A stretch of DNA of 64,000 bases from Methanobacteriota archaeon (lineage in GTDB: Archaea > Thermoplasmatota > Thermoplasmata > SG8-5 > JAGLSY01), in the NCBI GenBank assembly GCA_020697715.1, contig JAEHCO010000001.1:480001-544000 (forward strand), written 5' to 3'. Numbering within the stretch: the first letter of the stretch is position 1; the number at the start of each line of letters is the position of its first letter. Position numbers and translations under genes: made by a program. The notes beneath the pieces are model-generated. The model searched no databases. It was not told the DNA's origin and worked only from the letters and a program-made list of their open reading frames with translations. Positions 1-64,000 of this stretch are shown piece by piece.

Positions 1-836
1 GAATCCAATGCCTCGGCCACTACATCCATCTTCTCCAATTCAATAAGTGAAAGGGTTGTGGAATAAGCACTATTGGCCATGCTCCACGTCGTATAATCGT
101 CAATGAACCTCTCTCCAAAATCCTTTGGTAGGATATCAGGATCATCCTTCAGGATATTGAGGATCTTGTCATAGGGCCAGCCAGCCAAAGGCACGTCCTT
201 CTCAGACCCAATGGCGTATTCGGCATTTCCTCTGAGCTGGTAGAATAATTCCAACATACCCATCTGGCAAGCGTCCATGCTGATGATGTCTATATCCACG
301 ACATCTTCGGTCGCCGTCAAAGCTCCTTTTAGCTCGACCGCGGACAGCTTATCCCCTTTATCCGGGCAGACACCGGTCCATCCATTTCCATGACCCCACA
401 GGTCCAGCAAATACCGCTCCGCGGGATATTCATCGACAGCCCATTCGATGAATCTTGTTAGAGTGTCTGGATCACCCATTTCCATCTCATTGCTCCAGCT
501 CGTGTCGATATCTTCCATGGGGATGGCATCGGTTCCATTTTCGACAATATGAAATACATTGGAATCCCCAACTCCGGATCTATCTGCCAGGACTATTATT
601 TCCAGACCGTCGCCAGACCCGATATCCATCATCTCTTCCAGATCGGCGGCGACATTATCACTCAATGAATTGTCTCCGGACATGTACACCATCACGGTCC
701 ATCCAGCTATATCGTCGGCTCTGGTGCCTCCACTGGCATGAGTAAATGAAGGCCCTATCAACATGAGAATTAATAGTACGATCACAAAGATCCCAGCTTT
801 CGAATCAGCCCTGGGCCTTTGTGCAAATGGCTTCAA
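1..836 (-). CDS. Clostripain-family (C11) cysteine peptidase, secreted; 3' end beyond the window
   Basis: Absent from the ORF track; translated manually. Hydrophobic N-terminus, then WTVMVYMSGDNSL, MGDPDTL, YLLDLWGHGNGW (catalytic His) and IISMDACQMG (catalytic Cys). The probable TTG start overlaps the cobO stop (TTGA). Confidence 0.85.
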   Translation of the reverse strand, partial: MKPFAQRPRADSKAGIFVIVLLILMLIGPSFTHASGGTRADDIAGWTVMVYMSGDNSLSDNVAADLEEMMDIGSGDGLEIIVLADRSGVGDSNVFHIVENGTDAIPMEDIDTSWSNEMEMGDPDTLTRFIEWAVDEYPAERYLLDLWGHGNGWTGVCPDKGDKLSAVELKGALTATEDVVDIDIISMDACQMGMLELFYQLRGNAEYAIGSEKDVPLAGWPYDKILNILKDDPDILPKDFGERFIDDYTTWSMANSAYSTTLSLIELEKMDVVAEALD

Positions 837-1369
837 AACTCTATCCCCTTCCTTGCCATCATGCCCTTCTGAAATGGATGTTTGATCTCCTTGACCTCGG
901 AAACATGGTCCGCGATCTCGATAAATTTTTCGTGAGCGTATCTTCCGGTGAGCACCAGTTCCATGCTATCTGGCTTTGAAGAAATAAGGTCAAGCACATC
1001 GTCCAATTCGATGAGCTTCCAATCGACAGCCACATTGATCTCATCCAGAATGAGAATGTCACAAGCATCCTCCTCCACCAGTTTCCTGGCATATTCCAAT
1101 CCTTCCCGTGCCAGCTTGATATCGACCTCTGCCGGGTCTTTCTTATCAACAAAATCCGGTCTTCCAAATTGCACGATGTCGAAACCATCCAGCTTTTTCG
1201 CGGTCTCCAATTCGCCATAATTTATCTGGCCTTTCATGAACTGCACCATGATGACCTTGTAGCCGTGGCCAACGGCTCTGAAAGCAAGACCCATAGCGGA
1301 CGTGGTCTTGCCCTTACCGTCACCCGTGATGACCTGGACCAGGCCCAATCCTCTTTCATCTTCCAACAT
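833..1369 (-). CDS. cobO: Cob(I)yrinic acid a,c-diamide adenosyltransferase (CobO/BtuR)
   Basis: VQVITGDGKGKTTSAMG, VQFMKG, ILDEI, ELVLTGR, KHPF..G..ARKGIEF. Start placed at MLEDERG. Confidence 0.93.
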   Translation of the reverse strand: MLEDERGLGLVQVITGDGKGKTTSAMGLAFRAVGHGYKVIMVQFMKGQINYGELETAKKLDGFDIVQFGRPDFVDKKDPAEVDIKLAREGLEYARKLVEEDACDILILDEINVAVDWKLIELDDVLDLISSKPDSMELVLTGRYAHEKFIEIADHVSEVKEIKHPFQKGMMARKGIEF

Positions 1370-1452
1370 CAGACTTACTATGTTAAAGTCAAATATAATA
1401 CTTATCTCAGAAAGATTTAAAAGGCATCGGGGGATTGATAACCCTCGATAAT

Positions 1453-2364
1453 ATGAACATCGAGACATCCATCGCTGGCTTGAAAATGGAAAATCCAACC
1501 ATGCTGGCATCCGGAATTCTGGGCCAGACTGGCCGATCTCTTTTGCGCGTCGCCAAGGAAGGCGGTGCAGGTGCTCTTGTAACGAAGTCGATCGGCCTGG
1601 AAGCAAGAACAGGCCATGGGAATCCTGGTATTCTGGAATTGGATACCGGGCTGCTCAATGCGATGGGACTTCCAAACCCCGGCATTGATGATTTTGAGGA
1701 AGAAGTGCAGATCGCCAGGCGATCGAATGTTCCAATTATCGGCAGTATTTTCGCCTCTTCTCCCGATGATTTCGCTAATCTGGCTAGCAGAATGGCCGGT
1801 CACGGTGCGGATGCTATCGAGCTCAATCTAAGCTGCCCTCACGCACAGGGTTATGGGGTGGAGATGGGCAGTGATCCAATTATTGTAGAATCTATTGTGA
1901 AAACAGTCGTGGAAGCGATCCAAATTCCGGTATTCGCCAAGCTCAGCCCCATGGTGCCAGATATAGCGTCGATCGCCCTGGCAGTGGAGAAAGGCGGGGG
2001 CCACGGGGTAGTCGCGATAAACACCATGAGGGGCATGAGCATCGAGCCCGAAATGGGCATGCCAGTCCTTAGTAACAAAATAGGCGGTTTGAGTGGGCCA
2101 GCTATCAAGCCCGTGGGTGTGAGAGCGGTTTACGAAATAGCACAAAAGGTCAAGATCCCCATAATCGGAGTAGGTGGGATAAACACTGGCAGGGATGCGA
2201 TCGAGTATATCATGGCTGGAGCCAACGCGGTGCAGATCGGAAGCGGCGTGCATTATCGCGGTATCGATATCTTCAAAAAGGTCAGCCAGGAAATTCAAGA
2301 CTTCATGCAGAAAAATAATTACAGCCAGCTTGATGAGATGATAGGCATTGCGGGGGTGAAGTAA
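1453..2364 (+). CDS. pyrD: Dihydroorotate dehydrogenase 1B, catalytic subunit
   Basis: NPTMLASG, TKS, NAMGLPNPG, ELNLSCPH, AINT, GGLSGPAIKP, IIGVGGI. Confidence 0.95.
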   Translation: MNIETSIAGLKMENPTMLASGILGQTGRSLLRVAKEGGAGALVTKSIGLEARTGHGNPGILELDTGLLNAMGLPNPGIDDFEEEVQIARRSNVPIIGSIFASSPDDFANLASRMAGHGADAIELNLSCPHAQGYGVEMGSDPIIVESIVKTVVEAIQIPVFAKLSPMVPDIASIALAVEKGGGHGVVAINTMRGMSIEPEMGMPVLSNKIGGLSGPAIKPVGVRAVYEIAQKVKIPIIGVGGINTGRDAIEYIMAGANAVQIGSGVHYRGIDIFKKVSQEIQDFMQKNNYSQLDEMIGIAGVK

Positions 2365-3167
2365 TGGGCCATCATCATCAAAATGCCAAGATGCACGCGG
2401 TTACCATACTGGCCAATCGCCCCGAGGCCGCTAATATCTTCACATTGGAGATCGACTGGATACCTCGGGACAAACTCCTCGGTGGGCAGTTTGTAATGAT
2501 CTGGATACCAGGTGTGGACGAGATACCAATGAGTCTTTCATCGGCCAATACAACTTCAACATTGACCATCCAGAAGGTGGGTGAGGCATCCGAGACTCTC
2601 GGCCGAATGAAACCAGGCGACAAGATCGGAATAAAAGGTCCCTTCGGCAAAGGTTTTGAACCAACTGGCCAGAATTTACTTTTCATCGCTGGCGGGGTGG
2701 GAATAGCTCCTCTCATGCCCGCTATAGTAACTGCCCAGGAACAGGGGAAGGAAATAACACTGGCCATTGGCGCGGCCAGTGGTGATGCGATCGCTTTCCG
2801 TGATAAACTGACCAGCATGGGCATCGATATCAGAATAGCAACGGATGATGGCTCTGAAGGACACAAGGGTTTTGTCACAACCCTTGTGGAAGAATTACTG
2901 GCAGGTGGAAATTATGATCAAATACTGACCTGTGGCCCGGAGATCATGATGGCCAAACTTTTGGAACTGGCGAATCTGAATAAAATTCCGATCCAATGCT
3001 CCCTCGAGCGCTACATGAAATGCGGAATGGGCATCTGCGGTTCCTGCGATATCGATGGGCTGCAAGTGTGCAAGGATGGCCCTGTTTTCGATGGCCAGAC
3101 ACTTGCAGGGCTTGAGGATTTCGGTAAGAGCAAGAGGGACAGATCGGGGAAGAAGATTGGTTTTTAA
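2364..3167 (+). CDS. pyrK: Dihydroorotate dehydrogenase electron transfer subunit
   Basis: GQFVMIW..EIPMS, GPFGKGF, AGGVGIAP, CGPEIM, 2Fe-2S motif MKCGMGICGSC...CKDGPVF. Overlaps the pyrD stop. Confidence 0.93.
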   Translation: MGHHHQNAKMHAVTILANRPEAANIFTLEIDWIPRDKLLGGQFVMIWIPGVDEIPMSLSSANTTSTLTIQKVGEASETLGRMKPGDKIGIKGPFGKGFEPTGQNLLFIAGGVGIAPLMPAIVTAQEQGKEITLAIGAASGDAIAFRDKLTSMGIDIRIATDDGSEGHKGFVTTLVEELLAGGNYDQILTCGPEIMMAKLLELANLNKIPIQCSLERYMKCGMGICGSCDIDGLQVCKDGPVFDGQTLAGLEDFGKSKRDRSGKKIGF

Positions 3168-3216
3168 CTCATTTATTCTTACTGAGATATTAGTTTGTTA
3201 AGATGGGTGTGGATAA

Positions 3217-3545
3217 GGACTCCGCCCCTGCTTTGATCGGGGCGGGGTTTGATTTGACTCCTCGCTCTCTCAATGTGAGGAGTTTATCTTCTTACTGGAA
3301 CATCGCAACTGTCACTCGAATTCTCATCGAATATATTACCCCGACCCTGCGTCACTCGGGACGGGGCATGTTTGTATTGTTACGTATTCACATTGTTGGG
3401 AACCTGCTCTGCTGGCACATCATTTTTCGCCCTCCCGGCTCCGCCCCCACCCCAATTTCTTCTTTTTAACCTCGCTGTGCTGGCCTGGCTCCAAAAAGAA
3501 GAAGAAGGGTAACAAGAAAAACTCGCCAGGCGCTGCTCGCTCGGC
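3217..3545. repeat. GC-rich intergenic element with several hairpins (REP-like, MITE-like or structured RNA)
   Basis: Stems at 3217-3250, 3256-3284, 3339-3366 and 3457-3503. Two share a CCC-TGCnnnnnTC-GGG loop. Confidence 0.5.
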
Positions 3546-3652
3546 AATATATTGAGAGACTGCATTTACAAAGCCCCGTACCACTTTCTTTATATATTAC
3601 ACAAAATCTTGTACCAACAATCCTTTATAAGCAAATACGATTAGTATAGTTC

Positions 3653-6460
3653 GTGAAGAGTGGAAGAGTAGTTTCAATTATTATCGTGGCCATCATGGTC
3701 TTACCATCATTGGCCATGATGACCTCATCCCAGGAGGTTGGAGAGGCTGGAGAGGTTGATGATCTCGCCTACACACTCCGACTAGCCATGCAGGATGATC
3801 TCAAGACCCTGAATCCACTGGTGGCTGCCGATATCTGGACATGGCACGTGATCCAGTGGATATACGACAAGCCAGTGTATGAGGATATGGAAACAGGCGA
3901 ATTGGTTCCTTACATCGCTTACAAATCCGGCAATTCCTCGGTTCTTTTTGGATATGACCCAGCGGAGAACTGGGCCGATCCAGCAAAGCCAGAAGCTACA
4001 ATTTATTATGACTTCGAGAATGTGAAATTCCATGACGGCCATCAGATGGATATCCGCGATATTTTATTCTCATACCACGCGGCAGCCCGGCACCGGGTTT
4101 GGCGCGGGGATGTCGAATGCCTGGTGGACAATGGCAGCTTCACAAATGGGAATTACACCGATGACAACTGGCTCCACATCGAAAAGACATGGGAGAGTGA
4201 GGATCATATGCAAGCGACTCTCAAATTCACACTCCAGAATCCATATTACAATTTCTTCAGGATCACACTGGCTCCAAGGATTCTGCCATATCATATCTGG
4301 GGAAATACAACTGCCAAGCAAAATATCGACAATGCGAAGATCTGGCTGGATGTTGGCTATGCCCCATCCAGTCTGGATTCATGGAGCTTTGAAAAGGCAT
4401 ACGCATGGGATAATACAGAATCGATTGGTAGCGGGCCTTTCATGTTCGATTCCTGGCATCCCGGGATAAGCTCGAAGATACTCACCTACCGAGATCATTT
4501 TTACAAGGAAGGATTCAAGCATGACCCAGACAATGCCAGGCAGCCGATGATCAATGCTATTGTTTTCAAAATATACAAGACAGCGGAAACATCTGTCTTA
4601 TCACTAAAAAACAACGATATCGATATGCTTTTATGGACAATCCCTCCAACCTTCGTTCAGGAAATAATGAATGATCCAGATCTTGAGGTCAAACAATCTG
4701 CTGAAAAAGGATTTAGTTACCTTGGATATAATATGAGATCTGATAGAAGATCATTCGGCTATGATGAGAATGGAGTAGATATTGGTAAACCACTCAGACA
4801 TGCAATCGCCCACTGTATTGATAAGATGGCCATATCATCAAGATTATTACAGAATTTTGCAATTACAGGTGATGGGCCAGTGTCTTCTATAAGTACATGG
4901 TACAATGATAGCATCCCACATTATTCCTTTGATCCTGAAGGGGCCATAGTCATCCTGAGAGATGCAGGTTATCTATTGACCGATCCAGGAGCCGAGCCAG
5001 GTGTTGGTAATTGGTGGCTGAACCCCGATGGCTCCCATATCGGAAATGGCGATTATGGAAAGATCGAGATACTCACGCCACCTGCAGATTATGACCCCAT
5101 ACAGGCCCAGCCCGGCTTGATGATTGCCAAGCAGATGCAAGATATCGGCCTAAATGCGGAATCCATCGCCATGGACTATGGCACGATCAAAAATCATGTG
5201 CACCAAAGGGATTTCGACATGTACATGCATGATTGGACCATTGCCAGTGATCCCACGGAGTTCTTGTATGATTTCTTCCATTCCAATAATCTGGATGGTC
5301 ATAATCATCCAGGATATTCAAATGCCAGTTTCGATGCCATAATGGATGGGGCAAGGGCAACATGGGATGAGGATGAGAAACTTCAACTGATCAAGGATGC
5401 CCAGGCCTCGCTTGCATATGATCTGCCATATGATGTGCTCAATTTCAGAACCAATATCGAGGCCTATCGTGCAGATCGATTTGATGGCTGGGTGAATGGG
5501 CCAGCTGGATCCATATACAATTGGGGTTCGATCATCGACCTGAGGCCGATTTCTTCGATCACCCACTGGCTCAGTGCCACCCTGGTGAACACTCCCTCGG
5601 CCGTGAGCTCCAATTCCACCGTGGATGTTTCAGTCAAGGTCACCAGCATTGTCAAGCAGGAAGACGGGACATTGGTCCGGACACCTGCGATTGGGGCATT
5701 TGTCGAGATGGCTGTGACAGATGGCACTCTTTCAGAATATAATGGAACCACGGATGCTGGCGGGATATTCAGAACAAGATACACCGCCCCCTTTGTTCCA
5801 TCAATTACCGAATTTGTGAAAGATGGCCACAATATCCTCATTGAAATCAAAAGTGTGGAAATGGATGGATACGAGCCAGCTCCGAATGAACTGACCCTGT
5901 TGACCGCGTACCCTGAAAAAGTGCGATTCCTCACCATAAGGATGGAAGCAGAGCCCGATGTCATAACTGATAATGATACTGCTGGAAATCTAGGTTTGGC
6001 CAGTATTATCGTGATTGTCACAGATCAAGATAATTTCCCTGTAGCAGGAGCCACTGTCGCCATACAGATCGATCCTCAGGGCCCCCCTGTGACACCAATT
6101 ACAGGTCTAACAGACGAATCTGGCATCATGATTTTCCAGGTGAAATCAGTAGATCTTCAAGAGGATCGTGAATACACGGTCAGCACAATAGCTTTCAAAA
6201 ACGGGTACAAGAATGGCACCCAGTCCTCTCAACTTATGATCATAGACAATATTGCTTCGACCCTGGATGTATCTGACCCAGATCTTGACGAAGACCCCGA
6301 ATTTGAAGATCCCGATGAACTTGTTAATGATGGAGAAAGCAGTCTATCACAATCGTCTACTGCCATGAAATTCATATCTGGAATTATAGTACTGGCAATT
6401 GTGTCAATATTGATCCTTCTATCTGCTTTCAAATTCTATCAAGATAATAGAAGACCTTAG
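3653..6460 (+). CDS. Family 5 (peptide/nickel) ABC substrate-binding protein with C-terminal Ig-like domains and membrane anchor
   Basis: Signal peptide; LKTLNP, NVKFHDG..MDIRDILFSY, IGSGPF, YLGYN, LRHAIAHCID. Big_1-like segments (GTTDAGGIF, VTDQDNFPVAGATV) and a C-terminal TM helix. Confidence 0.85.
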   Translation: MKSGRVVSIIIVAIMVLPSLAMMTSSQEVGEAGEVDDLAYTLRLAMQDDLKTLNPLVAADIWTWHVIQWIYDKPVYEDMETGELVPYIAYKSGNSSVLFGYDPAENWADPAKPEATIYYDFENVKFHDGHQMDIRDILFSYHAAARHRVWRGDVECLVDNGSFTNGNYTDDNWLHIEKTWESEDHMQATLKFTLQNPYYNFFRITLAPRILPYHIWGNTTAKQNIDNAKIWLDVGYAPSSLDSWSFEKAYAWDNTESIGSGPFMFDSWHPGISSKILTYRDHFYKEGFKHDPDNARQPMINAIVFKIYKTAETSVLSLKNNDIDMLLWTIPPTFVQEIMNDPDLEVKQSAEKGFSYLGYNMRSDRRSFGYDENGVDIGKPLRHAIAHCIDKMAISSRLLQNFAITGDGPVSSISTWYNDSIPHYSFDPEGAIVILRDAGYLLTDPGAEPGVGNWWLNPDGSHIGNGDYGKIEILTPPADYDPIQAQPGLMIAKQMQDIGLNAESIAMDYGTIKNHVHQRDFDMYMHDWTIASDPTEFLYDFFHSNNLDGHNHPGYSNASFDAIMDGARATWDEDEKLQLIKDAQASLAYDLPYDVLNFRTNIEAYRADRFDGWVNGPAGSIYNWGSIIDLRPISSITHWLSATLVNTPSAVSSNSTVDVSVKVTSIVKQEDGTLVRTPAIGAFVEMAVTDGTLSEYNGTTDAGGIFRTRYTAPFVPSITEFVKDGHNILIEIKSVEMDGYEPAPNELTLLTAYPEKVRFLTIRMEAEPDVITDNDTAGNLGLASIIVIVTDQDNFPVAGATVAIQIDPQGPPVTPITGLTDESGIMIFQVKSVDLQEDREYTVSTIAFKNGYKNGTQSSQLMIIDNIASTLDVSDPDLDEDPEFEDPDELVNDGESSLSQSSTAMKFISGIIVLAIVSILILLSAFKFYQDNRRP

Positions 6461-6492
6461 AAAAAACATTTTTAAGTAAGAACCTTATTGCA

Positions 6493-6768
6493 GTGAGTGA
6501 TAGTGGGCAATTCGATCGCGAGCTGATTAAAATGGATATGGATTCCGAAATGGTCAAGTTCATGCAACCTTTATTTGGTGAAATGGCCGACAAGACCGTG
6601 GAACTGCAGAAGAAGAAACTGGGCATTGATGAGAAGGATCTCAGCTATGATGATTATGTCGTGCTGATAGACTCCATCAGGACAATGTGCAGGACGATGG
6701 CAGGGGACGCTATAGCCAATAAGATATACGAGGGCTTGAAAGATATCCTGGATAAGGAAGTTGCCTGA
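6493..6768 (+). CDS. Small helical hypothetical protein
   Basis: Clean 91-aa ORF filling the gap, 30 bp upstream of the KaiC-like gene. Confidence 0.7.
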   Translation: MSDSGQFDRELIKMDMDSEMVKFMQPLFGEMADKTVELQKKKLGIDEKDLSYDDYVVLIDSIRTMCRTMAGDAIANKIYEGLKDILDKEVA

Positions 6769-6798
6769 TATTCACAAGACCATATTCACATCACAGGA

Positions 6799-8169
6799 AT
6801 GATACCGATGACGAAAAAAGATGACATTTTGAAAGAATTCACTGAACTGCCGGGTGTCGGCATGTCGAAAGCCAAGATACTGTACCAGGGTGGTTTCGAT
6901 TCCATCAAGGCTCTGGAAAAGGCCAGTGTTGAGGAATTGACCAAACTGAAAGGCATCAATAAGAATTTGGCAAATGGTATCCATGAGCATTTTCATCCCG
7001 ATGGTGATGATGATGAAGAAGAAGGCGTTGTTATTGACATTGATATTGATGAAGAAGAGACGAAGGCAGAGCCCGAAATTGAAGAGGAGCCAGACTCAAA
7101 GGAGAAGACCGAGGATGAGGAACTCATGGAACGCGGTCTTGACCTTTATAAGAAAGGCAAATGGGGCCAGGCTTTACAAAGTCTGAAAGAAGCTCTGAGG
7201 GTGAACCCCACCAATGAACAAGCCCACCTGATCACGGGAGATATCTTCTGCGAGCGTGGCAAATTCGAAAAAGCCATGGAATCCTATGAGATACTTATCG
7301 AGATAAATCCGAAAAATGACGAGCCCTGGGTGAAATACGGGGACGCGCTCATGGCACAGGACAGATCGGCCGAGGCCATCACTTGCTACAAGAAAGCTCT
7401 GGAGATAAACGAGAACAATGAGCAGGCCATGGAAAGACTGATGGAAAATGAGAGGATCAAGACCTATGTTGAAGGTCTGGATGAAACCCTGGACGGCGGT
7501 ATACCGGCCAGACATATAGTCCTTGTTTGCGGCAGGGCGGGATCCATGAAATCATCTTTCTGTTACAGCATACTTCATAACCTATCAAAGAAAGAGAATG
7601 TCAAAGGAGTTTATCTCACTCTCGAGCAGAGTAGGGCCAGTCTCCAGAGGCATATGAAGAAACTGGGCTTCGATTCAGAGGGCGCGTCCAATCTCATTGT
7701 GAATGATATGGATGACATGGTCGTCATCGACATCGCTCATCTGAGAAAGGAGACCGATACCACCGAGTTAGATGGTATCGACTGGCTTAATTCCATAATC
7801 ACCCAGATCCAGAATTACAAGAAGGCGTTCGGCTGCGAAGTGATAGTGTTGGATTCACTATCAGCTCTTTACTCACTTACGACTTTCAAGAATCCGAGAA
7901 GTGAATTGTTCTTCTTCTTCGAGAAGCTGAGGGACCTGGGCATCACGGTCTTCATAATCGCCGAGATGTATGATCCTGAAAAGGAGATATTCGGAACCTA
8001 TGGAGTTGAAGAGTTCCTGGCAGATTCCATCATCCATCTTAAGACCGAGAAGTCTGGCAAAGGCACGAATCTATTCCTGGGCGTGGTGAAGATGAGGGAG
8101 ACCAATCATGGAAGGGATTATAACCCGCTCATCGTTGATAAGACCGGGTTCGCCATCGTGCATGATTGA
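6799..8169 (+). CDS. HhH-TPR-RAD55/KaiC-like ATPase fusion
   Basis: N-terminal tandem HhH (ELPGVG, KLKGIN), acidic linker, about 3 TPRs. Then IKTYVEGLDETLDGGIP, Walker A GRAGSMKS, Walker B VIVLDS, EEFLADSIIHL and VVKMRETNH. Confidence 0.85.
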   Translation: MIPMTKKDDILKEFTELPGVGMSKAKILYQGGFDSIKALEKASVEELTKLKGINKNLANGIHEHFHPDGDDDEEEGVVIDIDIDEEETKAEPEIEEEPDSKEKTEDEELMERGLDLYKKGKWGQALQSLKEALRVNPTNEQAHLITGDIFCERGKFEKAMESYEILIEINPKNDEPWVKYGDALMAQDRSAEAITCYKKALEINENNEQAMERLMENERIKTYVEGLDETLDGGIPARHIVLVCGRAGSMKSSFCYSILHNLSKKENVKGVYLTLEQSRASLQRHMKKLGFDSEGASNLIVNDMDDMVVIDIAHLRKETDTTELDGIDWLNSIITQIQNYKKAFGCEVIVLDSLSALYSLTTFKNPRSELFFFFEKLRDLGITVFIIAEMYDPEKEIFGTYGVEEFLADSIIHLKTEKSGKGTNLFLGVVKMRETNHGRDYNPLIVDKTGFAIVHD

Positions 8170-8205
8170 CACTCACTCTGGCAGTAGCATGGAAGGAGTC
8201 ATTGA

Positions 8206-9042
8206 ATGATACCACTGGATAGAGAAGCCTACGGAAAAATCGCCAATCAGTTACGGGCCATTCCTTTCAATACACTTTTTGCCAGGCAGGTGGTCAATGG
8301 CCATATTGATGGAAAAATCTTCGTCGATAATACTTCGGAGCCAAGGTCATTTTACATACTCCATCCTTATGGAATGTCACTACTTTTTGGAGTTATGGAC
8401 AATCCGAAATTCAATGACTGGCTCAAAACCTACATAATGGATCCCGAAGGCAAGAGGACGAAGAACGAATACCTGCAGGTGTATCCAGAGGCATGGGGAG
8501 GATTTGTCAAAAAGATAGCTGGCCCATCCTATCATGGTCTGAGCGATGGCGAAGACCATGATAGAAAGAAGATAGTGGCGGACGAGCGCATTAATTTCAT
8601 CTTCCGCGATCTGAAAGATATTCCCAAAAATTCGGAATGCCAGGTGGTTCAGACAGATGGGGAATTGTTCAATAAAATGGAAGGGACCGTGATCCCTCAG
8701 GAATTCTGGGAGGATGCGGATGATTTTGTTGAGAATTCTGTAGGATTCTCCGCCCTTGTGAATGGCGAGCTGGCATCCACTGCTTTCGCGGCCTTCATAG
8801 TGGAGGATAAGGACATTGACAAAAAATACCTGGAGATAGGGATCGAGACTCTTCCACAATTTTATGGAAGGGGGTTGGCGCAGCAGGCCTGTGCAGGCCT
8901 CATCGAGTATTGCCTGGAAAATGATTACGAACCTGTATGGTCATGCCGTGGCAATAATATCGGAAGTGCCAGGCTGGCGAAAAACCTGGGGTTCGAAGAG
9001 GTATTGAGGCTCGGGTATTGGATGATCAAAGCAAGTGATTAG
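8206..9042 (+). CDS. GNAT-family acetyltransferase
   Basis: C-terminal LEIGIETLPQFYGRGLA...PVWSC..NIGSARLAKNLGF. Confidence 0.85.
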   Translation: MIPLDREAYGKIANQLRAIPFNTLFARQVVNGHIDGKIFVDNTSEPRSFYILHPYGMSLLFGVMDNPKFNDWLKTYIMDPEGKRTKNEYLQVYPEAWGGFVKKIAGPSYHGLSDGEDHDRKKIVADERINFIFRDLKDIPKNSECQVVQTDGELFNKMEGTVIPQEFWEDADDFVENSVGFSALVNGELASTAFAAFIVEDKDIDKKYLEIGIETLPQFYGRGLAQQACAGLIEYCLENDYEPVWSCRGNNIGSARLAKNLGFEEVLRLGYWMIKASD

Positions 9043-9046
9043 CCAG

Positions 9047-12000
9047 TTAAAAGTCAAACAACGTGCAGTCCTTCACCTTCTCATTCTGGAAAAGCGAGCA
9101 TATGGACTTTTCCATGTTCTCAATTCTCTGGATCGTGTATATGGAGATATCGAAATCTCTTGCGATATCCTTTGACATGACCAGGTATTTCCTCACACTG
9201 GCGGGGTGCACGGTCAGTATGAGCTTATTACCGCAGTAACAATGACCGATGACCGGTATTCGTCGATATTTCTTACCGCATTTCGTACACCTGACGGTCT
9301 GGGTGGAGAAGGATTTGAGATTGCCGATCATATCGGGCATGAAATGTCCGGATATCAAGCGCTCGGCCACATCCTTATGATCCACTGCCCTTATCTTCCT
9401 TGCCAGTTCGAGTTGCACACGGGTCTTTTCCGCCATCGATTCCAGGGTCTTGTATGATGACACAGTGGGCCCATCAGAGACATTATGTGTGTCATTGGTG
9501 AATCCAAATCTCTCGTATTGGAGAACGGTGCCTATCCTGCTGCCCGCGGTATCCAGAAGATGCTCGATGGACTGCGTGTCCTTGAATTCCTTGCCAGCTT
9601 CATACATCTCTATAGGATATTCGAACATGAGGTCCACATTATGCGCTTCCTTGTCTATCTCATTAGGATTGAGAATTGTAGACAATAGCAATGGCGCGTC
9701 CATTCTGCCACCGCGCCTTTCAGGTAGATAGGACCAGGAGAAATTGAGCAATCCATCCATAAGCAACATGAAGCAATCCTCATCACCATCGCAATTACGC
9801 CTCTTGGCGGCATGGAAATATGGATGAGCGAATCCCACACTGGCTTTTGTAAAACCTATCAATCTTGAAAGAACCCCTCCGGACGTATGTGGAGAAAGTC
9901 CCATCATGGAAGATCCGATGAGATCGTCCCTCTTATTGGCTTTATAGAAAGGCTCCATGCCATAGATCAGGGTGAGCTCATCATCGATGTATTTCGACAC
10001 CTGGACCATGTAATCTCCCCCATCCAGAGGCATTATCACATCCTGGACCTTGAGCTCCAGCATCTGATCGTCATTTGTCAGCTTCTTGCCATGTATATCC
10101 TTTTCATAGCCCAATTTCCTCAATACTTCTACCGTTGCATTGATCTCAAAGGGCTTGAAGTGCGTTATAGGAGCATCCGTCGCATCATACCGGCATGTGC
10201 CATCCTTGAACACGAAGACGCCGTTCATGGCCCTTAGAATGCCCTTTTCTGGCATCTCCACGCTCTTGTTCCTCGATATCATGCCCTTCACACCTTTGAC
10301 CTTCGGCATTTTGTCAAAGGGGATCTTCAAATTTGCCATCGCGCCCCTCACCATCCCATTGACATCGATCTCCTGTTCCTCATGTGTTTCAGTAGGGGCT
10401 CGATGTTCTCCACAATCGCACTTGGGCAGACTCCCCTGGCCTCCACACTTCGTGCATTGTCGCACCTCGACATCGATGTTGATCTGGCTTTTGGAGACCT
10501 TGGCGGCTTTGTTCAGAAGCCTTCCAGCTCCTCCAGCAGTTCCTATTCCGAAAAGGCTGTGAACAGGGGGATTCATCTTCCTCATATCCCCCTTCTCCGG
10601 TCTGGCCATCCTGGCTCCGATCCTGGTGCCGCATTTGTCCTCGATACGAATTCCAGCAAGTGAAGAAACATATTCCAGGGTCGTTCCATCGACTTCCACA
10701 TCTCCTTTGATCACAATTTTTATGGATCGTCCATCACTGCCAGTCTCAAGATCCAGGCATCGGATGATAGCCTGGCCGTTCTCCACGTCATAAAGGCCAT
10801 CGGAATTCTTTTTGTAAGGCACACCCAGTTGGACCAAGATACCTTTGATCCTTTCATCATCCTGTATGACCAGGTCGTCAGATATCATCTCCCCCAGCTT
10901 GACCAGGAGGATCCGTAATTGATCGATCTCATCTATTGTCAGGTCATTCCAGAAATAAGTGTAATTGGGATGAAGAGGAATATCATGTTTCTTCGAATTC
11001 TCAAAGGCCTGGTCGATATTCGGATCCAGTAACTTTTCCTCATATTCCAATCCTTTACCTCTCAATATCGCCTTGTACCACCCGATGTCGAAGACACCTG
11101 GCACCAATGGGTGATTGTTCTCCAGGAATTCGCCCACTGGTATCAATATCTCTCCCAGATCGACTATCTCTTTTATGTCATATGTCAGAGCCTTTGCTTC
11201 CATAGGATCGTTCAATCTTAAGAAATCTCCATTTTTGAGGATGACCAGCGGTCCCTCGATGGTGTCACAGGGCATGGAGATACCTGCTTTTCCCGGCCTT
11301 TCGATCTTTATCTGCGTGCCCACGGCAGCAGTTTGTTCCACAATATACATGGTGGATGGATGGATACTGATGGATGCCAGCCCGGCAGTTCTTGATCTGC
11401 CGTACCTGAGCCTGAAGGATCCCTTTGCCATTGGATGGCCATACACTGGCCTTCCACCAACCATGTCCTTTATGAACTTGTAATTTGGTTCTACTGATTT
11501 GATCGGCCCAGTGTCTTCTTTCTTCTTCACTATCTTATCAATGAACTCCCACCCATCGATCTTCATGTTCCTCACATGCTTCTGTATCTTCGAGCCCTTC
11601 TGGCAAAGTCCTTCGGCAATGACCAGGCACGGCCCGCCCCTGACACGATTTGTCTTGATACGTGGCAGATCACGATGTCCAGATATTTCCGCCTTCTCGG
11701 TCCCATCTCCATCGACACAAATTGGACAATTGTTCAGTATTATCTCGATCTCTTTATCAGTGGGTGTGTACTGGAGATGTTGTTTCTGGCGGTAGAGTGG
11801 TATCTCTTCCTTCCACCTCTCCACCTCTTGCTCCGTGGCCTTATAAACTCCGATGCCCAATTCTCGCCGAACGACATCGGCGATGAGAATGCTCATCGCC
11901 TGGCCAGTACCTCCAGCCGAGCGTATCGGACCTGCATAATAGATGGACACATAATCCTTACCACCGGTTTCATTGATCTCCACACCGGAAATACCATCGA

Positions 12001-12370
12001 GAGGCGCTACCAGGATTCCTTCGGTCAGAACAGCCAGTCCAACCCTGACGGCCGTATCCAGGGCAATGTCCTTCGTTCCTTTGAACTCTCTTGCCACCTT
12101 CTTCGCCACCAGCAGGGACGTGATCTCTCTATTGTTATTCTCCGCGATCTCCCTGATCATCTCAGCCACATTTTCCAATGGTAGCTCCTTCAATTGATTT
12201 TCCACCCTGGATGCCAGATCATCCGCTTGTGGAATTTCCACTTCCAGAGAGGGATCGAAACCTTTGGACCTTGCTTCACCAGCGACCTCGTAACATCTAT
12301 CGGCCTCGGACATCAAGGCATCGAAATATTTTTTCATCTCTTCGCTGGCAATTATTTCCATATATCCCAT
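9047..12370 (-). CDS. polC: DNA polymerase D large subunit (DP2), no intein
   Basis: YYAGPIRSAGGT, FRLRYGRSR, RMARPEK, catalytic HAAKRRNCDGDED, C-terminal Zn finger, PIP-like tail CTLFDF. Confidence 0.97.
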   Translation of the reverse strand: MGYMEIIASEEMKKYFDALMSEADRCYEVAGEARSKGFDPSLEVEIPQADDLASRVENQLKELPLENVAEMIREIAENNNREITSLLVAKKVAREFKGTKDIALDTAVRVGLAVLTEGILVAPLDGISGVEINETGGKDYVSIYYAGPIRSAGGTGQAMSILIADVVRRELGIGVYKATEQEVERWKEEIPLYRQKQHLQYTPTDKEIEIILNNCPICVDGDGTEKAEISGHRDLPRIKTNRVRGGPCLVIAEGLCQKGSKIQKHVRNMKIDGWEFIDKIVKKKEDTGPIKSVEPNYKFIKDMVGGRPVYGHPMAKGSFRLRYGRSRTAGLASISIHPSTMYIVEQTAAVGTQIKIERPGKAGISMPCDTIEGPLVILKNGDFLRLNDPMEAKALTYDIKEIVDLGEILIPVGEFLENNHPLVPGVFDIGWYKAILRGKGLEYEEKLLDPNIDQAFENSKKHDIPLHPNYTYFWNDLTIDEIDQLRILLVKLGEMISDDLVIQDDERIKGILVQLGVPYKKNSDGLYDVENGQAIIRCLDLETGSDGRSIKIVIKGDVEVDGTTLEYVSSLAGIRIEDKCGTRIGARMARPEKGDMRKMNPPVHSLFGIGTAGGAGRLLNKAAKVSKSQINIDVEVRQCTKCGGQGSLPKCDCGEHRAPTETHEEQEIDVNGMVRGAMANLKIPFDKMPKVKGVKGMISRNKSVEMPEKGILRAMNGVFVFKDGTCRYDATDAPITHFKPFEINATVEVLRKLGYEKDIHGKKLTNDDQMLELKVQDVIMPLDGGDYMVQVSKYIDDELTLIYGMEPFYKANKRDDLIGSSMMGLSPHTSGGVLSRLIGFTKASVGFAHPYFHAAKRRNCDGDEDCFMLLMDGLLNFSWSYLPERRGGRMDAPLLLSTILNPNEIDKEAHNVDLMFEYPIEMYEAGKEFKDTQSIEHLLDTAGSRIGTVLQYERFGFTNDTHNVSDGPTVSSYKTLESMAEKTRVQLELARKIRAVDHKDVAERLISGHFMPDMIGNLKSFSTQTVRCTKCGKKYRRIPVIGHCYCGNKLILTVHPASVRKYLVMSKDIARDFDISIYTIQRIENMEKSICSLFQNEKVKDCTLFDF

Positions 12371-12446
12371 CCCACTTGAAAAAGACTAATTTCTGTGAGG
12401 CAAGGGGGATGGCACTAAGGGTTTTTATAAGTAGCGATTGAGACGA

Positions 12447-12474
12447 GCCAGTCATCCGAAATGAGATGACTGGC
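12447..12474. promoter_or_regulatory. Perfect 10-bp inverted repeat between divergent polC and DUF1684 genes
   Basis: GCCAGTCATC-cgaaatga-GATGACTGGC, close to a TTTTTATAA TATA-like box at about 12422-12430. Confidence 0.4.
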
Positions 12475-12587
12475 CAATCCAAATCTCAATAGTTCATTCT
12501 CATTTGTAGGTTCTAATTATTTGTTAAAAAAACAGGTGGAGAGGGAATTAATATTTATTCTCCGAATTATACCGTGTTAGTGATAAT

Positions 12588-13133
12588 ATGACCGATCAAG
12601 ATGCCTGGATGGCGAAGATAGAAGAGGGAAGAGCCGAGAAGGACGTGTGGCTTTCAAAAGATGGCCAGTCCCCAATACCTCTCATGAAAAGGAAGAAGTT
12701 CAAGGGTCTGGAATATTTCACACCAGACCCTGAATTCGCTTTCAAGCTGGAGCTTAAGGAGCATGTGGAAAAGAAAAAGCTCGTGGTCAAGGACTCGAAA
12801 GGCAATGATAGGAATTTCATCGCCTGGGGGGAATTTGTTTTCAATATTCATGGTGTGGATCACAAGCTCCAGGCTTACAAAACAGATGCGGGAGAGAAAA
12901 GGCTGTTCATTCCTTTCAAGGATGGGACATCGGGCAAGGAATCTTATGGAGCTGGCAGATATCTCGACCTACAGGAGGAAACTGACCTTTCAGATGGGAA
13001 ATGGGATCTGGATCTCAATAATGCTTACAATCCCTGGTGTGCGTACAATCATAATTACGCTTGCCCATTGGTGCCACCGGAGAACTGGCTCGATGTCAGG
13101 ATAGAGGCTGGAGAGAAGAGCCATTCACACTGA
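12588..13133 (+). CDS. DUF1684 family protein
   Basis: LFIPFKDGTSGKESYGAGRYLD, LDLNNAYNPWCAYN..YACPLVPPENWL..RIEAGEK. Confidence 0.9.
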   Translation: MTDQDAWMAKIEEGRAEKDVWLSKDGQSPIPLMKRKKFKGLEYFTPDPEFAFKLELKEHVEKKKLVVKDSKGNDRNFIAWGEFVFNIHGVDHKLQAYKTDAGEKRLFIPFKDGTSGKESYGAGRYLDLQEETDLSDGKWDLDLNNAYNPWCAYNHNYACPLVPPENWLDVRIEAGEKSHSH

Positions 13134-13156
13134 TCGGGCTGCTGTGAATGATAAGA

Positions 13157-14410
13157 TCAACTGGAATTTGTTTTCCTAACGGCCACCAATGGCAATAATG
13201 CGAGGTAAATCAACCCCACAACTGCAAGTGCCTGGCCAACCCCATACACATCGGCCAGCCAACCGATAAGCGGGGCGAATACCGCGGTTATCATGGTCTT
13301 CACCTGGGATTCCACACTGAGGCCAGTGGCCATAACTTTGCTGGGAATGGTGTCGCTGATATAACCAACGTTCATCGGCCTGCGTACATTGTGGGTGATG
13401 AAGATACCGATGAAGCCAGCCACCGCGATAGGATACCATTTCATGTAGGCGGAAATTCCCGAAATGACGATGAGCGCTCCTCCGATCACGTATGTGATGT
13501 TTATCCCTCTGGATATATCTGATAATTTGGACGCGATCCGCCCCGCGCTTCTTGAAGTAACGGATGTCATGAGATAGAGGAAGAAATATGTCAGACCGAC
13601 GAGCACGGCCACTCTCTCTTGATCGACCAGGTAGAGGAACACTGGCAGAGCGACAGCCTGCGCCTCCAGGATCGGCTGAAGATATTCCTTGGAGGATCTG
13701 AACACACCTCCAAATACCGAAGAATTCATTATGCCGCGCATGGCATTTTTGTTTTTAAAAATGCCAATGAAGGAATTCCATGTCTCTGAGAATGATCTTT
13801 TGACCCCGTCCCTGGTCTTCTCCCTACCCATTGCGATATCCCCGTCCAGATAGGCGGGATACGAGGCCATGAGAAATAATTCCAAGATATAGGGGATGGT
13901 GGATGCCAGGAACACGATCTTGTAGTCGCCAGTGTAGATGACCAGGGCGATCGCGATGAGAGCGGAAAGCGCGGATCCGAGCTGAGATGCGGATCTAGTT
14001 CGTCCATAATATTCCACTTTCTTGTGTGTGATCTTCTTAATTTTCAGATAATCGAGTATCATGGCCTTGTGTGTGCCGCTCCTGAAGGCCTCTCCAGCAG
14101 CGAGGAATATCATGGCCAGTGCGAAGGACCAGAAGCCAGGAAATAGATAGAATATCAGAAACGCACCCAGGCAGAAAGAGAATGAAAGGATCATTGATTT
14201 GCGCCTACCGAAAGTGTCTGCCAGGAAACCCGTTGGTATCTCGAACACATTGATGAATATTTCTCGGATAGAATACAGTAAACCTATCGACAAAAAGGAG
14301 AGGCCAGCATCCATGAAGAATAGAAGAATGAAGGGGTCGAAAAAACGCAGATTTTTCAAAAATCCATAAAGGCGGAATTTCAGATACATGCGATCACGGG
14401 GGACGGCCAT
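13157..14410 (-). CDS. MFS transporter
   Basis: About 12 TM segments; FEIPTGFLADTFGRRKS (motif A), GEAFRSGT. Confidence 0.88.
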   Translation of the reverse strand: MAVPRDRMYLKFRLYGFLKNLRFFDPFILLFFMDAGLSFLSIGLLYSIREIFINVFEIPTGFLADTFGRRKSMILSFSFCLGAFLIFYLFPGFWSFALAMIFLAAGEAFRSGTHKAMILDYLKIKKITHKKVEYYGRTRSASQLGSALSALIAIALVIYTGDYKIVFLASTIPYILELFLMASYPAYLDGDIAMGREKTRDGVKRSFSETWNSFIGIFKNKNAMRGIMNSSVFGGVFRSSKEYLQPILEAQAVALPVFLYLVDQERVAVLVGLTYFFLYLMTSVTSRSAGRIASKLSDISRGINITYVIGGALIVISGISAYMKWYPIAVAGFIGIFITHNVRRPMNVGYISDTIPSKVMATGLSVESQVKTMITAVFAPLIGWLADVYGVGQALAVVGLIYLALLPLVAVRKTNSS

Positions 14411-14494
14411 GAACGTGTATTGGCTGAGGAGTAAATAGAATTTCCTGAGAATATCGGCAAAGGTTTAAGTTCCGAATCCATATAATCTGTTAAT

Positions 14495-14695
14495 ATGACC
14501 ATCGAGGTGAATAGCAATATAGTGGATTTCGTGGAGGGTGAGACCATCGCCCAGCTCCTGAAGCGCATGAATTTTGTATTTCCACTTATCGTGGTCAAGA
14601 TAGATGGGGTATTGGTGAAAAAAACTGATTTTGATTCTACCACCTTCCCGGATGGAGCCAGTATCCAGATGATACATCTGATAAGTGGTGGTTGA
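14495..14695 (+). CDS. ThiS/MoaD-family sulfur carrier protein
   Basis: 66-aa ubiquitin-like size with C-terminal ISGG. Confidence 0.85.
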   Translation: MTIEVNSNIVDFVEGETIAQLLKRMNFVFPLIVVKIDGVLVKKTDFDSTTFPDGASIQMIHLISGG

Positions 14696-14711
14696 ATAGA
14701 GAACAAGAGGG

Positions 14712-14894
14712 TTGAAAATGAATGTCGAATTGATAAAAGAAAAACTGGCTGAGGCAAGCCATGACGGCGAGATCACATGTGCCGAGTGCATGGTCGTGGG
14801 TGAGGAACTGGGAGTTTCGGTCAATGGATTCGCACAGATATTGACCGATATGGATATCAGGATAATCAAGTGCCAGCTTGGGTGTTTTCCATAG
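14712..14894 (+). CDS. Small Cys-containing conserved hypothetical protein (C-terminal CQLGCF)
   Basis: ITCAEC...IRIIKCQLGCFP; sits between the thiS-like gene and mobB. Confidence 0.75.
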   Translation: MKMNVELIKEKLAEASHDGEITCAECMVVGEELGVSVNGFAQILTDMDIRIIKCQLGCFP

Positions 14895-14910
14895 TTTTTG
14901 AGGATGTAGA

Positions 14911-15447
14911 ATGATAATCGTTTCCCTTATTGGATTGAAAAAGTGTGGTAAGACCACCACGGCCGAAGCTCTCATATCGGAGTTCAAATCACGTGGCATG
15001 AAAGTGGGTGGAGTGAAGTGGATGGTGCACTCGAACTTCACTATCGACACAGAGGGGAAGGACACATGGCGACAGAAGCGTGCGGGGGCGGATTTCGTGA
15101 TTTCCATGTCCAAGGATGAGATGGCTTTTGTGCAGAACAGACCCGAGCGGCCGAGCTTGGATGACGTACTGGCTTTGGTTCCCGATCACACTGATATCCT
15201 GATATGCGAGGGCTTGATGGACAGCAGGCCGAATGTGATCAAAGTAGTTATTGCCAAGGCGCTGGAGACCCTGAACGAGACCTTTGAAGTTCGTGGGATC
15301 GAGGATGGTGTGATCGCTTTGTCTGGAATCATCTCGAATGAAACACTGGAACATCCGGAATTGCCTGTGTTCAACTGCACACTTCCCAGAGGGGCGGAAG
15401 GACTGGCCGATCTAATTATAGAAGAATATAAGAAATTAGATATCTGA
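14911..15447 (+). CDS. mobB: Molybdopterin-guanine dinucleotide biosynthesis protein B
   Basis: GLKKCGKTT P-loop, IDTEGKDTWR..RAGA, DILICEG. Confidence 0.85.
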   Translation: MIIVSLIGLKKCGKTTTAEALISEFKSRGMKVGGVKWMVHSNFTIDTEGKDTWRQKRAGADFVISMSKDEMAFVQNRPERPSLDDVLALVPDHTDILICEGLMDSRPNVIKVVIAKALETLNETFEVRGIEDGVIALSGIISNETLEHPELPVFNCTLPRGAEGLADLIIEEYKKLDI

Positions 15448-15451
15448 ACTA

Positions 15452-17632
15452 TTATTTTACCAGGTTCATCACTCTATCCACAAGCTCTGGCTCTCTGGTT
15501 ATCACAACCACTTTGTCGCCCTTTTTGAACTTGTCTGTCTTGAGTACCCTTTTCGCCCCGGCCACATCCTCATATTCACCCTCGATCTTGGGATTGATGG
15601 TTATGACCGAAGAACCACTGAGGGAGCCTGTCCCCTTCTTGGCCAGTGGTCGAATATGACCGATGAAGATGACCGGATATCCCACCAGGGCGCCTTGGAA
15701 TTCCTTGATGGACTTGCCAATGAAAGAGGCTGGCACTTCCCTGATATAGAACTCATTGGTGTTCTCGGAGAAAGTAAGTAAATTGCGGAATATCAGGGTG
15801 ACATAGGGCTTTAGAATTGCCTGTGCCATCAACTGCTCGGCGAAGGCCTCGATCGATACCACGACATTGGCCTTCGTATTGCGGAAGAACTGGAAATTCT
15901 TCGATTCCATCAACTCAACGGCTGTGAACATGTTCTCGGATATTCGATTCTCAATTATCTGGAGCTGGTGTAAACCTCTGAGGTCGGACTCTTCTCCTTC
16001 GTTCACCTCGGACACTATGACCACCCTGGTCTTGTCCGCATCTTCCCTCGTCACACCAGCAATTTTCAATTTTTGGAGACTGACCGGCTCTCCGATATTC
16101 TCCACCCTGAGGGAGATATAATCCTCCATGGGTCTTCCTAACATATTGGTCACCCTGTCATTTATCTTCTTGAGGCGGGGTTCCAGCTTGGAAGGCTCGT
16201 ACCTGGTGAGCAGGGCGACCTCGAGCTTCTTCACACTGCCTTTGGTCTTTTCCACATTGGCGCATATCTTGGCCAGTTCATTGATCAAGTCCCTCACATG
16301 GTACGGGTTCCAGTTGAGGATGACAATCCTATCAAAGGGCAGTTCGTCCTCATAATCGTCCTTGGTATCTGGCATTGTCTTGGATTGGAACTCGGGCAAG
16401 GGTTTTTCCAGTATCTCGCATGCCTTGAGGGTGTCCTTCTCATCATAGGAAATGAGGACCAATTGGTCTCCATTCTTGAACTTTATCTCCTTCTGAGGAT
16501 TCAGAAGGAGCGTGACCTTGTCCGCTTTCTCATACCCGGCCACTGAGCCGTCATTGCCCGCAGGCACATGTCGAAGAACTCCAACCGGGGTGACGCCAGT
16601 GTCCAGGAAGAGTTTTTCAACAGAATTGAAAGACTTGCCCACCATGGCCTTGGTTGTCTGATAATAATAAAATTCGCATGTGTCCACCTCCTTGGTGCTA
16701 AGAAGGTCGTGGGTGATCTCATTCACCTCTCCCTGGATGATGGACTGGATGAAAAGATACCGGGGCATGTTCTCCAGATAAATTGGCTCCACCGTGAGCT
16801 TGCTGGAAGTGCCTGGAATGAGAGTGGTATACACCTCTGGCTCATTAGAATCTCCCATCGCGCAAGGCAGAAGATTGGTCTCCTCATCAAGGAATTCCAG
16901 CACCACATTGATATCTGTCTTTATCCTCTGGGCCACATCCTCATCACAAAGATGATTGTATATGGCCTTGTAAACTAGTGAAACGTAGGCATCCCTGTAG
17001 ATCTTATGACCCTTCACGGTCTCATCAGTTGACAGTACGAGGATACTTCTAGCGGCCTCCACATTGGCCTTGTCCAGTACTTCGAGATCCAGTGGGTCTC
17101 CGATTATCGCGTATGTATTTCGACGCAGCCTGTCATCATTGAAAGTGATATCAGCAGCATTTGGACTGATTATGACAACTGGATAGATATTGATCAGATC
17201 CTCCGAGCGTAATTCCGTCAGTATACCTTCTATCTTACTCGTCATACCACAAATGACCACATGACCCTGGCCACTGTAGGTCTTCAGAACCTTGACCTTT
17301 CCACGGTTGATGATCTTTTCCAAAATGTAACTGGATACCTCTCCCACCACCATTGCGAAGAAGATTATGCTGGTGGTCATGACAACTATGATCGCGCCCT
17401 TTCCAAGGGATGTGGTGGCATCTGTGGAATCTCCCAATAACATCATGAAAGATATCAGAAGAGCCTCGTAGACAGGAATTTCTTCTGCCTGGCTAAGCAC
17501 GAACGACGCTATGACGAGAGCTATGAAAATACCTATACTCAGCTTGGCCTGATACGAATCCTTGAACCACCGCACCAGGGGACTGGTCACTTTATGGCTT
17601 CCCGATAATCCACCTTTACCCATATTATCCAT
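15452..17632 (-). CDS. Two-TM ion-channel-like protein with tandem RCK/TrkA-N domains
   Basis: TM-pore-TM N-terminus, GHVVICG, GDPLDLEVLDKANVEAARSILVLS, second RCK (RIVILNWN...TAVELM...NEFY). Confidence 0.8.
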   Translation of the reverse strand: MDNMGKGGLSGSHKVTSPLVRWFKDSYQAKLSIGIFIALVIASFVLSQAEEIPVYEALLISFMMLLGDSTDATTSLGKGAIIVVMTTSIIFFAMVVGEVSSYILEKIINRGKVKVLKTYSGQGHVVICGMTSKIEGILTELRSEDLINIYPVVIISPNAADITFNDDRLRRNTYAIIGDPLDLEVLDKANVEAARSILVLSTDETVKGHKIYRDAYVSLVYKAIYNHLCDEDVAQRIKTDINVVLEFLDEETNLLPCAMGDSNEPEVYTTLIPGTSSKLTVEPIYLENMPRYLFIQSIIQGEVNEITHDLLSTKEVDTCEFYYYQTTKAMVGKSFNSVEKLFLDTGVTPVGVLRHVPAGNDGSVAGYEKADKVTLLLNPQKEIKFKNGDQLVLISYDEKDTLKACEILEKPLPEFQSKTMPDTKDDYEDELPFDRIVILNWNPYHVRDLINELAKICANVEKTKGSVKKLEVALLTRYEPSKLEPRLKKINDRVTNMLGRPMEDYISLRVENIGEPVSLQKLKIAGVTREDADKTRVVIVSEVNEGEESDLRGLHQLQIIENRISENMFTAVELMESKNFQFFRNTKANVVVSIEAFAEQLMAQAILKPYVTLIFRNLLTFSENTNEFYIREVPASFIGKSIKEFQGALVGYPVIFIGHIRPLAKKGTGSLSGSSVITINPKIEGEYEDVAGAKRVLKTDKFKKGDKVVVITREPELVDRVMNLVK

Positions 17633-17757
17633 ACCTGCATTCCATTCTGGTTAAAATATTTTCATCTATTTTCATATTCAAAAAATATTGAACATTTGAA
17701 TAGGTTTATTTACTCTCATTAACATATTCTCCGGGTACACTGAAGGAGTGAGGAAGA

Positions 17758-18660
17758 ATGACATTCTCGATAGTCGCTATTGACAAGGAAAAGAAAGAAG
17801 TGGGTTTCGCCATCGCATCATGCTGCTGGAATGCGGGCATGGTGTGTGGGGCGAGAACGGATCAGGGTGCTATCGCGTCCCAGGCCAGTGGTAATCTTGC
17901 CTTTCTGAACATGTTCTTCGATAAGATCGAGCATGATAGGAGCCTGGAAGAGACCTTGCAGCATTTCAAGAACAATGATGATTCTTTCGACACCCGGCAG
18001 GTGGGGATGATCACAATGGCCGGCGAGGCATTGGCTGTCACCGGCTCTGATTGCGACGAATGGGCCGGACATGTGACCGGGCCAGATCATTCAATTCAAG
18101 GCAACACCCTTGTAGGCCCGGAAGTGGTGGACGATATGAAGCTGGCCTTTGAGAATACTGAAGGCCAGTTGATGAGTCGCCTTTACGCGGCTCTACGTGC
18201 GGGGGACGATGCTGGAGGAGATGCCAGGGGTAAGCAAAGCGCGAGACTTGTTGTATTGAGGAAAGGAGGCGGATTCGATGGCTCTGACAATGTATGCGAT
18301 ATAAAATTCCAGGACCATCCAGAGCCTGTGCGGGAGATGGGTCGGATACTGGAAGCACGAGCCCTGCTTGTGTCAGCTCATGGCAATTACGAAGGCGTGT
18401 CCATTGCTTCCAAGGAGGAGAAGCTGGCCATCCTGGAAAAGGTGTGGAGCTTCCTGGATACGGAAGCGGATGACAATTGCAGATATTGCGATCTGTGGAC
18501 GGACCTTGGGGAACGATATCACGAGCTTGGACATCTGGATAAGGCTGTCAAGGCATACAAAAGAGCGATGCACAACTCTCCGAATCTGGTCAAAAGTTTG
18601 AAGTTGAATGCGGAGAAGGGTAAGCTGGCGGAGGAGTTGGCACAAGCCTTGTTCAATTAA
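17758..18660 (+). CDS. DUF1028 (Ntn-hydrolase-like) protein with C-terminal TPR
   Basis: MTFSIVA, GAIASQA, RQVGMI, SIQGNTL, AGGDARGKQSA, DHPEPVRE; TPR-like tail. Confidence 0.88.
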   Translation: MTFSIVAIDKEKKEVGFAIASCCWNAGMVCGARTDQGAIASQASGNLAFLNMFFDKIEHDRSLEETLQHFKNNDDSFDTRQVGMITMAGEALAVTGSDCDEWAGHVTGPDHSIQGNTLVGPEVVDDMKLAFENTEGQLMSRLYAALRAGDDAGGDARGKQSARLVVLRKGGGFDGSDNVCDIKFQDHPEPVREMGRILEARALLVSAHGNYEGVSIASKEEKLAILEKVWSFLDTEADDNCRYCDLWTDLGERYHELGHLDKAVKAYKRAMHNSPNLVKSLKLNAEKGKLAEELAQALFN

Positions 18661-18698
18661 ACGATAAATTTAATTAGCCTTGGATATATCCGACAAAT

Positions 18699-19172
18699 AT
18701 GAAATTAAAACTCAATGGTTGGGATCTGAATATCGTATTCTCATCATGCCACTTCCTTGCAGAACATAATAAATGCTCCAGGCTTCACGGCCACAATTAC
18801 GGTGTCCATCTGACCCTGGAGGGAGACGTTGATAAGACCGGGCTGGTCATGGATTTCGTCGTTCTCAAAAGGGCTTTGAATGAGATCATCGACGACCTCG
18901 ATCATAAGGTGATGCTTCCTGGCAATTCACCTGTTACGAAGGTCGTTATTGAGGGTGACCAGGTAACTGCTGACAGTGGGGCGAAGCATTATTCCTTCCC
19001 ACTGGAGGACGTGGTCATTCTGGATCTGGATGCTATCTCTGCGGAGAATCTGGCATACTTCATATTGCAGAGGATGAAGACGATCATCGATCTACCTGAC
19101 AACATCCACGCGATAGGAATTGGCGTGGATGAGGGCAAAGGGCAGGGAGCCTGGATATGGGAAAAGCTATAA
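18699..19172 (+). CDS. queD: 6-carboxytetrahydropterin synthase
   Basis: FSSCHFL..HNKCSRLHGHNY, MDFVVLK, LDHK, SAENLA. Confidence 0.9.
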   Translation: MKLKLNGWDLNIVFSSCHFLAEHNKCSRLHGHNYGVHLTLEGDVDKTGLVMDFVVLKRALNEIIDDLDHKVMLPGNSPVTKVVIEGDQVTADSGAKHYSFPLEDVVILDLDAISAENLAYFILQRMKTIIDLPDNIHAIGIGVDEGKGQGAWIWEKL

Positions 19173-19813
19173 TTTTACTGTCTGGTGGCCTGGATTCGGG
19201 CACTTGTGCGGCTATCGCGAAGGCCGCGGATCATGATATAATAGCGCTTTCTTTCGACTATGGAAGCCGGCACAGCAAGGAAATTGACAATGCGAGACGC
19301 ATTGTCCAACATCTTGGAATTCAGGAGCATATCATCATGCCACTGGCTCTCGGCAAATTTGGAGGTTCATCGCTTGTTGATGAATCCATGAAGCTGGGTG
19401 ATGGAGAAGAGATCCCGAATACCTATGTGCCTGCCCGCAACACTGTTTTTCTTTCGATCGCACTGGCACTGGCCGAGGCTCGCGGGGCGGATGTCATCTA
19501 CATCGGAGCCAATGCCGTGGATTATTCAGGATATCCCGATTGCCGCCCGGAATTCATCAAGGCCTTTGAAGAGACAGGCCGCCTCGGGACAAAAAGAGGC
19601 GTCGAAGGCAACCCGATCAAGATACTGGCTCCTCTTATCAGCATGACGAAAGCGGAGATAATCAAGCAGGGTAAGTCGCTTGATTTTCCTTATGAATTGA
19701 CATGGAGCTGTTATGCTGGCGGTGAACTGGCATGCGGGAAATGTGACTCATGTTTATTGAGATTGAAGGGGTTTAAGGAGGCGGGTTTTGATGATCCGAT
19801 CGAATATGAATAG
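19157..19813 (+). CDS. queC: 7-cyano-7-deazaguanine synthase
   Basis: LSGGLDS, TYVPARN, YSGYPDCRPEF, TWSCY...CGKCDSCLLR. Confidence 0.95.
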   Translation: MGKAIILLSGGLDSGTCAAIAKAADHDIIALSFDYGSRHSKEIDNARRIVQHLGIQEHIIMPLALGKFGGSSLVDESMKLGDGEEIPNTYVPARNTVFLSIALALAEARGADVIYIGANAVDYSGYPDCRPEFIKAFEETGRLGTKRGVEGNPIKILAPLISMTKAEIIKQGKSLDFPYELTWSCYAGGELACGKCDSCLLRLKGFKEAGFDDPIEYE

Positions 19814-20261
19814 CTCGATAAGAAAGGCAGGGCCAGAAGATATAGATGCCATTGTCCAGATAACCAAGGAAAATAATCATTTCTGGACTCCGGCGGTAGA
19901 TGGGGTCCAGGGACTGTCCAGACTTATGGAAAGAGATTCCAATATCTTATTGGTGGCCGAGGATCCAGAGGGGGATATATTAGGATTCATTATCGGAGCG
20001 TGGGATGGCGCAAGGGCCATGTTGACAAAGCTTTCCGTGAGACCCGGTATTCAAAAACAGGGTATTGGGACAATGCTCGTGAACGGAGCGGTGGAGGAAT
20101 TGAAAGGCATGGGGGCACCGACGGTCGGCGTCCTTGCGGCGGATGGAACCCGGCCGGATGAAGAGGAAAATGATAGCACTGGCTTTTGGAGCAAGGTGGG
20201 ATTCGAATATATACCAGCCAGACTTATGATAAAATTTGACATTCAGGAGGAAAAAGCGTGA
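19806..20261 (+). CDS. GNAT-family acetyltransferase inside the que operon
   Basis: IRKAGPED, LSVRPGIQKQGIGTML, FWSKVGF. Overlaps both queC and queE. Confidence 0.85.
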   Translation: MNSSIRKAGPEDIDAIVQITKENNHFWTPAVDGVQGLSRLMERDSNILLVAEDPEGDILGFIIGAWDGARAMLTKLSVRPGIQKQGIGTMLVNGAVEELKGMGAPTVGVLAADGTRPDEEENDSTGFWSKVGFEYIPARLMIKFDIQEEKA

Positions 20262-20887
20262 AGATAAACGAGATATTCTACAGTCTGCAGGGCGAGGGAT
20301 TGACAATGGGCATACCGACTGCCTTCGTGAGACTGACTGGCTGCAATCTTAGATGCGATTGGTGCGACACCCTTTTCGCCTATGATGAGGGGGAAGAGAT
20401 GACTATCCAGGAGATAATCGAAACTGTTGAGGACATGGGAACTCAACAGGTGTGTGTCACTGGTGGTGAACCTCTCATCCAGAAAGATACCATCGATCTT
20501 ATCGAGAAGATGATCGAACAGGGTTTCTTCATCGTGCTGGAGACCAATGGCTCTCAGAATCTGGAGACATTGCCATGCTCGGATAATTTCATGATAAGCA
20601 TGGACATGAAATGCCCTTCTTCGGGGATGGAGGAGAAAATGCTGGACTCCAATATCGAATTACTGGGGCCTACAGATCAGCTGAAGTTCGTGATAGCTGA
20701 TAAGAAAGATTACAAACATGCACTTTCTGTCATGAAGGACAATGAGCCAGTATGCAATATCATCATGACCCCGGTCTTTGGCACATGCATGAGATCATTA
20801 TCTGATTGGGTTCTTGGGGACAAGCTGGATGTCCGGGTTTTGCCACAATTACATAAGTTAATATGGGGCAACGAGCGAGGACGGTAA
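20258..20887 (+). CDS. queE: 7-carboxy-7-deazaguanine synthase (radical SAM)
   Basis: EIFYSLQGEG, FVRLTGCNLRCDWCDT, TGGEP, ETNG, LPQLHK. Confidence 0.93.
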   Translation: MKINEIFYSLQGEGLTMGIPTAFVRLTGCNLRCDWCDTLFAYDEGEEMTIQEIIETVEDMGTQQVCVTGGEPLIQKDTIDLIEKMIEQGFFIVLETNGSQNLETLPCSDNFMISMDMKCPSSGMEEKMLDSNIELLGPTDQLKFVIADKKDYKHALSVMKDNEPVCNIIMTPVFGTCMRSLSDWVLGDKLDVRVLPQLHKLIWGNERGR

Positions 20888-20960
20888 TTCAGTAACTAAC
20901 AAGATCGTTGAGCCATATTTACTTCGATATGGGGAAATGAACGAGGGCGATAATCCAGGA

Positions 20961-21776
20961 TCAAATTCCAACCCAAGCACTACCGATTATCCTTTTCACA
21001 GCCGATATCAATGACAATGCGGCCAGGTAGCTCGTCCTTGGATTCTCGGGGAATGGTAAATTCCTGGTCCAGCACTCGATCTCGCCAGACCGAGCCTTGA
21101 CTATAAGCCGATGAGTGTTCCTCTGTGCTTTGGGATCGACGATCAACTTCACTCTTGTGCGATCGAATCCCAGGCCAGCTAAGCTCACTGTGGCTGCCAC
21201 ATTCACATTCTTTGGAAAATGCTTGACCGCGTCCCTCGCCCAGCCATCATACACGACCTTCGGCCTGCTCAGGTTGGTTATATCGATATTGTTCTGCTTG
21301 AAATATTTCTGACCCTTGAGGGCTTTTGGTGATTTGTAGGACATGAGGATGACTTCCTCTATCTCGCCCACATCCAATCCGCCAAGACCACCAAGACCAT
21401 CTATCCCGCATATAGCTCCGGAGGGTATGTATATTTTGCAATTATTCTGCTTGGCCAGTATCTTGCATTTATCCCACAGATTGTCATCCGAAAAGGCTCC
21501 GACACTCATGACAAGGGAGCTCACGCCTTTCTCCAGAGCGTGTGGGATGAATTTGGTAACCGCATCTTGGGCTGCTGTTTCCACCACCAATCGGCAATCT
21601 TCCAGCACGTCATCATAATTCTCACTATATCGGATCTTGGTGAGATCTTCATCCAGATCCTGAACCTTCTCTGGTTTCTTCTCAATAATGAATATATTAT
21701 TGATATCATCCATTTCATGGAGAGCCTTGGCCAGTGTTCTCCCGATCGAACCGAAGCCTATTATGCAGATATTCAT
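20961..21776 (-). CDS. nadX: L-aspartate dehydrogenase
   Basis: IGFGSIG, SVGAF, IPSGAICGIDG, FPKNVNVAA, NTHR, NPRTSYLA. Confidence 0.9.
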   Translation of the reverse strand: MNICIIGFGSIGRTLAKALHEMDDINNIFIIEKKPEKVQDLDEDLTKIRYSENYDDVLEDCRLVVETAAQDAVTKFIPHALEKGVSSLVMSVGAFSDDNLWDKCKILAKQNNCKIYIPSGAICGIDGLGGLGGLDVGEIEEVILMSYKSPKALKGQKYFKQNNIDITNLSRPKVVYDGWARDAVKHFPKNVNVAATVSLAGLGFDRTRVKLIVDPKAQRNTHRLIVKARSGEIECWTRNLPFPENPRTSYLAALSLISAVKRIIGSAWVGI

Positions 21777-21968
21777 GGTATCGGGCAGGATTAAGTGGTC
21801 AAGGATTTAAAGATAACGATGGGGTTGAGTCGTTTGATATAACAATACATAATGCGTGTAAGAAATATATATATTATAGAAAGAGATACAAGAAAAAATC
21901 ATGTTATTTTCTGGCCATATTCACATCATATGCCAGGGAGTACATATGTTAAGAGGACGTGACATATC

Positions 21969-24900
21969 ATGGGAAGTGGAAGTGAAACAATTATGCCAAG
22001 CAATGCAAAGAAGGGTATATCGATAATTCTGGTTTTTTTATTAGTGATGTCTACTTTTGCAGGACTTTTGCCACTCGTATCCAATAATGTGAGCGCCATT
22101 ACATTGGTGGTGGATCCCAGTACTGGGTTTGATTACGATACTATCCAAGCGGCGATAGATGTGGCCAATAATGGAGATATTATCTTTGTGAAGAGCAATG
22201 GTGACACCCCCTATGATGAGATCTTGACAGTGGACAAGAGCGTCACGATCATCGGTGAGAATCCATTGAACACGACGGTTGCTGGTGATGGCTCTGACGC
22301 TGTGATCACTATTCAGGCAGGCATAAATAATGTGAATATCTCCGGACTTAGAATATGCCATTATGGTACTCATGGAGGTAATGGAGGTATATCTATCTTC
22401 CAGGCTGAAAATGTCACCATAGAAAATTGTATAATAAACAATACGAATAGTGGAATATACCCATATCAATCCTCATGGGTCACAATTGAGAACAATACAA
22501 TATCAGACTGTGATTATGGTCTATATTGTCTAGAATCAGATTACCTCGCTATTAGTAGGAATGATATATCAGATAATGGTGAGGGAATATACTTGAGTCT
22601 CGCCAGCCACACTGTGGTCAACTACAATATTATAGATAATAATCCCGATGGGATCATTCTGGCAGATCTTACCGACACCTTGTTCCAACTCAATCAAATA
22701 TCAAATAGCACAACTGGACTTGATCTACAATCTGGTGTATTTCAGGTATCTTCTACTTCTTTCCACCACAATAATTTCTTTGACAATACAAATGATGTGC
22801 TCAATGCCTTCAATAGTGACACTACTTGGTCAGACGGCTTTGAGGGCAATTTCTGGGATTCATATGCAGGGACAGATATGAATGGTGATGCTGTCGGAGA
22901 AACATCACATCCACTCGGCGCTACCAATGGAGCGTATGGGGATCAACACTCACTGGTCACACCAGCCACAACCCGTGTTAGGAATACAGAAACTGGAGAA
23001 GAATTCCTGTACATCCAGGAAGCGGTTGATGATGATGACACATTAACCGGACACACGATCCTTGTCACCAACTGGTCTGTCGAGCAATATCCGAATTGGA
23101 CGCATCATGAGAATGTGGATGTTCACAAGGGTGTGAATATCATAGGAGAGGACAGGGATACCACAATTGTCGACGGCTATGGTGCTGGCTCTGTCTTGAA
23201 ACTCACAGCAGATGGAGTGGATGTATCACAGCTCACTGTCCAGAATGCTGGCTCGGCAACAGATGAGGATGCCGGCATTTTGATAAATGCAGACCTGTGC
23301 AGTGTTCGGAATGTGACCAGTGTGTTCAATGCAGTGAATGGAATTGCAATATCATACAGCAATTACAGCACAATTGGGTACAACATAATTAGTAAAAATA
23401 TGAAGAACGGCATTCTTCTGGAATATTCTGAGAATTGCACGGTCATTGCCAATCAAGTACTGGACAATGTCTTGACCGGAATTTACTCTCATGATTGTTC
23501 TAATAATATCATAACTGGAAATCAGATCGAGGATGTCGATATGTGGTCGGAGCCAGTACAGGATGGATTGGTGGCCGAGTGGAGGATGGACGAAATCTTC
23601 TGGAATGGCACTACTGGAGAGGTTATAGACTCCTCTGGAAATGGACATGACGGCACATCATTAAATGGTACCAATACTACTTCTCTAGGCAAATATGGCC
23701 GTGCTGGAGAGTTCGATGGTGTGAATAATTCCATATTCGTACCTTATGACCCGGCTTTCAATGTGACAGAGTTTACCTTGGAAGCATGGATCAAACTTGA
23801 TAAAATAGGTATAAATCAGGAAATAATTTCCAGATCTGCAGATGGCGATCCAGAATGTTCAAATTATTGGCTCACTATTACTCCGGGTAATAATGTACAG
23901 CTATTCTATGAATATGGCACAGGATCTGATTGCAAGCTCACATCTATAACAACACTGGAAGTTGATAGGTGGTATCATGTTGTGGCCACTCAAAGTAATA
24001 AACTATCCCGAATTTATATAGATGGGCATTTTGATAATGAAAAATTACAACTAAGTGATCCTGAACCAACTGCGGACAGGGATATTTACATTGGTAGAAG
24101 GAATCCCCCCAGTCTTAATATGCTCAATGGCAGCATTGACGAGGTTCGAATATACAACCGAGCACTTGGTCAGTCCGAGGCCAAGTTAAATTATGGCATC
24201 AGTGGCTCTCAAGCTGGCCTTTTGATATCTGAGGATGATAATACAATAATAGACAACAATATTATCAGCTCAAACATCGGTTCCGGCATCATATCAAGAG
24301 GGTGCGATGGTCTCCTAATCAAGAACAACACAATAACTGAAAATATCAATTTAGACTCTGGTGAGCTCCCAATAGATGACGGACTGGTTGCACATTATAA
24401 GATGGATGAAGATTTTTCCAACATCGTGAACTATAATCCCGATACGATTAAAGACTCATCTGGCTATGGGAATCACGCAATTAATGTAGATGTTGATACA
24501 ACAATAGGGATATACAATGGAGCGGGAAATTTTGATGGCTTCGGCGATTATTTGATTGCTCCTGATTCATCCATCCTGGACCTTATTGACAATTTCACGG
24601 TGTCAGCGTGGATCAATGTGGACACATTCACCTGGTTGGGAGGTATAGTTGGCAAATACCAAAACTCTGGTGCGGATGGTTTCACTTTCCGTCTGAGTCC
24701 TACCGCTCCCTACAATACTATAAGTTTCTGCGGGTTTGAGGGATCCGTCACCCTTTCCACTGATACATGGTATTATGTTACTGGTGTGGTGGAGAATGGT
24801 GTATCATCAATTTACATCAATGGAATAAAGGACAGCTCTGGCCCGGCAGGTGACCTGCAAGCGAATGACAACGATGTGAGTATAGGCGCGGACTATCTTT

Positions 24901-27900
24901 CCACCCCCAGGTACTTTGACGGCAGAATTGACGAGGTCAGGATATATAATCGTGTTCTGGATGAAGCCGAGCTCCTCTTTAATTCCAATTGGATTGCGGC
25001 AGGTCTAGCGGTATCAGATAATCAGGGCTGCATAATAGATGGAAACAATATCTCTTCTAACAATGGTGACGGCATAAGGTCAATAGATAACAGTAATTGC
25101 TACATAACCAACAACACAGTTGATGATAATGGTGAGAATGGCATATATCTGGAAACATGTGATAATATAACCATCGCAGGTAATTCGGCCAGCTACAATG
25201 GTATAGATGGTATCTACATGTACGACCACAATGAATATTGCAATATAATTGACAATACATTGAACCACAATGGCTATGATAATCCTTTCGAAGTAGGCCG
25301 AGGTATTTGGCTAAGTTCATACTGTAATTACAATACCATAACAGGTAATACGGCCGATCATAATGAAATGGAGGGCATATTCCTGTATAATAACTGCGAC
25401 CATAATACGATCTCGTACAATACCTTTGACCATACCACTGCCCATCATGGCGTATACTTATACACATACAGCAATTATAATCTGATTACCAATAACTCTG
25501 CCAGATCTAATAATAAAGATGGAATAGTGGTAGAAACAGGATCAGATCATAACACCATTGTGGGTAACACAGTTGCCAAGAATGGTCACGTAGGTGTGAA
25601 TATGATTTCATCTAATTACAATCAGATCTATCACAATAATATAATGAACAACAATATTCAGGCAGCGGATGATACGGGAAATAATATCTGGAACTTACCA
25701 TACCCTGATGGTGGGAATTACTGGAGTGATTGGAACACACCAGATATGGACATGAATGGGTTCGTGGATATGCCATATGATGTTGGCAGTATACCTATCG
25801 GATCAGTATATTACGAATACTTCAGTGATGCTATCGGTCCAGAATGGTCAGTCTACAGTTCGACGACAGACGGTGTCAATGAGATCAACCCTGCCCCTAT
25901 TATGGCTAATGATGGTCCCGCATGGTCCCAGAGCTCATCGAGCGGTACTATGAACCTTAATGAATTGATATTACATGTCGATGTTGAATCTTTTGGATCA
26001 TTACAAGTTGAATTCACGTGCTATGTTGGAGAAGTTCCTTATCCCATGCCAGATAGCTTCACGGACCATTCCAATAGTGATGGTATCGCAGTTAGTAATG
26101 ATGGTGTCAATTGGTACAAAGCATGGTCACCTACAACAGCCGGATTTTATGATTCAAAAACAGCATTCCTTGGAGCTATCCCTGGTTTTTCACCAGACGG
26201 TGATGTTTACATCAAGTTCCAGCGATATGGATCCTCCAATTTCCCTAATGGTAAGGAATGGGATACTATCAGTCTAACATCGGATAATAGTATATCCAAG
26301 CTGATAGAGGATAAATATCCCTTTGCTAATATGAATGGATGGTCAGAGATGGCCAATTGGAAATTAAATCAGGTTGGCGGTCAGGATGTGCCTGATAGCA
26401 GTGTGAGCGGCAATGATGGAACACTGGGTGCTGATGATGCAGTTGCTTCTGACGATCCCGTATGGCTTATAGGAATATCAGGCACTGCCTTGAAATTCGA
26501 TGGCGTGAACGATCTGGTGAATGTACCAAACACCATATCACCACCATACGAGATAACATTGGAAGCCTGGGTGAACCCAGCTGTGAATAATGTATCCCTT
26601 CCAGATCAGATGATCATCTGCAAAGAGGATGTATCCACAAACAGTAAGGCATGGAGTCTATCTTTGAATGGCACAGCGGCACTCGGTGTCAATACGACCG
26701 TTGGCGAGTCCATTGTCAGATCCACGACACTATTGGACATCAATACCTGGTATCACATCATCGGAACCTATGATGGAAGTAAATTGAGCATCTATGTGAA
26801 TGGAATTCTCGAGAATTCCATTCCCCATTCTGGAGATCTCAATACAGACATTCTCGAGACCTCTATAGGTCATCTACCGGGCGCTTCAGGCATGGATAGC
26901 TACTTCAGTGGCACGATAGATGAAGCCAGAATTCTCAATAAGGCTTTGACATGCTCCGAGGTAGGAACACGATATGATTCCTTTGTAGGCATGATGGAAT
27001 CATCCTGGCCAATGTTCCAGCACGATGTGGAGCACACTGGTCTTAGCCCGGTAAATACCAGTCACATTGACGGTACCGTGCTGTGGAGCTACAGCACAGG
27101 AGGCGATGTTTATTCTTCACCTTCTATTGCTGTTGATGGCACTATCTATTTCGGATCTTATGATGACAAGATATATGCATTGGATCCAGATGGCACAATG
27201 AAATGGGATTTCGATACTGGATTTGATGTACATTCGACCCCAGTTATTGGCGTAGAGGGCTCCCTGTATTTTGGTGCTGGTGATACATTCTACGGTGTAT
27301 TATCGGATGGAGTTGAGAAATGGAATTACCCTGCTGGTGGTACTATATGGACATCTCCAGCTCTGGGGAAGGATGGCACTCTTTATTTTGGAACGGATTC
27401 CAGTGACTTGATCGCTCTTCTTCCAGATGGTGTTGAGAAATGGACCTACCCAGCCAGTGGAACCATACGCAGTTCGCCAACCATTGACGAAGATGGTAAT
27501 ATCTACTTTGGAGCTGGTACCACACTCACCTCACTTGATCCAGATGGCGCATTGAATTGGGCTTATTCGGCAGGTAATACGGTCAGTGGTTCACCCACAA
27601 TTGATGAAGATGGTAGGATACTATTTGGCTCATGGAATAACAATTTATATTGCCTGAATCCGAATGGAACACTTCATTGGAGTTATACTGCAGGGGCCCA
27701 GATAGACAAATCTCCTGCTATTGGCCCTGATGGTGATATCTACTTCGGATCACGTGATAACAATCTCACCTGCCTCTATCCTAATGGGACATTCAATTGG
27801 AATTTCATGACTGGAAATTGGGTATATTCATCACCAGCTATTGGTAGTGATGGAACGATATACATTGGTTCAAATGACGATCATATCTACGCTCTGAACC

Positions 27901-29942
27901 CCAATGGCACCGAAAAATGGAGATACAATATCGGCAGTGATGTCACCTCTCCAGCTATTGGAGATGATGGAACCATATATGTCGGATCATCAAATGGCGA
28001 TCTATACGCTTTCGGAGAGGGAGCTGCACCTCAGATAATCAATGTTCAAGCCATGCCAGATCCTCAAGAATCTGGAGGCAGTGTGAGTATCCAGGCAGAT
28101 GTTACTGACAACTATGAGATGGGCGATGTCTGGATCAATATAACATATCCTGATTCATCATCTATCAATAGGACAATGTCTGCTGGAACATCCCCGGCCT
28201 TTTCCTACACTTCCAATTATATTGTTCCTGGAACATATGATTACACCATCGGATCTACGGATCATTTCTGCAATCTTGGCCTGAGTACTGGACATACCTT
28301 CGTGATTCAAGATACCACACCACCTGAATTTGAAGATGTAATGTCCATCCCTGAACTACAGGTCGCGGGCAATAGCATCAATGTGTCTGTGAATGTAACT
28401 GATATACATGCAGTTGGTGGAGCCTGGATCAATATCACTTATCCAGATGGAACATATGTGAATCAGACAATGACAATGGGAGACACTCCCGGATATTACC
28501 ACCACCCAGATACCAACTACACACTTGCTGGCACATATGCTTATTCTATATATGCGGAAGATGCCTCAGGTAATGGAAATATAAGTGATAATCACACTTT
28601 TTTCATATCCTCTGGAGAATGTGCATATATCGTGATGGGGGCCGCGACATCATCCGTGATAGCTGGCACATCATTTATTGTCAATGTAACGGCATTTGAT
28701 GAGTTTGACAATGTGGTCCTCGATTACAATGGCACCTTGGCCTTCACTAGCACGGACACACTCGCGGATCTTCCGACAGACTACATCTTTAACTCGACCG
28801 ATAATGGAACCGCAAGTTTCTCAGTGACCCTATACACAGCAGGTAGTGCGGACCTAACCGTTCTAAGTGGCACATACACAGATATGGCCACCTTCGATAT
28901 TGCTCCAGCAGGTCTGGCAACCCTCGTCATAACACCAGCGGTCTTTGTGATGTACGAGGCAAGTGGCCCGGCTGAGATCTACTCGGCCGCGGGTTATGAC
29001 CTCTACAATAATATTGTGTCATTCACACCCCAGTGGTCTGTTTCAACCGATGATATAGGTTCGATAGTGTCAAGCACCGGTGTCTTTGTACCTTCAAATA
29101 TAGTCAGCACAGGATATGTCATATGTACGGATCCGGTCTCTGGAGTTCAGGCCACAACGTCCGTATCTATCGTGGATTCCGTATCTCCAGTGATAGTCGG
29201 AATAGCAGATATCGAATTGTTCAATTGGGAGACAGCCAATCTTTCCGCATACCAATGCTATGATAATGTCTCAACTCTGCTGACATATATCTGGGAAATT
29301 GATGTGATCGGAAATCTAACAGATATGAATATCACTGCGATCATGGATGTTCCAGGCATCTATAATGTGACATTGTGGGTGATGGATGGATCAGAAAACT
29401 ATGCTAAGCGCTCATTCAATATAACTATCCTGATGGACACGGATGAAGATTCAATAGCAGACACCGAAGATGATGACATTGACGGTGACGGTTTGTCAAA
29501 TGTCTGGGAAACCGATAATGGTCTGGATCCATACAATGCGGCTGACGCATCTTCAGATCCAGATAGCGATGGCCTGACCAATATCCAGGAGTTTGACCTA
29601 GGAACCGATCCAGCTAATGCAGATACTGATGGTGATGGCTACTCTGATGGAGATGAAATTGCAAATGGTAAAGATCCATTGGACCCACATGATCATGATC
29701 CACCATACATGTTGTACGGTCTGCTGATTGTGATACTTATCATCATAGCGATAATTTCCGCGATATACATCCCGAAAAAATTAAAGGCCAAGGCAGCTGC
29801 GAAGGAGACGGAGATCGTTAACAGGACGGAGGAGAAGGATCTATTGGAGACTGTTCCGAAGGAGCCAGTAGCTCCTCCGATGGATGATGTTCCTGAGATC
29901 GCCGAGACAGCGAGGCCGGATGACTGGAAACCTCCTGAATAG
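21969..29942 (+). CDS. Giant surface protein: NosD/right-handed beta-helix, 3 LamG domains, PQQ-like beta-propeller, Ig/PKD, Ca-binding DxDxDG repeats, TM anchor
   Basis: Signal peptide, TIQAAID, GNFWDSY and GGNYWSD. LamG motifs (GLVAEW..DE, FDG, WYHV, GSIDEVRIYNRAL), SSPAIG.DGTIY.GS repeats, DTDGDG, C-terminal TM. Confidence 0.88.
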   Translation: MGSGSETIMPSNAKKGISIILVFLLVMSTFAGLLPLVSNNVSAITLVVDPSTGFDYDTIQAAIDVANNGDIIFVKSNGDTPYDEILTVDKSVTIIGENPLNTTVAGDGSDAVITIQAGINNVNISGLRICHYGTHGGNGGISIFQAENVTIENCIINNTNSGIYPYQSSWVTIENNTISDCDYGLYCLESDYLAISRNDISDNGEGIYLSLASHTVVNYNIIDNNPDGIILADLTDTLFQLNQISNSTTGLDLQSGVFQVSSTSFHHNNFFDNTNDVLNAFNSDTTWSDGFEGNFWDSYAGTDMNGDAVGETSHPLGATNGAYGDQHSLVTPATTRVRNTETGEEFLYIQEAVDDDDTLTGHTILVTNWSVEQYPNWTHHENVDVHKGVNIIGEDRDTTIVDGYGAGSVLKLTADGVDVSQLTVQNAGSATDEDAGILINADLCSVRNVTSVFNAVNGIAISYSNYSTIGYNIISKNMKNGILLEYSENCTVIANQVLDNVLTGIYSHDCSNNIITGNQIEDVDMWSEPVQDGLVAEWRMDEIFWNGTTGEVIDSSGNGHDGTSLNGTNTTSLGKYGRAGEFDGVNNSIFVPYDPAFNVTEFTLEAWIKLDKIGINQEIISRSADGDPECSNYWLTITPGNNVQLFYEYGTGSDCKLTSITTLEVDRWYHVVATQSNKLSRIYIDGHFDNEKLQLSDPEPTADRDIYIGRRNPPSLNMLNGSIDEVRIYNRALGQSEAKLNYGISGSQAGLLISEDDNTIIDNNIISSNIGSGIISRGCDGLLIKNNTITENINLDSGELPIDDGLVAHYKMDEDFSNIVNYNPDTIKDSSGYGNHAINVDVDTTIGIYNGAGNFDGFGDYLIAPDSSILDLIDNFTVSAWINVDTFTWLGGIVGKYQNSGADGFTFRLSPTAPYNTISFCGFEGSVTLSTDTWYYVTGVVENGVSSIYINGIKDSSGPAGDLQANDNDVSIGADYLSTPRYFDGRIDEVRIYNRVLDEAELLFNSNWIAAGLAVSDNQGCIIDGNNISSNNGDGIRSIDNSNCYITNNTVDDNGENGIYLETCDNITIAGNSASYNGIDGIYMYDHNEYCNIIDNTLNHNGYDNPFEVGRGIWLSSYCNYNTITGNTADHNEMEGIFLYNNCDHNTISYNTFDHTTAHHGVYLYTYSNYNLITNNSARSNNKDGIVVETGSDHNTIVGNTVAKNGHVGVNMISSNYNQIYHNNIMNNNIQAADDTGNNIWNLPYPDGGNYWSDWNTPDMDMNGFVDMPYDVGSIPIGSVYYEYFSDAIGPEWSVYSSTTDGVNEINPAPIMANDGPAWSQSSSSGTMNLNELILHVDVESFGSLQVEFTCYVGEVPYPMPDSFTDHSNSDGIAVSNDGVNWYKAWSPTTAGFYDSKTAFLGAIPGFSPDGDVYIKFQRYGSSNFPNGKEWDTISLTSDNSISKLIEDKYPFANMNGWSEMANWKLNQVGGQDVPDSSVSGNDGTLGADDAVASDDPVWLIGISGTALKFDGVNDLVNVPNTISPPYEITLEAWVNPAVNNVSLPDQMIICKEDVSTNSKAWSLSLNGTAALGVNTTVGESIVRSTTLLDINTWYHIIGTYDGSKLSIYVNGILENSIPHSGDLNTDILETSIGHLPGASGMDSYFSGTIDEARILNKALTCSEVGTRYDSFVGMMESSWPMFQHDVEHTGLSPVNTSHIDGTVLWSYSTGGDVYSSPSIAVDGTIYFGSYDDKIYALDPDGTMKWDFDTGFDVHSTPVIGVEGSLYFGAGDTFYGVLSDGVEKWNYPAGGTIWTSPALGKDGTLYFGTDSSDLIALLPDGVEKWTYPASGTIRSSPTIDEDGNIYFGAGTTLTSLDPDGALNWAYSAGNTVSGSPTIDEDGRILFGSWNNNLYCLNPNGTLHWSYTAGAQIDKSPAIGPDGDIYFGSRDNNLTCLYPNGTFNWNFMTGNWVYSSPAIGSDGTIYIGSNDDHIYALNPNGTEKWRYNIGSDVTSPAIGDDGTIYVGSSNGDLYAFGEGAAPQIINVQAMPDPQESGGSVSIQADVTDNYEMGDVWINITYPDSSSINRTMSAGTSPAFSYTSNYIVPGTYDYTIGSTDHFCNLGLSTGHTFVIQDTTPPEFEDVMSIPELQVAGNSINVSVNVTDIHAVGGAWINITYPDGTYVNQTMTMGDTPGYYHHPDTNYTLAGTYAYSIYAEDASGNGNISDNHTFFISSGECAYIVMGAATSSVIAGTSFIVNVTAFDEFDNVVLDYNGTLAFTSTDTLADLPTDYIFNSTDNGTASFSVTLYTAGSADLTVLSGTYTDMATFDIAPAGLATLVITPAVFVMYEASGPAEIYSAAGYDLYNNIVSFTPQWSVSTDDIGSIVSSTGVFVPSNIVSTGYVICTDPVSGVQATTSVSIVDSVSPVIVGIADIELFNWETANLSAYQCYDNVSTLLTYIWEIDVIGNLTDMNITAIMDVPGIYNVTLWVMDGSENYAKRSFNITILMDTDEDSIADTEDDDIDGDGLSNVWETDNGLDPYNAADASSDPDSDGLTNIQEFDLGTDPANADTDGDGYSDGDEIANGKDPLDPHDHDPPYMLYGLLIVILIIIAIISAIYIPKKLKAKAAAKETEIVNRTEEKDLLETVPKEPVAPPMDDVPEIAETARPDDWKPPE

Positions 29943-29957
29943 ATAGGAAACATCAAT

Positions 29958-30332
29958 ATGAGATCCCCCTGTATAGAACATGGCTGTATCCAGTGTTGCC
30001 TGGATACCGAGATGCCCCTCTCCGAAATGGACATAAAACGCATCATGGCAATGGGCAATGCGTATGATGATTTTGTAATCGAAATAGATGGCTGGCTGCA
30101 ATTGAGGAACATCGATGGTAGATGCGTTTTCCATGATGGCCGGCTTTGCACCATATACGAGGTTCGGCCAGAAGGGTGTCGAAGCTATCCCCTTCTGTAC
30201 GACGATGATACCGGCGCGGTGCTGGATGACGAATGCCCGCACAATGACAAGATGGAGCCAACAAGCCATGATAAGGACATCGTCATGGCCCTCGTGAGGA
30301 AACTGAAGGATGAGAGAAAACATAGAAGATGA
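29958..30332 (+). CDS. YkgJ-family cysteine cluster protein
   Basis: C..HGC.QCC, RCVF...LCTIYEVRPEGCRSYP. Confidence 0.85.
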   Translation: MRSPCIEHGCIQCCLDTEMPLSEMDIKRIMAMGNAYDDFVIEIDGWLQLRNIDGRCVFHDGRLCTIYEVRPEGCRSYPLLYDDDTGAVLDDECPHNDKMEPTSHDKDIVMALVRKLKDERKHRR

Positions 30333-30384
30333 AAGGAAAAATTGATAATGGCTCGGGGCCATACCGAGTCATTAGTAAAACAAG

Positions 30385-31176
30385 GTGATAAGATTGAACA
30401 AGAAAGAAGAGATAATCAGGAAGAATAGAGAGGCCCTCAAGGCCTTGGACTGGGAACTACTGGATGGCGATGATGCTGATTTCGAATCAGATCAGGGGAA
30501 AGGCATCGCTCCTCCACCTCTTCAGAAGCCCTATCCGGATAATACAGAGTTGATAGATCTGGTACATCCTCCGTTCAAGAGCATTGCCCAGACGCCTATC
30601 GCTAAAGTGATCGACGACAGGAGAAGTCGTCGCTCTTTCACAAACACACCTCTCACATTGGAAGAATTATCTTTCCTTCTCTGGGCCACACAGGGTGTGC
30701 GGGAAGTGGATGGTAGCAAGGTTTGGACAAAAAGAACGGTCCCTTCGGGAGGTGCGCGCCAACCCTTTGAAACATATTTGGCTGTCAACTGGGTGGATGA
30801 TCTCGAGCCTGGAATTTACAGATACATCCCTATTGAACATAAGCTTCTGAAGGTCAAGGATGAAATACCTGACCAGCAGCAGAAGGTGAAGGAAGCGTCC
30901 TATGGTCAGACCTTTGTAGGAAAATGCGCGGCCACTTTCATCTGGGCCGCGGTACCTTATCGAGCCGAATGGAGATACAGCATCGTGGCTCACAAGGACA
31001 TCGCTATCGAGGCGGGTCATGTATGTCAAAATCTCTATCTGGCTTGTGAGGCCATAGGTGCGGGTGCATGTGGGATCGCGGCCTATGATCAAAAACTGAT
31101 GGATGGGATAATCGGTGTGGATGGCGAGGATGAGTTCACAGTATATCTTTCACCAGCTGGAAAGATAGATAAATAA
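30385..31176 (+). CDS. SagB/ThcOx-type nitroreductase-fold oxidoreductase
   Basis: RRSRRSF, LSFLLWATQG, RTVPSGGA, EAGHVCQNLYL. Confidence 0.88.
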   Translation: MIRLNKKEEIIRKNREALKALDWELLDGDDADFESDQGKGIAPPPLQKPYPDNTELIDLVHPPFKSIAQTPIAKVIDDRRSRRSFTNTPLTLEELSFLLWATQGVREVDGSKVWTKRTVPSGGARQPFETYLAVNWVDDLEPGIYRYIPIEHKLLKVKDEIPDQQQKVKEASYGQTFVGKCAATFIWAAVPYRAEWRYSIVAHKDIAIEAGHVCQNLYLACEAIGAGACGIAAYDQKLMDGIIGVDGEDEFTVYLSPAGKIDK

Positions 31177-31209
31177 TATAAAAATAAAAAAAATTATGAT
31201 GCTGGCTGA

Positions 31210-31851
31210 TCAAACATCCAGTATCTTGACCGCTCCCTTAAGAGAGAGTATTCTGGCGAACTTTTCAGGAAGGGTGACCACGTCTTCTTTTTTCAGGTCG
31301 TAGGTCTGGTCCACATCCACAAATGGAGGTATCTCTTCCAATACTCTGACCAGGCAGGTGATGGATTCCTTTTTCACTTCCTCATCTTCAGGGAAGCCGC
31401 CCTTGGCAGCCACCGGCTCCGGTACTGGCTCCGCCGGAGTAGGCTCACTGATGATCGATGTCTGCACTTCCACTGGCTCATCGATCGGGCAATCCCTGAA
31501 CCTTTTCAAAGTGGAGATCAATTCATTGTACATCTTCACTTCATTCGAGTTCATATTTTGGGGTGGCTGGCTGCCCACGACACCATTGAGTGCGGCGATG
31601 GCGATCTTCCTCTCTCTAAGATCATATATTTGACACAATCTCTTGTTAATCTTCTTTATATTATCTTGATGTATCAATGCGTCGGTACTGGATGGGTTCC
31701 TTGACTTCTCTTTGTATTGATCCTTGAGGAGCTCCAAATGCTCCTCCGCCAGCTCGTAAAACAAATGGGGCAATTTCGTCAATGTCTTGCTCCTCTTCTC
31801 GCTCCGGTGGACCTCGGATATTTCTTTGAACCCGATATCTGAATCACTCAT
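31210..31851 (-). CDS. DNA replication GINS complex subunit (Gins15-like)
   Basis: RSEKRSKTLTKLP..FYE, IYDLRERKI, B-domain VRVLEEIPPFVDVD..YDLKKEDVVTLP. Confidence 0.82.
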   Translation of the reverse strand: MSDSDIGFKEISEVHRSEKRSKTLTKLPHLFYELAEEHLELLKDQYKEKSRNPSSTDALIHQDNIKKINKRLCQIYDLRERKIAIAALNGVVGSQPPQNMNSNEVKMYNELISTLKRFRDCPIDEPVEVQTSIISEPTPAEPVPEPVAAKGGFPEDEEVKKESITCLVRVLEEIPPFVDVDQTYDLKKEDVVTLPEKFARILSLKGAVKILDV

Positions 31852-31917
31852 CCGAAGGCGATATATTTTGTTATATTTGAAATAGTCGCTTATTTTACAC
31901 TCAGATTTTATATCCCC

Positions 31918-32862
31918 CTATCCAGACCAGCAAGATATGTGAGCAAGTTCCGTATCCTCGCCTTCACCCAACATCTGCATCCTGACAAGCGCCCCATTCA
32001 ATACATAACCCTGGTTTAGCAGATCTTTCAGATCCAATCCAGTTCCCTGATAATATCTGAGGAACATTCCTTTCTTCCCCAAATCCTGTGTCCTTACCTC
32101 ACACCAGGTGAGCATGGCCAGTGCAGTCTCTTCCTTCTCAGCCACCAGTAATTTCAAGATCGTGTTCATACTACCATCTATGAGCTCGTACGTGTGTAGT
32201 ATGAGATGGTTCGGGAAGCCTGTCCCATCATCGAATTCCCACATCTCGCCCAATTCATGATCCTCCGTGGCCAGTATCTCAGCCGAATAGTCCAGGCCAC
32301 GTTCTATCTTTCCCCATGCTGGCCTGAGCCTTGGAATATCTTCCTGCCCTATCTTTCTCGCTACCAATGAGCTATCTGAATGGCCATTTCGTGTTTCCAG
32401 ATCTTTGAAAAGGACATAAGATAGCTTTTTTGGCTTGAAGCCATATTTTGTGTAAAATGCGATATTCTTAGAGCTCCCAGCCATTGTTTCCAGACCCGTT
32501 GTGGAGCATCGGCTTTCATTCAAAAAGTTCATGGCATAATTCACCAATTCCTTACCGATCCCCCTATTCTGATACTCTGGAAGCACCTCAAAGGGGCCGA
32601 ACCATCCGACACTGCCCCAGGTGTGACAGATAATAGATCCAATAATTCTACGATCTATCCTGGCCACAAAGCAGAAGCCCCCCTTCTTCGTCATATAGGA
32701 TTCGATATTCTTCCGACTCCTGTACAATAGTGGAACTTCCTGCCCTCTTTCTTTCAAAAAATGATCTTGCCAGACCAATGCCTGCATATGCCTCAGCTCA
32801 TCTATCTCCTCGTGCTTAAGCTCAGATATTTCAAGTCCCAGCATATGGTCACTCGCCGACAT
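31918..32862 (-). CDS. GNAT-family acetyltransferase (two-domain)
   Basis: GWFGPFEVLPEYQNRGIGKEL, NIAFYTKYGF. Confidence 0.85.
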   Translation of the reverse strand: MSASDHMLGLEISELKHEEIDELRHMQALVWQDHFLKERGQEVPLLYRSRKNIESYMTKKGGFCFVARIDRRIIGSIICHTWGSVGWFGPFEVLPEYQNRGIGKELVNYAMNFLNESRCSTTGLETMAGSSKNIAFYTKYGFKPKKLSYVLFKDLETRNGHSDSSLVARKIGQEDIPRLRPAWGKIERGLDYSAEILATEDHELGEMWEFDDGTGFPNHLILHTYELIDGSMNTILKLLVAEKEETALAMLTWCEVRTQDLGKKGMFLRYYQGTGLDLKDLLNQGYVLNGALVRMQMLGEGEDTELAHISCWSG

Positions 32863-32988
32863 CTATTGATTATATGTACAATACTCGCAAATGTTCCCAA
32901 GGGTGGGTTGAGATGACATTCCGTGCGTGCCAACCCATCTGTCACATCTACCATGTTGTGCTGGTTCTAATCCTAATTGACAACCCAT
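32863..32988 (-). CDS. Unannotated 41-aa Cys-rich small protein
   Basis: Manual translation MGCQLGLEPAQHGRCDRWVGTHGMSSQPTLGNICEYCTYNQ. GGTGA Shine-Dalgarno upstream; its TAG directly abuts the GNAT ATG. Confidence 0.6.
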   Translation of the reverse strand: MGCQLGLEPAQHGRCDRWVGTHGMSSQPTLGNICEYCTYNQ

Positions 32989-33167
32989 ATTTTTTTCACC
33001 AAACACTGTAATTCAAGGATGATATTTCAATCTTTGGCCTAGTTTTCCTCTTTTTTGGCGTAAAAACCATGGCCAGATATAAAAAATAATGTATTATTAC
33101 ACTCAGTTAGTAATATATATAAAAAGCTCTTTGTCCTCCTACTTTCCAAGGCAAAAGGTGTTAGTAA

Positions 33168-33596
33168 ATGGCAAGAGGATTGAATACTGCAAGGAAACTG
33201 AAGAACGACCGACAGAAGTTCCGCTGGAGCGACAGAAAATACAGGACCAGGGTAGAGCGTCTCAAAGAGAAGGCTGATCCCCTGGAAGGCTCAGCTCAGG
33301 CTAGAGGCATAGTTCTGGAGAAAGTGGGTATAGAGGCCAAACAGCCTAACTCCGCTATCAGAAAATGTGTCAAGGTCCAGCTTATTAAAAATGGTAGGCA
33401 GATCACTGCTTTCGCTGTAGGTGATGGTGCTATTAATTTTATTGATGAACATGATGAAGTACTCGTGGAAGGAATCGGCGGTAGGATGGGTCGTTCTTAC
33501 GGTGATATTCCAGGAGTTAGATTCAAAGTTATCCAGGTTAACAGCGTGTCTCTTGATGAGATGGTACGCGGTAGAAAGGAGAAGCCAGTTAGGTGA
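33168..33596 (+). CDS. rps12: 30S ribosomal protein S12 (uS12)
   Basis: [33 protein letters not shown] (archaeal type). Confidence 0.98.
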
Positions 33597-33601
33597 TTTA
33601 T

Positions 33602-34597
33602 ATGGCCGATGATATTAAGACAGAAGAGAAAAAAGAAGAGGCTGTTGAGGCAAAGCCAAAGGTAGAAGAGGCGCCAAAAGCAAAGCCTGTTGCCAAACCA
33701 GCTCCTGAGTTGAAACCAACTCCTGAGTCCAAGGAAGAACCTAAAGTCGAAGTAAAGGAAGATGCTCCTAAGCCGGAACCTGCCCCAAAGCCAGCTGCTA
33801 AGAAGAAGGCAGAGCCCAAGGCTGATGAACCAGCTCCTGAGTTGAAACCAACTCCAAAGGTCAAGGAAGAACCAAAGGAGAAGCCCGAGGCAAAGAAGCC
33901 AAAAGCTAAGCCTAAGGCAGAGCCCAAGACCAAAGAAGAACCTAAGGTTACTGAGCCGGCTGCCGAGGGAGAGCCAAAGCCCGAAGAGGTACCAAAAGTA
34001 AAAGGCCCGAAGAAAGTCGTTGGTCTGCCACCAGAAAAAGTGCTTCTGTTCGGTAAATACAATTTATCAGAAGTGGTCGTACATGATCCAGGTCTTGAAA
34101 AGTATCTCAATATAGATCCTATCATAGTACCACATACTGGTGCTAAGCATGCGAATAAATGGTTTGGTAAGACCAAGCTTCACATCATCGAGAGATTGCT
34201 TAACAATCTCATGAGGACAGAAGAGTTCACAGGCAAGAAAACAAAAGGATACAAGGTTGTCAGGGATGCATTTGATATAATCGAGAAAAGGACCAAATCA
34301 CATCCGGTCCAGGTACTTGTCGATGCATTGGAAAGCTCCGCTCCAAGAGAAGAGGTCACAAGACTGAGATATGGTGGAATATCCGTTCCAAAGGCAGTGG
34401 ATACCAGCTCATCAAGGAGATTGGATATCGCTTTCAGGAATATCTGCAAAGGCGCTGTGAAAACATCCTATAAAAATTCAAAACCAATAGAGGTGTGCCT
34501 CGCAAATGAGATCATTCTGGCCTCAAAGAAGGACATGAACAGCTTTGCTGTATCCAAGAAGGAAGAGCTCGAACGTGTTGCAGCTTCCGCAAGGTAA
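33602..34597 (+). CDS. rps7: 30S ribosomal protein S7 (uS7) with a ~140-aa P/K/E/A-rich N-terminal extension
   Basis: LLFGKY...SAPREEVTRLRYGG...RRLDIA...KKEELERVAASAR; GGTGA RBS upstream. Confidence 0.96.
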   Translation: MADDIKTEEKKEEAVEAKPKVEEAPKAKPVAKPAPELKPTPESKEEPKVEVKEDAPKPEPAPKPAAKKKAEPKADEPAPELKPTPKVKEEPKEKPEAKKPKAKPKAEPKTKEEPKVTEPAAEGEPKPEEVPKVKGPKKVVGLPPEKVLLFGKYNLSEVVVHDPGLEKYLNIDPIIVPHTGAKHANKWFGKTKLHIIERLLNNLMRTEEFTGKKTKGYKVVRDAFDIIEKRTKSHPVQVLVDALESSAPREEVTRLRYGGISVPKAVDTSSSRRLDIAFRNICKGAVKTSYKNSKPIEVCLANEIILASKKDMNSFAVSKKEELERVAASAR

Positions 34598-34638
34598 TGA
34601 TTCAATAATATACTATATAGAAAAAAGAAGGTATAATT

Positions 34639-36840
34639 ATGGGACGTAAAGAAGATAACATAAAAAAAGCCCAGGCACTGATGACTCAACACGAGCAGAT
34701 CAGGAATATCGGAATAGCCGCTCACATAGACCACGGTAAAACCACATTGAGTGACAATCTCATCGCCGGGGCTGGCATGATGTCAGAAGAACTAGCTGGA
34801 AAACAGCTTTTACTGGACTTTGATGAGCAGGAGCAGGCAAGAGGAATCACTATCAATGCTGCCAATGCTTCCATGGTTCACGCATATGGTGACAAGGAGT
34901 TCCTTATCAACCTTATCGATACACCTGGCCACGTGGATTTCGGCGGGGACGTCACAAGGGCAATGAGGGCTGTTGACGGTTCCATCGTTGTGGTTTGCGC
35001 TGTTGAGGGTATCATGCCCCAAACAGAGACAGTTATCAGGCAGTCACTGAAAGAAAGGGTCAGGCCACTTCTTTTCATCAATAAGGTTGACAGGCTCATC
35101 AATGAGTTGGAGGTCACCCCAGAACAAATGCAGGAGCGTTTCATTAAGATCATCAAGAACGTTAATGACCTCATAATGAAGATGGTCCCTCCAGAGTTCA
35201 AGAAGGACTGGGGCCTCAAGGTGGATGATGGCAGTGTTGCCTTTGGTTCTGCTTATCATAACTGGGCGATATCCGTACCTTTCATGAAGTCATCTGGCAT
35301 CAGTTTCAAGGACATTTACGATTACTGTGCCAAGGACGAGCAGAGAGCGCTTTCAAAGAAGGCGCCCATACATCAGATCCTTCTGGATATGGTTATCGAG
35401 CATTGCCCAGACCCGATCGTTGCGCAGAATCGCAGGATACCAAATATCTGGCACGGAGACATAGAGTCCAAGGTAGGCCAGAGCATGATGAAATGTGACG
35501 GTAAAGGACCTGTCGCTCTCATGGTGACCAAGATAGTTATAGATCCCCACGCGGGAGAGATAGCCATTGGGAGAATGTACAGTGGAAGTATCAAGAGAGG
35601 ACAGACATTACATGTTCTCGGTATGCCAAATCCAAACAGAGTGCAGCAAGTATCACTCTGTGTAGGATCTGACAGGATAGCGGTCGATGGCATTGACGCA
35701 GGTAATATCGTCGCTGTCAACGGATTGAAGGATGCCATTGCTGGTTCAACAGTTTCGGACGATCCAGAAATGGATGCTTTCGAGAAGATCGTGCACTACT
35801 CAGAACCTGTGGTCACAGTCGCTATCGAGGCAAAGCATATGAGAGATCTTCCAAAACTGGTCGATGTGCTCAGATCCGTTGCAAAAGCAGATCCATCTAT
35901 TCAAGTTGAGATCAACCAAGAAACTGGAGAACACTTGATGTCCGGTATGGGAGAACTTCATCTTGAGATCACAGAATACAGGATAAAGAATGAATACGAT
36001 GTGGAGATCCAGTCTTCACCACCTATTGTTGTTTACAGAGAATGTATCGATAGAGAAGCAGGACCATTCGAAGGTAAATCACCGAACAAGCACAATAGGT
36101 TCTTCATGACAGTATCACCTCTCGAAGAAGAGGTCGTAAAGGCGATCCGAGAAGGTACCATACAGGTCGAAGGCAAGATCAAGGACAGTAAAGTATTGGG
36201 TGCTCAGCTCCAAGAAATGGGCATGACGAAGGAAGAGGCCAAAAAGCTCGTTGTCTTTGAAGGATCCAATGTACTGATAGATGGATCAAAGGGTGTTCAG
36301 TACCTCCACGAGACCATGGAATTGTGTAAAGAGGCCTTCAAAGAGGCCATGAACCGTGGCCCACTGGCCGAGGAAAAGGTCATGGGAGTGAAGGTCAAGC
36401 TTATGGATGCGAAACTTCACGAGGATACCATTCACAGAGGTCCGGCCCAGGTAATTCCAGCTGTAAGACAGGCGATCTATGGTGCAATGTGTGTTGCAGG
36501 TAGAACCCTTCAGGAACCAAAACAGATGGTATACGTGAGTGTACCACAGGATGTCATGGGAGGCGCAACCAGTGAGATGCAGCAAAGACGTGCAGTGATA
36601 GAGGACATGGAACAGGATGGAGATCTGACAGTGATCAAGTCCAAAGCTCCAGTCGCCGAGATGTTCGGCTTCTCCAATGATATGAGAAGTGTAACAGGTG
36701 GAAGAGCATCCTGGTCTACTGAGAACTGTGGGTTCGAAAGGATACCCAGAGAATTGCAGCAGGACGTTGTATCCAAGATAAGAACGCGAAAGGGGCTCAA
36801 ACCTGAGCCCTATGATGAGCACTACTATTCATCAGCATAA
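34639..36840 (+). CDS. fusA: Elongation factor EF-2
   Basis: [21 protein letters not shown], diphthamide loop [12 protein letters not shown]. Confidence 0.98.
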
Positions 36841-36902
36841 TAGCTAAGAAAAGAATATATATTAAATAGATATAGGGACAGAAAACCATTGGAGGAAATA
36901 AA

Positions 36903-38174
36903 ATGGCAGAAAAACCGCATTTAAACATAGTCTTCATAGGACACGTGGACCACGGAAAGTCGACCCTTGTAGGTCGTATGCTCCTGGACACAGGTACTAT
37001 CGAGCAGCATATAATCGACAAATACAGAAAGGAAGCCGAAGAGAAAGGCAAGGCAAGTTTCGAATTTGCCTGGGTCATGGACGGCCTCAAGGAAGAAAGG
37101 GAAAGAGGTGTGACCATAGATGTGGCTCACAAGAAGTTCATGAGCGAAAAGTACTATTTCACAATCATTGACGCACCTGGTCACAGGGATTTCGTCAAGA
37201 ACATGATAACCGGTACCAGCCAGGCAGATGCCGCAGTGCTGGTCGTTGCCGGACCTGAAGGTGTCATGGCTCAGACAAAAGAGCACGTTTTCCTTGCAAG
37301 GACATTGGGTGTCGCACAGCTTATTGTCGCCATCAACAAGATGGACGCAATTGGCTATGATGAGGCCAAATACAAGGCGGTCGTTGAGGAAGTCACAAAG
37401 CTGGTCAAGTCAGTTGGTTACAAGGATGACCAGGTGAACTTTGTTCCAGTCAGTGCTATCAAGGGCGACAATGCAGCAAAGGATCCTGGCGAAATGGGCT
37501 GGTGGAAGGGCAACACTCTTCTGGGACAGCTCAATGATCTGAAAGAGCCACCAAAATCCACAAATCTCGCACTTAGGGTTCCAGTTCAAGATGTATATAC
37601 CATCACAGGTATCGGAACAGTTCCGGTCGGCAGGGTGGAGACAGGTACATTGAAGCCAGATATGAAGCTCGTCTTCATGCCATCTAATAAGGTCGGCGAA
37701 GTAAAGTCGATCGAGATGCACCACGAAATTTTGCCAAAGGCAGAACCAGGTGACAATGTTGGATTCAATGTTAGAGGAATAGGAAAGAACGATATCCGCA
37801 GAGGGGATGTCGCTGGACCAGTGGATAGCCCACCGTCTGTGGCAAAGACCTTCACTGCACAGATCATGGTTCTTAACCATCCGTCGGTTCTGACAGTCGG
37901 TTACACACCAGTGTTCCACTGCCACACAGCTCAGGTCGCATGTACCTTTATCGAACTTCAGAAGAAGCTCGATCCAAGAACTGGTGAAGTGAGCGAAGAG
38001 AACCCGCAGTTCCTCAAGACCGGAGATGCAGCAATAGTCAAGTTGCAGCCGTCAAGACCATTCGTCATTGAGAAGGCAAAGGAATTCCCACAGTTGGGAA
38101 GATTCGCCATCAGAGACATGGGTCAGACCGTTGCAGCTGGAATGTGCATAGATGTAGAAAAGAAGGAGATGTAG
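36903..38174 (+). CDS. tuf: Elongation factor EF-1 alpha
   Basis: [31 protein letters not shown]. Confidence 0.98.
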
Positions 38175-38216
38175 GGTCTCCTTCCCTTTTCTTTTTTTGT
38201 TTGACGGGGTGTATGT

Positions 38217-38534
38217 TTGTCTCAAAAAGCAAGGATCTCACTTAGTGGCACTGACCCTGAGAAGGTGGACAGTGTCTGTATCCAGATAAAAAACATATCT
38301 GAGAGAACAGGCGTTGCCATGAGTGGACCAATACCATTACCAACAAAACGCCTCATAGTTCCATGTAGGAAATCACCAGATGGTGAGGGTTCCGAAACAT
38401 GGGAACGCTGGGAAATGCGTGTGCACAAGCGCCTTATAGATTTGGATGCGGATGAGAGAGCTCTACGCGCTCTTATGAGGATCCAGGTGCCAGATGGCGT
38501 GAATATCGAAATAATACTTAGGACCAGAGACTAA
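38217..38534 (+). CDS. rpsJ: 30S ribosomal protein S10 (uS10)
   Basis: [35 protein letters not shown]. Confidence 0.97.
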
Positions 38535-38543
38535 GTACATTTG

Positions 38544-38576
38544 ATTTTAAGGGTTCGAATTTAGAACCCTTAAAAT
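38544..38576. terminator. 13-bp inverted repeat between convergent rps10 and TPR genes
   Basis: ATTTTAAGGGTTC-gaattta-GAACCCTTAAAAT. Confidence 0.55.
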
Positions 38577-40699
38577 TTCATTTTTAATTCATTAGCTTCA
38601 GCCATATTCGGATCCATTTCCAGAACTATATTGAGAAAGCTGATCGCTTTCTTCATCTTACCCATTTCGAAATACACTCTTGCTTTACCAAGCCAGCCCC
38701 AAATATAATCCTCATCTATGCCCAAGATATGATCATAGGTGTCCAATGCTTTCTTATGATCTCCATTCATGAGATCTATTTCAGCCATAAGCTTCCAGGC
38801 GGGTAGCCAATCACCTTCCCGCTCAAGTGCTTTTTCCAGAGATGCCAAGGCACCTGTATTGCTCCCCATTTTCATCTCCACCTCCGCCTTCGTTGTCAAG
38901 GCAGAGGGTCCGAGTCCTTTTCTGGCGAAGCACACCATGGCCTCCTCATATCTTCCCATATCTGCAAGAAGTCTGGCCTTCATTATGTGGACTTCCTCCA
39001 TTTCTTCGCCATCTTCACTTTTTTCGAGGCTATTGGTGAGTGAGATCAATGCCTTTTCATTTTCTCCAAGGCCATGAAGGGCTCTTGCCTTGAAGTACAA
39101 TATCTTACTGCCAATACCTTCACCTGGCATTTCATCGATCCATTCCAGTAATTCATCATATTCCTCGAAGGATATCAATAATTCCGCTTTCTTGATGATC
39201 AATTTCTTTTCATCATTGGCCGATAAGGCCTGGTCATAGCATATCATCGCCCTCTCGTATCTTTTGAGAGTGCTCAAGAGGCCTGCTTTATTCTCAAGAT
39301 TGGTGATATCCATATGATCGTACATCAGAAGATTGTCCACTATATTGAGAGCTTCTTTGAAACTTATCTCAGCCTCTTCATAATTTCCCATCTCCTTGAA
39401 TATCTTGCCTCTATCGACCCATGCCTCGATGAACATCGGATTGAGGATTATGGAATTGTTGATGGCATCAATGGCCTCCTCATTCTTCCCTATCCAGTGC
39501 ATGACCTCTCCTTTCGCATGCCATGAATGGTCATAATTGGGATTCAGCTCCAGGGATTGGTTCATAAGTTCCAATCCATAATCCATATCGCCCAATTTAG
39601 CAAGACCGAATCCTTTTGCGTAAAGAGCGTAATCAAAATCAGGCTTGAATTCCAGAGCCTTATCATGATATGGCTGAGCCTCTGCATATCTCGCCATTTT
39701 ATCCAATGCATTTCCAATATTGTTCCAAGCGATCTCATAGCCAGGCGATACTTCTATTCCTTTTTCAAAATAGGGGATAGATTCCTCCCATCTATCAAGG
39801 TTGTACAATGCATTTCCAATATTGTTCCAGAGGACCTCATCTCTCTGATCCATCTTCAGAGCCTCTTCATAACATTCGACAGCCTCTTCCAGCCTTCCAA
39901 TGCCATGATACGTGTACCCTTTATTGTACCAGGCCTGTTTGTATCGGGGATTAATGTCAATAGCCATATCATAGCTTTTCAATGCTTCATTATGAAGCCC
40001 CAGCATGAAAAATGTAAATCCTTTATTATTCCAAGCTTCCTCACTTTGAGGATTGATGTCAATGGCCTCATCATATGATTCAATGGCCTCCTCGAACCTT
40101 TCGAGATTGTAAAGGGTATTACCCCTACCATTCCACGCCTCTTCATTATCTGGATCCAGCTCCAAAGCCACATCATAATGCTCCAATGCGGCCTCAAAAT
40201 CCCTCTGCGCATCCAGTAATAGACCCTTTCTCATCCAGGGCCCGGGAATATCTGGATCTCGTTCTATTATCTCATCATAAAGCTCCAATGCCTCATCCAG
40301 TCTCCCAAGGGACGATAATGTCAATCCTTTATCATAATAAGCATGCATGTATTCGGGATCGATCAAAATGACCTGGTCATAGACTTCAAGTGCTTCATCC
40401 AGTTCTCCCAGATAGGTAAGGGAATTGGCCTTATTGTACATCGCGATGGAATATTCTGGTGTGATGGCCAGGGCATTGTCGTACATGTCTATGGCCTCTT
40501 CATGTCTCCCAAGGGCATCCAGTGCCACCCCGTAATTGTTGAAGAGCACATCATTATTTTTTAGTGTTTCCGAGGCCTTTTCGTAATATTCTATCGCCTT
40601 CTGGTAGTTTCCATATTCGGACAGAATATTCGCTCTTATGAAATTCTCATCCTTCTCTTCATCGTCTTGTTGGATGTGTCCTGCCGGAGGGTCTTCCAT
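38570..40699 (-). CDS. Tetratricopeptide repeat protein
   Basis: Many 34-aa repeats of the form AW(N/Y)NKG..L..LG..EEA...YD.A....P. Confidence 0.9.
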   Translation of the reverse strand: MEDPPAGHIQQDDEEKDENFIRANILSEYGNYQKAIEYYEKASETLKNNDVLFNNYGVALDALGRHEEAIDMYDNALAITPEYSIAMYNKANSLTYLGELDEALEVYDQVILIDPEYMHAYYDKGLTLSSLGRLDEALELYDEIIERDPDIPGPWMRKGLLLDAQRDFEAALEHYDVALELDPDNEEAWNGRGNTLYNLERFEEAIESYDEAIDINPQSEEAWNNKGFTFFMLGLHNEALKSYDMAIDINPRYKQAWYNKGYTYHGIGRLEEAVECYEEALKMDQRDEVLWNNIGNALYNLDRWEESIPYFEKGIEVSPGYEIAWNNIGNALDKMARYAEAQPYHDKALEFKPDFDYALYAKGFGLAKLGDMDYGLELMNQSLELNPNYDHSWHAKGEVMHWIGKNEEAIDAINNSIILNPMFIEAWVDRGKIFKEMGNYEEAEISFKEALNIVDNLLMYDHMDITNLENKAGLLSTLKRYERAMICYDQALSANDEKKLIIKKAELLISFEEYDELLEWIDEMPGEGIGSKILYFKARALHGLGENEKALISLTNSLEKSEDGEEMEEVHIMKARLLADMGRYEEAMVCFARKGLGPSALTTKAEVEMKMGSNTGALASLEKALEREGDWLPAWKLMAEIDLMNGDHKKALDTYDHILGIDEDYIWGWLGKARVYFEMGKMKKAISFLNIVLEMDPNMAEANELKMKF

Positions 40700-40875
40700 G
40701 GATGGTGATATGTATGTTTGGATATAAAATAATTTGATGAATTATCAATAGATCGAGAATTCTTGATTCTTTCCATTTAGAGTTAAAATTCGATCGGAAC
40801 CAGTACTAAATAATATGTCATTTTTTAAATTCACAGCAATCATACTTAAATATAGATATACAGTAATGGGGGTTG

Positions 40876-41751
40876 ATGAGAAAAACAAGAACCGACAAGT
40901 TAGGAAACATATATGAAACTCCTAAAGGTATCTTGGTCGCAGTGGGGGGAAACGAGGATAAGGAAAACGATTTAGATGTTCTTAGAAAAATAACCAAACT
41001 TACAACTAAAAAAGATCCAATTATTGAGATAATCACCACAGCCACAAGCACACCGAATAAAACTGGAGACGCGTACCTCAATGCTTTTAAGAAGATAGGC
41101 ATAACCAATACCAACCTTCTTCATATTAGGGTGAGAGACCAAGCAAATAGCATTGAATATCTTGAGAGGATCCAGAAGGCCGACATAATATTTTTTACAG
41201 GCGGCGACCAGCTCAAGATCACCAGCATACTTGGAGGCTCTCCTATTCTTGAAGAGATCAAAAGAAAATACTTCAATGAAAAATGTGTGATCGCCGGAAC
41301 AAGCGCAGGGGCGTCCGCAATGTCGGATACCATGATATATGGCGGTGAGAGCCATGAAGCCCTATGCAAGGGTGTGGTCCAGATGACTGGTGGTGTGGGC
41401 CTGATAAAACATATGATAATTGATAGTCATTTCATAAAAAGAGGCAGGTTCAGCAGGTTGATGGAGATAGTCTCTTCAAACCCAGGGTATATCGGCCTGG
41501 GCCTGGGGGAAGATACAGGAGTTATAATTCGGGATGGACACATATTGGAAGCTATCGGCACCGGTTTAGTAGTGATATTTGATGGCTATGGAATAAAATA
41601 TACAAATATCTCTTCTTTAAAAGATGGGGAAGCAATTGCGGTTGAGGGTGTTCTTGTCCACACACTTGGAAAGGGCCATGGATTCGATACCTTGACAAGA
41701 GAATATCTGAAACCATCTGGACTTAAAAAGTCCCTGAGGTCAAATGCATGA
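40876..41751 (+). CDS. cphB: Cyanophycinase (peptidase S51)
   Basis: VAVGGNEDK, FFTGGDQL, nucleophile GTSAGAS, IDSHF..RGRFSRL, GLGEDT. ATGA overlap with cphA. Confidence 0.92.
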   Translation: MRKTRTDKLGNIYETPKGILVAVGGNEDKENDLDVLRKITKLTTKKDPIIEIITTATSTPNKTGDAYLNAFKKIGITNTNLLHIRVRDQANSIEYLERIQKADIIFFTGGDQLKITSILGGSPILEEIKRKYFNEKCVIAGTSAGASAMSDTMIYGGESHEALCKGVVQMTGGVGLIKHMIIDSHFIKRGRFSRLMEIVSSNPGYIGLGLGEDTGVIIRDGHILEAIGTGLVVIFDGYGIKYTNISSLKDGEAIAVEGVLVHTLGKGHGFDTLTREYLKPSGLKKSLRSNA

Positions 41752-44372
41752 AAATTGAGGAAATAAGAGCTCTTTGGGGTCCGAACTATTACAGTCGTTA
41801 TCCAGTTATTTACATGCTTTTGGATATAGGGAAATTAGAGGAGAAACCCTCTGATATGGTCCCAGACATGAAAGACAGATTGCTCAAATTGATGCCGAGT
41901 ATAATGGAACATAGATGCTCCCCAGGTCATATAGGTGGCTTTTTAGAAAGGATTGAAAGAGGGACATGGGCCGGTCATATTGTAGAGCATGTGGCAATAG
42001 AGCTTCAATGTCTCGCAAACATGGAAGTTGGATTCGGTAAGACAATAGGAACAGATGCTAAGGGAGTTTACAAGGTTGTATTCAGATACAGGGATCAAGA
42101 GGTTGGTGTTGAAGCCGGGAAAGCAGCGGTAAAGATAGTGGATGCATTGTTCAAGAACAAGCCCATCAAGATCGAACCGATCATCGCTCGCTTGAAGGTA
42201 ATTCGGGAAGAGAACATATTTGGACCTTCAACTTATTCAATAATCAAAGAAGCGGAGAGTCGTGGGATACCACATATTCGTCTCAATAAACAAAGTTATG
42301 TTCAGTTGGGACATGGTATAAATCAACGCAGAATTCAGGCCACCATGGTGGACAATACCTCTGCCATTGGTGTGGAGATAGCAGATGATAAAGAACAAAC
42401 CAAGGAGATCCTGGATGAGGCTGGAATTCCAGTTCCTATGGGAAGATCCGTAGATAGTCTAGAAGGGGCTTTCCTGGTCGCCAAAGATATAAATTATCCA
42501 GTCACCGTGAAACCTTTGGTGGGGCATCATGGTAAGGGCATCACGGCCAATGTGAAAAATGATGGGGAACTTAAAATAGCCTTCAACAGTGCGAAAAAAT
42601 TCCATGAACTTATTGTTGTGGAAAAGCATTTGGAAGGTTTCGATCATAGATTGTTGGTGATCAATGGAGAACTTGTTGCAGCTGCTAGAAGAGAGACTGC
42701 CAGTGTTGAGGGCGATGGAAGATCAACGATCCGTGAACTCATCGATGTGGTCAATGAAGATCCAAGACGGGGCATCGGGCATGAGAAGGTTCTCACGGAG
42801 ATAAAAATAGATTATATGACAAAGAGGCTGCTCAAACACCAGAACTTGAAACTTACGGACATACTTCCAGATGGAAGTATGCTCTATCTCAAATCCACTG
42901 CCAACCTCAGCACTGGTGGTTGTTCGATAGACGTGACTGATGAAGTGCATCCTCATATCAAAAGGATGGCAGAGCGGATATCCGAGATAATCAATATCAA
43001 TGTGATGGGAATAGATGTGGTAGCTCCACATCTTCGAAGACCCTTGAAAGAAACTGGAGGGGGAATAATTGAGGTGAACGCAGCTCCAGGATTCAGGATG
43101 CATTTAGAGCCATATTCAGGTGCTAGGAGGAATGTGGCTAAACCTCTGGTCGATATGTTGTTTCCTCCAGAGGCAAAGAGCACGATCCCCATCATTGCAG
43201 TAACTGGCACGAATGGGAAAACAACCACGGTCCGCCTCATAGCACACATCCTCAAATATGCTGGAAAAAGCGTGGGAATGTGTTGCACAGACGGTATCGA
43301 GATCGGAAACCAGGTGGTTTTGGAGGGAGACTACAGTGGACCTTCGGGAGCCAGGCATATTTTGACAGAACCATTGGTTGACCATGCTGTTTTAGAGGTT
43401 GCCCGTGGTGGCATCCTGAGGAGAGGACTTGGATATGATGAAAGCGATATCGGGGTCTTTCTAAACATCTCCGCCGACCATCTTGGCTTGGATGGACTAA
43501 ATACCCTGGAGGATCTGGCTGACCTGAAAAGTGTGGTCGTGGACAATATTAAACCCAAAGGGTTCGCAGTCCTTAATGCCGATGACGAATTGGTCATGAA
43601 ATCAATAGACAAGATCAAGGCGAATATCATATTATTCTCTCTCGATAACACCAATCCAGTCCTTTTAACCCACATCTCAAATGATGGAATTGCTGTTACA
43701 GTTAAAGATGGGAATATCATCTTAAGAAAGGGTGCTATTGATATGAAAATAGCAAGGATCAGTAATGTCCCGATCACTTTCGGCGGAAAAGCATTGTTCA
43801 ATATAGCCAATACCCTGGCAGCTGTTGGAGCGACATATGCGGTTGGCATAGATATTAAGACCATACAAACCAGCCTAGTTACATTCAACTCGTCCACAGG
43901 GCAATTGCCAGGCAGGGCGAATCTAATAGATGTCGGCTCATTCAAGGTCTTGATAGATTACGGGCACAATCCCTCTGCAATTGAATCACTTGCAGGTCTG
44001 ATACCTCATCTTACCAATGGAAGAAAGATCAATGTTGGAAGCGGTACAGGGAATCGAAGAGATGAGGACATACTGAATTTTGGTAGGAACATGGGAAAAA
44101 TGTATGATGAAATAATCCTATGCGATTCAGATCCCAGAGATCGGAAACCTGGTGAAACTGCTGAGTTGGCACGTGAAGGTGTGCTATCATCAGATTTTCC
44201 TAAAAAGAATATTCAGATCGTCCTGGATGAGGGTGAGGCCATACAAACTGCTCTTGAAATGGCTAATGAGGGCGATCTCGTGGTCATTCAGGCCAATTAC
44301 ATCAAAGAAGCGATCCATATTGTATTGGAATACAAAGAGAAGCTATTGGCAAAAAGCAAGAAGCGAACCTGA
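41748..44372 (+). CDS. cphA: Cyanophycin synthetase CphA1
   Basis: N domain GPNYYS and C-x19-HIVEH. ATP-grasp G domain GPSTYSI, VQLGHG..QRRIQAT, VKP..GHHGKGIT, TANLSTGG, EVNAAPGFRMH. Mur-like M domain AVTGTNGKTT, EVARGGILRRGL, PGRAN, DYGHNP. Confidence 0.95.
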   Translation: MKIEEIRALWGPNYYSRYPVIYMLLDIGKLEEKPSDMVPDMKDRLLKLMPSIMEHRCSPGHIGGFLERIERGTWAGHIVEHVAIELQCLANMEVGFGKTIGTDAKGVYKVVFRYRDQEVGVEAGKAAVKIVDALFKNKPIKIEPIIARLKVIREENIFGPSTYSIIKEAESRGIPHIRLNKQSYVQLGHGINQRRIQATMVDNTSAIGVEIADDKEQTKEILDEAGIPVPMGRSVDSLEGAFLVAKDINYPVTVKPLVGHHGKGITANVKNDGELKIAFNSAKKFHELIVVEKHLEGFDHRLLVINGELVAAARRETASVEGDGRSTIRELIDVVNEDPRRGIGHEKVLTEIKIDYMTKRLLKHQNLKLTDILPDGSMLYLKSTANLSTGGCSIDVTDEVHPHIKRMAERISEIININVMGIDVVAPHLRRPLKETGGGIIEVNAAPGFRMHLEPYSGARRNVAKPLVDMLFPPEAKSTIPIIAVTGTNGKTTTVRLIAHILKYAGKSVGMCCTDGIEIGNQVVLEGDYSGPSGARHILTEPLVDHAVLEVARGGILRRGLGYDESDIGVFLNISADHLGLDGLNTLEDLADLKSVVVDNIKPKGFAVLNADDELVMKSIDKIKANIILFSLDNTNPVLLTHISNDGIAVTVKDGNIILRKGAIDMKIARISNVPITFGGKALFNIANTLAAVGATYAVGIDIKTIQTSLVTFNSSTGQLPGRANLIDVGSFKVLIDYGHNPSAIESLAGLIPHLTNGRKINVGSGTGNRRDEDILNFGRNMGKMYDEIILCDSDPRDRKPGETAELAREGVLSSDFPKKNIQIVLDEGEAIQTALEMANEGDLVVIQANYIKEAIHIVLEYKEKLLAKSKKRT

Positions 44373-44459
44373 ACAGATCTTGAAATTTGATTACTTAAAA
44401 CTTGCCTATCTTCCACGCCTGGAATGAGAACATTCAGATTCTTTAGAGTCTGAATGTTC

Positions 44460-46136
44460 TCAGAATACCGCAGGTTCCTCATATTCACCAAATATGTCCC
44501 TGAGGGCGCTACAGGTCTCTCCCAAGGTCGCCTGCTTCTTGACAGCATCCAGTATGTAGGGCATCAGGTTCTCATCTCCTTCCGCGGCTTTTCTCAAAGC
44601 CTCCAATGCGGCATCGGTCTTTACCTGATCTCTGTTAGATCTTATCTTTCTAAGTCTATCAAATTGGATCTTCTCGCCTTCTGGATCTATCTTCAGTATC
44701 GGAATATCTATGTTCTCGTTCTCATCCACATATTCATTGACACCGACAATGGTCCTTTCTCCACTATCGATATCCTTCTGATACTGGAAAGCGGCATTGG
44801 CTATCTCCTGCTGGAAGAATCCTTTATCAATGGCTTTGAGGACTCCACCCAAAGCCTCGATCTTGTCAAAATATTTGTAAGTCCCTTCTTCCATCCAGTC
44901 GGTCATATATTCAACATAATAGGAGCCTGCCAGAGGATCTATGGTATTGACCACCCCGCTCTCCTCGGCTATTATCTGTTGGGTTCTGAGAGCGATCTTC
45001 ACAGCCTTCTCGCTGGGTAGTGCCAGAGCTTCGTCCATCGAGTTCGTGTGGAGTGATTGTGTACCACCAAGTACAGAAGCTAATCCTTGGATCGTGGTCC
45101 TAACGATATTATTTTCTGGTTGTTGTGCAGTTAGCGAACAACCAGCAGTCTGGGTATGGAACCTCAGCCACATGGTCCTGTCCTTCTTGGCTCCTCGTTT
45201 TTTCATCTCATTTGCCCAAATGCGCCTCGCGGCCCTGTATTTACCTATTTCTTCGAATAGGTCATTATGTGCATTGAAGAAAAATGATAATCTTGGAGCG
45301 AACTGGTCCAGGTCCAAACCACGCTCCATAGCGGCATCGACATATGCTAATCCATCTGCCAATGTGAAGGCCAGTTCTTGAAGCGCGGTGGATCCAGCTT
45401 CCCTGATATGGTATCCACTTATGCTTATCGTGTTCCATCTTGGAACTTCCTTGGTTCCAAATTCAAAAGTATCGACAATGAGCCTCATCGATGGTTCTGG
45501 AGGGAATATCCATGATTTCTGCGCGATGTATTCTTTCAAAATGTCATTTTGAATGGTTCCAGTGATCTGTCCTCTGGAAGCTCCCTGATTCTCGGCAGCC
45601 GCGATATAGAAGGCCCAGACAACTGGTGCTGGCCCATTGATGGTCATCGAGGTACTGACGTCCTTCATCGGTATACCGTCGAAGAGAGTTTCCATGTCTT
45701 TCAATGAGGATATGCCAACACCACACTTGCCAAATTCTCCCTCGGCAAGTGGGTCGTCACTGTCCCTACCGTAAAGGGTAGGGAAATCAAATGCCACGCT
45801 GAGGCCAGTCTCTCCGTGAGCCAGGAGATACTTGTACCTTTGATTTGTTTCTTCCGCTGTCCCGAATCCCGCAAACTGGCGCATGGTCCAAAGCCGGCCA
45901 CGGTGCATGGTCGGCTGAACACCTCTTGTGAAAGGGAATTGACCAGGAAAGTTCAATTTCTCCATGTAATCTGAATCATTGATGTCATCCGGTGTGTGTA
46001 ATGGTCTTACCGGTACACTGGATGTTGTGACGAAGTCATCCCTGCGCTCACCGTGTTTGCTGACCGCATTGGCATATGTGACCTTCTCCCATTCCTTCTT
46101 CGCTTTCTTGATCTCCTCAATTTTTGGATCCGACAT
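44460..46136 (-). CDS. B12-dependent acyl-CoA mutase large subunit, isobutyryl-CoA mutase-like
   Basis: PGQFPFTRG, WTMRQFAGFG, QNDILKEYIAQK, ISGYHIREAG, QSLHTN. No C-terminal B12-binding domain (split type). Confidence 0.9.
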   Translation of the reverse strand: MSDPKIEEIKKAKKEWEKVTYANAVSKHGERRDDFVTTSSVPVRPLHTPDDINDSDYMEKLNFPGQFPFTRGVQPTMHRGRLWTMRQFAGFGTAEETNQRYKYLLAHGETGLSVAFDFPTLYGRDSDDPLAEGEFGKCGVGISSLKDMETLFDGIPMKDVSTSMTINGPAPVVWAFYIAAAENQGASRGQITGTIQNDILKEYIAQKSWIFPPEPSMRLIVDTFEFGTKEVPRWNTISISGYHIREAGSTALQELAFTLADGLAYVDAAMERGLDLDQFAPRLSFFFNAHNDLFEEIGKYRAARRIWANEMKKRGAKKDRTMWLRFHTQTAGCSLTAQQPENNIVRTTIQGLASVLGGTQSLHTNSMDEALALPSEKAVKIALRTQQIIAEESGVVNTIDPLAGSYYVEYMTDWMEEGTYKYFDKIEALGGVLKAIDKGFFQQEIANAAFQYQKDIDSGERTIVGVNEYVDENENIDIPILKIDPEGEKIQFDRLRKIRSNRDQVKTDAALEALRKAAEGDENLMPYILDAVKKQATLGETCSALRDIFGEYEEPAVF

Positions 46137-46431
46137 CTGGGTGCCTCCATTGACGTAATATATGGGAGAAATCATGGTTCATGACCCTCTCATCAATGCA
46201 TCCGACATAAATTTCGGGTTAAATAGTGTTTTGTTCTGCCAAAACAGTGCTTGTTCATAGATTTCAAGCACTGGCTATACAAAATCACAATAATTTAAAA
46301 ATCAACAAATATGATCAGCCAGCTCTTCGAATATTTGGATGATTTTCAAAATAGTTATATATATAAAACATTTTTATACTATTATATCTATTTACCACTT
46401 GGAATTTAAATCATGCGTGGGATGTGAAGCA

Positions 46432-47145
46432 ATGTCGGAAGAAATCAATGTACTAGATAGAAGATATCTAGCTGAGCTTTTGGGAACCATGATCCTTGTA
46501 TTCATAGGATGTGGAAGTGCAGTGATCGCAGGTGGATATGTAGGATTCTTAGGGATCTCGTTCGCCTTTGGATTGACAGTCCTGGCCTTGGTATATGCCA
46601 TCGGGCCAATATCTGGATGTCATATCAATCCAGCCATAACAATCGCTATGCTGGTGTCTAAAAAGATAAAGAAAAATGATGCCATCATGTACATAATCTA
46701 TCAGAGCGTGGGAGCGATAATAGGTGCTCTTATACTATTCTCCATAATGAATGGTCATGTGGATTATGACCTGGCAACCAATGGATTGGGCCAGAATGGA
46801 TATGACACAGCATCTCCAGCGGACTTCCCATTGATGTCCGCATTCATTGCCGAGGTCGTCCTTACTTTCATCTTCCTGCTTGTCGTGCTGGGTGCAACAA
46901 GCAAGAAAGCGGAGAACTCCTTCGCAGGAGTGGCCATTGGTCTTACTTTGACCTTCGTGCACATTGTTGGAATTCCAATAACTGGAACATCCGTCAACCC
47001 TGCAAGAAGTCTTGGACCTGCATTGGTCATGGCGATGGAGAACACACTGGCTCTGGAACAACTTTGGATGTTCTGGCTGGCTCCGATAATAGGTGCGGTC
47101 ATAGCAGCTGTAGTGTGGAAATACGTTCTGGAACCCAGAAGGTAA
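46432..47145 (+). CDS. Aquaporin (MIP family, AqpZ-like)
   Basis: AELLGT, ISGCHINPA, GTSVNPARS, WLAPIIGA. Confidence 0.93.
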   Translation: MSEEINVLDRRYLAELLGTMILVFIGCGSAVIAGGYVGFLGISFAFGLTVLALVYAIGPISGCHINPAITIAMLVSKKIKKNDAIMYIIYQSVGAIIGALILFSIMNGHVDYDLATNGLGQNGYDTASPADFPLMSAFIAEVVLTFIFLLVVLGATSKKAENSFAGVAIGLTLTFVHIVGIPITGTSVNPARSLGPALVMAMENTLALEQLWMFWLAPIIGAVIAAVVWKYVLEPRR

Positions 47146-47159
47146 TTTAAATTAAAAAT

Positions 47160-47188
47160 AATGTCCAGCCAGACATAGGCTGGACATT
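47160..47188. terminator. 11-bp inverted repeat between convergent aquaporin and nrdJ genes
   Basis: AATGTCCAGCC-agacata-GGCTGGACATT. Confidence 0.6.
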
Positions 47189-47213
47189 TCCCTATTTTAT
47201 ACACTATCTTTGT

Positions 47214-49445
47214 TTAACATTTTGAGAAGCCACAGTTCTGGCAGATCAAGCAACCCTCGATGAATGCGATAGGCCCACCGCATTCAGGGCATTCGGGTCT
47301 CACACCACTATCCAGCTTCGTCATTTCCTGAATGATCTGCCCTTTGTTCTTGAGATGCCCTTCAATGGCCTTTCCGATAGCATCAGGGCACGAATATATC
47401 TTATCCTTACCCAGTGCCCGCTCTGGACATCTGATACCCTTCAATTGCTCTATGATATTGCTAGAATCAATGCCCGCCCTCAGTGCCAGGGATATCAATC
47501 TACCAATGGCCTCGGTCTGGCTAGCGGCACATCCGCCTGTCTTTCCCATTCTGGCAAAGAGCTCGAATAACTTATTATTGTCCTCATTCACCGTGACATA
47601 AAGATAACCACACCCGGTCTTCATCCTGTGTGTGGCTCCGTGTATCATAAGCGGCCTCGGCCTCGGCCTCAGCTTGCCATTACTATCAATACCGATATCA
47701 GCCAATGTCGTCTGGTGGATCGCTGTATCTGTCTTGCTCTTACTGGCACTACTACCGGATTCAAGGACCTGTGTCCCCCTGCAACCATCCCTATAAACTG
47801 TAATGCCCTTACAACCTGTTTCGAAAGCCAGGTTGTAAACATTGGCGATATCATCCTTAGTAGCACTGGTATTAAGATTAACTGTCTTGGAAACAGCATT
47901 ATCCGTGTGTTTCTGGAAGGCCGCCTGCATCTGCACATGCCCTTCTGCAGATATCTCATGAGCGGTCTTGAAAAGCGATTTTAGATCACTCGGGAATCCA
48001 GGTAAACTGGCGGTAGTTCCCAACTTGACAATGGCCTCTTCCAACTCATCCGTGTATATGCCACGTTCCTCACATTTCTGCTTGAAGAAAGGATGCACAT
48101 AGTGAAGTGCATCGTCGTCCATCACAGTTTTCACATACGCGATGGAATAAATGGGCTCTATCCCACTGGAACAATCTGCGATCATGGATATGGTGCCAGT
48201 AGGAGCGATCGTCGTGATAGTGGCATTCCTCACCTTCCTATCATTTTCAAATATACTGCCTTTGAAACTGGGGAATGTTCCTCTTTCTTCGGCCAGTTTT
48301 TCAGAGGCTGACCATCCCTCATCCTGCACGAATTTCATCAATTTCTTTGCGAATTTATATGCCTGGGTGGATTCATATGGAATATCCATCTGGATAAGCA
48401 TATCGGCCCAACCCATTATCCCCAATCCGATCTTCCTATTGTTCTTGGTCATTTCGTCTATTTCTGGTAAAGGATATTTGTTCATGTCTATGACATCATC
48501 AAGGAATCTGACCGAGGTGTGTATCACTTTTCTGAGCTTGTCCCAGTCCACTTCATCATCCTTGATCATGTGGCTGAGATTGATGGAACCTAAATTACAT
48601 GATTCGTATGGAAGAAGAGGTTGTTCACCACATGGATTGGTGCTTTCCACCTCTCCAACATGCGGTGTGGGGTTGAACTTGTTAATGCGGTCTATGAAGA
48701 CCATGCCAGGGTCACCTGTTTTCCAGGCCATGCTGGATATGTCATCATAAATCTCTTTGGCACTGGCCTTGCCACATTTCTTACCATCTTTGGGATTGAT
48801 AAGATCATATTCCTCACCCTTTTTCAGGGCTTTCATGAACTTGTCCGTTATGGCCACGGAGATATTGAAATTCGTGAGAACACTCAGATCCTCCTTGCAT
48901 TTTATAAACTCTTGAATATCGGGGTGATCGACGCGCAAAATTCCCATATTCGCGCCTCTGCGAGTACCACCTTGCTTGATGGCCTCAGTGGCCGCATTGA
49001 AGACCTTCATGAAGGAGATAGGTCCACTGCTAACGCCACTGGTGGACATGACAGGGTCATTCTTCGGCCTCAATCGAGTGAATGAAAAACCAGTTCCCCC
49101 TCCACTTTTGTGGATAAGGGCTGCGTTCTTGAGCGCATCGAATATGCTCTCCATGGAATCGCCCACTGGAAGAACAAAACATGCGGATAATTGCTGAATA
49201 TCTCTGCCAGCATTCATCAGGGTTGGTGAGTTTGGCAGAAAATCTAGATCTGCCATCAAATTGTAGAATTCGTTTTCTATCTTTTTGATATCTTTTTTGC
49301 TTTTTCCATAACTCGCTTCTGCCGAGGCAATGTTCTTGGCAACTCTCCTGAACATATCCTCTGGTCCTTCGATCAATTTCCCATTATCGTCCTTTGCCAG
49401 ATAACGGCGCTCCAGTACTGTTAATGCGTTCTTGCTGATACTCAC
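47214..49445 (-). CDS. nrdJ: Adenosylcobalamin-dependent (class II) ribonucleotide reductase with TSCPD domain
   Basis: FLPNSPTLMNAG, LSACFV, GGTRRGANM, TNPCGEQ, CNLGSINL, TIAPTGTIS, KGITVYRDG, YSCPDA, C-terminal CPEC...CQNCGFSKC. Confidence 0.96.
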   Translation of the reverse strand: MSISKNALTVLERRYLAKDDNGKLIEGPEDMFRRVAKNIASAEASYGKSKKDIKKIENEFYNLMADLDFLPNSPTLMNAGRDIQQLSACFVLPVGDSMESIFDALKNAALIHKSGGGTGFSFTRLRPKNDPVMSTSGVSSGPISFMKVFNAATEAIKQGGTRRGANMGILRVDHPDIQEFIKCKEDLSVLTNFNISVAITDKFMKALKKGEEYDLINPKDGKKCGKASAKEIYDDISSMAWKTGDPGMVFIDRINKFNPTPHVGEVESTNPCGEQPLLPYESCNLGSINLSHMIKDDEVDWDKLRKVIHTSVRFLDDVIDMNKYPLPEIDEMTKNNRKIGLGIMGWADMLIQMDIPYESTQAYKFAKKLMKFVQDEGWSASEKLAEERGTFPSFKGSIFENDRKVRNATITTIAPTGTISMIADCSSGIEPIYSIAYVKTVMDDDALHYVHPFFKQKCEERGIYTDELEEAIVKLGTTASLPGFPSDLKSLFKTAHEISAEGHVQMQAAFQKHTDNAVSKTVNLNTSATKDDIANVYNLAFETGCKGITVYRDGCRGTQVLESGSSASKSKTDTAIHQTTLADIGIDSNGKLRPRPRPLMIHGATHRMKTGCGYLYVTVNEDNNKLFELFARMGKTGGCAASQTEAIGRLISLALRAGIDSSNIIEQLKGIRCPERALGKDKIYSCPDAIGKAIEGHLKNKGQIIQEMTKLDSGVRPECPECGGPIAFIEGCLICQNCGFSKC

Positions 49446-49863
49446 TCAACCACCCCTGAGAAAATACTGAAAACACTAGGCTTCTGCATCCCGTTCCCAA
49501 GACAGAAGGCACTGCGATTTTATGATATAAACCTTGTGCCGAAAGTCCTTTTATAGTGTTTTTTAATTGGCTAAAAAGAGCCCGTAAATGGAGGCTGTAT
49601 TTCACTGCTCGAAGGCCATATTGCTTACAAAAGTCTGTACCGGACTACTTAAATATTACACAAAAAACCGTACCAATCTCCTTATTAATCAGGATAATGA
49701 TTATTTCATAATGCAGGGACAATGCGGATAAAAAAATTCCATAGTGTTCGCCCACTCATCTCCTCCCATATATCTGACCTCCCTGCCTCACTCTTTTTTC
49801 CCTGGTCATTTTCCATATTCTTAAGGTATTGGATTTAAGTATACATCCACTCTTCCGGTTTTC

Positions 49864-50988
49864 ATGAAAGCCGCGATGATCAACATGATGTCAAATGCCG
49901 CCTGGTTCTCATCCCTATTCCTGATCCCACTATTCGCACAGGATCTGGGGGCTAGTGAGGTTCAGATAGGCCTCATTGTCGCTGCTTACGGCACTGCTTC
50001 TCTGATGTCTTCCTATATATTTGGAAGACTAGCAGATATACATGGTCGCCGGCTTTTCCTGAGGTTCGGTCTTATATTCTCAGCCTTTGCCGCCCTGCTG
50101 CAGATGCTATCTCATGATCCCATAACCCTTCTCTTGACAAGGTCTTTGATGGGTTTCTCGGCTGGCATGTTCCCCGCGGCTTTGATGGCCTATGCTTATG
50201 AATCCAAGTGGAAGATGGGCAAGTTCATGGCCTACGGCTCTCTTGGCTGGGGATTGGGCACTATTGTCGCCGGCATCCTAGCGACAATAGTGGTAATAAA
50301 AAATCCTTACATGGCTCCTTTCCTGCTCAGTGCGATACTTCTCTTCTTCTCCTTCCTCATATCTATGAAGATGCCGAAGGTTCAGGATCATAAGATCAAG
50401 GTTCCTCTATTCCCTAAAAAAGTTATAAAAAAGAATTTGCCGATCTACCTGACTGTCCTGATAAGGCACATGGGAGCCTGCACCATATGGGTGATATTCC
50501 CGATATACGTGATGGAGCTCGGGGGCTCTTTCTTCTGGATCGGTGTGATATACGCGATCAATTCCCTCACCCAGTTCCTGGTCATGAGAAAGCTCAAGGC
50601 CAAAAGTAAGACCCTGATAGTTTGGGGTCTTATCCTATCGATGATAACTTTTGCATCTTTCACATTATGTCAGAATATCTGGCAATTATTACCCACCCAG
50701 GTATTGTTGGGAACGGCATGGGCCTTCCTTTATGTTGGTTCGATAAAGTTCATAATGTCCAGAAATAAGGAAAGGGCGACCGCGACTGGCCTTCTGAACT
50801 CGGTCATGAACATATCATCGATAGGTGGCGCGCTCATAGGTGGTGTGGTGGCTGGTTTGCTTGGATACCATGCGACCATGTATCTTGCGGCGGCGGCTTC
50901 ATTGGTAGCTTTGATAATATTTCTGGTACTTGTCAGGAATGGCAAGAGATCTGGAACTAAAACCAGATCAACCCCCATCGTCTCATAA
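49864..50988 (+). CDS. MFS transporter
   Basis: About 12 TM segments; GRLADIHGRR (motif A). Confidence 0.88.
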   Translation: MKAAMINMMSNAAWFSSLFLIPLFAQDLGASEVQIGLIVAAYGTASLMSSYIFGRLADIHGRRLFLRFGLIFSAFAALLQMLSHDPITLLLTRSLMGFSAGMFPAALMAYAYESKWKMGKFMAYGSLGWGLGTIVAGILATIVVIKNPYMAPFLLSAILLFFSFLISMKMPKVQDHKIKVPLFPKKVIKKNLPIYLTVLIRHMGACTIWVIFPIYVMELGGSFFWIGVIYAINSLTQFLVMRKLKAKSKTLIVWGLILSMITFASFTLCQNIWQLLPTQVLLGTAWAFLYVGSIKFIMSRNKERATATGLLNSVMNISSIGGALIGGVVAGLLGYHATMYLAAAASLVALIIFLVLVRNGKRSGTKTRSTPIVS

Positions 50989-51040
50989 GATGATCAATGA
51001 ACAATAATAAAAAAGATAATTTTCTTAAAAATGTAAAAGG

Positions 51041-51064
51041 GGGGAAGGCTGGATCGCCTTCCCC
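51041..51064. terminator. Hairpin between convergent MFS and surface-protein genes
   Basis: GGGGAAGGC-tggatc-GCCTTCCCC, with an A tract before and a T tract after. Confidence 0.65.
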
Positions 51065-51078
51065 ATTTTCTTATTACT

Positions 51079-54000
51079 TCACTCAGATGTGAGGTCTTCT
51101 ACTGAGACATCGCCTGGTTCTTCCGATGAAACATCGGCCTCGGGCTCCGGGGCTGCTTCAGCTTCAGGAGCTGGTGCTTCTTCAACAGCTGGTTCTGGAG
51201 CAGGGGTCTCTTCGACTGGTGGTTCTTCCGGTGCTGGAACCTCGTCCTCAGGCTTCTTTCCCTTCATCATCGCCTGAAGTACGATTATGACGACCAGTAT
51301 TATGATGATAATGATCCACATGAAATCATTTCCACCATCACCATCTTCTGCATCATCTACTGGATCTCCTGCTGGTGTATCATCATCCACATCCAAGACC
51401 CCGTCACCATCATCATCCAAGTCCTCAGTAAGGTTGGTCGTCGAGTCTTCTGCTGTGTAACCCGGGTTCCAAGTATCTGGCTGTCCGTCACCATCTGTGT
51501 CCACAGATGCTGCTGGATCATTTGGGAAGGCATCATCTATGTCATCAACACCATCACCATCTGTATCATCTTCTGTTGGAACCGGTACTGGTGTTGTGTC
51601 TATAGCTGTTTGGAAACTATCTGTGTATGTTGTTCCCATTAAATTGCCTGCTATATCCATCGCACTCGCACCCACTGTGAAGTTGTATATACTATCATGC
51701 TCCAACTCTACGAATGAGATAGTGACATATCTGTCTGATAGATCCCAAACAAAACCACTCACATTCGCCCCATCAATGTCAAAAGCTTCCTGAACAGACA
51801 TCCTGTCCATCTCTTCTGTGAATACGATGATGAGATCCCAACCGAGTGGAACGTCCTCCATTGCCTCTCCTGGGGCGACCACAAGCACATCTGGTGGTGT
51901 CATATCAACAATATCGATCCATGTGACCAATTTTCCAATGTTCCCGGCCGCATCCCATGCTGTAATGGTCAAGGTAAAGTTGCCAATGTTCGTAAACGTG
52001 TAGTTCACAATTTCACCTGTTAACATGACATCATTTGCCCCGTCATTGAATGACCATTCATAGCCAATGATACCCACATTGTCGATACTTGCAGAAGCAT
52101 CCAGGGTCACTAATGAACCTTGTGCCATTGTCAGTCCACCTCCAATAATTGTCGGCGGTGTCACATCATTAACGGTTACGGTAAATGTACCAGTCGCACT
52201 GTTTCCTGCCTCATCCAATATTGTGAGAGTGACGACATAAACACCCGGTTCGGTAAAGACATATGATGGCGCTTCTCCGTATAATGTTTGCACGGTATCA
52301 TTCATGAATGTCCAGGTATAGTTCACAATACCCACATTGTCAGTGCAGCCAGCTCCATTGAATGATACTACAGTATCCTCATCCACAATTTGATCCGGAC
52401 CTGCAACGGCGATCGGTGGCGTCACATCAAGAACGACTATGCTGACCATGGCTGTGTCCGTGAATCCCTCATAATCGGTCACTGTCAATGTCACATTGTA
52501 TGTACCAGGCTCTGTGAATATATAGGTCGGGTTGACCCCATACAACTCCATGGTCTGATTATCAAATATGAAGTCCCATGTCCAGTTTATTATCCAGAAC
52601 ACGTCATCAGTGGAACCAGATCCGTCAAAGGTCACGACCGTATCTTCATCCACTGTTTGGTCAGATCCTGCATCTGCTGTTGGGGGTCCAGTTACATAAT
52701 CCAGTATAATGATGATGTCTTTGGACATATCTATGGTAGACACCACATTGCCACTGGATGCTCCCTTTGATGCGCTAATGGTGTGTGGTGTGTACATGGT
52801 TATGGAATTGTTCAGCTGGAAATATTCCTGTCCGATTATCCAATGCACATATCCGTCCATTCCTGTGACTCCAGATGCTACAAGCACTCCATTGATATCA
52901 CGAACCTCGACCATTGAATTTGGTAATCCACGCCCTGTTCCCTGCTGCTCGGCCTTGACATGCATATACCACTGCACAGTTAGAGCTGAGGAATTTCCGG
53001 GCACTATGGTAACACCATTAGCACATGCCATCCAGTAAATGACTGGAGTGATAGTGATAGTGCCGTTGTCACCGCAATCCATCAATCCAGATACATCAGT
53101 TCCTGAAGTGCCGGCAGTCACATTGGTTATGCTCGTGGTCGGGCGCTGGGTTCCGGACATGATGGTAAAGGCAGTTCCGTTCCATGTACATGTTGCTGCT
53201 AAGAAACCGGTCAATGGCACTGCCTGCAATGCGGTTTGGATTATTGCTGCCACATCGTCCATCGTGGTGGCCGTGGTGAAATCAATACCTGCGAGGTTCC
53301 AAAGTGAACCGTCCATCGAGATGGTAAAGCTTCCATCATTCGTGGAGTTCCAGTTGAGTACATCCCCGTCAGCCGCAGTTCCACCGGTCAGTGTTGCCGA
53401 GTATGATGATTCCACATTACCAGATATATCTGTTCCATTGGCTCCACTGTGTGAAGTTGCTGCTGTGATAGCGGATGGTCTTCCTACGGTTCCAGATGTT
53501 ATGACAAAGCCCATTCCATCCCAAATACAGGTGGCATTGGTGAATCCGCCGCTTCCTACGGCCTGCAATCCATTCTCAATGACATCGGCCACGTCATTCA
53601 TTGTCACTATTCCGGAGAAATCAAGTCCATCTATATCTGCGAAGACACCATCAATTCCTATCCTGAATGAACCATTGGATACACCCTGCCAGGCAGGTTG
53701 GAATCCTTCGGCCATGTCTCCGATCAGGCTTGCTGGGCTTCCCTCAACACTCACCTTGTTCTTGTTAAATACCGTGTCCAAGGCCGTTACATTGGAGCAA
53801 GCGATCAAATTCAGTTCGAACTCCGCATCTGGATTGTCGAAGAAGCTGCTCTCCAGGTCAACGATAGTATTCATAGTGAACAATCCACTACCAACACTTG
53901 GAAGGTCTCCGTTCCAGTTACCGCCATTGTCGTAAACCTGTACATTCTCTATTGAGCCAGTGGCATCCAGTACCCCGTTCAGGCTGACCAGGTATATGCC

Positions 54001-57000
54001 GTGCCAGTTATTGCTATAGATGTTACAATCCGAGATATCAACATCCCCGTCCATCACAGCCTCGATATAAATTCCGGCTCCGCGGTTGTCATAGACATCG
54101 ACACCCGAGATGTCAATATCCATGGTATTGGCCAGAAGAGTGATCCCGTTTCCGTTCATCTCATCCCCGCCACCGCACCAGTTACCGTATAGGGCTCCTG
54201 CCACTGTGCCGCCGGTCATATCAAGTTCAAGAATGTTCTGGGCATTGATCTTCAAGGCACTCGCCTTTCCACCAGGTCCAAAGACATTATCATTCATGGT
54301 CGCGAATACATTCTGGGTCAGGGAGGCACCACTGCACCATTCCCCGATCCTGACACCGAAATCGTATATCTCATCTTCATCGTAAATCTCATCCCATATT
54401 CCCTGGACGATATTGTTGTTCATCTCAAGAGTTATATTATTCTGAGATGCTATCTTGATACCGCCTCCAGCATCTGCATCTTTCTGGAAATCCGCGATTA
54501 TTGTATTATCTGATATCCTGGCAAATATGTTATCAGCATAAGCAGACCCACCAGAAGCACCGATGGTGATGGCTCCTTCAAGCGATGCATCATTTGAGAA
54601 GATGGCAATGTGATTGTATCTTATGTCATTGCCAATGATATCAGTATATATGTCACCATTTCCAATTATGCTGATGATGCCGCCACCAGTTGGCCCGCCT
54701 CCGCCCAGGATATTGATCAATATTGTATTGTCCAGAAGGTCAGCACTGACATTTCCTGGCGTGCCCCAATCATTACCAATGGATATCAAGGTTCCAGTAT
54801 CAATGTCCAAAGATGCTACCATCTCCGTGTACTCGAAATAATTGTTGGATATTGTGGTATTGAGGAAATCATAGATATCCAGGTTCACAAAGGAGCACCC
54901 GTCCTCATCCATTATATTTTCCACAATGAACTCATTGTCTGTTACAATAACATCTCCAGTATCGGCATTGACACCAAGTAATCCCTCTGAGCCGATCCGT
55001 CCATTTCCATAATACTTGTTCATTGAGAAGAACACATCGGCATTGTCATTACTTTCAAGAATAAATACAGAATATAATTCTGGGAAGTCGGTACCCAGAG
55101 ATACAATCTCAATATCATTCCCAGTTATGATCGCGGTAAGGTCACCATTATCTGCATCTACATCAAACACTTCTCTGAGCTCGTTCACTTTTGATAGAAT
55201 GTGATTATCCATGATCGTGATATTTATGTCTATACTCGCATCAATATTGAATATACGGTCAATACAGTAACCGACCCCGTATGTTATGATATTGTTTCCA
55301 GAGAGATCTAAGGTCATGTTACCAGCATCTGCATCAAATTCTATGAAATCATTTTTATTTTCGTACATGTACGTGGTGGTCACAGTATCTGTCATCACTA
55401 TTGTGTTTTGACTAAAGGATGCGGCCATATTGTTATCGGCATAGAATTCAAATCCATCGAACATATACCTTTGGATATTGATATCATTGTTCTCAAATGC
55501 CAAGGTCATATTATCAGATTCCACATCGAACAAATGCGCTCCGTGTAAGGCAATGTCAACATCATTGTCTATGAAGGTGAAATCCATATCTCCGTTATCG
55601 GCATAGATCTCGAAGACGGGTTTCCAATCCTGTGTATAATCATCCACATGATAATCATCTATCAGATCTCCATTGATGTAGATATCATTCCCCTCAAATC
55701 CAAGGTCCATGTTCTGATCGAATGACTCAATGTAGAATAATGAAGTATATACCCAGGCATCGGTGATCGTGATATTATTATTGATCAGATCCAAGGTAAT
55801 ATTCTCATTGGCCGTTACATAGAACACCCACCTGTCATTATCCCTACAATAATCGTCACTTCCGATGATTATGTCATTGTTCTCTATAGTGGCGGTGATA
55901 TTTCCATCAGAGTATAACTCAAATGTTCTCCTGTGGTATTCGTCTACAATTATCGGTAGATAATTGTTTTTAATAATGGCATTAAGATTGTTGGAGCATT
56001 CGAAGTTGAAAGCAGATCCCTCATATGAGTATGGGAATGAACCTACATCGAACTCGATATAATTGTCCATGATGATCACATTGATATCCTCACAATTCCT
56101 GATACAGAATGAATCCCACATATCGGGATCGTTTGTAAATGATATGGCATTCCTTATGAAGTTGGCATTGATGGTGTCTGCATCTTCAAAGAAGAAAGCC
56201 TCTTTAAGATGATCGCTGTATATGTAGATGAAGCAATCAGCTATAGTGACATCCAAGACATCATTCGCAGTTATATACAATCCCTCATGAACTTCGTTGC
56301 AATAAACGTCCACCATGGTATTCTCAAAGGTTATGCTTGCATTTTCATTCCCACTGAACCAGAATATATGATATAATGAATCAAATTCCCCACCAATTGT
56401 ACAATCAATGAACAATGCATTCATGTCTCCACCAGCACTACCAAGAACTATTGCGTCCATATAGCTACCATCGATATCACAGTATATCTCATTCTCCTGG
56501 AAATTGAGGTTAACATCAGCATTATCAGACTCAAATGAGAATATTCCATCATTGTTGCCGGAAGTATCTGACTCGTCATTAACAATGTTGTTTAAGAAGT
56601 CAAAGTTCAATGTTTCTCCAGCTTCTATTTCGAAGACCGAACCAGAGGATATTTCCTCATGATTTATATCAAAGGAGTTATCGGTCATGGTCACATTCAT
56701 AAAATCATCTGCATACATGTAAATGAGATACCATAGGACCATCCAGCTTTTATCCCCATTGCAATCCATGACATTATCAACAAAATTCAATTCAATATTG
56801 CCATTGGAACGCATATACAGGTTCTCGGCCCAGCCAAAGCCATCTGAACCACTGAAATAATTGCCCGTCATATCGATGTCCAATAGGTTCCGGGCTCCGA
56901 AATTCTCGATCATCGTTCCAGTAGATTTATCTCCATTCCCGATAATGACATTGTCAGTGAAGGTCAGTGTGGTGTTGGCTGAGGTTGGTGAATCCCACGG

Positions 57001-58923
57001 CCCATACATTCCAATGGAAATCACACCACCATCGTAAACACCCCAGTTCTCCACTATGGTGTTCCTCTCCATGGTGACCATAAGCTCTCCATCGTTCGTG
57101 TCAATGTATAAAGCCGCCGCAGGCATATTACCAGGTCTGGGTTGGAAAGGCCAGTCACATAGGTCTGCATCGTTGCCCCATATCTCACAGTCTGAGATGG
57201 TGGCATAAACCAAGTTCGGTGCGTGAATGAACATCCCATGCCCACCAAATGAAGTGTTGACATTATCCAGGTCACATACTATTTGATCTGTTGCTCTTAA
57301 GAATACACCAGAGTAGTATGAGTTAGTTAAGGTCGAATCATAGATGGTTGCATCAATGGTGTTTGCTGTAATGATCTCAACACCGTGCTCACCGTTATCA
57401 TCAGCATTTATATCGTGCAGATCGATCACGACATCCTGAACCGCGATCACAATGCCAGAGCCAGTATTACTGAAGAACATATTATCCGCTATCATGCCGT
57501 TCACGACATAGTTGGGATTGGTCATGTTTCCCACACCAAGGCCGAACCCAGCGTTTCCAGCTATCATATTGTTGGCCAAAGTTGCGGGGAAGCAGCTGTC
57601 GAATATCAGACCGTTGTAGTTGTCGAATATCATGGAGTTCTGTATGGCCACACTGTTGGATTGAATATAAATTCCAGTGTTGCTCATGTAAACTGGATCT
57701 TCAACCACATTGGCCGCTCCATCCATCCACCAATGGACTGGAGGTGTTGTTATCAAACCAAAGAGATTGTCACAATCCATATCGAAGCTTATATCAGTCC
57801 CTGGCCCGGGTGTCACGTAGGTCATTGTCGGAGCCGCGCTGATCATTCCAGATGTGATGATGAAGTTGGTCCCTGTCCAAATGCAGGTCGCACCTGTGAA
57901 CCCTGGGGCAACAATGGTCTGTATTGCTGCTTGAATGAGGGCTGCCACTGCAGGCATATCGGCAGCTAGCGTGAAATTTATTGGGCCAATGGTCTGTGTG
58001 AAACCTTCGAACCCTATTGTGAAGTTCCCATCGGTGATGGTCTGCCAATTGGCAATGTTACTTTCGGCACCCACTCCTCCTGTCAAGACTGCAGCGAAGG
58101 TGGATGGAATCATACCTGAGATATCAGTTCCAACTGCACCACTATGTGTGACCAGAGCACTGACTGAAGATTCCATATAGTTGAGTGAAATATCGCTTCC
58201 AGATGTTATAGTAAAAGAATTTCCAGTCCATGCTACTTGAGCCGCTGCGAACCCTCCGGTTCCAATGACTCGTATCGCAGTCTGGATCCTGCCCCTAACA
58301 TCGTTCATGCTGCCCACTCCTGTGAAGTCTATGGGTCCAATGTCCGAGTAAACACCATCTATTGTGACTCCGAAGGTACCATTCGTGATAGCCTCCCATA
58401 TTAGATAGTCAGGCTCGGCATCAGTGTCACCCCACAATCTTCCGTTCGTTGTACTGAGGTAACCCATATTCTCGATCTTACTGTTCTGGATATCCACGAC
58501 CGCGTTCGGTCTGATCCATAAATTTGCCTCGTCATTCGTGTCATTGGTTGTGATTACAGAAGCATCGGTATCAAAGATCTCCGTGGGCATAAAACCGTCG
58601 CCCCCATCCTGCATTATGAGTGTTCCACCATCTTCCACTTCAATGTGAAACTGGCCAGGGAATGAGCAGTTCATCAATATCGTCGTATTGACGAGTGTCA
58701 GGGTCTCACCTGCTGGTATTGTCAGGTTACCTGTCAAATATATGGTCTCATTCTCAAAATAGTCATCAGGTGTGGTTACAACCCAATCACCCTCAATGAA
58801 CTGATCCCCATTTGTTATGTCATCTGGCGGTGGAGGTGCTGTGGCTCCTGAAACCACCATGTTCATGAACACTACACTCATCATTGCTAGCGATAATATT
58901 ATTGCGTATACCTTCCTCATCAT
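51079..58923 (-). CDS. Giant surface protein: long acidic beta-helix, four DUF3383-like modules, 3 PKD domains, Big_5-like Ig domain, TSP3-like repeats, TM anchor
   Basis: Signal peptide; PTADAGSDQTV..FDGSGSTD (PKD); FTEEMD; DTDGDGVDD..DAFPNDP; WIIIIIILVVIIV then an acidic Pro-rich tail. Confidence 0.87.
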   Translation of the reverse strand: MMRKVYAIILSLAMMSVVFMNMVVSGATAPPPPDDITNGDQFIEGDWVVTTPDDYFENETIYLTGNLTIPAGETLTLVNTTILMNCSFPGQFHIEVEDGGTLIMQDGGDGFMPTEIFDTDASVITTNDTNDEANLWIRPNAVVDIQNSKIENMGYLSTTNGRLWGDTDAEPDYLIWEAITNGTFGVTIDGVYSDIGPIDFTGVGSMNDVRGRIQTAIRVIGTGGFAAAQVAWTGNSFTITSGSDISLNYMESSVSALVTHSGAVGTDISGMIPSTFAAVLTGGVGAESNIANWQTITDGNFTIGFEGFTQTIGPINFTLAADMPAVAALIQAAIQTIVAPGFTGATCIWTGTNFIITSGMISAAPTMTYVTPGPGTDISFDMDCDNLFGLITTPPVHWWMDGAANVVEDPVYMSNTGIYIQSNSVAIQNSMIFDNYNGLIFDSCFPATLANNMIAGNAGFGLGVGNMTNPNYVVNGMIADNMFFSNTGSGIVIAVQDVVIDLHDINADDNGEHGVEIITANTIDATIYDSTLTNSYYSGVFLRATDQIVCDLDNVNTSFGGHGMFIHAPNLVYATISDCEIWGNDADLCDWPFQPRPGNMPAAALYIDTNDGELMVTMERNTIVENWGVYDGGVISIGMYGPWDSPTSANTTLTFTDNVIIGNGDKSTGTMIENFGARNLLDIDMTGNYFSGSDGFGWAENLYMRSNGNIELNFVDNVMDCNGDKSWMVLWYLIYMYADDFMNVTMTDNSFDINHEEISSGSVFEIEAGETLNFDFLNNIVNDESDTSGNNDGIFSFESDNADVNLNFQENEIYCDIDGSYMDAIVLGSAGGDMNALFIDCTIGGEFDSLYHIFWFSGNENASITFENTMVDVYCNEVHEGLYITANDVLDVTIADCFIYIYSDHLKEAFFFEDADTINANFIRNAISFTNDPDMWDSFCIRNCEDINVIIMDNYIEFDVGSFPYSYEGSAFNFECSNNLNAIIKNNYLPIIVDEYHRRTFELYSDGNITATIENNDIIIGSDDYCRDNDRWVFYVTANENITLDLINNNITITDAWVYTSLFYIESFDQNMDLGFEGNDIYINGDLIDDYHVDDYTQDWKPVFEIYADNGDMDFTFIDNDVDIALHGAHLFDVESDNMTLAFENNDINIQRYMFDGFEFYADNNMAASFSQNTIVMTDTVTTTYMYENKNDFIEFDADAGNMTLDLSGNNIITYGVGYCIDRIFNIDASIDINITIMDNHILSKVNELREVFDVDADNGDLTAIITGNDIEIVSLGTDFPELYSVFILESNDNADVFFSMNKYYGNGRIGSEGLLGVNADTGDVIVTDNEFIVENIMDEDGCSFVNLDIYDFLNTTISNNYFEYTEMVASLDIDTGTLISIGNDWGTPGNVSADLLDNTILINILGGGGPTGGGIISIIGNGDIYTDIIGNDIRYNHIAIFSNDASLEGAITIGASGGSAYADNIFARISDNTIIADFQKDADAGGGIKIASQNNITLEMNNNIVQGIWDEIYDEDEIYDFGVRIGEWCSGASLTQNVFATMNDNVFGPGGKASALKINAQNILELDMTGGTVAGALYGNWCGGGDEMNGNGITLLANTMDIDISGVDVYDNRGAGIYIEAVMDGDVDISDCNIYSNNWHGIYLVSLNGVLDATGSIENVQVYDNGGNWNGDLPSVGSGLFTMNTIVDLESSFFDNPDAEFELNLIACSNVTALDTVFNKNKVSVEGSPASLIGDMAEGFQPAWQGVSNGSFRIGIDGVFADIDGLDFSGIVTMNDVADVIENGLQAVGSGGFTNATCIWDGMGFVITSGTVGRPSAITAATSHSGANGTDISGNVESSYSATLTGGTAADGDVLNWNSTNDGSFTISMDGSLWNLAGIDFTTATTMDDVAAIIQTALQAVPLTGFLAATCTWNGTAFTIMSGTQRPTTSITNVTAGTSGTDVSGLMDCGDNGTITITPVIYWMACANGVTIVPGNSSALTVQWYMHVKAEQQGTGRGLPNSMVEVRDINGVLVASGVTGMDGYVHWIIGQEYFQLNNSITMYTPHTISASKGASSGNVVSTIDMSKDIIIILDYVTGPPTADAGSDQTVDEDTVVTFDGSGSTDDVFWIINWTWDFIFDNQTMELYGVNPTYIFTEPGTYNVTLTVTDYEGFTDTAMVSIVVLDVTPPIAVAGPDQIVDEDTVVSFNGAGCTDNVGIVNYTWTFMNDTVQTLYGEAPSYVFTEPGVYVVTLTILDEAGNSATGTFTVTVNDVTPPTIIGGGLTMAQGSLVTLDASASIDNVGIIGYEWSFNDGANDVMLTGEIVNYTFTNIGNFTLTITAWDAAGNIGKLVTWIDIVDMTPPDVLVVAPGEAMEDVPLGWDLIIVFTEEMDRMSVQEAFDIDGANVSGFVWDLSDRYVTISFVELEHDSIYNFTVGASAMDIAGNLMGTTYTDSFQTAIDTTPVPVPTEDDTDGDGVDDIDDAFPNDPAASVDTDGDGQPDTWNPGYTAEDSTTNLTEDLDDDGDGVLDVDDDTPAGDPVDDAEDGDGGNDFMWIIIIIILVVIIVLQAMMKGKKPEDEVPAPEEPPVEETPAPEPAVEEAPAPEAEAAPEPEADVSSEEPGDVSVEDLTSE

Positions 58924-58988
58924 AGTCAAACTCTCCTGTTTAATCTAATATTCTCTATAATACATAGGATAATATAGATATATAAATA

Positions 58989-59027
58989 AATAGTTATAAA
59001 CAATAGTTATAAACAATGGTTAATAAA
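58989..59027. repeat. 13-bp tandem repeat upstream of the giant surface protein
   Basis: AATAGTTATAAAC twice exactly, plus degenerate AATGGTTAATAAA. Confidence 0.5.
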
Positions 59028-59065
59028 ATATACTTTTAGTATTTTTGTATATTATCTATTGTTAA

Positions 59066-59506
59066 TTAGGTGATTTTCATCTCCTTAAGCCCCGATTCGG
59101 AATTCAGCACTCTGCTGAATTCCACATCTTCGAATTTCAGTATCAGGATCTCATTGAGAACACACACTTTCGCTCTTTTCAGATGCCCGCCCAATAATTT
59201 GTGATCTGATCCTGCAAGTCCAACATGAATGTGGATCATGGTCTCATCCTTGGTCGAAATACTGCCATGCATACTTACCAGTTCATGTGGTTGCTCATGT
59301 ATCACCCAGTCATATTCCCCATCCTTGAAGAAACCGATCTCGAAGTCCGCCAGCATACCGATCCCCGATACTATTATTCCCGATCTTATGTCATATTCCA
59401 CAATGGCTTTCTCCAAGCATTCGAATAATCCTTCTCCATCGTCCAGCTTCAGTGCGATGAATTTGTCCTCCACTTTCCCATGCATGTTTAACCTCTCCAT
59501 TTTCAT
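59066..59506 (-). CDS. PPC domain (DUF296) protein
   Basis: LKLDDGE, SGIGML, ELVSMHGSI, HIHVGL...GGHL. Confidence 0.88.
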   Translation of the reverse strand: MKMERLNMHGKVEDKFIALKLDDGEGLFECLEKAIVEYDIRSGIIVSGIGMLADFEIGFFKDGEYDWVIHEQPHELVSMHGSISTKDETMIHIHVGLAGSDHKLLGGHLKRAKVCVLNEILILKFEDVEFSRVLNSESGLKEMKIT

Positions 59507-59550
59507 TACGAGCTTTTGAATGTGCGAACTGAGTTAACACATTCAAATCC

Positions 59551-59949
59551 CTATCTTCTTTTTATATTAAAAACATAACGCGTTGGCACACGCCTCTTCA
59601 TTCCTGTCCAATAAGTGCAGGTTGGACAGGTATGGCCCAATGTCACAGTCCCGCCAAACACAGTTTGATTCTTGGATTTTTTTAATTTGGAACCACACAC
59701 GGGGCAATTGGACAGGGGCTCTTTTTCCTGCTCCGTTTCCTTACAATGTACCTCCACCTGAGCAATGCCTGTATTGATGGCCAGTAATCTCATTCGAGTT
59801 CCGCCGACCTTGAAGTTCTCATTGTTCTGGTTCAGCTCCCTCTCAACCAGTTCCTTCAGCTTTTTCTGTGAGTTGACCACCTTGTACCTGGCCATCACAT
59901 CCCTTATGGCGATTATCACCTGATCGCTCTTGGGTATCCTGTACATCAA
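59551..59949 (-). CDS. Hypothetical zinc-ribbon protein
   Basis: CPVCGS...CPTCTYWTG; basic N-terminal domain. Confidence 0.75.
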   Translation of the reverse strand: MMYRIPKSDQVIIAIRDVMARYKVVNSQKKLKELVERELNQNNENFKVGGTRMRLLAINTGIAQVEVHCKETEQEKEPLSNCPVCGSKLKKSKNQTVFGGTVTLGHTCPTCTYWTGMKRRVPTRYVFNIKRR

Positions 59950-60056
59950 GTATGGTATTGGTTTCGATATATATAAGTTTGAACATCCGGGCTATGGCCA
60001 CTATGAACTAATGTACCAGGCGTAAGTTAATATAGCCAGTTATCGATCATCATATC

Positions 60057-60251
60057 ATGGAATGCAAAAAAGAAATCAATTTAGAAAATTGCAATTGCTC
60101 ATATCCTGGCTGCAGCCGAAAAGGCAGATGTTGCGAGTGCTTGGCTTATCATCTGAAGATGAGACAGTTGCCAGCCTGCTGCTTTCCGGATGATGTGGAA
60201 AGAACATATGATAGGTCATTTGAGAAATTCGCCGAAGCCTGGAAATTGTGA
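60057..60251 (+). CDS. Small Cys-rich protein (DUF6485-like)
   Basis: CNCSYPGCSRKGRCCECLAYH...QLPACCF...TYDRS. Confidence 0.78.
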   Translation: MECKKEINLENCNCSYPGCSRKGRCCECLAYHLKMRQLPACCFPDDVERTYDRSFEKFAEAWKL

Positions 60252-60344
60252 AGGAATATGGTTATAGGTCTTTATCAGGAAGAAATGCTATCATCATTTC
60301 TTTTTTAGAAACCCTTTTACTTCTTCAATCATATCACATGCGCA

Positions 60345-63300
60345 ATGGAAGACCCCCATCCAAAACAAATACAATTGATCGGTAGAGACGATGAACTGGA
60401 TCTATTGAAAGGAAATCTTGAAGATGTAATTGGTGGAAAAGGGTCAACGATCCTCATATCTGGTGAGGCTGGTATTGGCAAAACCAGACTTGTTGATGAA
60501 TTCCTTCTTCATGCTGTGGCCGAAGATATGAAGATACTGGCGGGATCCAGCTCTTCCGACACGATACATCCCTTTCTAACATTTTCCAAAGCCCTTGAAA
60601 AGGAAATTGACGATCCCTTGCTTCAAGATCAGGAATACAATTCATTTGCCGCTATTTTTGCCATAGACACATCTGGTATTATCATTGCCCAGGCATCGTC
60701 CACTGCCAATGACCTCGATGCGGATATATTTGCAGATATGCTTTCAGCAGTTCAAGATTTTATCAAGGATTCATTCGGTATCGCCAGTAAGCAAAGATCT
60801 GGATTGGGACGATTGGAATATGGCGATATGAAGATAATGATTGAACACGGCTCTCATTTACATCTCACTGCCGTGTTCAAGGGCAATGAACACCCGGACA
60901 TGAAGACATTGCTCAAAGCTGCTGTAAATTCTATAGAAGAAGGAAACGAAGAGATCCTTGAATCATGGTCTGGAAATACAGACAAAGTGCCTTGGATCCA
61001 GGAAAAAATATCATCACTGGCTGATGTCAAATTCCTCATACGGAGAGATCTGGAAGGCGTGAAGTTAGAAAATGAGAGGATCAGAATAGCTGATGAAGTA
61101 TTAGAACTCTTAAAATCGATATCTGGCAAAAGGCCCTTAATCCTCCTGCTGGAGGATCTCCATTGGGCAGATGAATCCTCATTATTTGTATTGAATTATC
61201 TTTCCCGGAATATCAAGGCAGAAAATATCATGATCGTGGGAACTCTTCGCCCCGAGAAGACCATCAGTCTTCAAACCACTCTGGAGAAGATGAGCCAAGA
61301 AGAGAATTTCCTACTCCTGCCTCTTATTCAACTTGGAAATACGTATGTATCATCTCTCGTAGAGGCTATGTATCCAGCCAATGAATTTCCAGAGAAATTC
61401 ATCAAACATCTATCCAGTGCCTGTGATGGCAACCCTTTCTTCGTTATCGAATTGCTCAGGCAGATGAAATTAGATGGAAATATCTCCACTAATGAAGGTA
61501 GCACCATACTCATTAGTCAGGATTATTCCATACCTGGTTCGGTAGATGAGATGATCCAAAGACGCTTGGAGAACCTTGACCCCGAATCCATGGCCCTTGC
61601 AGAGTACACCTCGTGCATTGGAAGGATGTTCGAGTCCAAGGCTGCAATGTCCATAAAGATAGCTCGTGATCCGGTCCAGGCACTTCAGAGATTGCAGGAT
61701 AGCGGGATCATCATCATAAATAATGGAACATCCGAATTTTGCCACGCGATCTTTCAAGATGTGATATACAAAGGCATTGGGAATAGATGGAAATCTTCCT
61801 ATCACAAACATCTTGGAGAATATTATGAAGAAGGATATGTGAATAGGACGGAAGAGGTTTTATATGATCTCGCCAAACATTTCTCCAGATCTAATGAATA
61901 TGAAAAAGGATTTGATTATTGTTATAAAGCTGGTGAGAAGGCGGAGAATATCTTTGCTTTGGAGCAAGCCATCAGCTTTTACAAAGATTCGCTCAACTCA
62001 CTCTTGAAGATCAGATCTATCGATGACCATGAAGGAAAAAGATTGGATCTTCTGGAAAGAATGGGTGGCATCAGTGCGATATCTGGGGATTATGATGGAT
62101 CATTAAGTATTTTCAACACCGCTTTGGAGATCGTGGATGACGATCAGAATAAGGCCAGGATATTGAGGAAGATCGGAGATGTTCATGTAAACAAAGGGGA
62201 ATTTGATGAGGCCTTGAAAATACTGTCAATGGCTAAAGAAGTGGTGGAAGAAGGAACAGCAGAATATGGCCGGATATTAATCAATGAGGCCAATCCTCAT
62301 TTAAGAAAGGGTGATTTTGACAAGGCTCTCCCACAACTTTCAGAGGCCATAGAGGTCTCGGAGAAAACTGGTGTGAGTCAGAAGGATATTGGCAATGCAT
62401 TAAGAGCCATTGGGAACATTCATTGGTACAAAGGAGATTATGACAATTCTCTCAAATTTTACAATAAGAGCCTTGAGATAATGGAAAATATAGGGGACAA
62501 GTATGGCATCGGATCCACATTGAATAATATTGGTAACGTGCACCATGCTATGAGCAATATGTCCAAGGCATTGGAGTATTTTGGGAGCTGCCTTGAGATA
62601 ATGGAAAAGATCGGGGGCAAACAGGGCATTGCCGCCGCCTTGAACAATATGGGCTTAGTGTATTACGAGATGGGGGAGCAGACCAAGTCTCTGGAGTTCT
62701 ACGAGCGCAGCCTGGATATAAAAGAAAAGATAGGGGATAAGCAGGGAACCGCACTCTCATTGAGCAATATTGGCAATGTGCATAATTTCACAGGCAATTT
62801 GCAAAAGGCACTGGAATTTTATGGGAATGGCCTTGGTATTATGGAATCAATAGGTGATAAATGGGGTATCGCGCTGTCCCTGAACAATGTCGGCAATGTG
62901 TATCATTCAATGGGCGATCTGTCCAAGTCTCTGGAGCTTTATGAGCAAAGTCTGGAAATAAGGGAAAGCATAGGGGACAAACACGGCATCGCCCGAGTGC
63001 TGATCAGATTAGGTAATGTTCATCATTCAATGGGCGATCTGGCCAAAGCTCTTGAATTCTATGAACGTAGTTTGAAGATATTTTTGGAAATTGGTGATAA
63101 GATAGAATCTATCTATCCATACTGTGGTCTTGCCGAGGTGTACATAGATCTCGGCAAGGCTCAACACTCTCTTGAAAATGCAGAGAAAGCTGTTGAGAAC
63201 TCCATAGAGACCATGTCACAACGTGAAGAGGGCAAGAGCCGCCGCATCCTTGGTATGGCTCATAGGGATCTGGGGAATTACAGTAAAGCGGAAGAGGAAT

Positions 63301-63503
63301 TTGAAAAAGCTAAGAACATTATGGACGAGATAGGATACAGAAGGGAGCTGGCCAAGCTCATCTATGAATACGCCTTACTGTACAAGATAAAAGATGAGCT
63401 AGATATAGCTCGCGAGTATGTGGAGCAAGCCCTATCTATGTTCGAAGAAATGGGCATGAGATTATGGGCGGAGAAGTGCCGTAAAGTTATGATCGTCCAG
63501 TGA
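60345..63503 (+). CDS. STAND-type AAA ATPase with inserted longin/roadblock-like domain and C-terminal 40-aa TPRs
   Basis: LIGRDDEL, GEAGIGKT, LLLEDLHWAD, GNPFFV.EL. TPR repeats (NIGNV...G...KALEFYERSL.I.E.IGDK). Confidence 0.88.
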   Translation: MEDPHPKQIQLIGRDDELDLLKGNLEDVIGGKGSTILISGEAGIGKTRLVDEFLLHAVAEDMKILAGSSSSDTIHPFLTFSKALEKEIDDPLLQDQEYNSFAAIFAIDTSGIIIAQASSTANDLDADIFADMLSAVQDFIKDSFGIASKQRSGLGRLEYGDMKIMIEHGSHLHLTAVFKGNEHPDMKTLLKAAVNSIEEGNEEILESWSGNTDKVPWIQEKISSLADVKFLIRRDLEGVKLENERIRIADEVLELLKSISGKRPLILLLEDLHWADESSLFVLNYLSRNIKAENIMIVGTLRPEKTISLQTTLEKMSQEENFLLLPLIQLGNTYVSSLVEAMYPANEFPEKFIKHLSSACDGNPFFVIELLRQMKLDGNISTNEGSTILISQDYSIPGSVDEMIQRRLENLDPESMALAEYTSCIGRMFESKAAMSIKIARDPVQALQRLQDSGIIIINNGTSEFCHAIFQDVIYKGIGNRWKSSYHKHLGEYYEEGYVNRTEEVLYDLAKHFSRSNEYEKGFDYCYKAGEKAENIFALEQAISFYKDSLNSLLKIRSIDDHEGKRLDLLERMGGISAISGDYDGSLSIFNTALEIVDDDQNKARILRKIGDVHVNKGEFDEALKILSMAKEVVEEGTAEYGRILINEANPHLRKGDFDKALPQLSEAIEVSEKTGVSQKDIGNALRAIGNIHWYKGDYDNSLKFYNKSLEIMENIGDKYGIGSTLNNIGNVHHAMSNMSKALEYFGSCLEIMEKIGGKQGIAAALNNMGLVYYEMGEQTKSLEFYERSLDIKEKIGDKQGTALSLSNIGNVHNFTGNLQKALEFYGNGLGIMESIGDKWGIALSLNNVGNVYHSMGDLSKSLELYEQSLEIRESIGDKHGIARVLIRLGNVHHSMGDLAKALEFYERSLKIFLEIGDKIESIYPYCGLAEVYIDLGKAQHSLENAEKAVENSIETMSQREEGKSRRILGMAHRDLGNYSKAEEEFEKAKNIMDEIGYRRELAKLIYEYALLYKIKDELDIAREYVEQALSMFEEMGMRLWAEKCRKVMIVQ

Positions 63504-63519
63504 CGAATATCTCAGCATC

Positions 63520-64000
63520 TTATAAGAAGTCGTCCAGTGTCAGCTTCTTATCCGTCTTCTTGACCTCGACCTTTTCTTTCCTGGCTGGTGCGTCACCACC
63601 ACCATCTCCAAAGCCCCCCTCTCCGAAAAGTGTCTTCTGCTGGCTCCCGGTCATCAGGCTCTTCATGTCCCATCCGAATACCTCGGTGATACGAGAAAAT
63701 GTCATCGCCATCCTTCTTGCATAATAATCATAATCTGGTTTGTGGGTGAATTCCTTGCCATCGATGTAGGGCTCTGCCTCTATGGGTGACCTTTTTCCAT
63801 CTGTCACGACCCAGGAAACTTTCATTCCTGGAACGAACTCGAAGCCCATGGCCATCATTTTTTTGGCAGTTTGCACTGTTGTTTGAGAATCTGGATCCTT
63901 GTAAGCTCTGAATTCCTTGCAACTTCTTGATATCACAAGATCCTGAACAGGCGTCTTTTCATTGAGAGTGTCCGTGACAATGTCCCTTGCCAAGCGCACT
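63520..64000 (-). CDS. polB: Family B DNA polymerase, C-terminal part (start beyond the window)
   Basis: Thumb-region motifs DLVISRS, PGMKVSWVVT, PDYDYY; PIP-like QQKTLF and terminal KLTLDDFL. Confidence 0.75.
   Translation of the reverse strand, partial: VRLARDIVTDTLNEKTPVQDLVISRSCKEFRAYKDPDSQTTVQTAKKMMAMGFEFVPGMKVSWVVTDGKRSPIEAEPYIDGKEFTHKPDYDYYARRMAMTFSRITEVFGWDMKSLMTGSQQKTLFGEGGFGDGGGDAPARKEKVEVKKTDKKLTLDDFL

Follow-up and report, generated by a model that had tools for sequence, protein, structure and literature searches.

Does an archaeon of the phylum Thermoplasmatota carry a working operon for making and breaking down cyanophycin, and how did the genes come to be there? The locus lies in a 64-kb window (the whole stretch of DNA that we analyzed) within a 956,489-bp contig, and the cphB-cphA1 cassette sits mid-contig. 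The host genome is metagenome-like, in 34 contigs, and is 93.8% complete. Judging from the sequence, we think it probable that the cassette is a functional two-gene cyanophycin operon that this archaeon gained after its split from sequenced congeners. The relevant features are as follows.

34639-36840, + strand: aEF-2 gene, a host marker (NCBIfam equivalog TIGR00490, 1134 bits; Pfam)
36903-38174, + strand: EF-1alpha gene, a host marker (TIGR00483, 717 bits; Pfam)
38217-38534, + strand: ribosomal protein uS10 gene (uS10_euk_arch), a host marker (TIGR01046, 157.8 bits; Pfam)
38570-40699, - strand: TPR-repeat protein gene, the left flank, divergent from cphB (Pfam TPR families)
40740-44459: insert of 3.72 kb, the cphB-cphA1 cassette with short flanks (blastn against the regions of G003, G001, G002, and G004)
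40821-40875, + strand: upstream stretch accompanying the cassette (nucleotide matches to the cassettes of relatives)
40876-41751, + strand: cphB, cyanophycinase, 291 aa from the ATG (TIGR02069, PF03575, PDB alignments, motifs)
41748-44372, + strand: cphA1, cyanophycin synthetase 1, 874 aa (TIGR02068, PF18921/PF08443/PF08245/PF02875, PDB 7lg5, motifs)
44428-44459: perfect inverted repeat with 11-bp arms and a 10-nt loop, lying between the stop codons of the convergent cphA1 and mutase genes
44460-46175, - strand: methylmalonyl-CoA mutase large-subunit gene, the right flank, convergent with cphA1 (PF01642, 735 bits)

The preliminary description of this DNA placed the cph pair about 2.3 kb from an archaeal ribosomal operon. 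In agreement with this, we found that the equivalog-matched aEF-2, EF-1alpha, and uS10 genes form a block (34639-38534, + strand) that ends 2.34 kb upstream of cphB. Because the 64-kb window contains no rRNA or tRNA gene, the "ribosomal operon" is to be read as these ribosomal-protein and elongation-factor genes.

The cphB open reading frame spans 40873-41751 (+ strand), with an alternative TTG start at 40873; the ATG, at 40876, is the start that had been given before. We found that CphB scored 235.3 bits against the cyanophycinase model TIGR02069, above the curated equivalog cut-off of 126.6, and 74.8 bits against Pfam Peptidase_S51 (PF03575). As had been described, the Ser-His-Glu motifs GTSAG, DSHF, and GED are present (residues 141, 183, and 211, numbered from the ATG). 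They coincide with those of solved cyanophycinases when the protein is aligned with 7uqv (E 3.8e-62) and 3en0 (E 3.1e-41). We take Ser143, His185, and Glu212, which lie in these three motifs, to be the catalytic triad, and we take the Synechocystis cyanophycinase triad to be Ser132/His174/Glu201. The N terminus, MRKTRTDKLGNIYETPKG, has no hydrophobic stretch when read by eye; the apparent lack of a signal-peptide-like N terminus would be expected of the intracellular CphB type and not of the secreted CphE type. The protein is like the S51 cyanophycinases CphB (7uqv, 7uqw, and 3en0) in family and in the Ser/His/Glu motif residues. It differs from the solved enzymes in its archaeal host, and its activity is a prediction.

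The cphB stop and the cphA1 start overlap in an ATGA (41748-41751, + strand), and a GAGGT lies 9 to 13 nt upstream of the cphA ATG. Both open reading frames are intact. This arrangement, reported earlier as a coupled pair, was seen again here, and the overlap would allow translational coupling of cphB and cphA1. Upstream, nucleotide homology to relatives' cassettes begins at 40821, 40833, or 40859, depending on the relative (loci L038, L017, and L015, respectively). In the stretch from 40821 to 40875, TTAAATATA at about 40846-40854 is TATA-like and a run of G directly precedes the cphB start codon; the stretch is a candidate promoter region. At the other end, the inverted repeat at 44428-44459 may possibly act as a bidirectional terminator.

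We found that CphA1 scored 1151.5 bits against TIGR02068 (equivalog cut-off, 850) and 1122 bits against NF010623 (cut-off, 877). Pfam places the Cyanophycin_syn N domain (PF18921) at residues 23 to 135, RimK/ATP-grasp at 212 to 328, Mur_ligase_M at 485 to 695, and Mur_ligase_C at 722 to 848. An N domain followed by an ATP-grasp G domain and a Mur-ligase-like M domain (middle and C-terminal parts) identifies the protein as CphA1 and not the shorter CphA2. Residues 1 to 859 align end to end with the solved CphA1 7lg5 (806.9 bits; E 2.5e-241). The full Cx19HxxEH metal motif of the N domain is present as C57, H77, E80, and H81, which pair with C59/H79/E82/H83 of 7lg5, and the supporting residues H55, F65, R68, and E85 are likewise aligned. 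The G domain has H261, and the M domain has D577/H578 and a P-loop at 486 to 493 (TGTNGKTT at 486). Both the full three-domain, 874-aa architecture and the exact motif of the preliminary description were therefore recovered by these comparisons.

We take the structures 7lg5, 7lgj, 7lgq, and 7txu to be the Synechocystis sp. UTEX2470 "SuCphA1" of PMC9262961, because chain 7txv carries Q in place of E at the motif position. According to the same paper, the active sites of Synechocystis CphA1 are killed by mutating E82, H267, or D585 plus H586, and the full Cx19HxxEH motif occurs in 83% of nr70 CphA1 sequences (PMC9262961). We found that the mutated positions are kept in the window protein as E80, H261, and D577/H578. 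Compared with bacterial CphA1 (7lg5 and others), the protein has the same N/G/M build and keeps the N-domain motif, the His of the G domain, the Asp-His pair of the M domain, and the P-loop. Most of the bacterial loci examined likewise place cphA directly downstream of cphB, and a CphB-like match lies in the flanks of 81 of the 86 cphA loci examined. The window protein differs in coming from an archaeon and in belonging to a Thermoplasmatota-only clade; we found no biochemical data in the literature on any member of that clade. With both genes intact and all checked catalytic residues kept, the earlier view that the system is probably functional stands.

By analogy with the bacterial enzymes, CphA1 would use Asp, Arg, and ATP to make multi-L-arginyl-poly-L-aspartate. 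Elongation of the Asp backbone would fall to the ATP-grasp G domain and attachment of Arg to the Mur-ligase-like M domain. The N-domain Cx19HxxEH site would generate primers by cleaving polymer and so make the enzyme primer independent. As the cell uses up its reserve, the upstream-encoded, presumably coupled and cytoplasmic CphB would free beta-Asp-Arg dipeptides, which a dipeptide hydrolyzer would presumably split. We infer both the polymer product and its role as a reserve from the conserved genes.

We compared the insertion site with those of four genomes of the same family, G001, G002, G003, and G004, of which G003 is 87 to 89% identical to the window at the nucleotide level. The mutase protein is 97% identical to that of G003 and 81 to 87% identical to those of G001, G002, and G004. 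We found that the TPR gene directly adjoins the mutase gene in all four. Alignments by blastn break off at about 40739 and start again at 44460, and the relatives have about 90 to 160 bp between. Since the flanks are adjacent in four relatives, the 3.7 kb is a clean two-gene insertion or deletion. We saw no integrase, repeat, or target duplication at the insert borders. At the nucleotide level, the copies in the closest relatives match (81 to 85.5%) within 40821-44425 only, and the gene neighborhood of the cassette differs locus by locus among the other loci examined. The difference is most simply read as one gain in the window's lineage, in which the genes and about 50 bp of upstream sequence would have arrived after the split from sequenced congeners. 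The proposal that the operon was horizontally acquired is thus the best reading, given a cassette missing from the syntenic site in four of four same-family genomes.

The preliminary description also called the locus more AT-rich than its neighbors. This is real (GC, 0.429 for 40740-44459 versus 0.456 in the remainder of the window) but slight, and relatives' cassette copies are likewise 2 to 4 GC points lower than the DNA flanking them in five of six examined. Among 936 long open reading frames of the genome, GC3 falls at the 8th percentile for cphB (0.421) and the 10.5th for cphA (0.432), and the codon fit of the two genes falls between the 15th and 34th percentiles. GC3 and codon usage, which had been suggested as a check for foreign DNA, gave no such sign. 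The cassette is not marked as foreign by its composition, the compositional signal is weak, and support for transfer comes from the synteny gap and not from AT-richness.

Of the phylogeny and archaeal survey that had been proposed, we ran a tree of CphA, a similarity comparison of CphB, and a survey of Thermoplasmatota genomes. The closest CphA relatives are from other Thermoplasmatota (73 to 86% protein identity): 83 to 86% for genomes of family f4 and 73 to 75% for those of family f2. For EF-2, a highly conserved protein, identities to the same genomes are 77 to 78% and 71%, respectively, which suggests purifying conservation of CphA. Ranking the relatives by CphB gives the order that CphA gives. 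In the CphA tree, the window protein groups with archaeal sequences only, in a clade of 11 rows (SH-aLRT, 88) with an inner clade of 8 rows (98); the sister group, at SH-aLRT 99, is a small one of 4 rows, bacterial or unlabeled. The nearest bacterial CphA proteins are 57 to 58% identical. An older interdomain transfer probably links the archaeal clade with bacterial CphA1, and the immediate donor was more probably an archaeon from the host's order than a bacterium. Within the host's order, cphA is present in 7 of 22 genomes and in three of the four families. Across a sample of 401 Thermoplasmatota genomes, cphA and cphB were each found in 42, or about 10%. Both are listed in 40 genomes, cphA alone in 2 (both matches partial), and cphB alone in 2. 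The pair is not rare in the phylum, and cphA nearly always comes with cphB.

If the operon were instead old in the order and inherited vertically, congeners would have lost it by repeated clean deletions. The occurrence in three of four families fits this, as do the CphA identities, which follow the family order as EF-2 does (f4 closer than f2), the GC of each copy, which tracks that of its host, and a codon usage that is not foreign. However, vertical descent needs at least three separate losses at the same site (in G003, the G001/G002 branch, and G004) in place of a single gain, and each would have to leave only about 90 to 160 bp. It also has to accommodate a different neighborhood at every other locus examined and a between-family similarity that is higher for CphA than for EF-2. 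We consider it unlikely, and from the synteny we infer the direction of the change as a gain by transfer.

The genes might not complete a storage cycle in this host: because the last degradative enzyme is missing, the pair could be a recent, neutral passenger on the way to decay or could serve a related polymer or dipeptide with another use. A search of the host genome (93.8% complete) for an isoaspartyl dipeptidase, another suggestion of the preliminary description, came up empty. IaaA (PF01112) had no match here or in any of the order's 22 genomes, and the best IadA score was 20 bits against a cut-off of 331 (TIGR01975). The CphZ type had no match to its AstE/AspA-type domain PF04952, which covers one small CphZ domain only. 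Arginine deiminase was not found in the host genome either, and the pair is absent from all close congeners. Against this, both genes are full length and free of stops, the checked catalytic residues are conserved, and protein identity to the copies in other families is high. The host does have a carbamate kinase and an arginase-family gene. In addition, among bacterial genomes that encode cyanophycin synthetase, 27% likewise have neither iaaA nor iadA (PMC9974463), so that the gap in the host would not be unusual. We judge an incomplete cycle quite improbable. A mis-assembled or mis-binned piece of bacterial DNA within an archaeal contig is hardly credible, even in a metagenome-like assembly of this fragmentation and completeness. 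The insert has archaeal syntenic genes on both sides, and a chimera would require two exact false junctions at a distance of 3.7 kb. For both genes, the nearest homologues come from 14 other named archaeal loci that were assembled independently, with bacterial CphA far behind, and the pair recurs across the phylum.

The preliminary description knew of no demonstration of cyanophycin in archaea. We found no experimental proof for any archaeon in the literature searched, and in that respect the statement holds, but the genes themselves are already in print for archaea, apart from their presence in about 10% of Thermoplasmatota. Cyanophycin genes were noted in 2018 in the Heimdallarchaeia MAGs LC_2 and LC_3 (bioRxiv 10.1101/385732), and cyanophycinase was noted in Culexarchaeia in 2022 (PMC9723716). 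As published, those cases are like ours in being genome-based predictions, for uncultured archaea, that cyanophycin is made, degraded, or both. The present case differs in its phylum, for which the literature searched contained no mention of cyanophycin genes, and in offering an intact pair with catalytic residues, a defined insertion site, and a count across a phylum sample.

Cyanophycin biology, enzymology, and surveys have so far been framed around bacteria. Two gene surveys searched complete bacterial RefSeq genomes (PMC9974463), and a 2025 study of Mur-type ligases found CphA to be bacteria specific in its sample (PMC11915815). An intact pair in an archaeal chromosome, together with recurrence in about 10% of genomes, suggests that nitrogen storage as cyanophycin is a likely part of the physiology of sediment archaea, in which case abundant members would store fixed nitrogen in this form. 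The defined gene pair can be expressed and could yield the first biochemical demonstration of a cyanophycin synthetase from an archaeon; the accepted view of how the enzyme works would stay unchanged. More speculatively, and with considerable doubt, cyanophycin may be an overlooked nitrogen and carbon reserve of benthic Thermoplasmatota (about 1 in 10 species), with the cassette exchanged among archaea and with bacteria and with breakdown in the host's order through an unrecognized family of beta-Asp-Arg dipeptidases.

Three-gene clusters occur in other Thermoplasmatota, at loci L024 and L090. These have cphA1 and cphB of the same families on archaeal contigs, and both also carry a gene for an IaaA-type isoaspartyl peptidase beside the cph genes (PF01112, 183 to 204 bits). 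Their CphA proteins lie on other branches of the tree than the window CphA, and L090 alone of the two has a second cphA-like gene in tandem.

The cyanophycin genes of the window lie within a 3.72-kb insert (40740-44459) and are as follows:

40873/40876-41751, + strand: cphB, cyanophycinase (ORF list; TIGR02069, Pfam Peptidase_S51)
41748-44372, + strand: cphA1, cyanophycin synthetase 1 (ORF list; TIGR02068, domain matches)

We found that the product of the first gene is a cyanophycinase, scoring 235.3 bits against TIGR02069 (curated cut-off, 126.6) and matching Pfam Peptidase_S51. The second gene encodes a full-length cyanophycin synthetase (TIGR02068, 1151.5 bits; cut-off, 850), in which a profile search identified the CphA N domain, the ATP-grasp domain, and both Mur-ligase domains. 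The two genes overlap by ATGA, and GAGGT lies 9 to 13 nt upstream of the cphA1 start. CphB aligned end to end with the solved proteins 7uqv (E = 3.8e-62) and 3en0, as did CphA with 7lg5 (E = 2.5e-241, residues 1-859). The family scores and the solved homologs together settle the identity of the proteins.

The motifs GTSAG, DSHF, and GED of CphB aligned with the matching motifs of the solved enzymes, and C57-x19-H77-x-x-E80-H81 of CphA aligned with its counterpart. The metal site of the primer-generating CphA N domain is described as C59/H79/E82/H83, and in the mutants described in the same work, E82Q kills the N site, H267A the G site, and D585A/H586A the M site (PMC9262961). The CphA of the window keeps E80, H261, and D577/H578, the counterparts of E82, H267, and D585/H586. 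The ORFs, the family scores, and the alignments to solved enzymes thus bear out in full the preliminary description of an intact cphB-cphA1 pair with these motifs; the pair is an intact and very probably functional operon.

The window belongs to a 956,489-bp contig of a 2.12-Mb genome that is 93.8% complete and 0.56% contaminated. Upstream of the cassette are archaeal equivalogs (aEF-2, EF-1alpha, and uS10 of the eukaryotic/archaeal type). This agrees with the archaeal ribosomal operon earlier placed near the cassette, but neither Rfam nor ARAGORN detected rRNA or tRNA genes in the 64-kb window, so this "operon" consists of protein genes only.

To locate the borders of the insert, we aligned a 22-kb part of the window with its counterparts in three genomes of the same genus (G003, G001, and G002) and one of the same family (G004). 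In all four, the collinear alignment ended at ~40739, shortly beyond the start of the TPR-repeat protein gene, and picked up again at 44460, the stop of the methylmalonyl-CoA mutase large-subunit gene, whose product is 97% identical to that of the congener G003. Between those points the relatives have ~90 to 160 bp, versus 3.72 kb in the window. DNA homology to the nearest copies of the cassette (85.5% for locus L015, 83.7% for L016, and 81.2% for L038) was limited to 40821-44425, which is the two genes plus ~50 bp on each side. The gene neighborhoods of the nearest relatives' copies all differ, and CphB and CphA rank the relatives in the same order. The inserted stretch therefore behaves as a two-gene cassette. 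Its borders showed no sign of an integrase, repeat, or target duplication. The empty site in four of four same-family genomes and the cassette-limited homology support the horizontal acquisition proposed from the sequence. We concluded that this Thermoplasmatota archaeon gained the cassette as a two-gene unit.

Vertical descent within the order, with losses in the relatives, could also leave the site empty. CphA does rank the families as EF-2 does, with family f4 closer to the window than family f2. However, CphA identities to the window (83 to 86% for f4 and 73 to 75% for f2) exceed the EF-2 identities of the same genomes (77 to 78% and 71%), which is the pattern expected from transfer between members of the order. 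Descent would also require at least three clean losses at the same site, which a single gain in the window's lineage explains more simply. We therefore consider vertical descent improbable and favor the gain. A chimeric assembly is very unlikely, since both flanks are collinear with the four related genomes, the nearest homologs of both genes sit in other archaeal assemblies, and the cphB and cphA pair recurs across Thermoplasmatota. Four public DNA runs each contained only 0.06 of the sampled words. Run-derived contigs over 40300-44900 were short (~120 to 540 bases among those listed) and mostly 85 to 95% alike; these represent relatives' cphB and cphA, and none span 40740 or 44459, so they are silent on the junctions and on expression.

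The locus had been described as AT-rich, and its lower GC content is real (42.9% versus 45.6% in the remainder of the window) but slight. Among the genome's long ORFs, the cassette falls at the 8th to 10th percentile for GC3 and at the 15th to 34th percentile for codon fit. In five of six relatives, the cassette is likewise 2 to 4 GC points below its own flanks, and its GC follows that of the host, from 46% to 59%. Because the relatives' copies show the same trend, the slight AT-richness is a property of these genes and not a sign of recent arrival.

How common are these genes in the phylum? Within the order, 7 of 22 genomes carry cphA (six full length and one cut at a contig end), and none of the four other members of the family to which the window belongs does. 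We extended the survey across the phylum Thermoplasmatota with an even sample of 401 genomes. A CphA match (E ≤ 1e-100) was found in 42, of which 36 exceed the curated cut-off, and in one family cphA was present in 17 of 24 genomes. In this sample of 401, cyanophycinase likewise scored above its cut-off in 42 genomes; 40 genomes had both genes, 2 had a partial cphA match only, and 2 had cphB only. Four archaeal control genomes gave no match above the cut-off. These counts indicate that cyanophycin genes are patchy but well established in Thermoplasmatota. By ORF clustering, only cphB and cphA were widely common to 14 archaeal loci and the window, and tblastn found cphB in 14 of 15 named archaeal loci, the exception being a 2.6-kb contig.

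We built a quick CphA tree of 82 rows (IQ-TREE, LG+C20 PMSF, SH-aLRT support only) from the window, the best 80 of the 413 relatives found, and one divergent same-class outgroup. Five duplicates were removed from the set. The CphA proteins of five same-order genomes are identical to those of five loci. The window's CphA grouped with archaeal rows only, in a clade of 11 (support, 88) with an inner clade of 8 rows (support, 98). The sister of the 11-row clade (support, 99) comprised four rows, one each from Aminicenantes, Halanaerobiaceae, Fusibacter, and a metagenome chromosome. Two further archaeal groups lay elsewhere in the tree, one of them sister to Halomonadaceae (support, 93), and one same-class archaeal CphA was only 38 to 39% identical. 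In an AU test (42-row subset, LG+G4), forcing the 16 archaeal rows into one group cost 51.6 log-likelihood units (p-AU = 0.018), a value to be read with the facts that the group was chosen after the tree was known and that LG+G4 also rejects some true clades. We therefore take this result only as a hint that there may have been more than one interdomain transfer of cphA. Since the sequences were chosen as those closest to the query, the tree yields neither donor nor root. CphA1 is reported in 6% of complete RefSeq bacterial genomes (PMC9974463), and because it is so widespread in bacteria, we infer that the old transfer more likely ran from bacteria to archaea.

An isoaspartyl dipeptidase, which performs the last step of cyanophycin breakdown, had been proposed as something to seek elsewhere in the genome, and our search found none of the three known types. 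In this 93.8% complete genome, IaaA (PF01112) and PF04952, a CphZ/AstE-type domain, had no match, and the best score for IadA (TIGR01975) was 20 bits, with the cut-off at 331. None of the 22 genomes of the order had a PF01112 match. In contrast, we found IaaA-type isoaspartyl peptidase genes beside the cph genes at two other Thermoplasmatota loci (PF01112, 183 to 204 bits):

L024:4170-5120, IaaA-type gene beside cph genes
L090:8020-8988, IaaA-type gene beside cph genes

At L090, iaaA sits with cphA1, a second cphA-like gene, and cphB, making a complete cluster, whereas the window has cphB-cphA1 only. The missing dipeptidase is not disqualifying, since 27% of bacterial genomes with cyanophycin synthetase are reported to lack both iaaA and iadA (PMC9974463). 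The window's genome contains genes for carbamate kinase and an arginase-family protein. Arginine deiminase was not found there, so use of cyanophycin as an energy store through the arginine deiminase pathway is unsupported in this genome.

Relatives' loci carry further genes next to the pair. The first is a class II glutamine-amidotransferase-like gene of the Ntn-hydrolase type (PF13230), divergent from and upstream of cphB at three loci, all of the window's CphA clade:

L038:3945-4742
L016:60-857
L017:4222-5370

The window's genome gave no match with that query. The gene occurs in 4 of 7 cphA-bearing and 2 of 15 other genomes of the order and is adjacent in only 2. We rejected it as a linked third partner of cphBA; as a dipeptide-processing partner, its product is a weak lead.

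The second is a cphA-like gene directly downstream of cphA1 at two Thermoplasmatota loci:

L050:8625-10949
L090:5810-8050

Over the first third, its products share 28 to 31% identity with the window's CphA, and over the Mur-ligase part, 47 to 49%. The L050 gene has ATP-grasp and Mur-ligase matches and no match to the CphA N-domain family. This gene may be a partner or a paralog of CphA1. Separately, a 681-aa frame ~9 kb past the end of the window (G000:C11:553234-554070) matched the Mur-ligase part of the CphA model weakly (46.6 bits), and similar frames of ~650 to 690 aa occur in G003, G004, G021, and G010, genomes of the same order. Judged by these matches, the frames are predicted to encode another Mur-ligase-family protein of this order.

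Previous work has characterized the bacterial cyanophycin enzymes well (PMC9262961, PMC9974463). For archaea, a 2018 preprint credits two Heimdallarchaeia MAGs with genes for cyanophycin synthesis and degradation (10.1101/385732), a 2022 paper mentions a cyanophycinase in Culexarchaeia (PMC9723716), and a figure legend of a 2020 MAG study includes "cph cyanophycin" (PMC7495880). A 2025 study covering 755 organisms describes CphA as bacteria specific within that set (PMC11915815), and in PMC10206079 "archaea" is confined to the reference list. In the openly searchable literature, we found nothing on cyanophycin in Thermoplasmatota, although supplements and subscription journals may differ: archaeal cph genes, possibly of Thermoplasmatota, may be in the supplements of 10.1101/385732, PMC9723716, PMC7495880, and PMC10206079. 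The sole work matching both "cyanophycin" and "Thermoplasmatota" concerns Acidobacteriota in the matching passage. Nor, supplements aside, did our searches of that literature find an experiment on cyanophycin in any archaeon, in line with the earlier statement that no demonstration was known, even with gene mentions in other archaeal phyla. The enzymes are orthodox, archaeal occurrences outside Thermoplasmatota have already been noted, and within that phylum the pair is common. The value of the locus lies in a clean, testable archaeal example, a phylum-wide count, and the question of the missing dipeptidase. The proposal of a horizontally acquired, probably functional archaeal system holds, given the intact motifs and the gain of a two-gene cassette.

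Three other features of the window were observed. The aquaporin Z gene (46339-47145), which adjoins the mutase gene, aligns in G003 and G002, but the alignments to G001 and G004 pass over this region; at 0.439 (12th percentile), the GC3 of the gene is low. The surroundings of the insert seem susceptible to gene gain and loss on a small scale. Across the window, GC is lowest at 55001-57000 (0.371 and 0.395 in two 1-kb bins, versus ~0.45 overall). Finally, the B12-dependent ribonucleotide reductase (47214-49445) has 743 aa in the window; it matches G010:C33 in two pieces (residues 1-272 and 269-743) within one 1126-aa open frame and G008:C42 inside a 1016-aa frame. These two relatives seem to have an intein-sized insertion in the reductase that is absent from that of the window.

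Follow-up and report, generated by a model that had tools for sequence, protein, structure and literature searches.

The closest described relatives of the repeats reported here lie in phage tail sheaths. In the accessible parts of the respective papers, the insertion domain (InD) of the XM1 sheath is called ‘unique to phage XM1’, the corresponding domain of the Pa193 sheath is called ‘flexible’ by its authors, and neither is given a function. The similarity of the sheath InD to flagellar domains is already in print in the XM1 paper, and a 2017 paper (PMC5595980) has DUF3383 among the flagellin variable-region domains in its Table 1, with 24 cases. Here we describe four domains of this kind, termed modules 1 to 4, in a window of 64,000 nucleotides, the whole stretch of archaeal DNA that was analysed. 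They belong to a very large surface protein, anchored in the membrane, of an uncultured archaeon of the Thermoplasmata. We found no account of this archaeal family, or of the module in a cell-surface adhesin, in the papers searched. The domain, its sheath context and its flagellar likeness are already known; the archaeal adhesin-like recipient appears in none of these papers.

Four modules in a giant archaeal surface protein

The gene (Table 1) translates without internal stops, and its translation probably starts at the first Met (58923), since the database copy P0002 likewise has the resulting length of 2614 residues. The product is strongly acidic, with 398 Asp and Glu against 55 Lys and Arg over the 2616-residue frame. 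A hydrophobicity scan, rather than a dedicated signal-peptide or topology predictor, called the signal sequence and the membrane helix, and Pfam found three PKD domains and a Big_5 domain of the extracellular type. The signal peptide, PKD domains and membrane anchor described in the first-pass annotation are all present, and the signal-like N-terminus, Ig-like domains and C-terminal transmembrane helix together are those of a membrane-anchored archaeal surface protein. The acidic stalk resembles by eye the TSP3-type repeats, which are calcium-binding.

Table 1. Features of the surface-protein gene, in window coordinates
Feature	Position	Strand	Evidence
Whole gene	51079..58929	-	2616-aa ORF from TTG
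Signal-peptide-like N-terminus, aa 7-28 hydrophobic, then ‘GATAPPPP’	58840..58923	-	hydrophobicity scan
N-terminal β-helix coils, right-handed, as far as the insertion loop, aa 36-163	58441..58824	-	family alignment and model
Module 1 (N-site, first copy; InD-like), aa 164-274	58108..58440	-	PF11863 E 1.2e-7
Module 2 (N-site, second copy; InD-like), aa 279-387	57769..58095	-	PF11863 E 1.1e-12
Return linker after the N-site pair, aa 388-417, ‘WWMD’ motif	57679..57768	-	family alignment
Main β-helix rod, aa 418-1731	53737..57678	-	first ~120 residues modelled, remainder judged by family alignment and repeat character
Module 3 (C-site, first copy), aa 1732-1839	53413..53736	-	PF11863 E 2.8e-12
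Module 4 (C-site, second copy), aa 1844-1954	53068..53400	-	PF11863 E 6.5e-15; phrog_205
Conserved post-C-site segment, aa 1955-2075, ‘YWMAC...QWYMHVKAEQQGTG’, without Pfam family	52705..53067	-	
Three PKD domains, aa ~2082-2330	51940..52686	-	PKD_4 E 8.5e-44, 3 stretches
Big_5 Ig-like domain, aa 2342-2441	51607..51906	-	Pfam E 2e-7
Acidic stalk, DxDGDG-type repeats, aa 2442-2535	51325..51606	-	TSP3-like by eye; no Pfam hit
Predicted C-terminal transmembrane helix, aa ~2536-2555	51265..51324	-	hydrophobicity scan
Predicted short cytoplasmic tail, Pro/Glu/Ala-rich, aa 2556-2616	51082..51264	-	

The four repeats are ~108 residues long; repeats 2-4 share 38-44% identity with repeat 1, and 25 columns are invariant. 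They agree with the repeats and the consensus claimed in the first-pass annotation, with in-frame coordinates within 3 nt of its figures, the third of its ranges being one base out of frame. Against PF11863 (DUF3383), the whole protein gives four stretches (E 1.3e-40), each covering profile positions ~84-191 of 493. Each repeat also matches by itself; three of them exceed the family cut-off of 34.9 bits, and repeat 1 alone, at 31.5 bits, falls below it. In PHROGs only repeat 4 finds a match (phrog_205, tail sheath, E 8.8e-6), and repeats 1-3 give none. When the PDB sequences were searched with a four-repeat profile, every significant hit was a sheath, with four different sequences in all; the matches comprise XM1 gp6 (7kh1/7kjk, residues 100-199, E 5e-10), E217 gp31 (8env, 8fvg, residues 103-194) and Pa193 gp32 (9b42).

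A model of module 4 was predicted by AlphaFold2 from an alignment of 33 archaeal copies (pLDDT 72.9, pTM 0.69); it is only moderately confident, and the C-terminal ‘GTDISG’ region is poorly predicted. Structural similarity search with this model using Foldseek returned the same sheath chains (E 3.6e-5 to 1.3e-3, TMq 0.59-0.70), followed by matches at E > 0.1. Six matches at E ≤ 1e-3 were found in BFVD, three of which are named sheath proteins. The likeness to the XM1 gp6 InD and the Pa193 flexible domain extends over the whole domain, in both sequence and fold. The match to the outer insertion domain of DUF3383 sheaths, proposed in the first-pass annotation, is thus borne out by Pfam, by the PDB profile search and by Foldseek: every repeat finds PF11863, and the module 4 model finds sheath structures. 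Chance or low-complexity similarity is excluded by the E-values together with the fold match. The four repeats are homologous to the sheath InD; their fold is α/β and not Ig-like, with a Trp at module position 17 that is nearly invariant among the archaeal copies.

The host protein of these modules is not a sheath. Outside positions 84-191, DUF3383 matches nothing in the protein, nor anywhere else in the genome (2.12 Mb, 93.8% complete), which means that the N-terminal α-β-α sandwich and the conserved C-terminal domain of the sheath core (positions 1-83 and 192-493) are both missing; by comparison, the true sheath P0048 covers PF11863 positions 2-489. The neighbouring genes in the window encode an MFS protein, an RNR, a PCC-domain protein and an AAA/TPR protein, and PolD DP2 also lies within the window. 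As had been claimed, the eight other window ORFs scanned contain no viral gene, and no tail gene module (tube, baseplate, tape measure) surrounds the gene. We also considered a provirus fragment and reject this reading, since the genome lacks a sheath core and the gene has no viral neighbours in the window. Relatives from Thermoplasmata archaeon MAGs are named ‘PKD domain-containing protein’ or ‘DUF3383 family protein’ by NCBI. The latter label is misleading, because only positions ~84-191 of 493 are matched and the proteins are not sheaths, which it falsely implies of these archaeal genes.

Two other genes of the window are of note. A second giant surface protein (21969-29942, plus strand; 2657 aa) has Beta_helix/NosD, three Laminin_G_3, PQQ/β-propeller and PKD domains and TSP3 repeats, and the domain scan found no DUF3383 module in it. 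Divergent from the module-bearing gene and ~1.4 kb upstream lies a gene for a STAND-like, 1052-residue AAA_16 ATPase with a long TPR array (60345-63503, plus strand). Two small ORFs stand in between, and a 132-residue ORF immediately upstream of the surface-protein gene (59551-59949, minus strand) has no Pfam match.

Insertion sites and variation among relatives

The modules stand in tandem pairs at two sites, termed the N-site and the C-site, flanked by a right-handed parallel β-helix of the pectate-lyase-like fold; the Pfam Beta_helix family gives no hit in this protein itself. In the structure model, the N-terminal ~500 residues form one predicted right-handed β-helix that continues across the N-site, and the pair of modules 1 and 2 is predicted to loop out between two coils, as a plug-in into a loop of the host domain. 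The C-site lies between domains and is not a loop insertion. Alignment of the N-termini of 11 family members from eight genomes revealed that the N-site is empty in four of them, where a short loop (‘...NN-TNMPPDQWS-G...’) joins two conserved helix coils. The other seven are filled with one module (three members), two (three members, namely this protein, its orthologue and that of genome G020) or four (one member). The C-site, with the helix ending before it and a conserved ‘WWMDCA...QWYMHVKAEQQGTG’ segment after it, holds one or two modules in 11 of 12 members compared and none in the G020 protein. Relatives lacking the inserts, which the first-pass annotation had proposed to look for, therefore exist at the N-site, where the copy number is 0, 1, 2 or 4. 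Such empty sites occur only within the family: the β-helix core is confined to the nine module-bearing genomes plus one weak hit, and thus no orthologue simply without modules is found elsewhere.

A ‘W-x-D-C’-type linker follows the array at six of the seven filled N-sites, this protein having WWMDG and the G002 member YLDLA. The return linker is missing in relatives with an empty N-site, so that the duplicated cassette, judged from the alignment, may comprise the module or modules plus the linker. Across the family, most module arrays are trailed by a Cys-containing linker of the ‘W-W-(M/L)-D-C-A-x-N’ type; the corresponding stretches of this protein are WWMDG (57679-57768) and YWMAC (~52990-53067).

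Comparison with the same-genus orthologue in genome G006 (83% identical overall) gave dN/dS values of 0.128, 0.169 and 0.053 for modules 2, 3 and 4, respectively, and the modules are under purifying selection. Module 4 is the best conserved, with 97% identity. In the same comparison, dS is saturated (>1) over residues 36-387 (window 57769-58824) and amounts to 0.27-0.43 elsewhere; this saturation suggests that the gene is a mosaic that arose through recombination or conversion involving a paralogue. In an IQ-TREE phylogeny, modules 2 and 4 share one starred clade (100/92), so that module 2 groups with C-site modules, and the rows nearest to module 1 are also C-site modules, without support. 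This grouping of N-site with C-site modules fits the N-terminal mosaicism.

The genome has seven copies of the module: the four of this protein, two in a frame of 2083 residues and one in a frame of 1708 residues. The latter two paralogues adjoin each other ~40 kb past the window end (locus L023, G000:C11:576-588 kb). In G006, three paralogues in a row and the orthologue hold 11 modules in total. Within the order, the module occurs in nine of 22 genomes (three of four families, five of eight genera, four of seven high-quality genomes), always in open frames of 883-2621 residues. Its absence from the other 13 may partly reflect fragmented assemblies, which are 59-94% complete. None of 279 genomes sampled from the rest of the class has the module, and within the class as sampled, module and host family alike are restricted to one order. 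A contig scan with a four-repeat pattern confirmed one locus among 63 pattern matches, the pattern being too specific.

With the whole of PF11863 as query, two of 401 genomes sampled across the phylum were positive, namely this genome and G510. The latter, an archaeal bin of high GC content from the same phylum, has a myovirus-like cluster (locus L034, G510:C10:44000-63900, minus strand, at ~4.7-18.4 kb) that encodes a 393-residue DUF3383-type sheath core, Major_capside (PF09950), Baseplate_J, an E217_GP41-like hub and a Dit-like domain. Only profile positions 285-492 are matched in this sheath, which lacks the module. The cluster is possibly an archaeal provirus related to E217-like phages, or else a binning artefact.

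The wider module family

The four-repeat profile found 1311 cluster representatives, out of 1.84 billion, at E ≤ 1e-3, 506 of them at E ≤ 1e-10. The best 151 of the 1311 were grouped by their flanks with the modules masked, and one or two members per cluster (four for the tail tube) were scanned. The largest cluster comprises 52 fibre-like representatives of 540-920 residues, with one of two scanned hitting phrog_863 (tail category); a further 31 are true DUF3383 sheaths (two of two scanned), some with several tandem modules. Smaller clusters correspond to tail tubes (four representatives, with Phage_tube_2 in three of four scanned and phrog_290, minor tail, on P0070) and to DUF2793 fibre-like proteins (three representatives; the one scanned, P0028, has DUF2793 / phrog_7049, tail fiber protein). 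Twelve representatives form the archaeal surface-protein cluster, to which the present gene belongs. Two clusters of 16 and 9 representatives, cluster 3 (for example P0005) and cluster 5 (~1200 residues, no signal peptide), have no Pfam or PHROGs label, and two pairs and 20 singletons make up the rest. A crude hydrophobicity screen found transmembrane-like segments in ten of the 151 best representatives, all in the archaeal cluster. Some proteins are built mostly of tandem modules, such as P0005 (1130 aa, 11 copies), the true sheath P0026 (1090 aa, seven copies) and P0007 (698 aa).

A tblastn search against 50,697 phage records matched 18 of them at 35-43% identity, from phages of Vibrio, Burkholderia, Ralstonia, Aeromonas and one other, and the matched features, where annotated, are tail sheaths. 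The module is also present, at the level of sequence, in a flagellar protein: P0182, a metagenomic FliD of 926 residues with FliD_N and FliD_C, contains three tandem modules at residues ~498-781, after the best FliD_C match (residues 249-411). Overall, the module is a promiscuous exposed add-on, mostly viral among the hits, neither sheath-specific nor exclusively viral. The insertion domain, hitherto treated as an oddity of a few phages, appears here as a large mobile family that spans phage tails, a bacterial flagellar cap and archaeal cell-surface proteins.

Origin, possible roles and comparison with known systems

Phylogenetic analysis with viral homologues, as proposed in the first-pass annotation, clustered the archaeal copies but left the place of the sheaths divided. 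In a FastTree phylogeny of 199 instances, all 27 archaeal copies and three others form one clade (support 0.836), whose sister group (support 0.839) comprises 24 instances, 21 of them from sheaths. In the same tree, the module of P0093, a tail-tube protein, falls with the archaeal copies. The IQ-TREE analysis used 86 rows drawn from these instances plus three FliD copies (112 columns), keeping every archaeal, tube, P0018, P0040 and P0093 row and sampling the other groups at random. It placed 24 of the 27 archaeal copies with five copies of the unlabelled ~1200-residue family and the remaining three apart, with bootstrap not converged, and did not reproduce the sheath sister group of FastTree. 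The archaeal copies are strongly clustered in the tree (five label changes, where shuffling gives 23.2 on average), and a single archaeal clade is not rejected (p-AU 0.345); the data are compatible with a single acquisition by the archaeal order. Because the domain is so short (104-112 columns), phylogeny does not settle the donor. The donor may have been a tailed virus, or else a cell, given the module in a bacterial FliD.

The idea that a virion structural domain was co-opted for the cell surface therefore holds in part: the homology to the sheath InD and the cellular context stand, but the domain is not specific to sheaths and the trees disagree on its donor. Taken together, we consider it fairly probable that the module is a portable plug-in surface domain of the sheath-InD family, here part of a giant adhesin-like protein that is cellular and anchored in the membrane. 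It would have entered the order from outside and then been multiplied and shuffled among paralogues. With the same homology, the history might also be the opposite or a different one. In this form, the module would belong ancestrally to cellular surface filaments, to an outer-domain pool of flagellar caps and flagellins, with nothing viral co-opted; archaea would have taken it from bacteria, or phages and archaea would each have drawn on the pool. We regard this as rather doubtful. A narrower and quite unlikely version of the plug-in reading is that a decoration domain of a tailed virus was captured once by the ancestor of the order and today provides the giant β-helix adhesins of this lineage with their ligand-binding tips. 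If this were true, it would be a cross-domain capture from virus to host with a role in adsorption: viruses displaying the module would bind the same ligands, or the module homotypically, and the cell-surface copies could double as docking points or decoys.

As to function, the plug-in reading would have the PKD/Big_5/acidic stalk carry the protein and the helix serve as a rod, with one pair of modules towards the distal end and a second where rod and stalk meet; the N-site pair would be membrane-distal if the C-terminal helix is the anchor. The modules would be neither assembly nor catalytic parts but outward-facing contact points whose ligands could be, for example, polysaccharides, particles or other cells. 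We infer this adhesive role by analogy with other domains exposed as decoration on phage tails, capsids and flagella. As in the polymerising contact module of the first-pass annotation, the modules might instead self-associate, linking adjacent surface proteins laterally or one cell with another; the tandem arrangement at either end of a rigid rod, the three module-bearing paralogous proteins of one genome and the outer-domain dimerisation reported for some flagellar filaments (PMC8931119) could suggest this. Self-association is improbable: the accessible text on XM1 has its sheath polymerise via an N/C-terminal ‘handshake’ and the C-terminal domain, giving the InD no assembly contact, and that on Pa193 calls the domain ‘flexible’. 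A two-copy complex prediction of the module (score 0.00 against a mark of 0.42), made without controls, speaks neither way. That the modules take part in conflict between viruses and host, serving as decoys or receptor mimics through their likeness to a virion surface, seems very improbable indeed. The shared domain itself and the G510 cluster with its DUF3383-type sheath in an archaeal genome of the same phylum would speak for it, but that sheath lacks the module, and the scan of viral contigs for P0093 (11 pattern matches, none confirmed) found no module-bearing virus of this order. Moreover, module 4 is almost invariant between the two species, unlike an arms-race surface, and no known mechanism needs host mimicry of sheath decoration.

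For archaeal biology, the present work defines a lineage-restricted family of giant β-helix surface proteins with a variable number of modules. A cellular protein without an assembly role also offers a place to test what the module binds, which could explain why phage tails are decorated with it.

Ig-like, PKD and BIG decoration domains are reportedly common to phage virions and cell-surface proteins. Like them, the module is a small exposed domain, in-frame, often in tandem and common to viruses and cells; it differs from them in its α/β fold and in its recipient, an archaeal adhesin-like protein. Compared to right-handed β-helix surface proteins and enzymes, such as the AlgG/AlgE epimerases, NosD and phage tailspikes, the archaeal protein additionally carries the InD insertions. 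Another group for comparison consists of the outer domains of flagellar proteins in bacteria (D2/D3 of FliD and of flagellin); the FliD P0182 has the module in its sequence. PF11863 is a model of the whole sheath, which the archaeal repeats match above the cut-off (repeat 1 alone excepted) only at ~84-191 of 493. The closest counterparts are the XM1 gp6 InD (PDB 7KH1/7KJK) and the equivalent ‘flexible domain’ of Pa193 gp32 (residues 91-210), which belong to the same family as the archaeal modules, together with residues 103-194 of E217 gp31 (8ENV/8FVG), a range matched by sequence and not by the domain names of that paper. Compared to the sheath InD, the archaeal modules stand in tandem pairs at two sites and have a near-invariant Trp17. 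In contrast to the XM1, Pa193 and E217 sheaths, the archaeal host lacks the sheath core and is a membrane-anchored β-helix/PKD surface protein.
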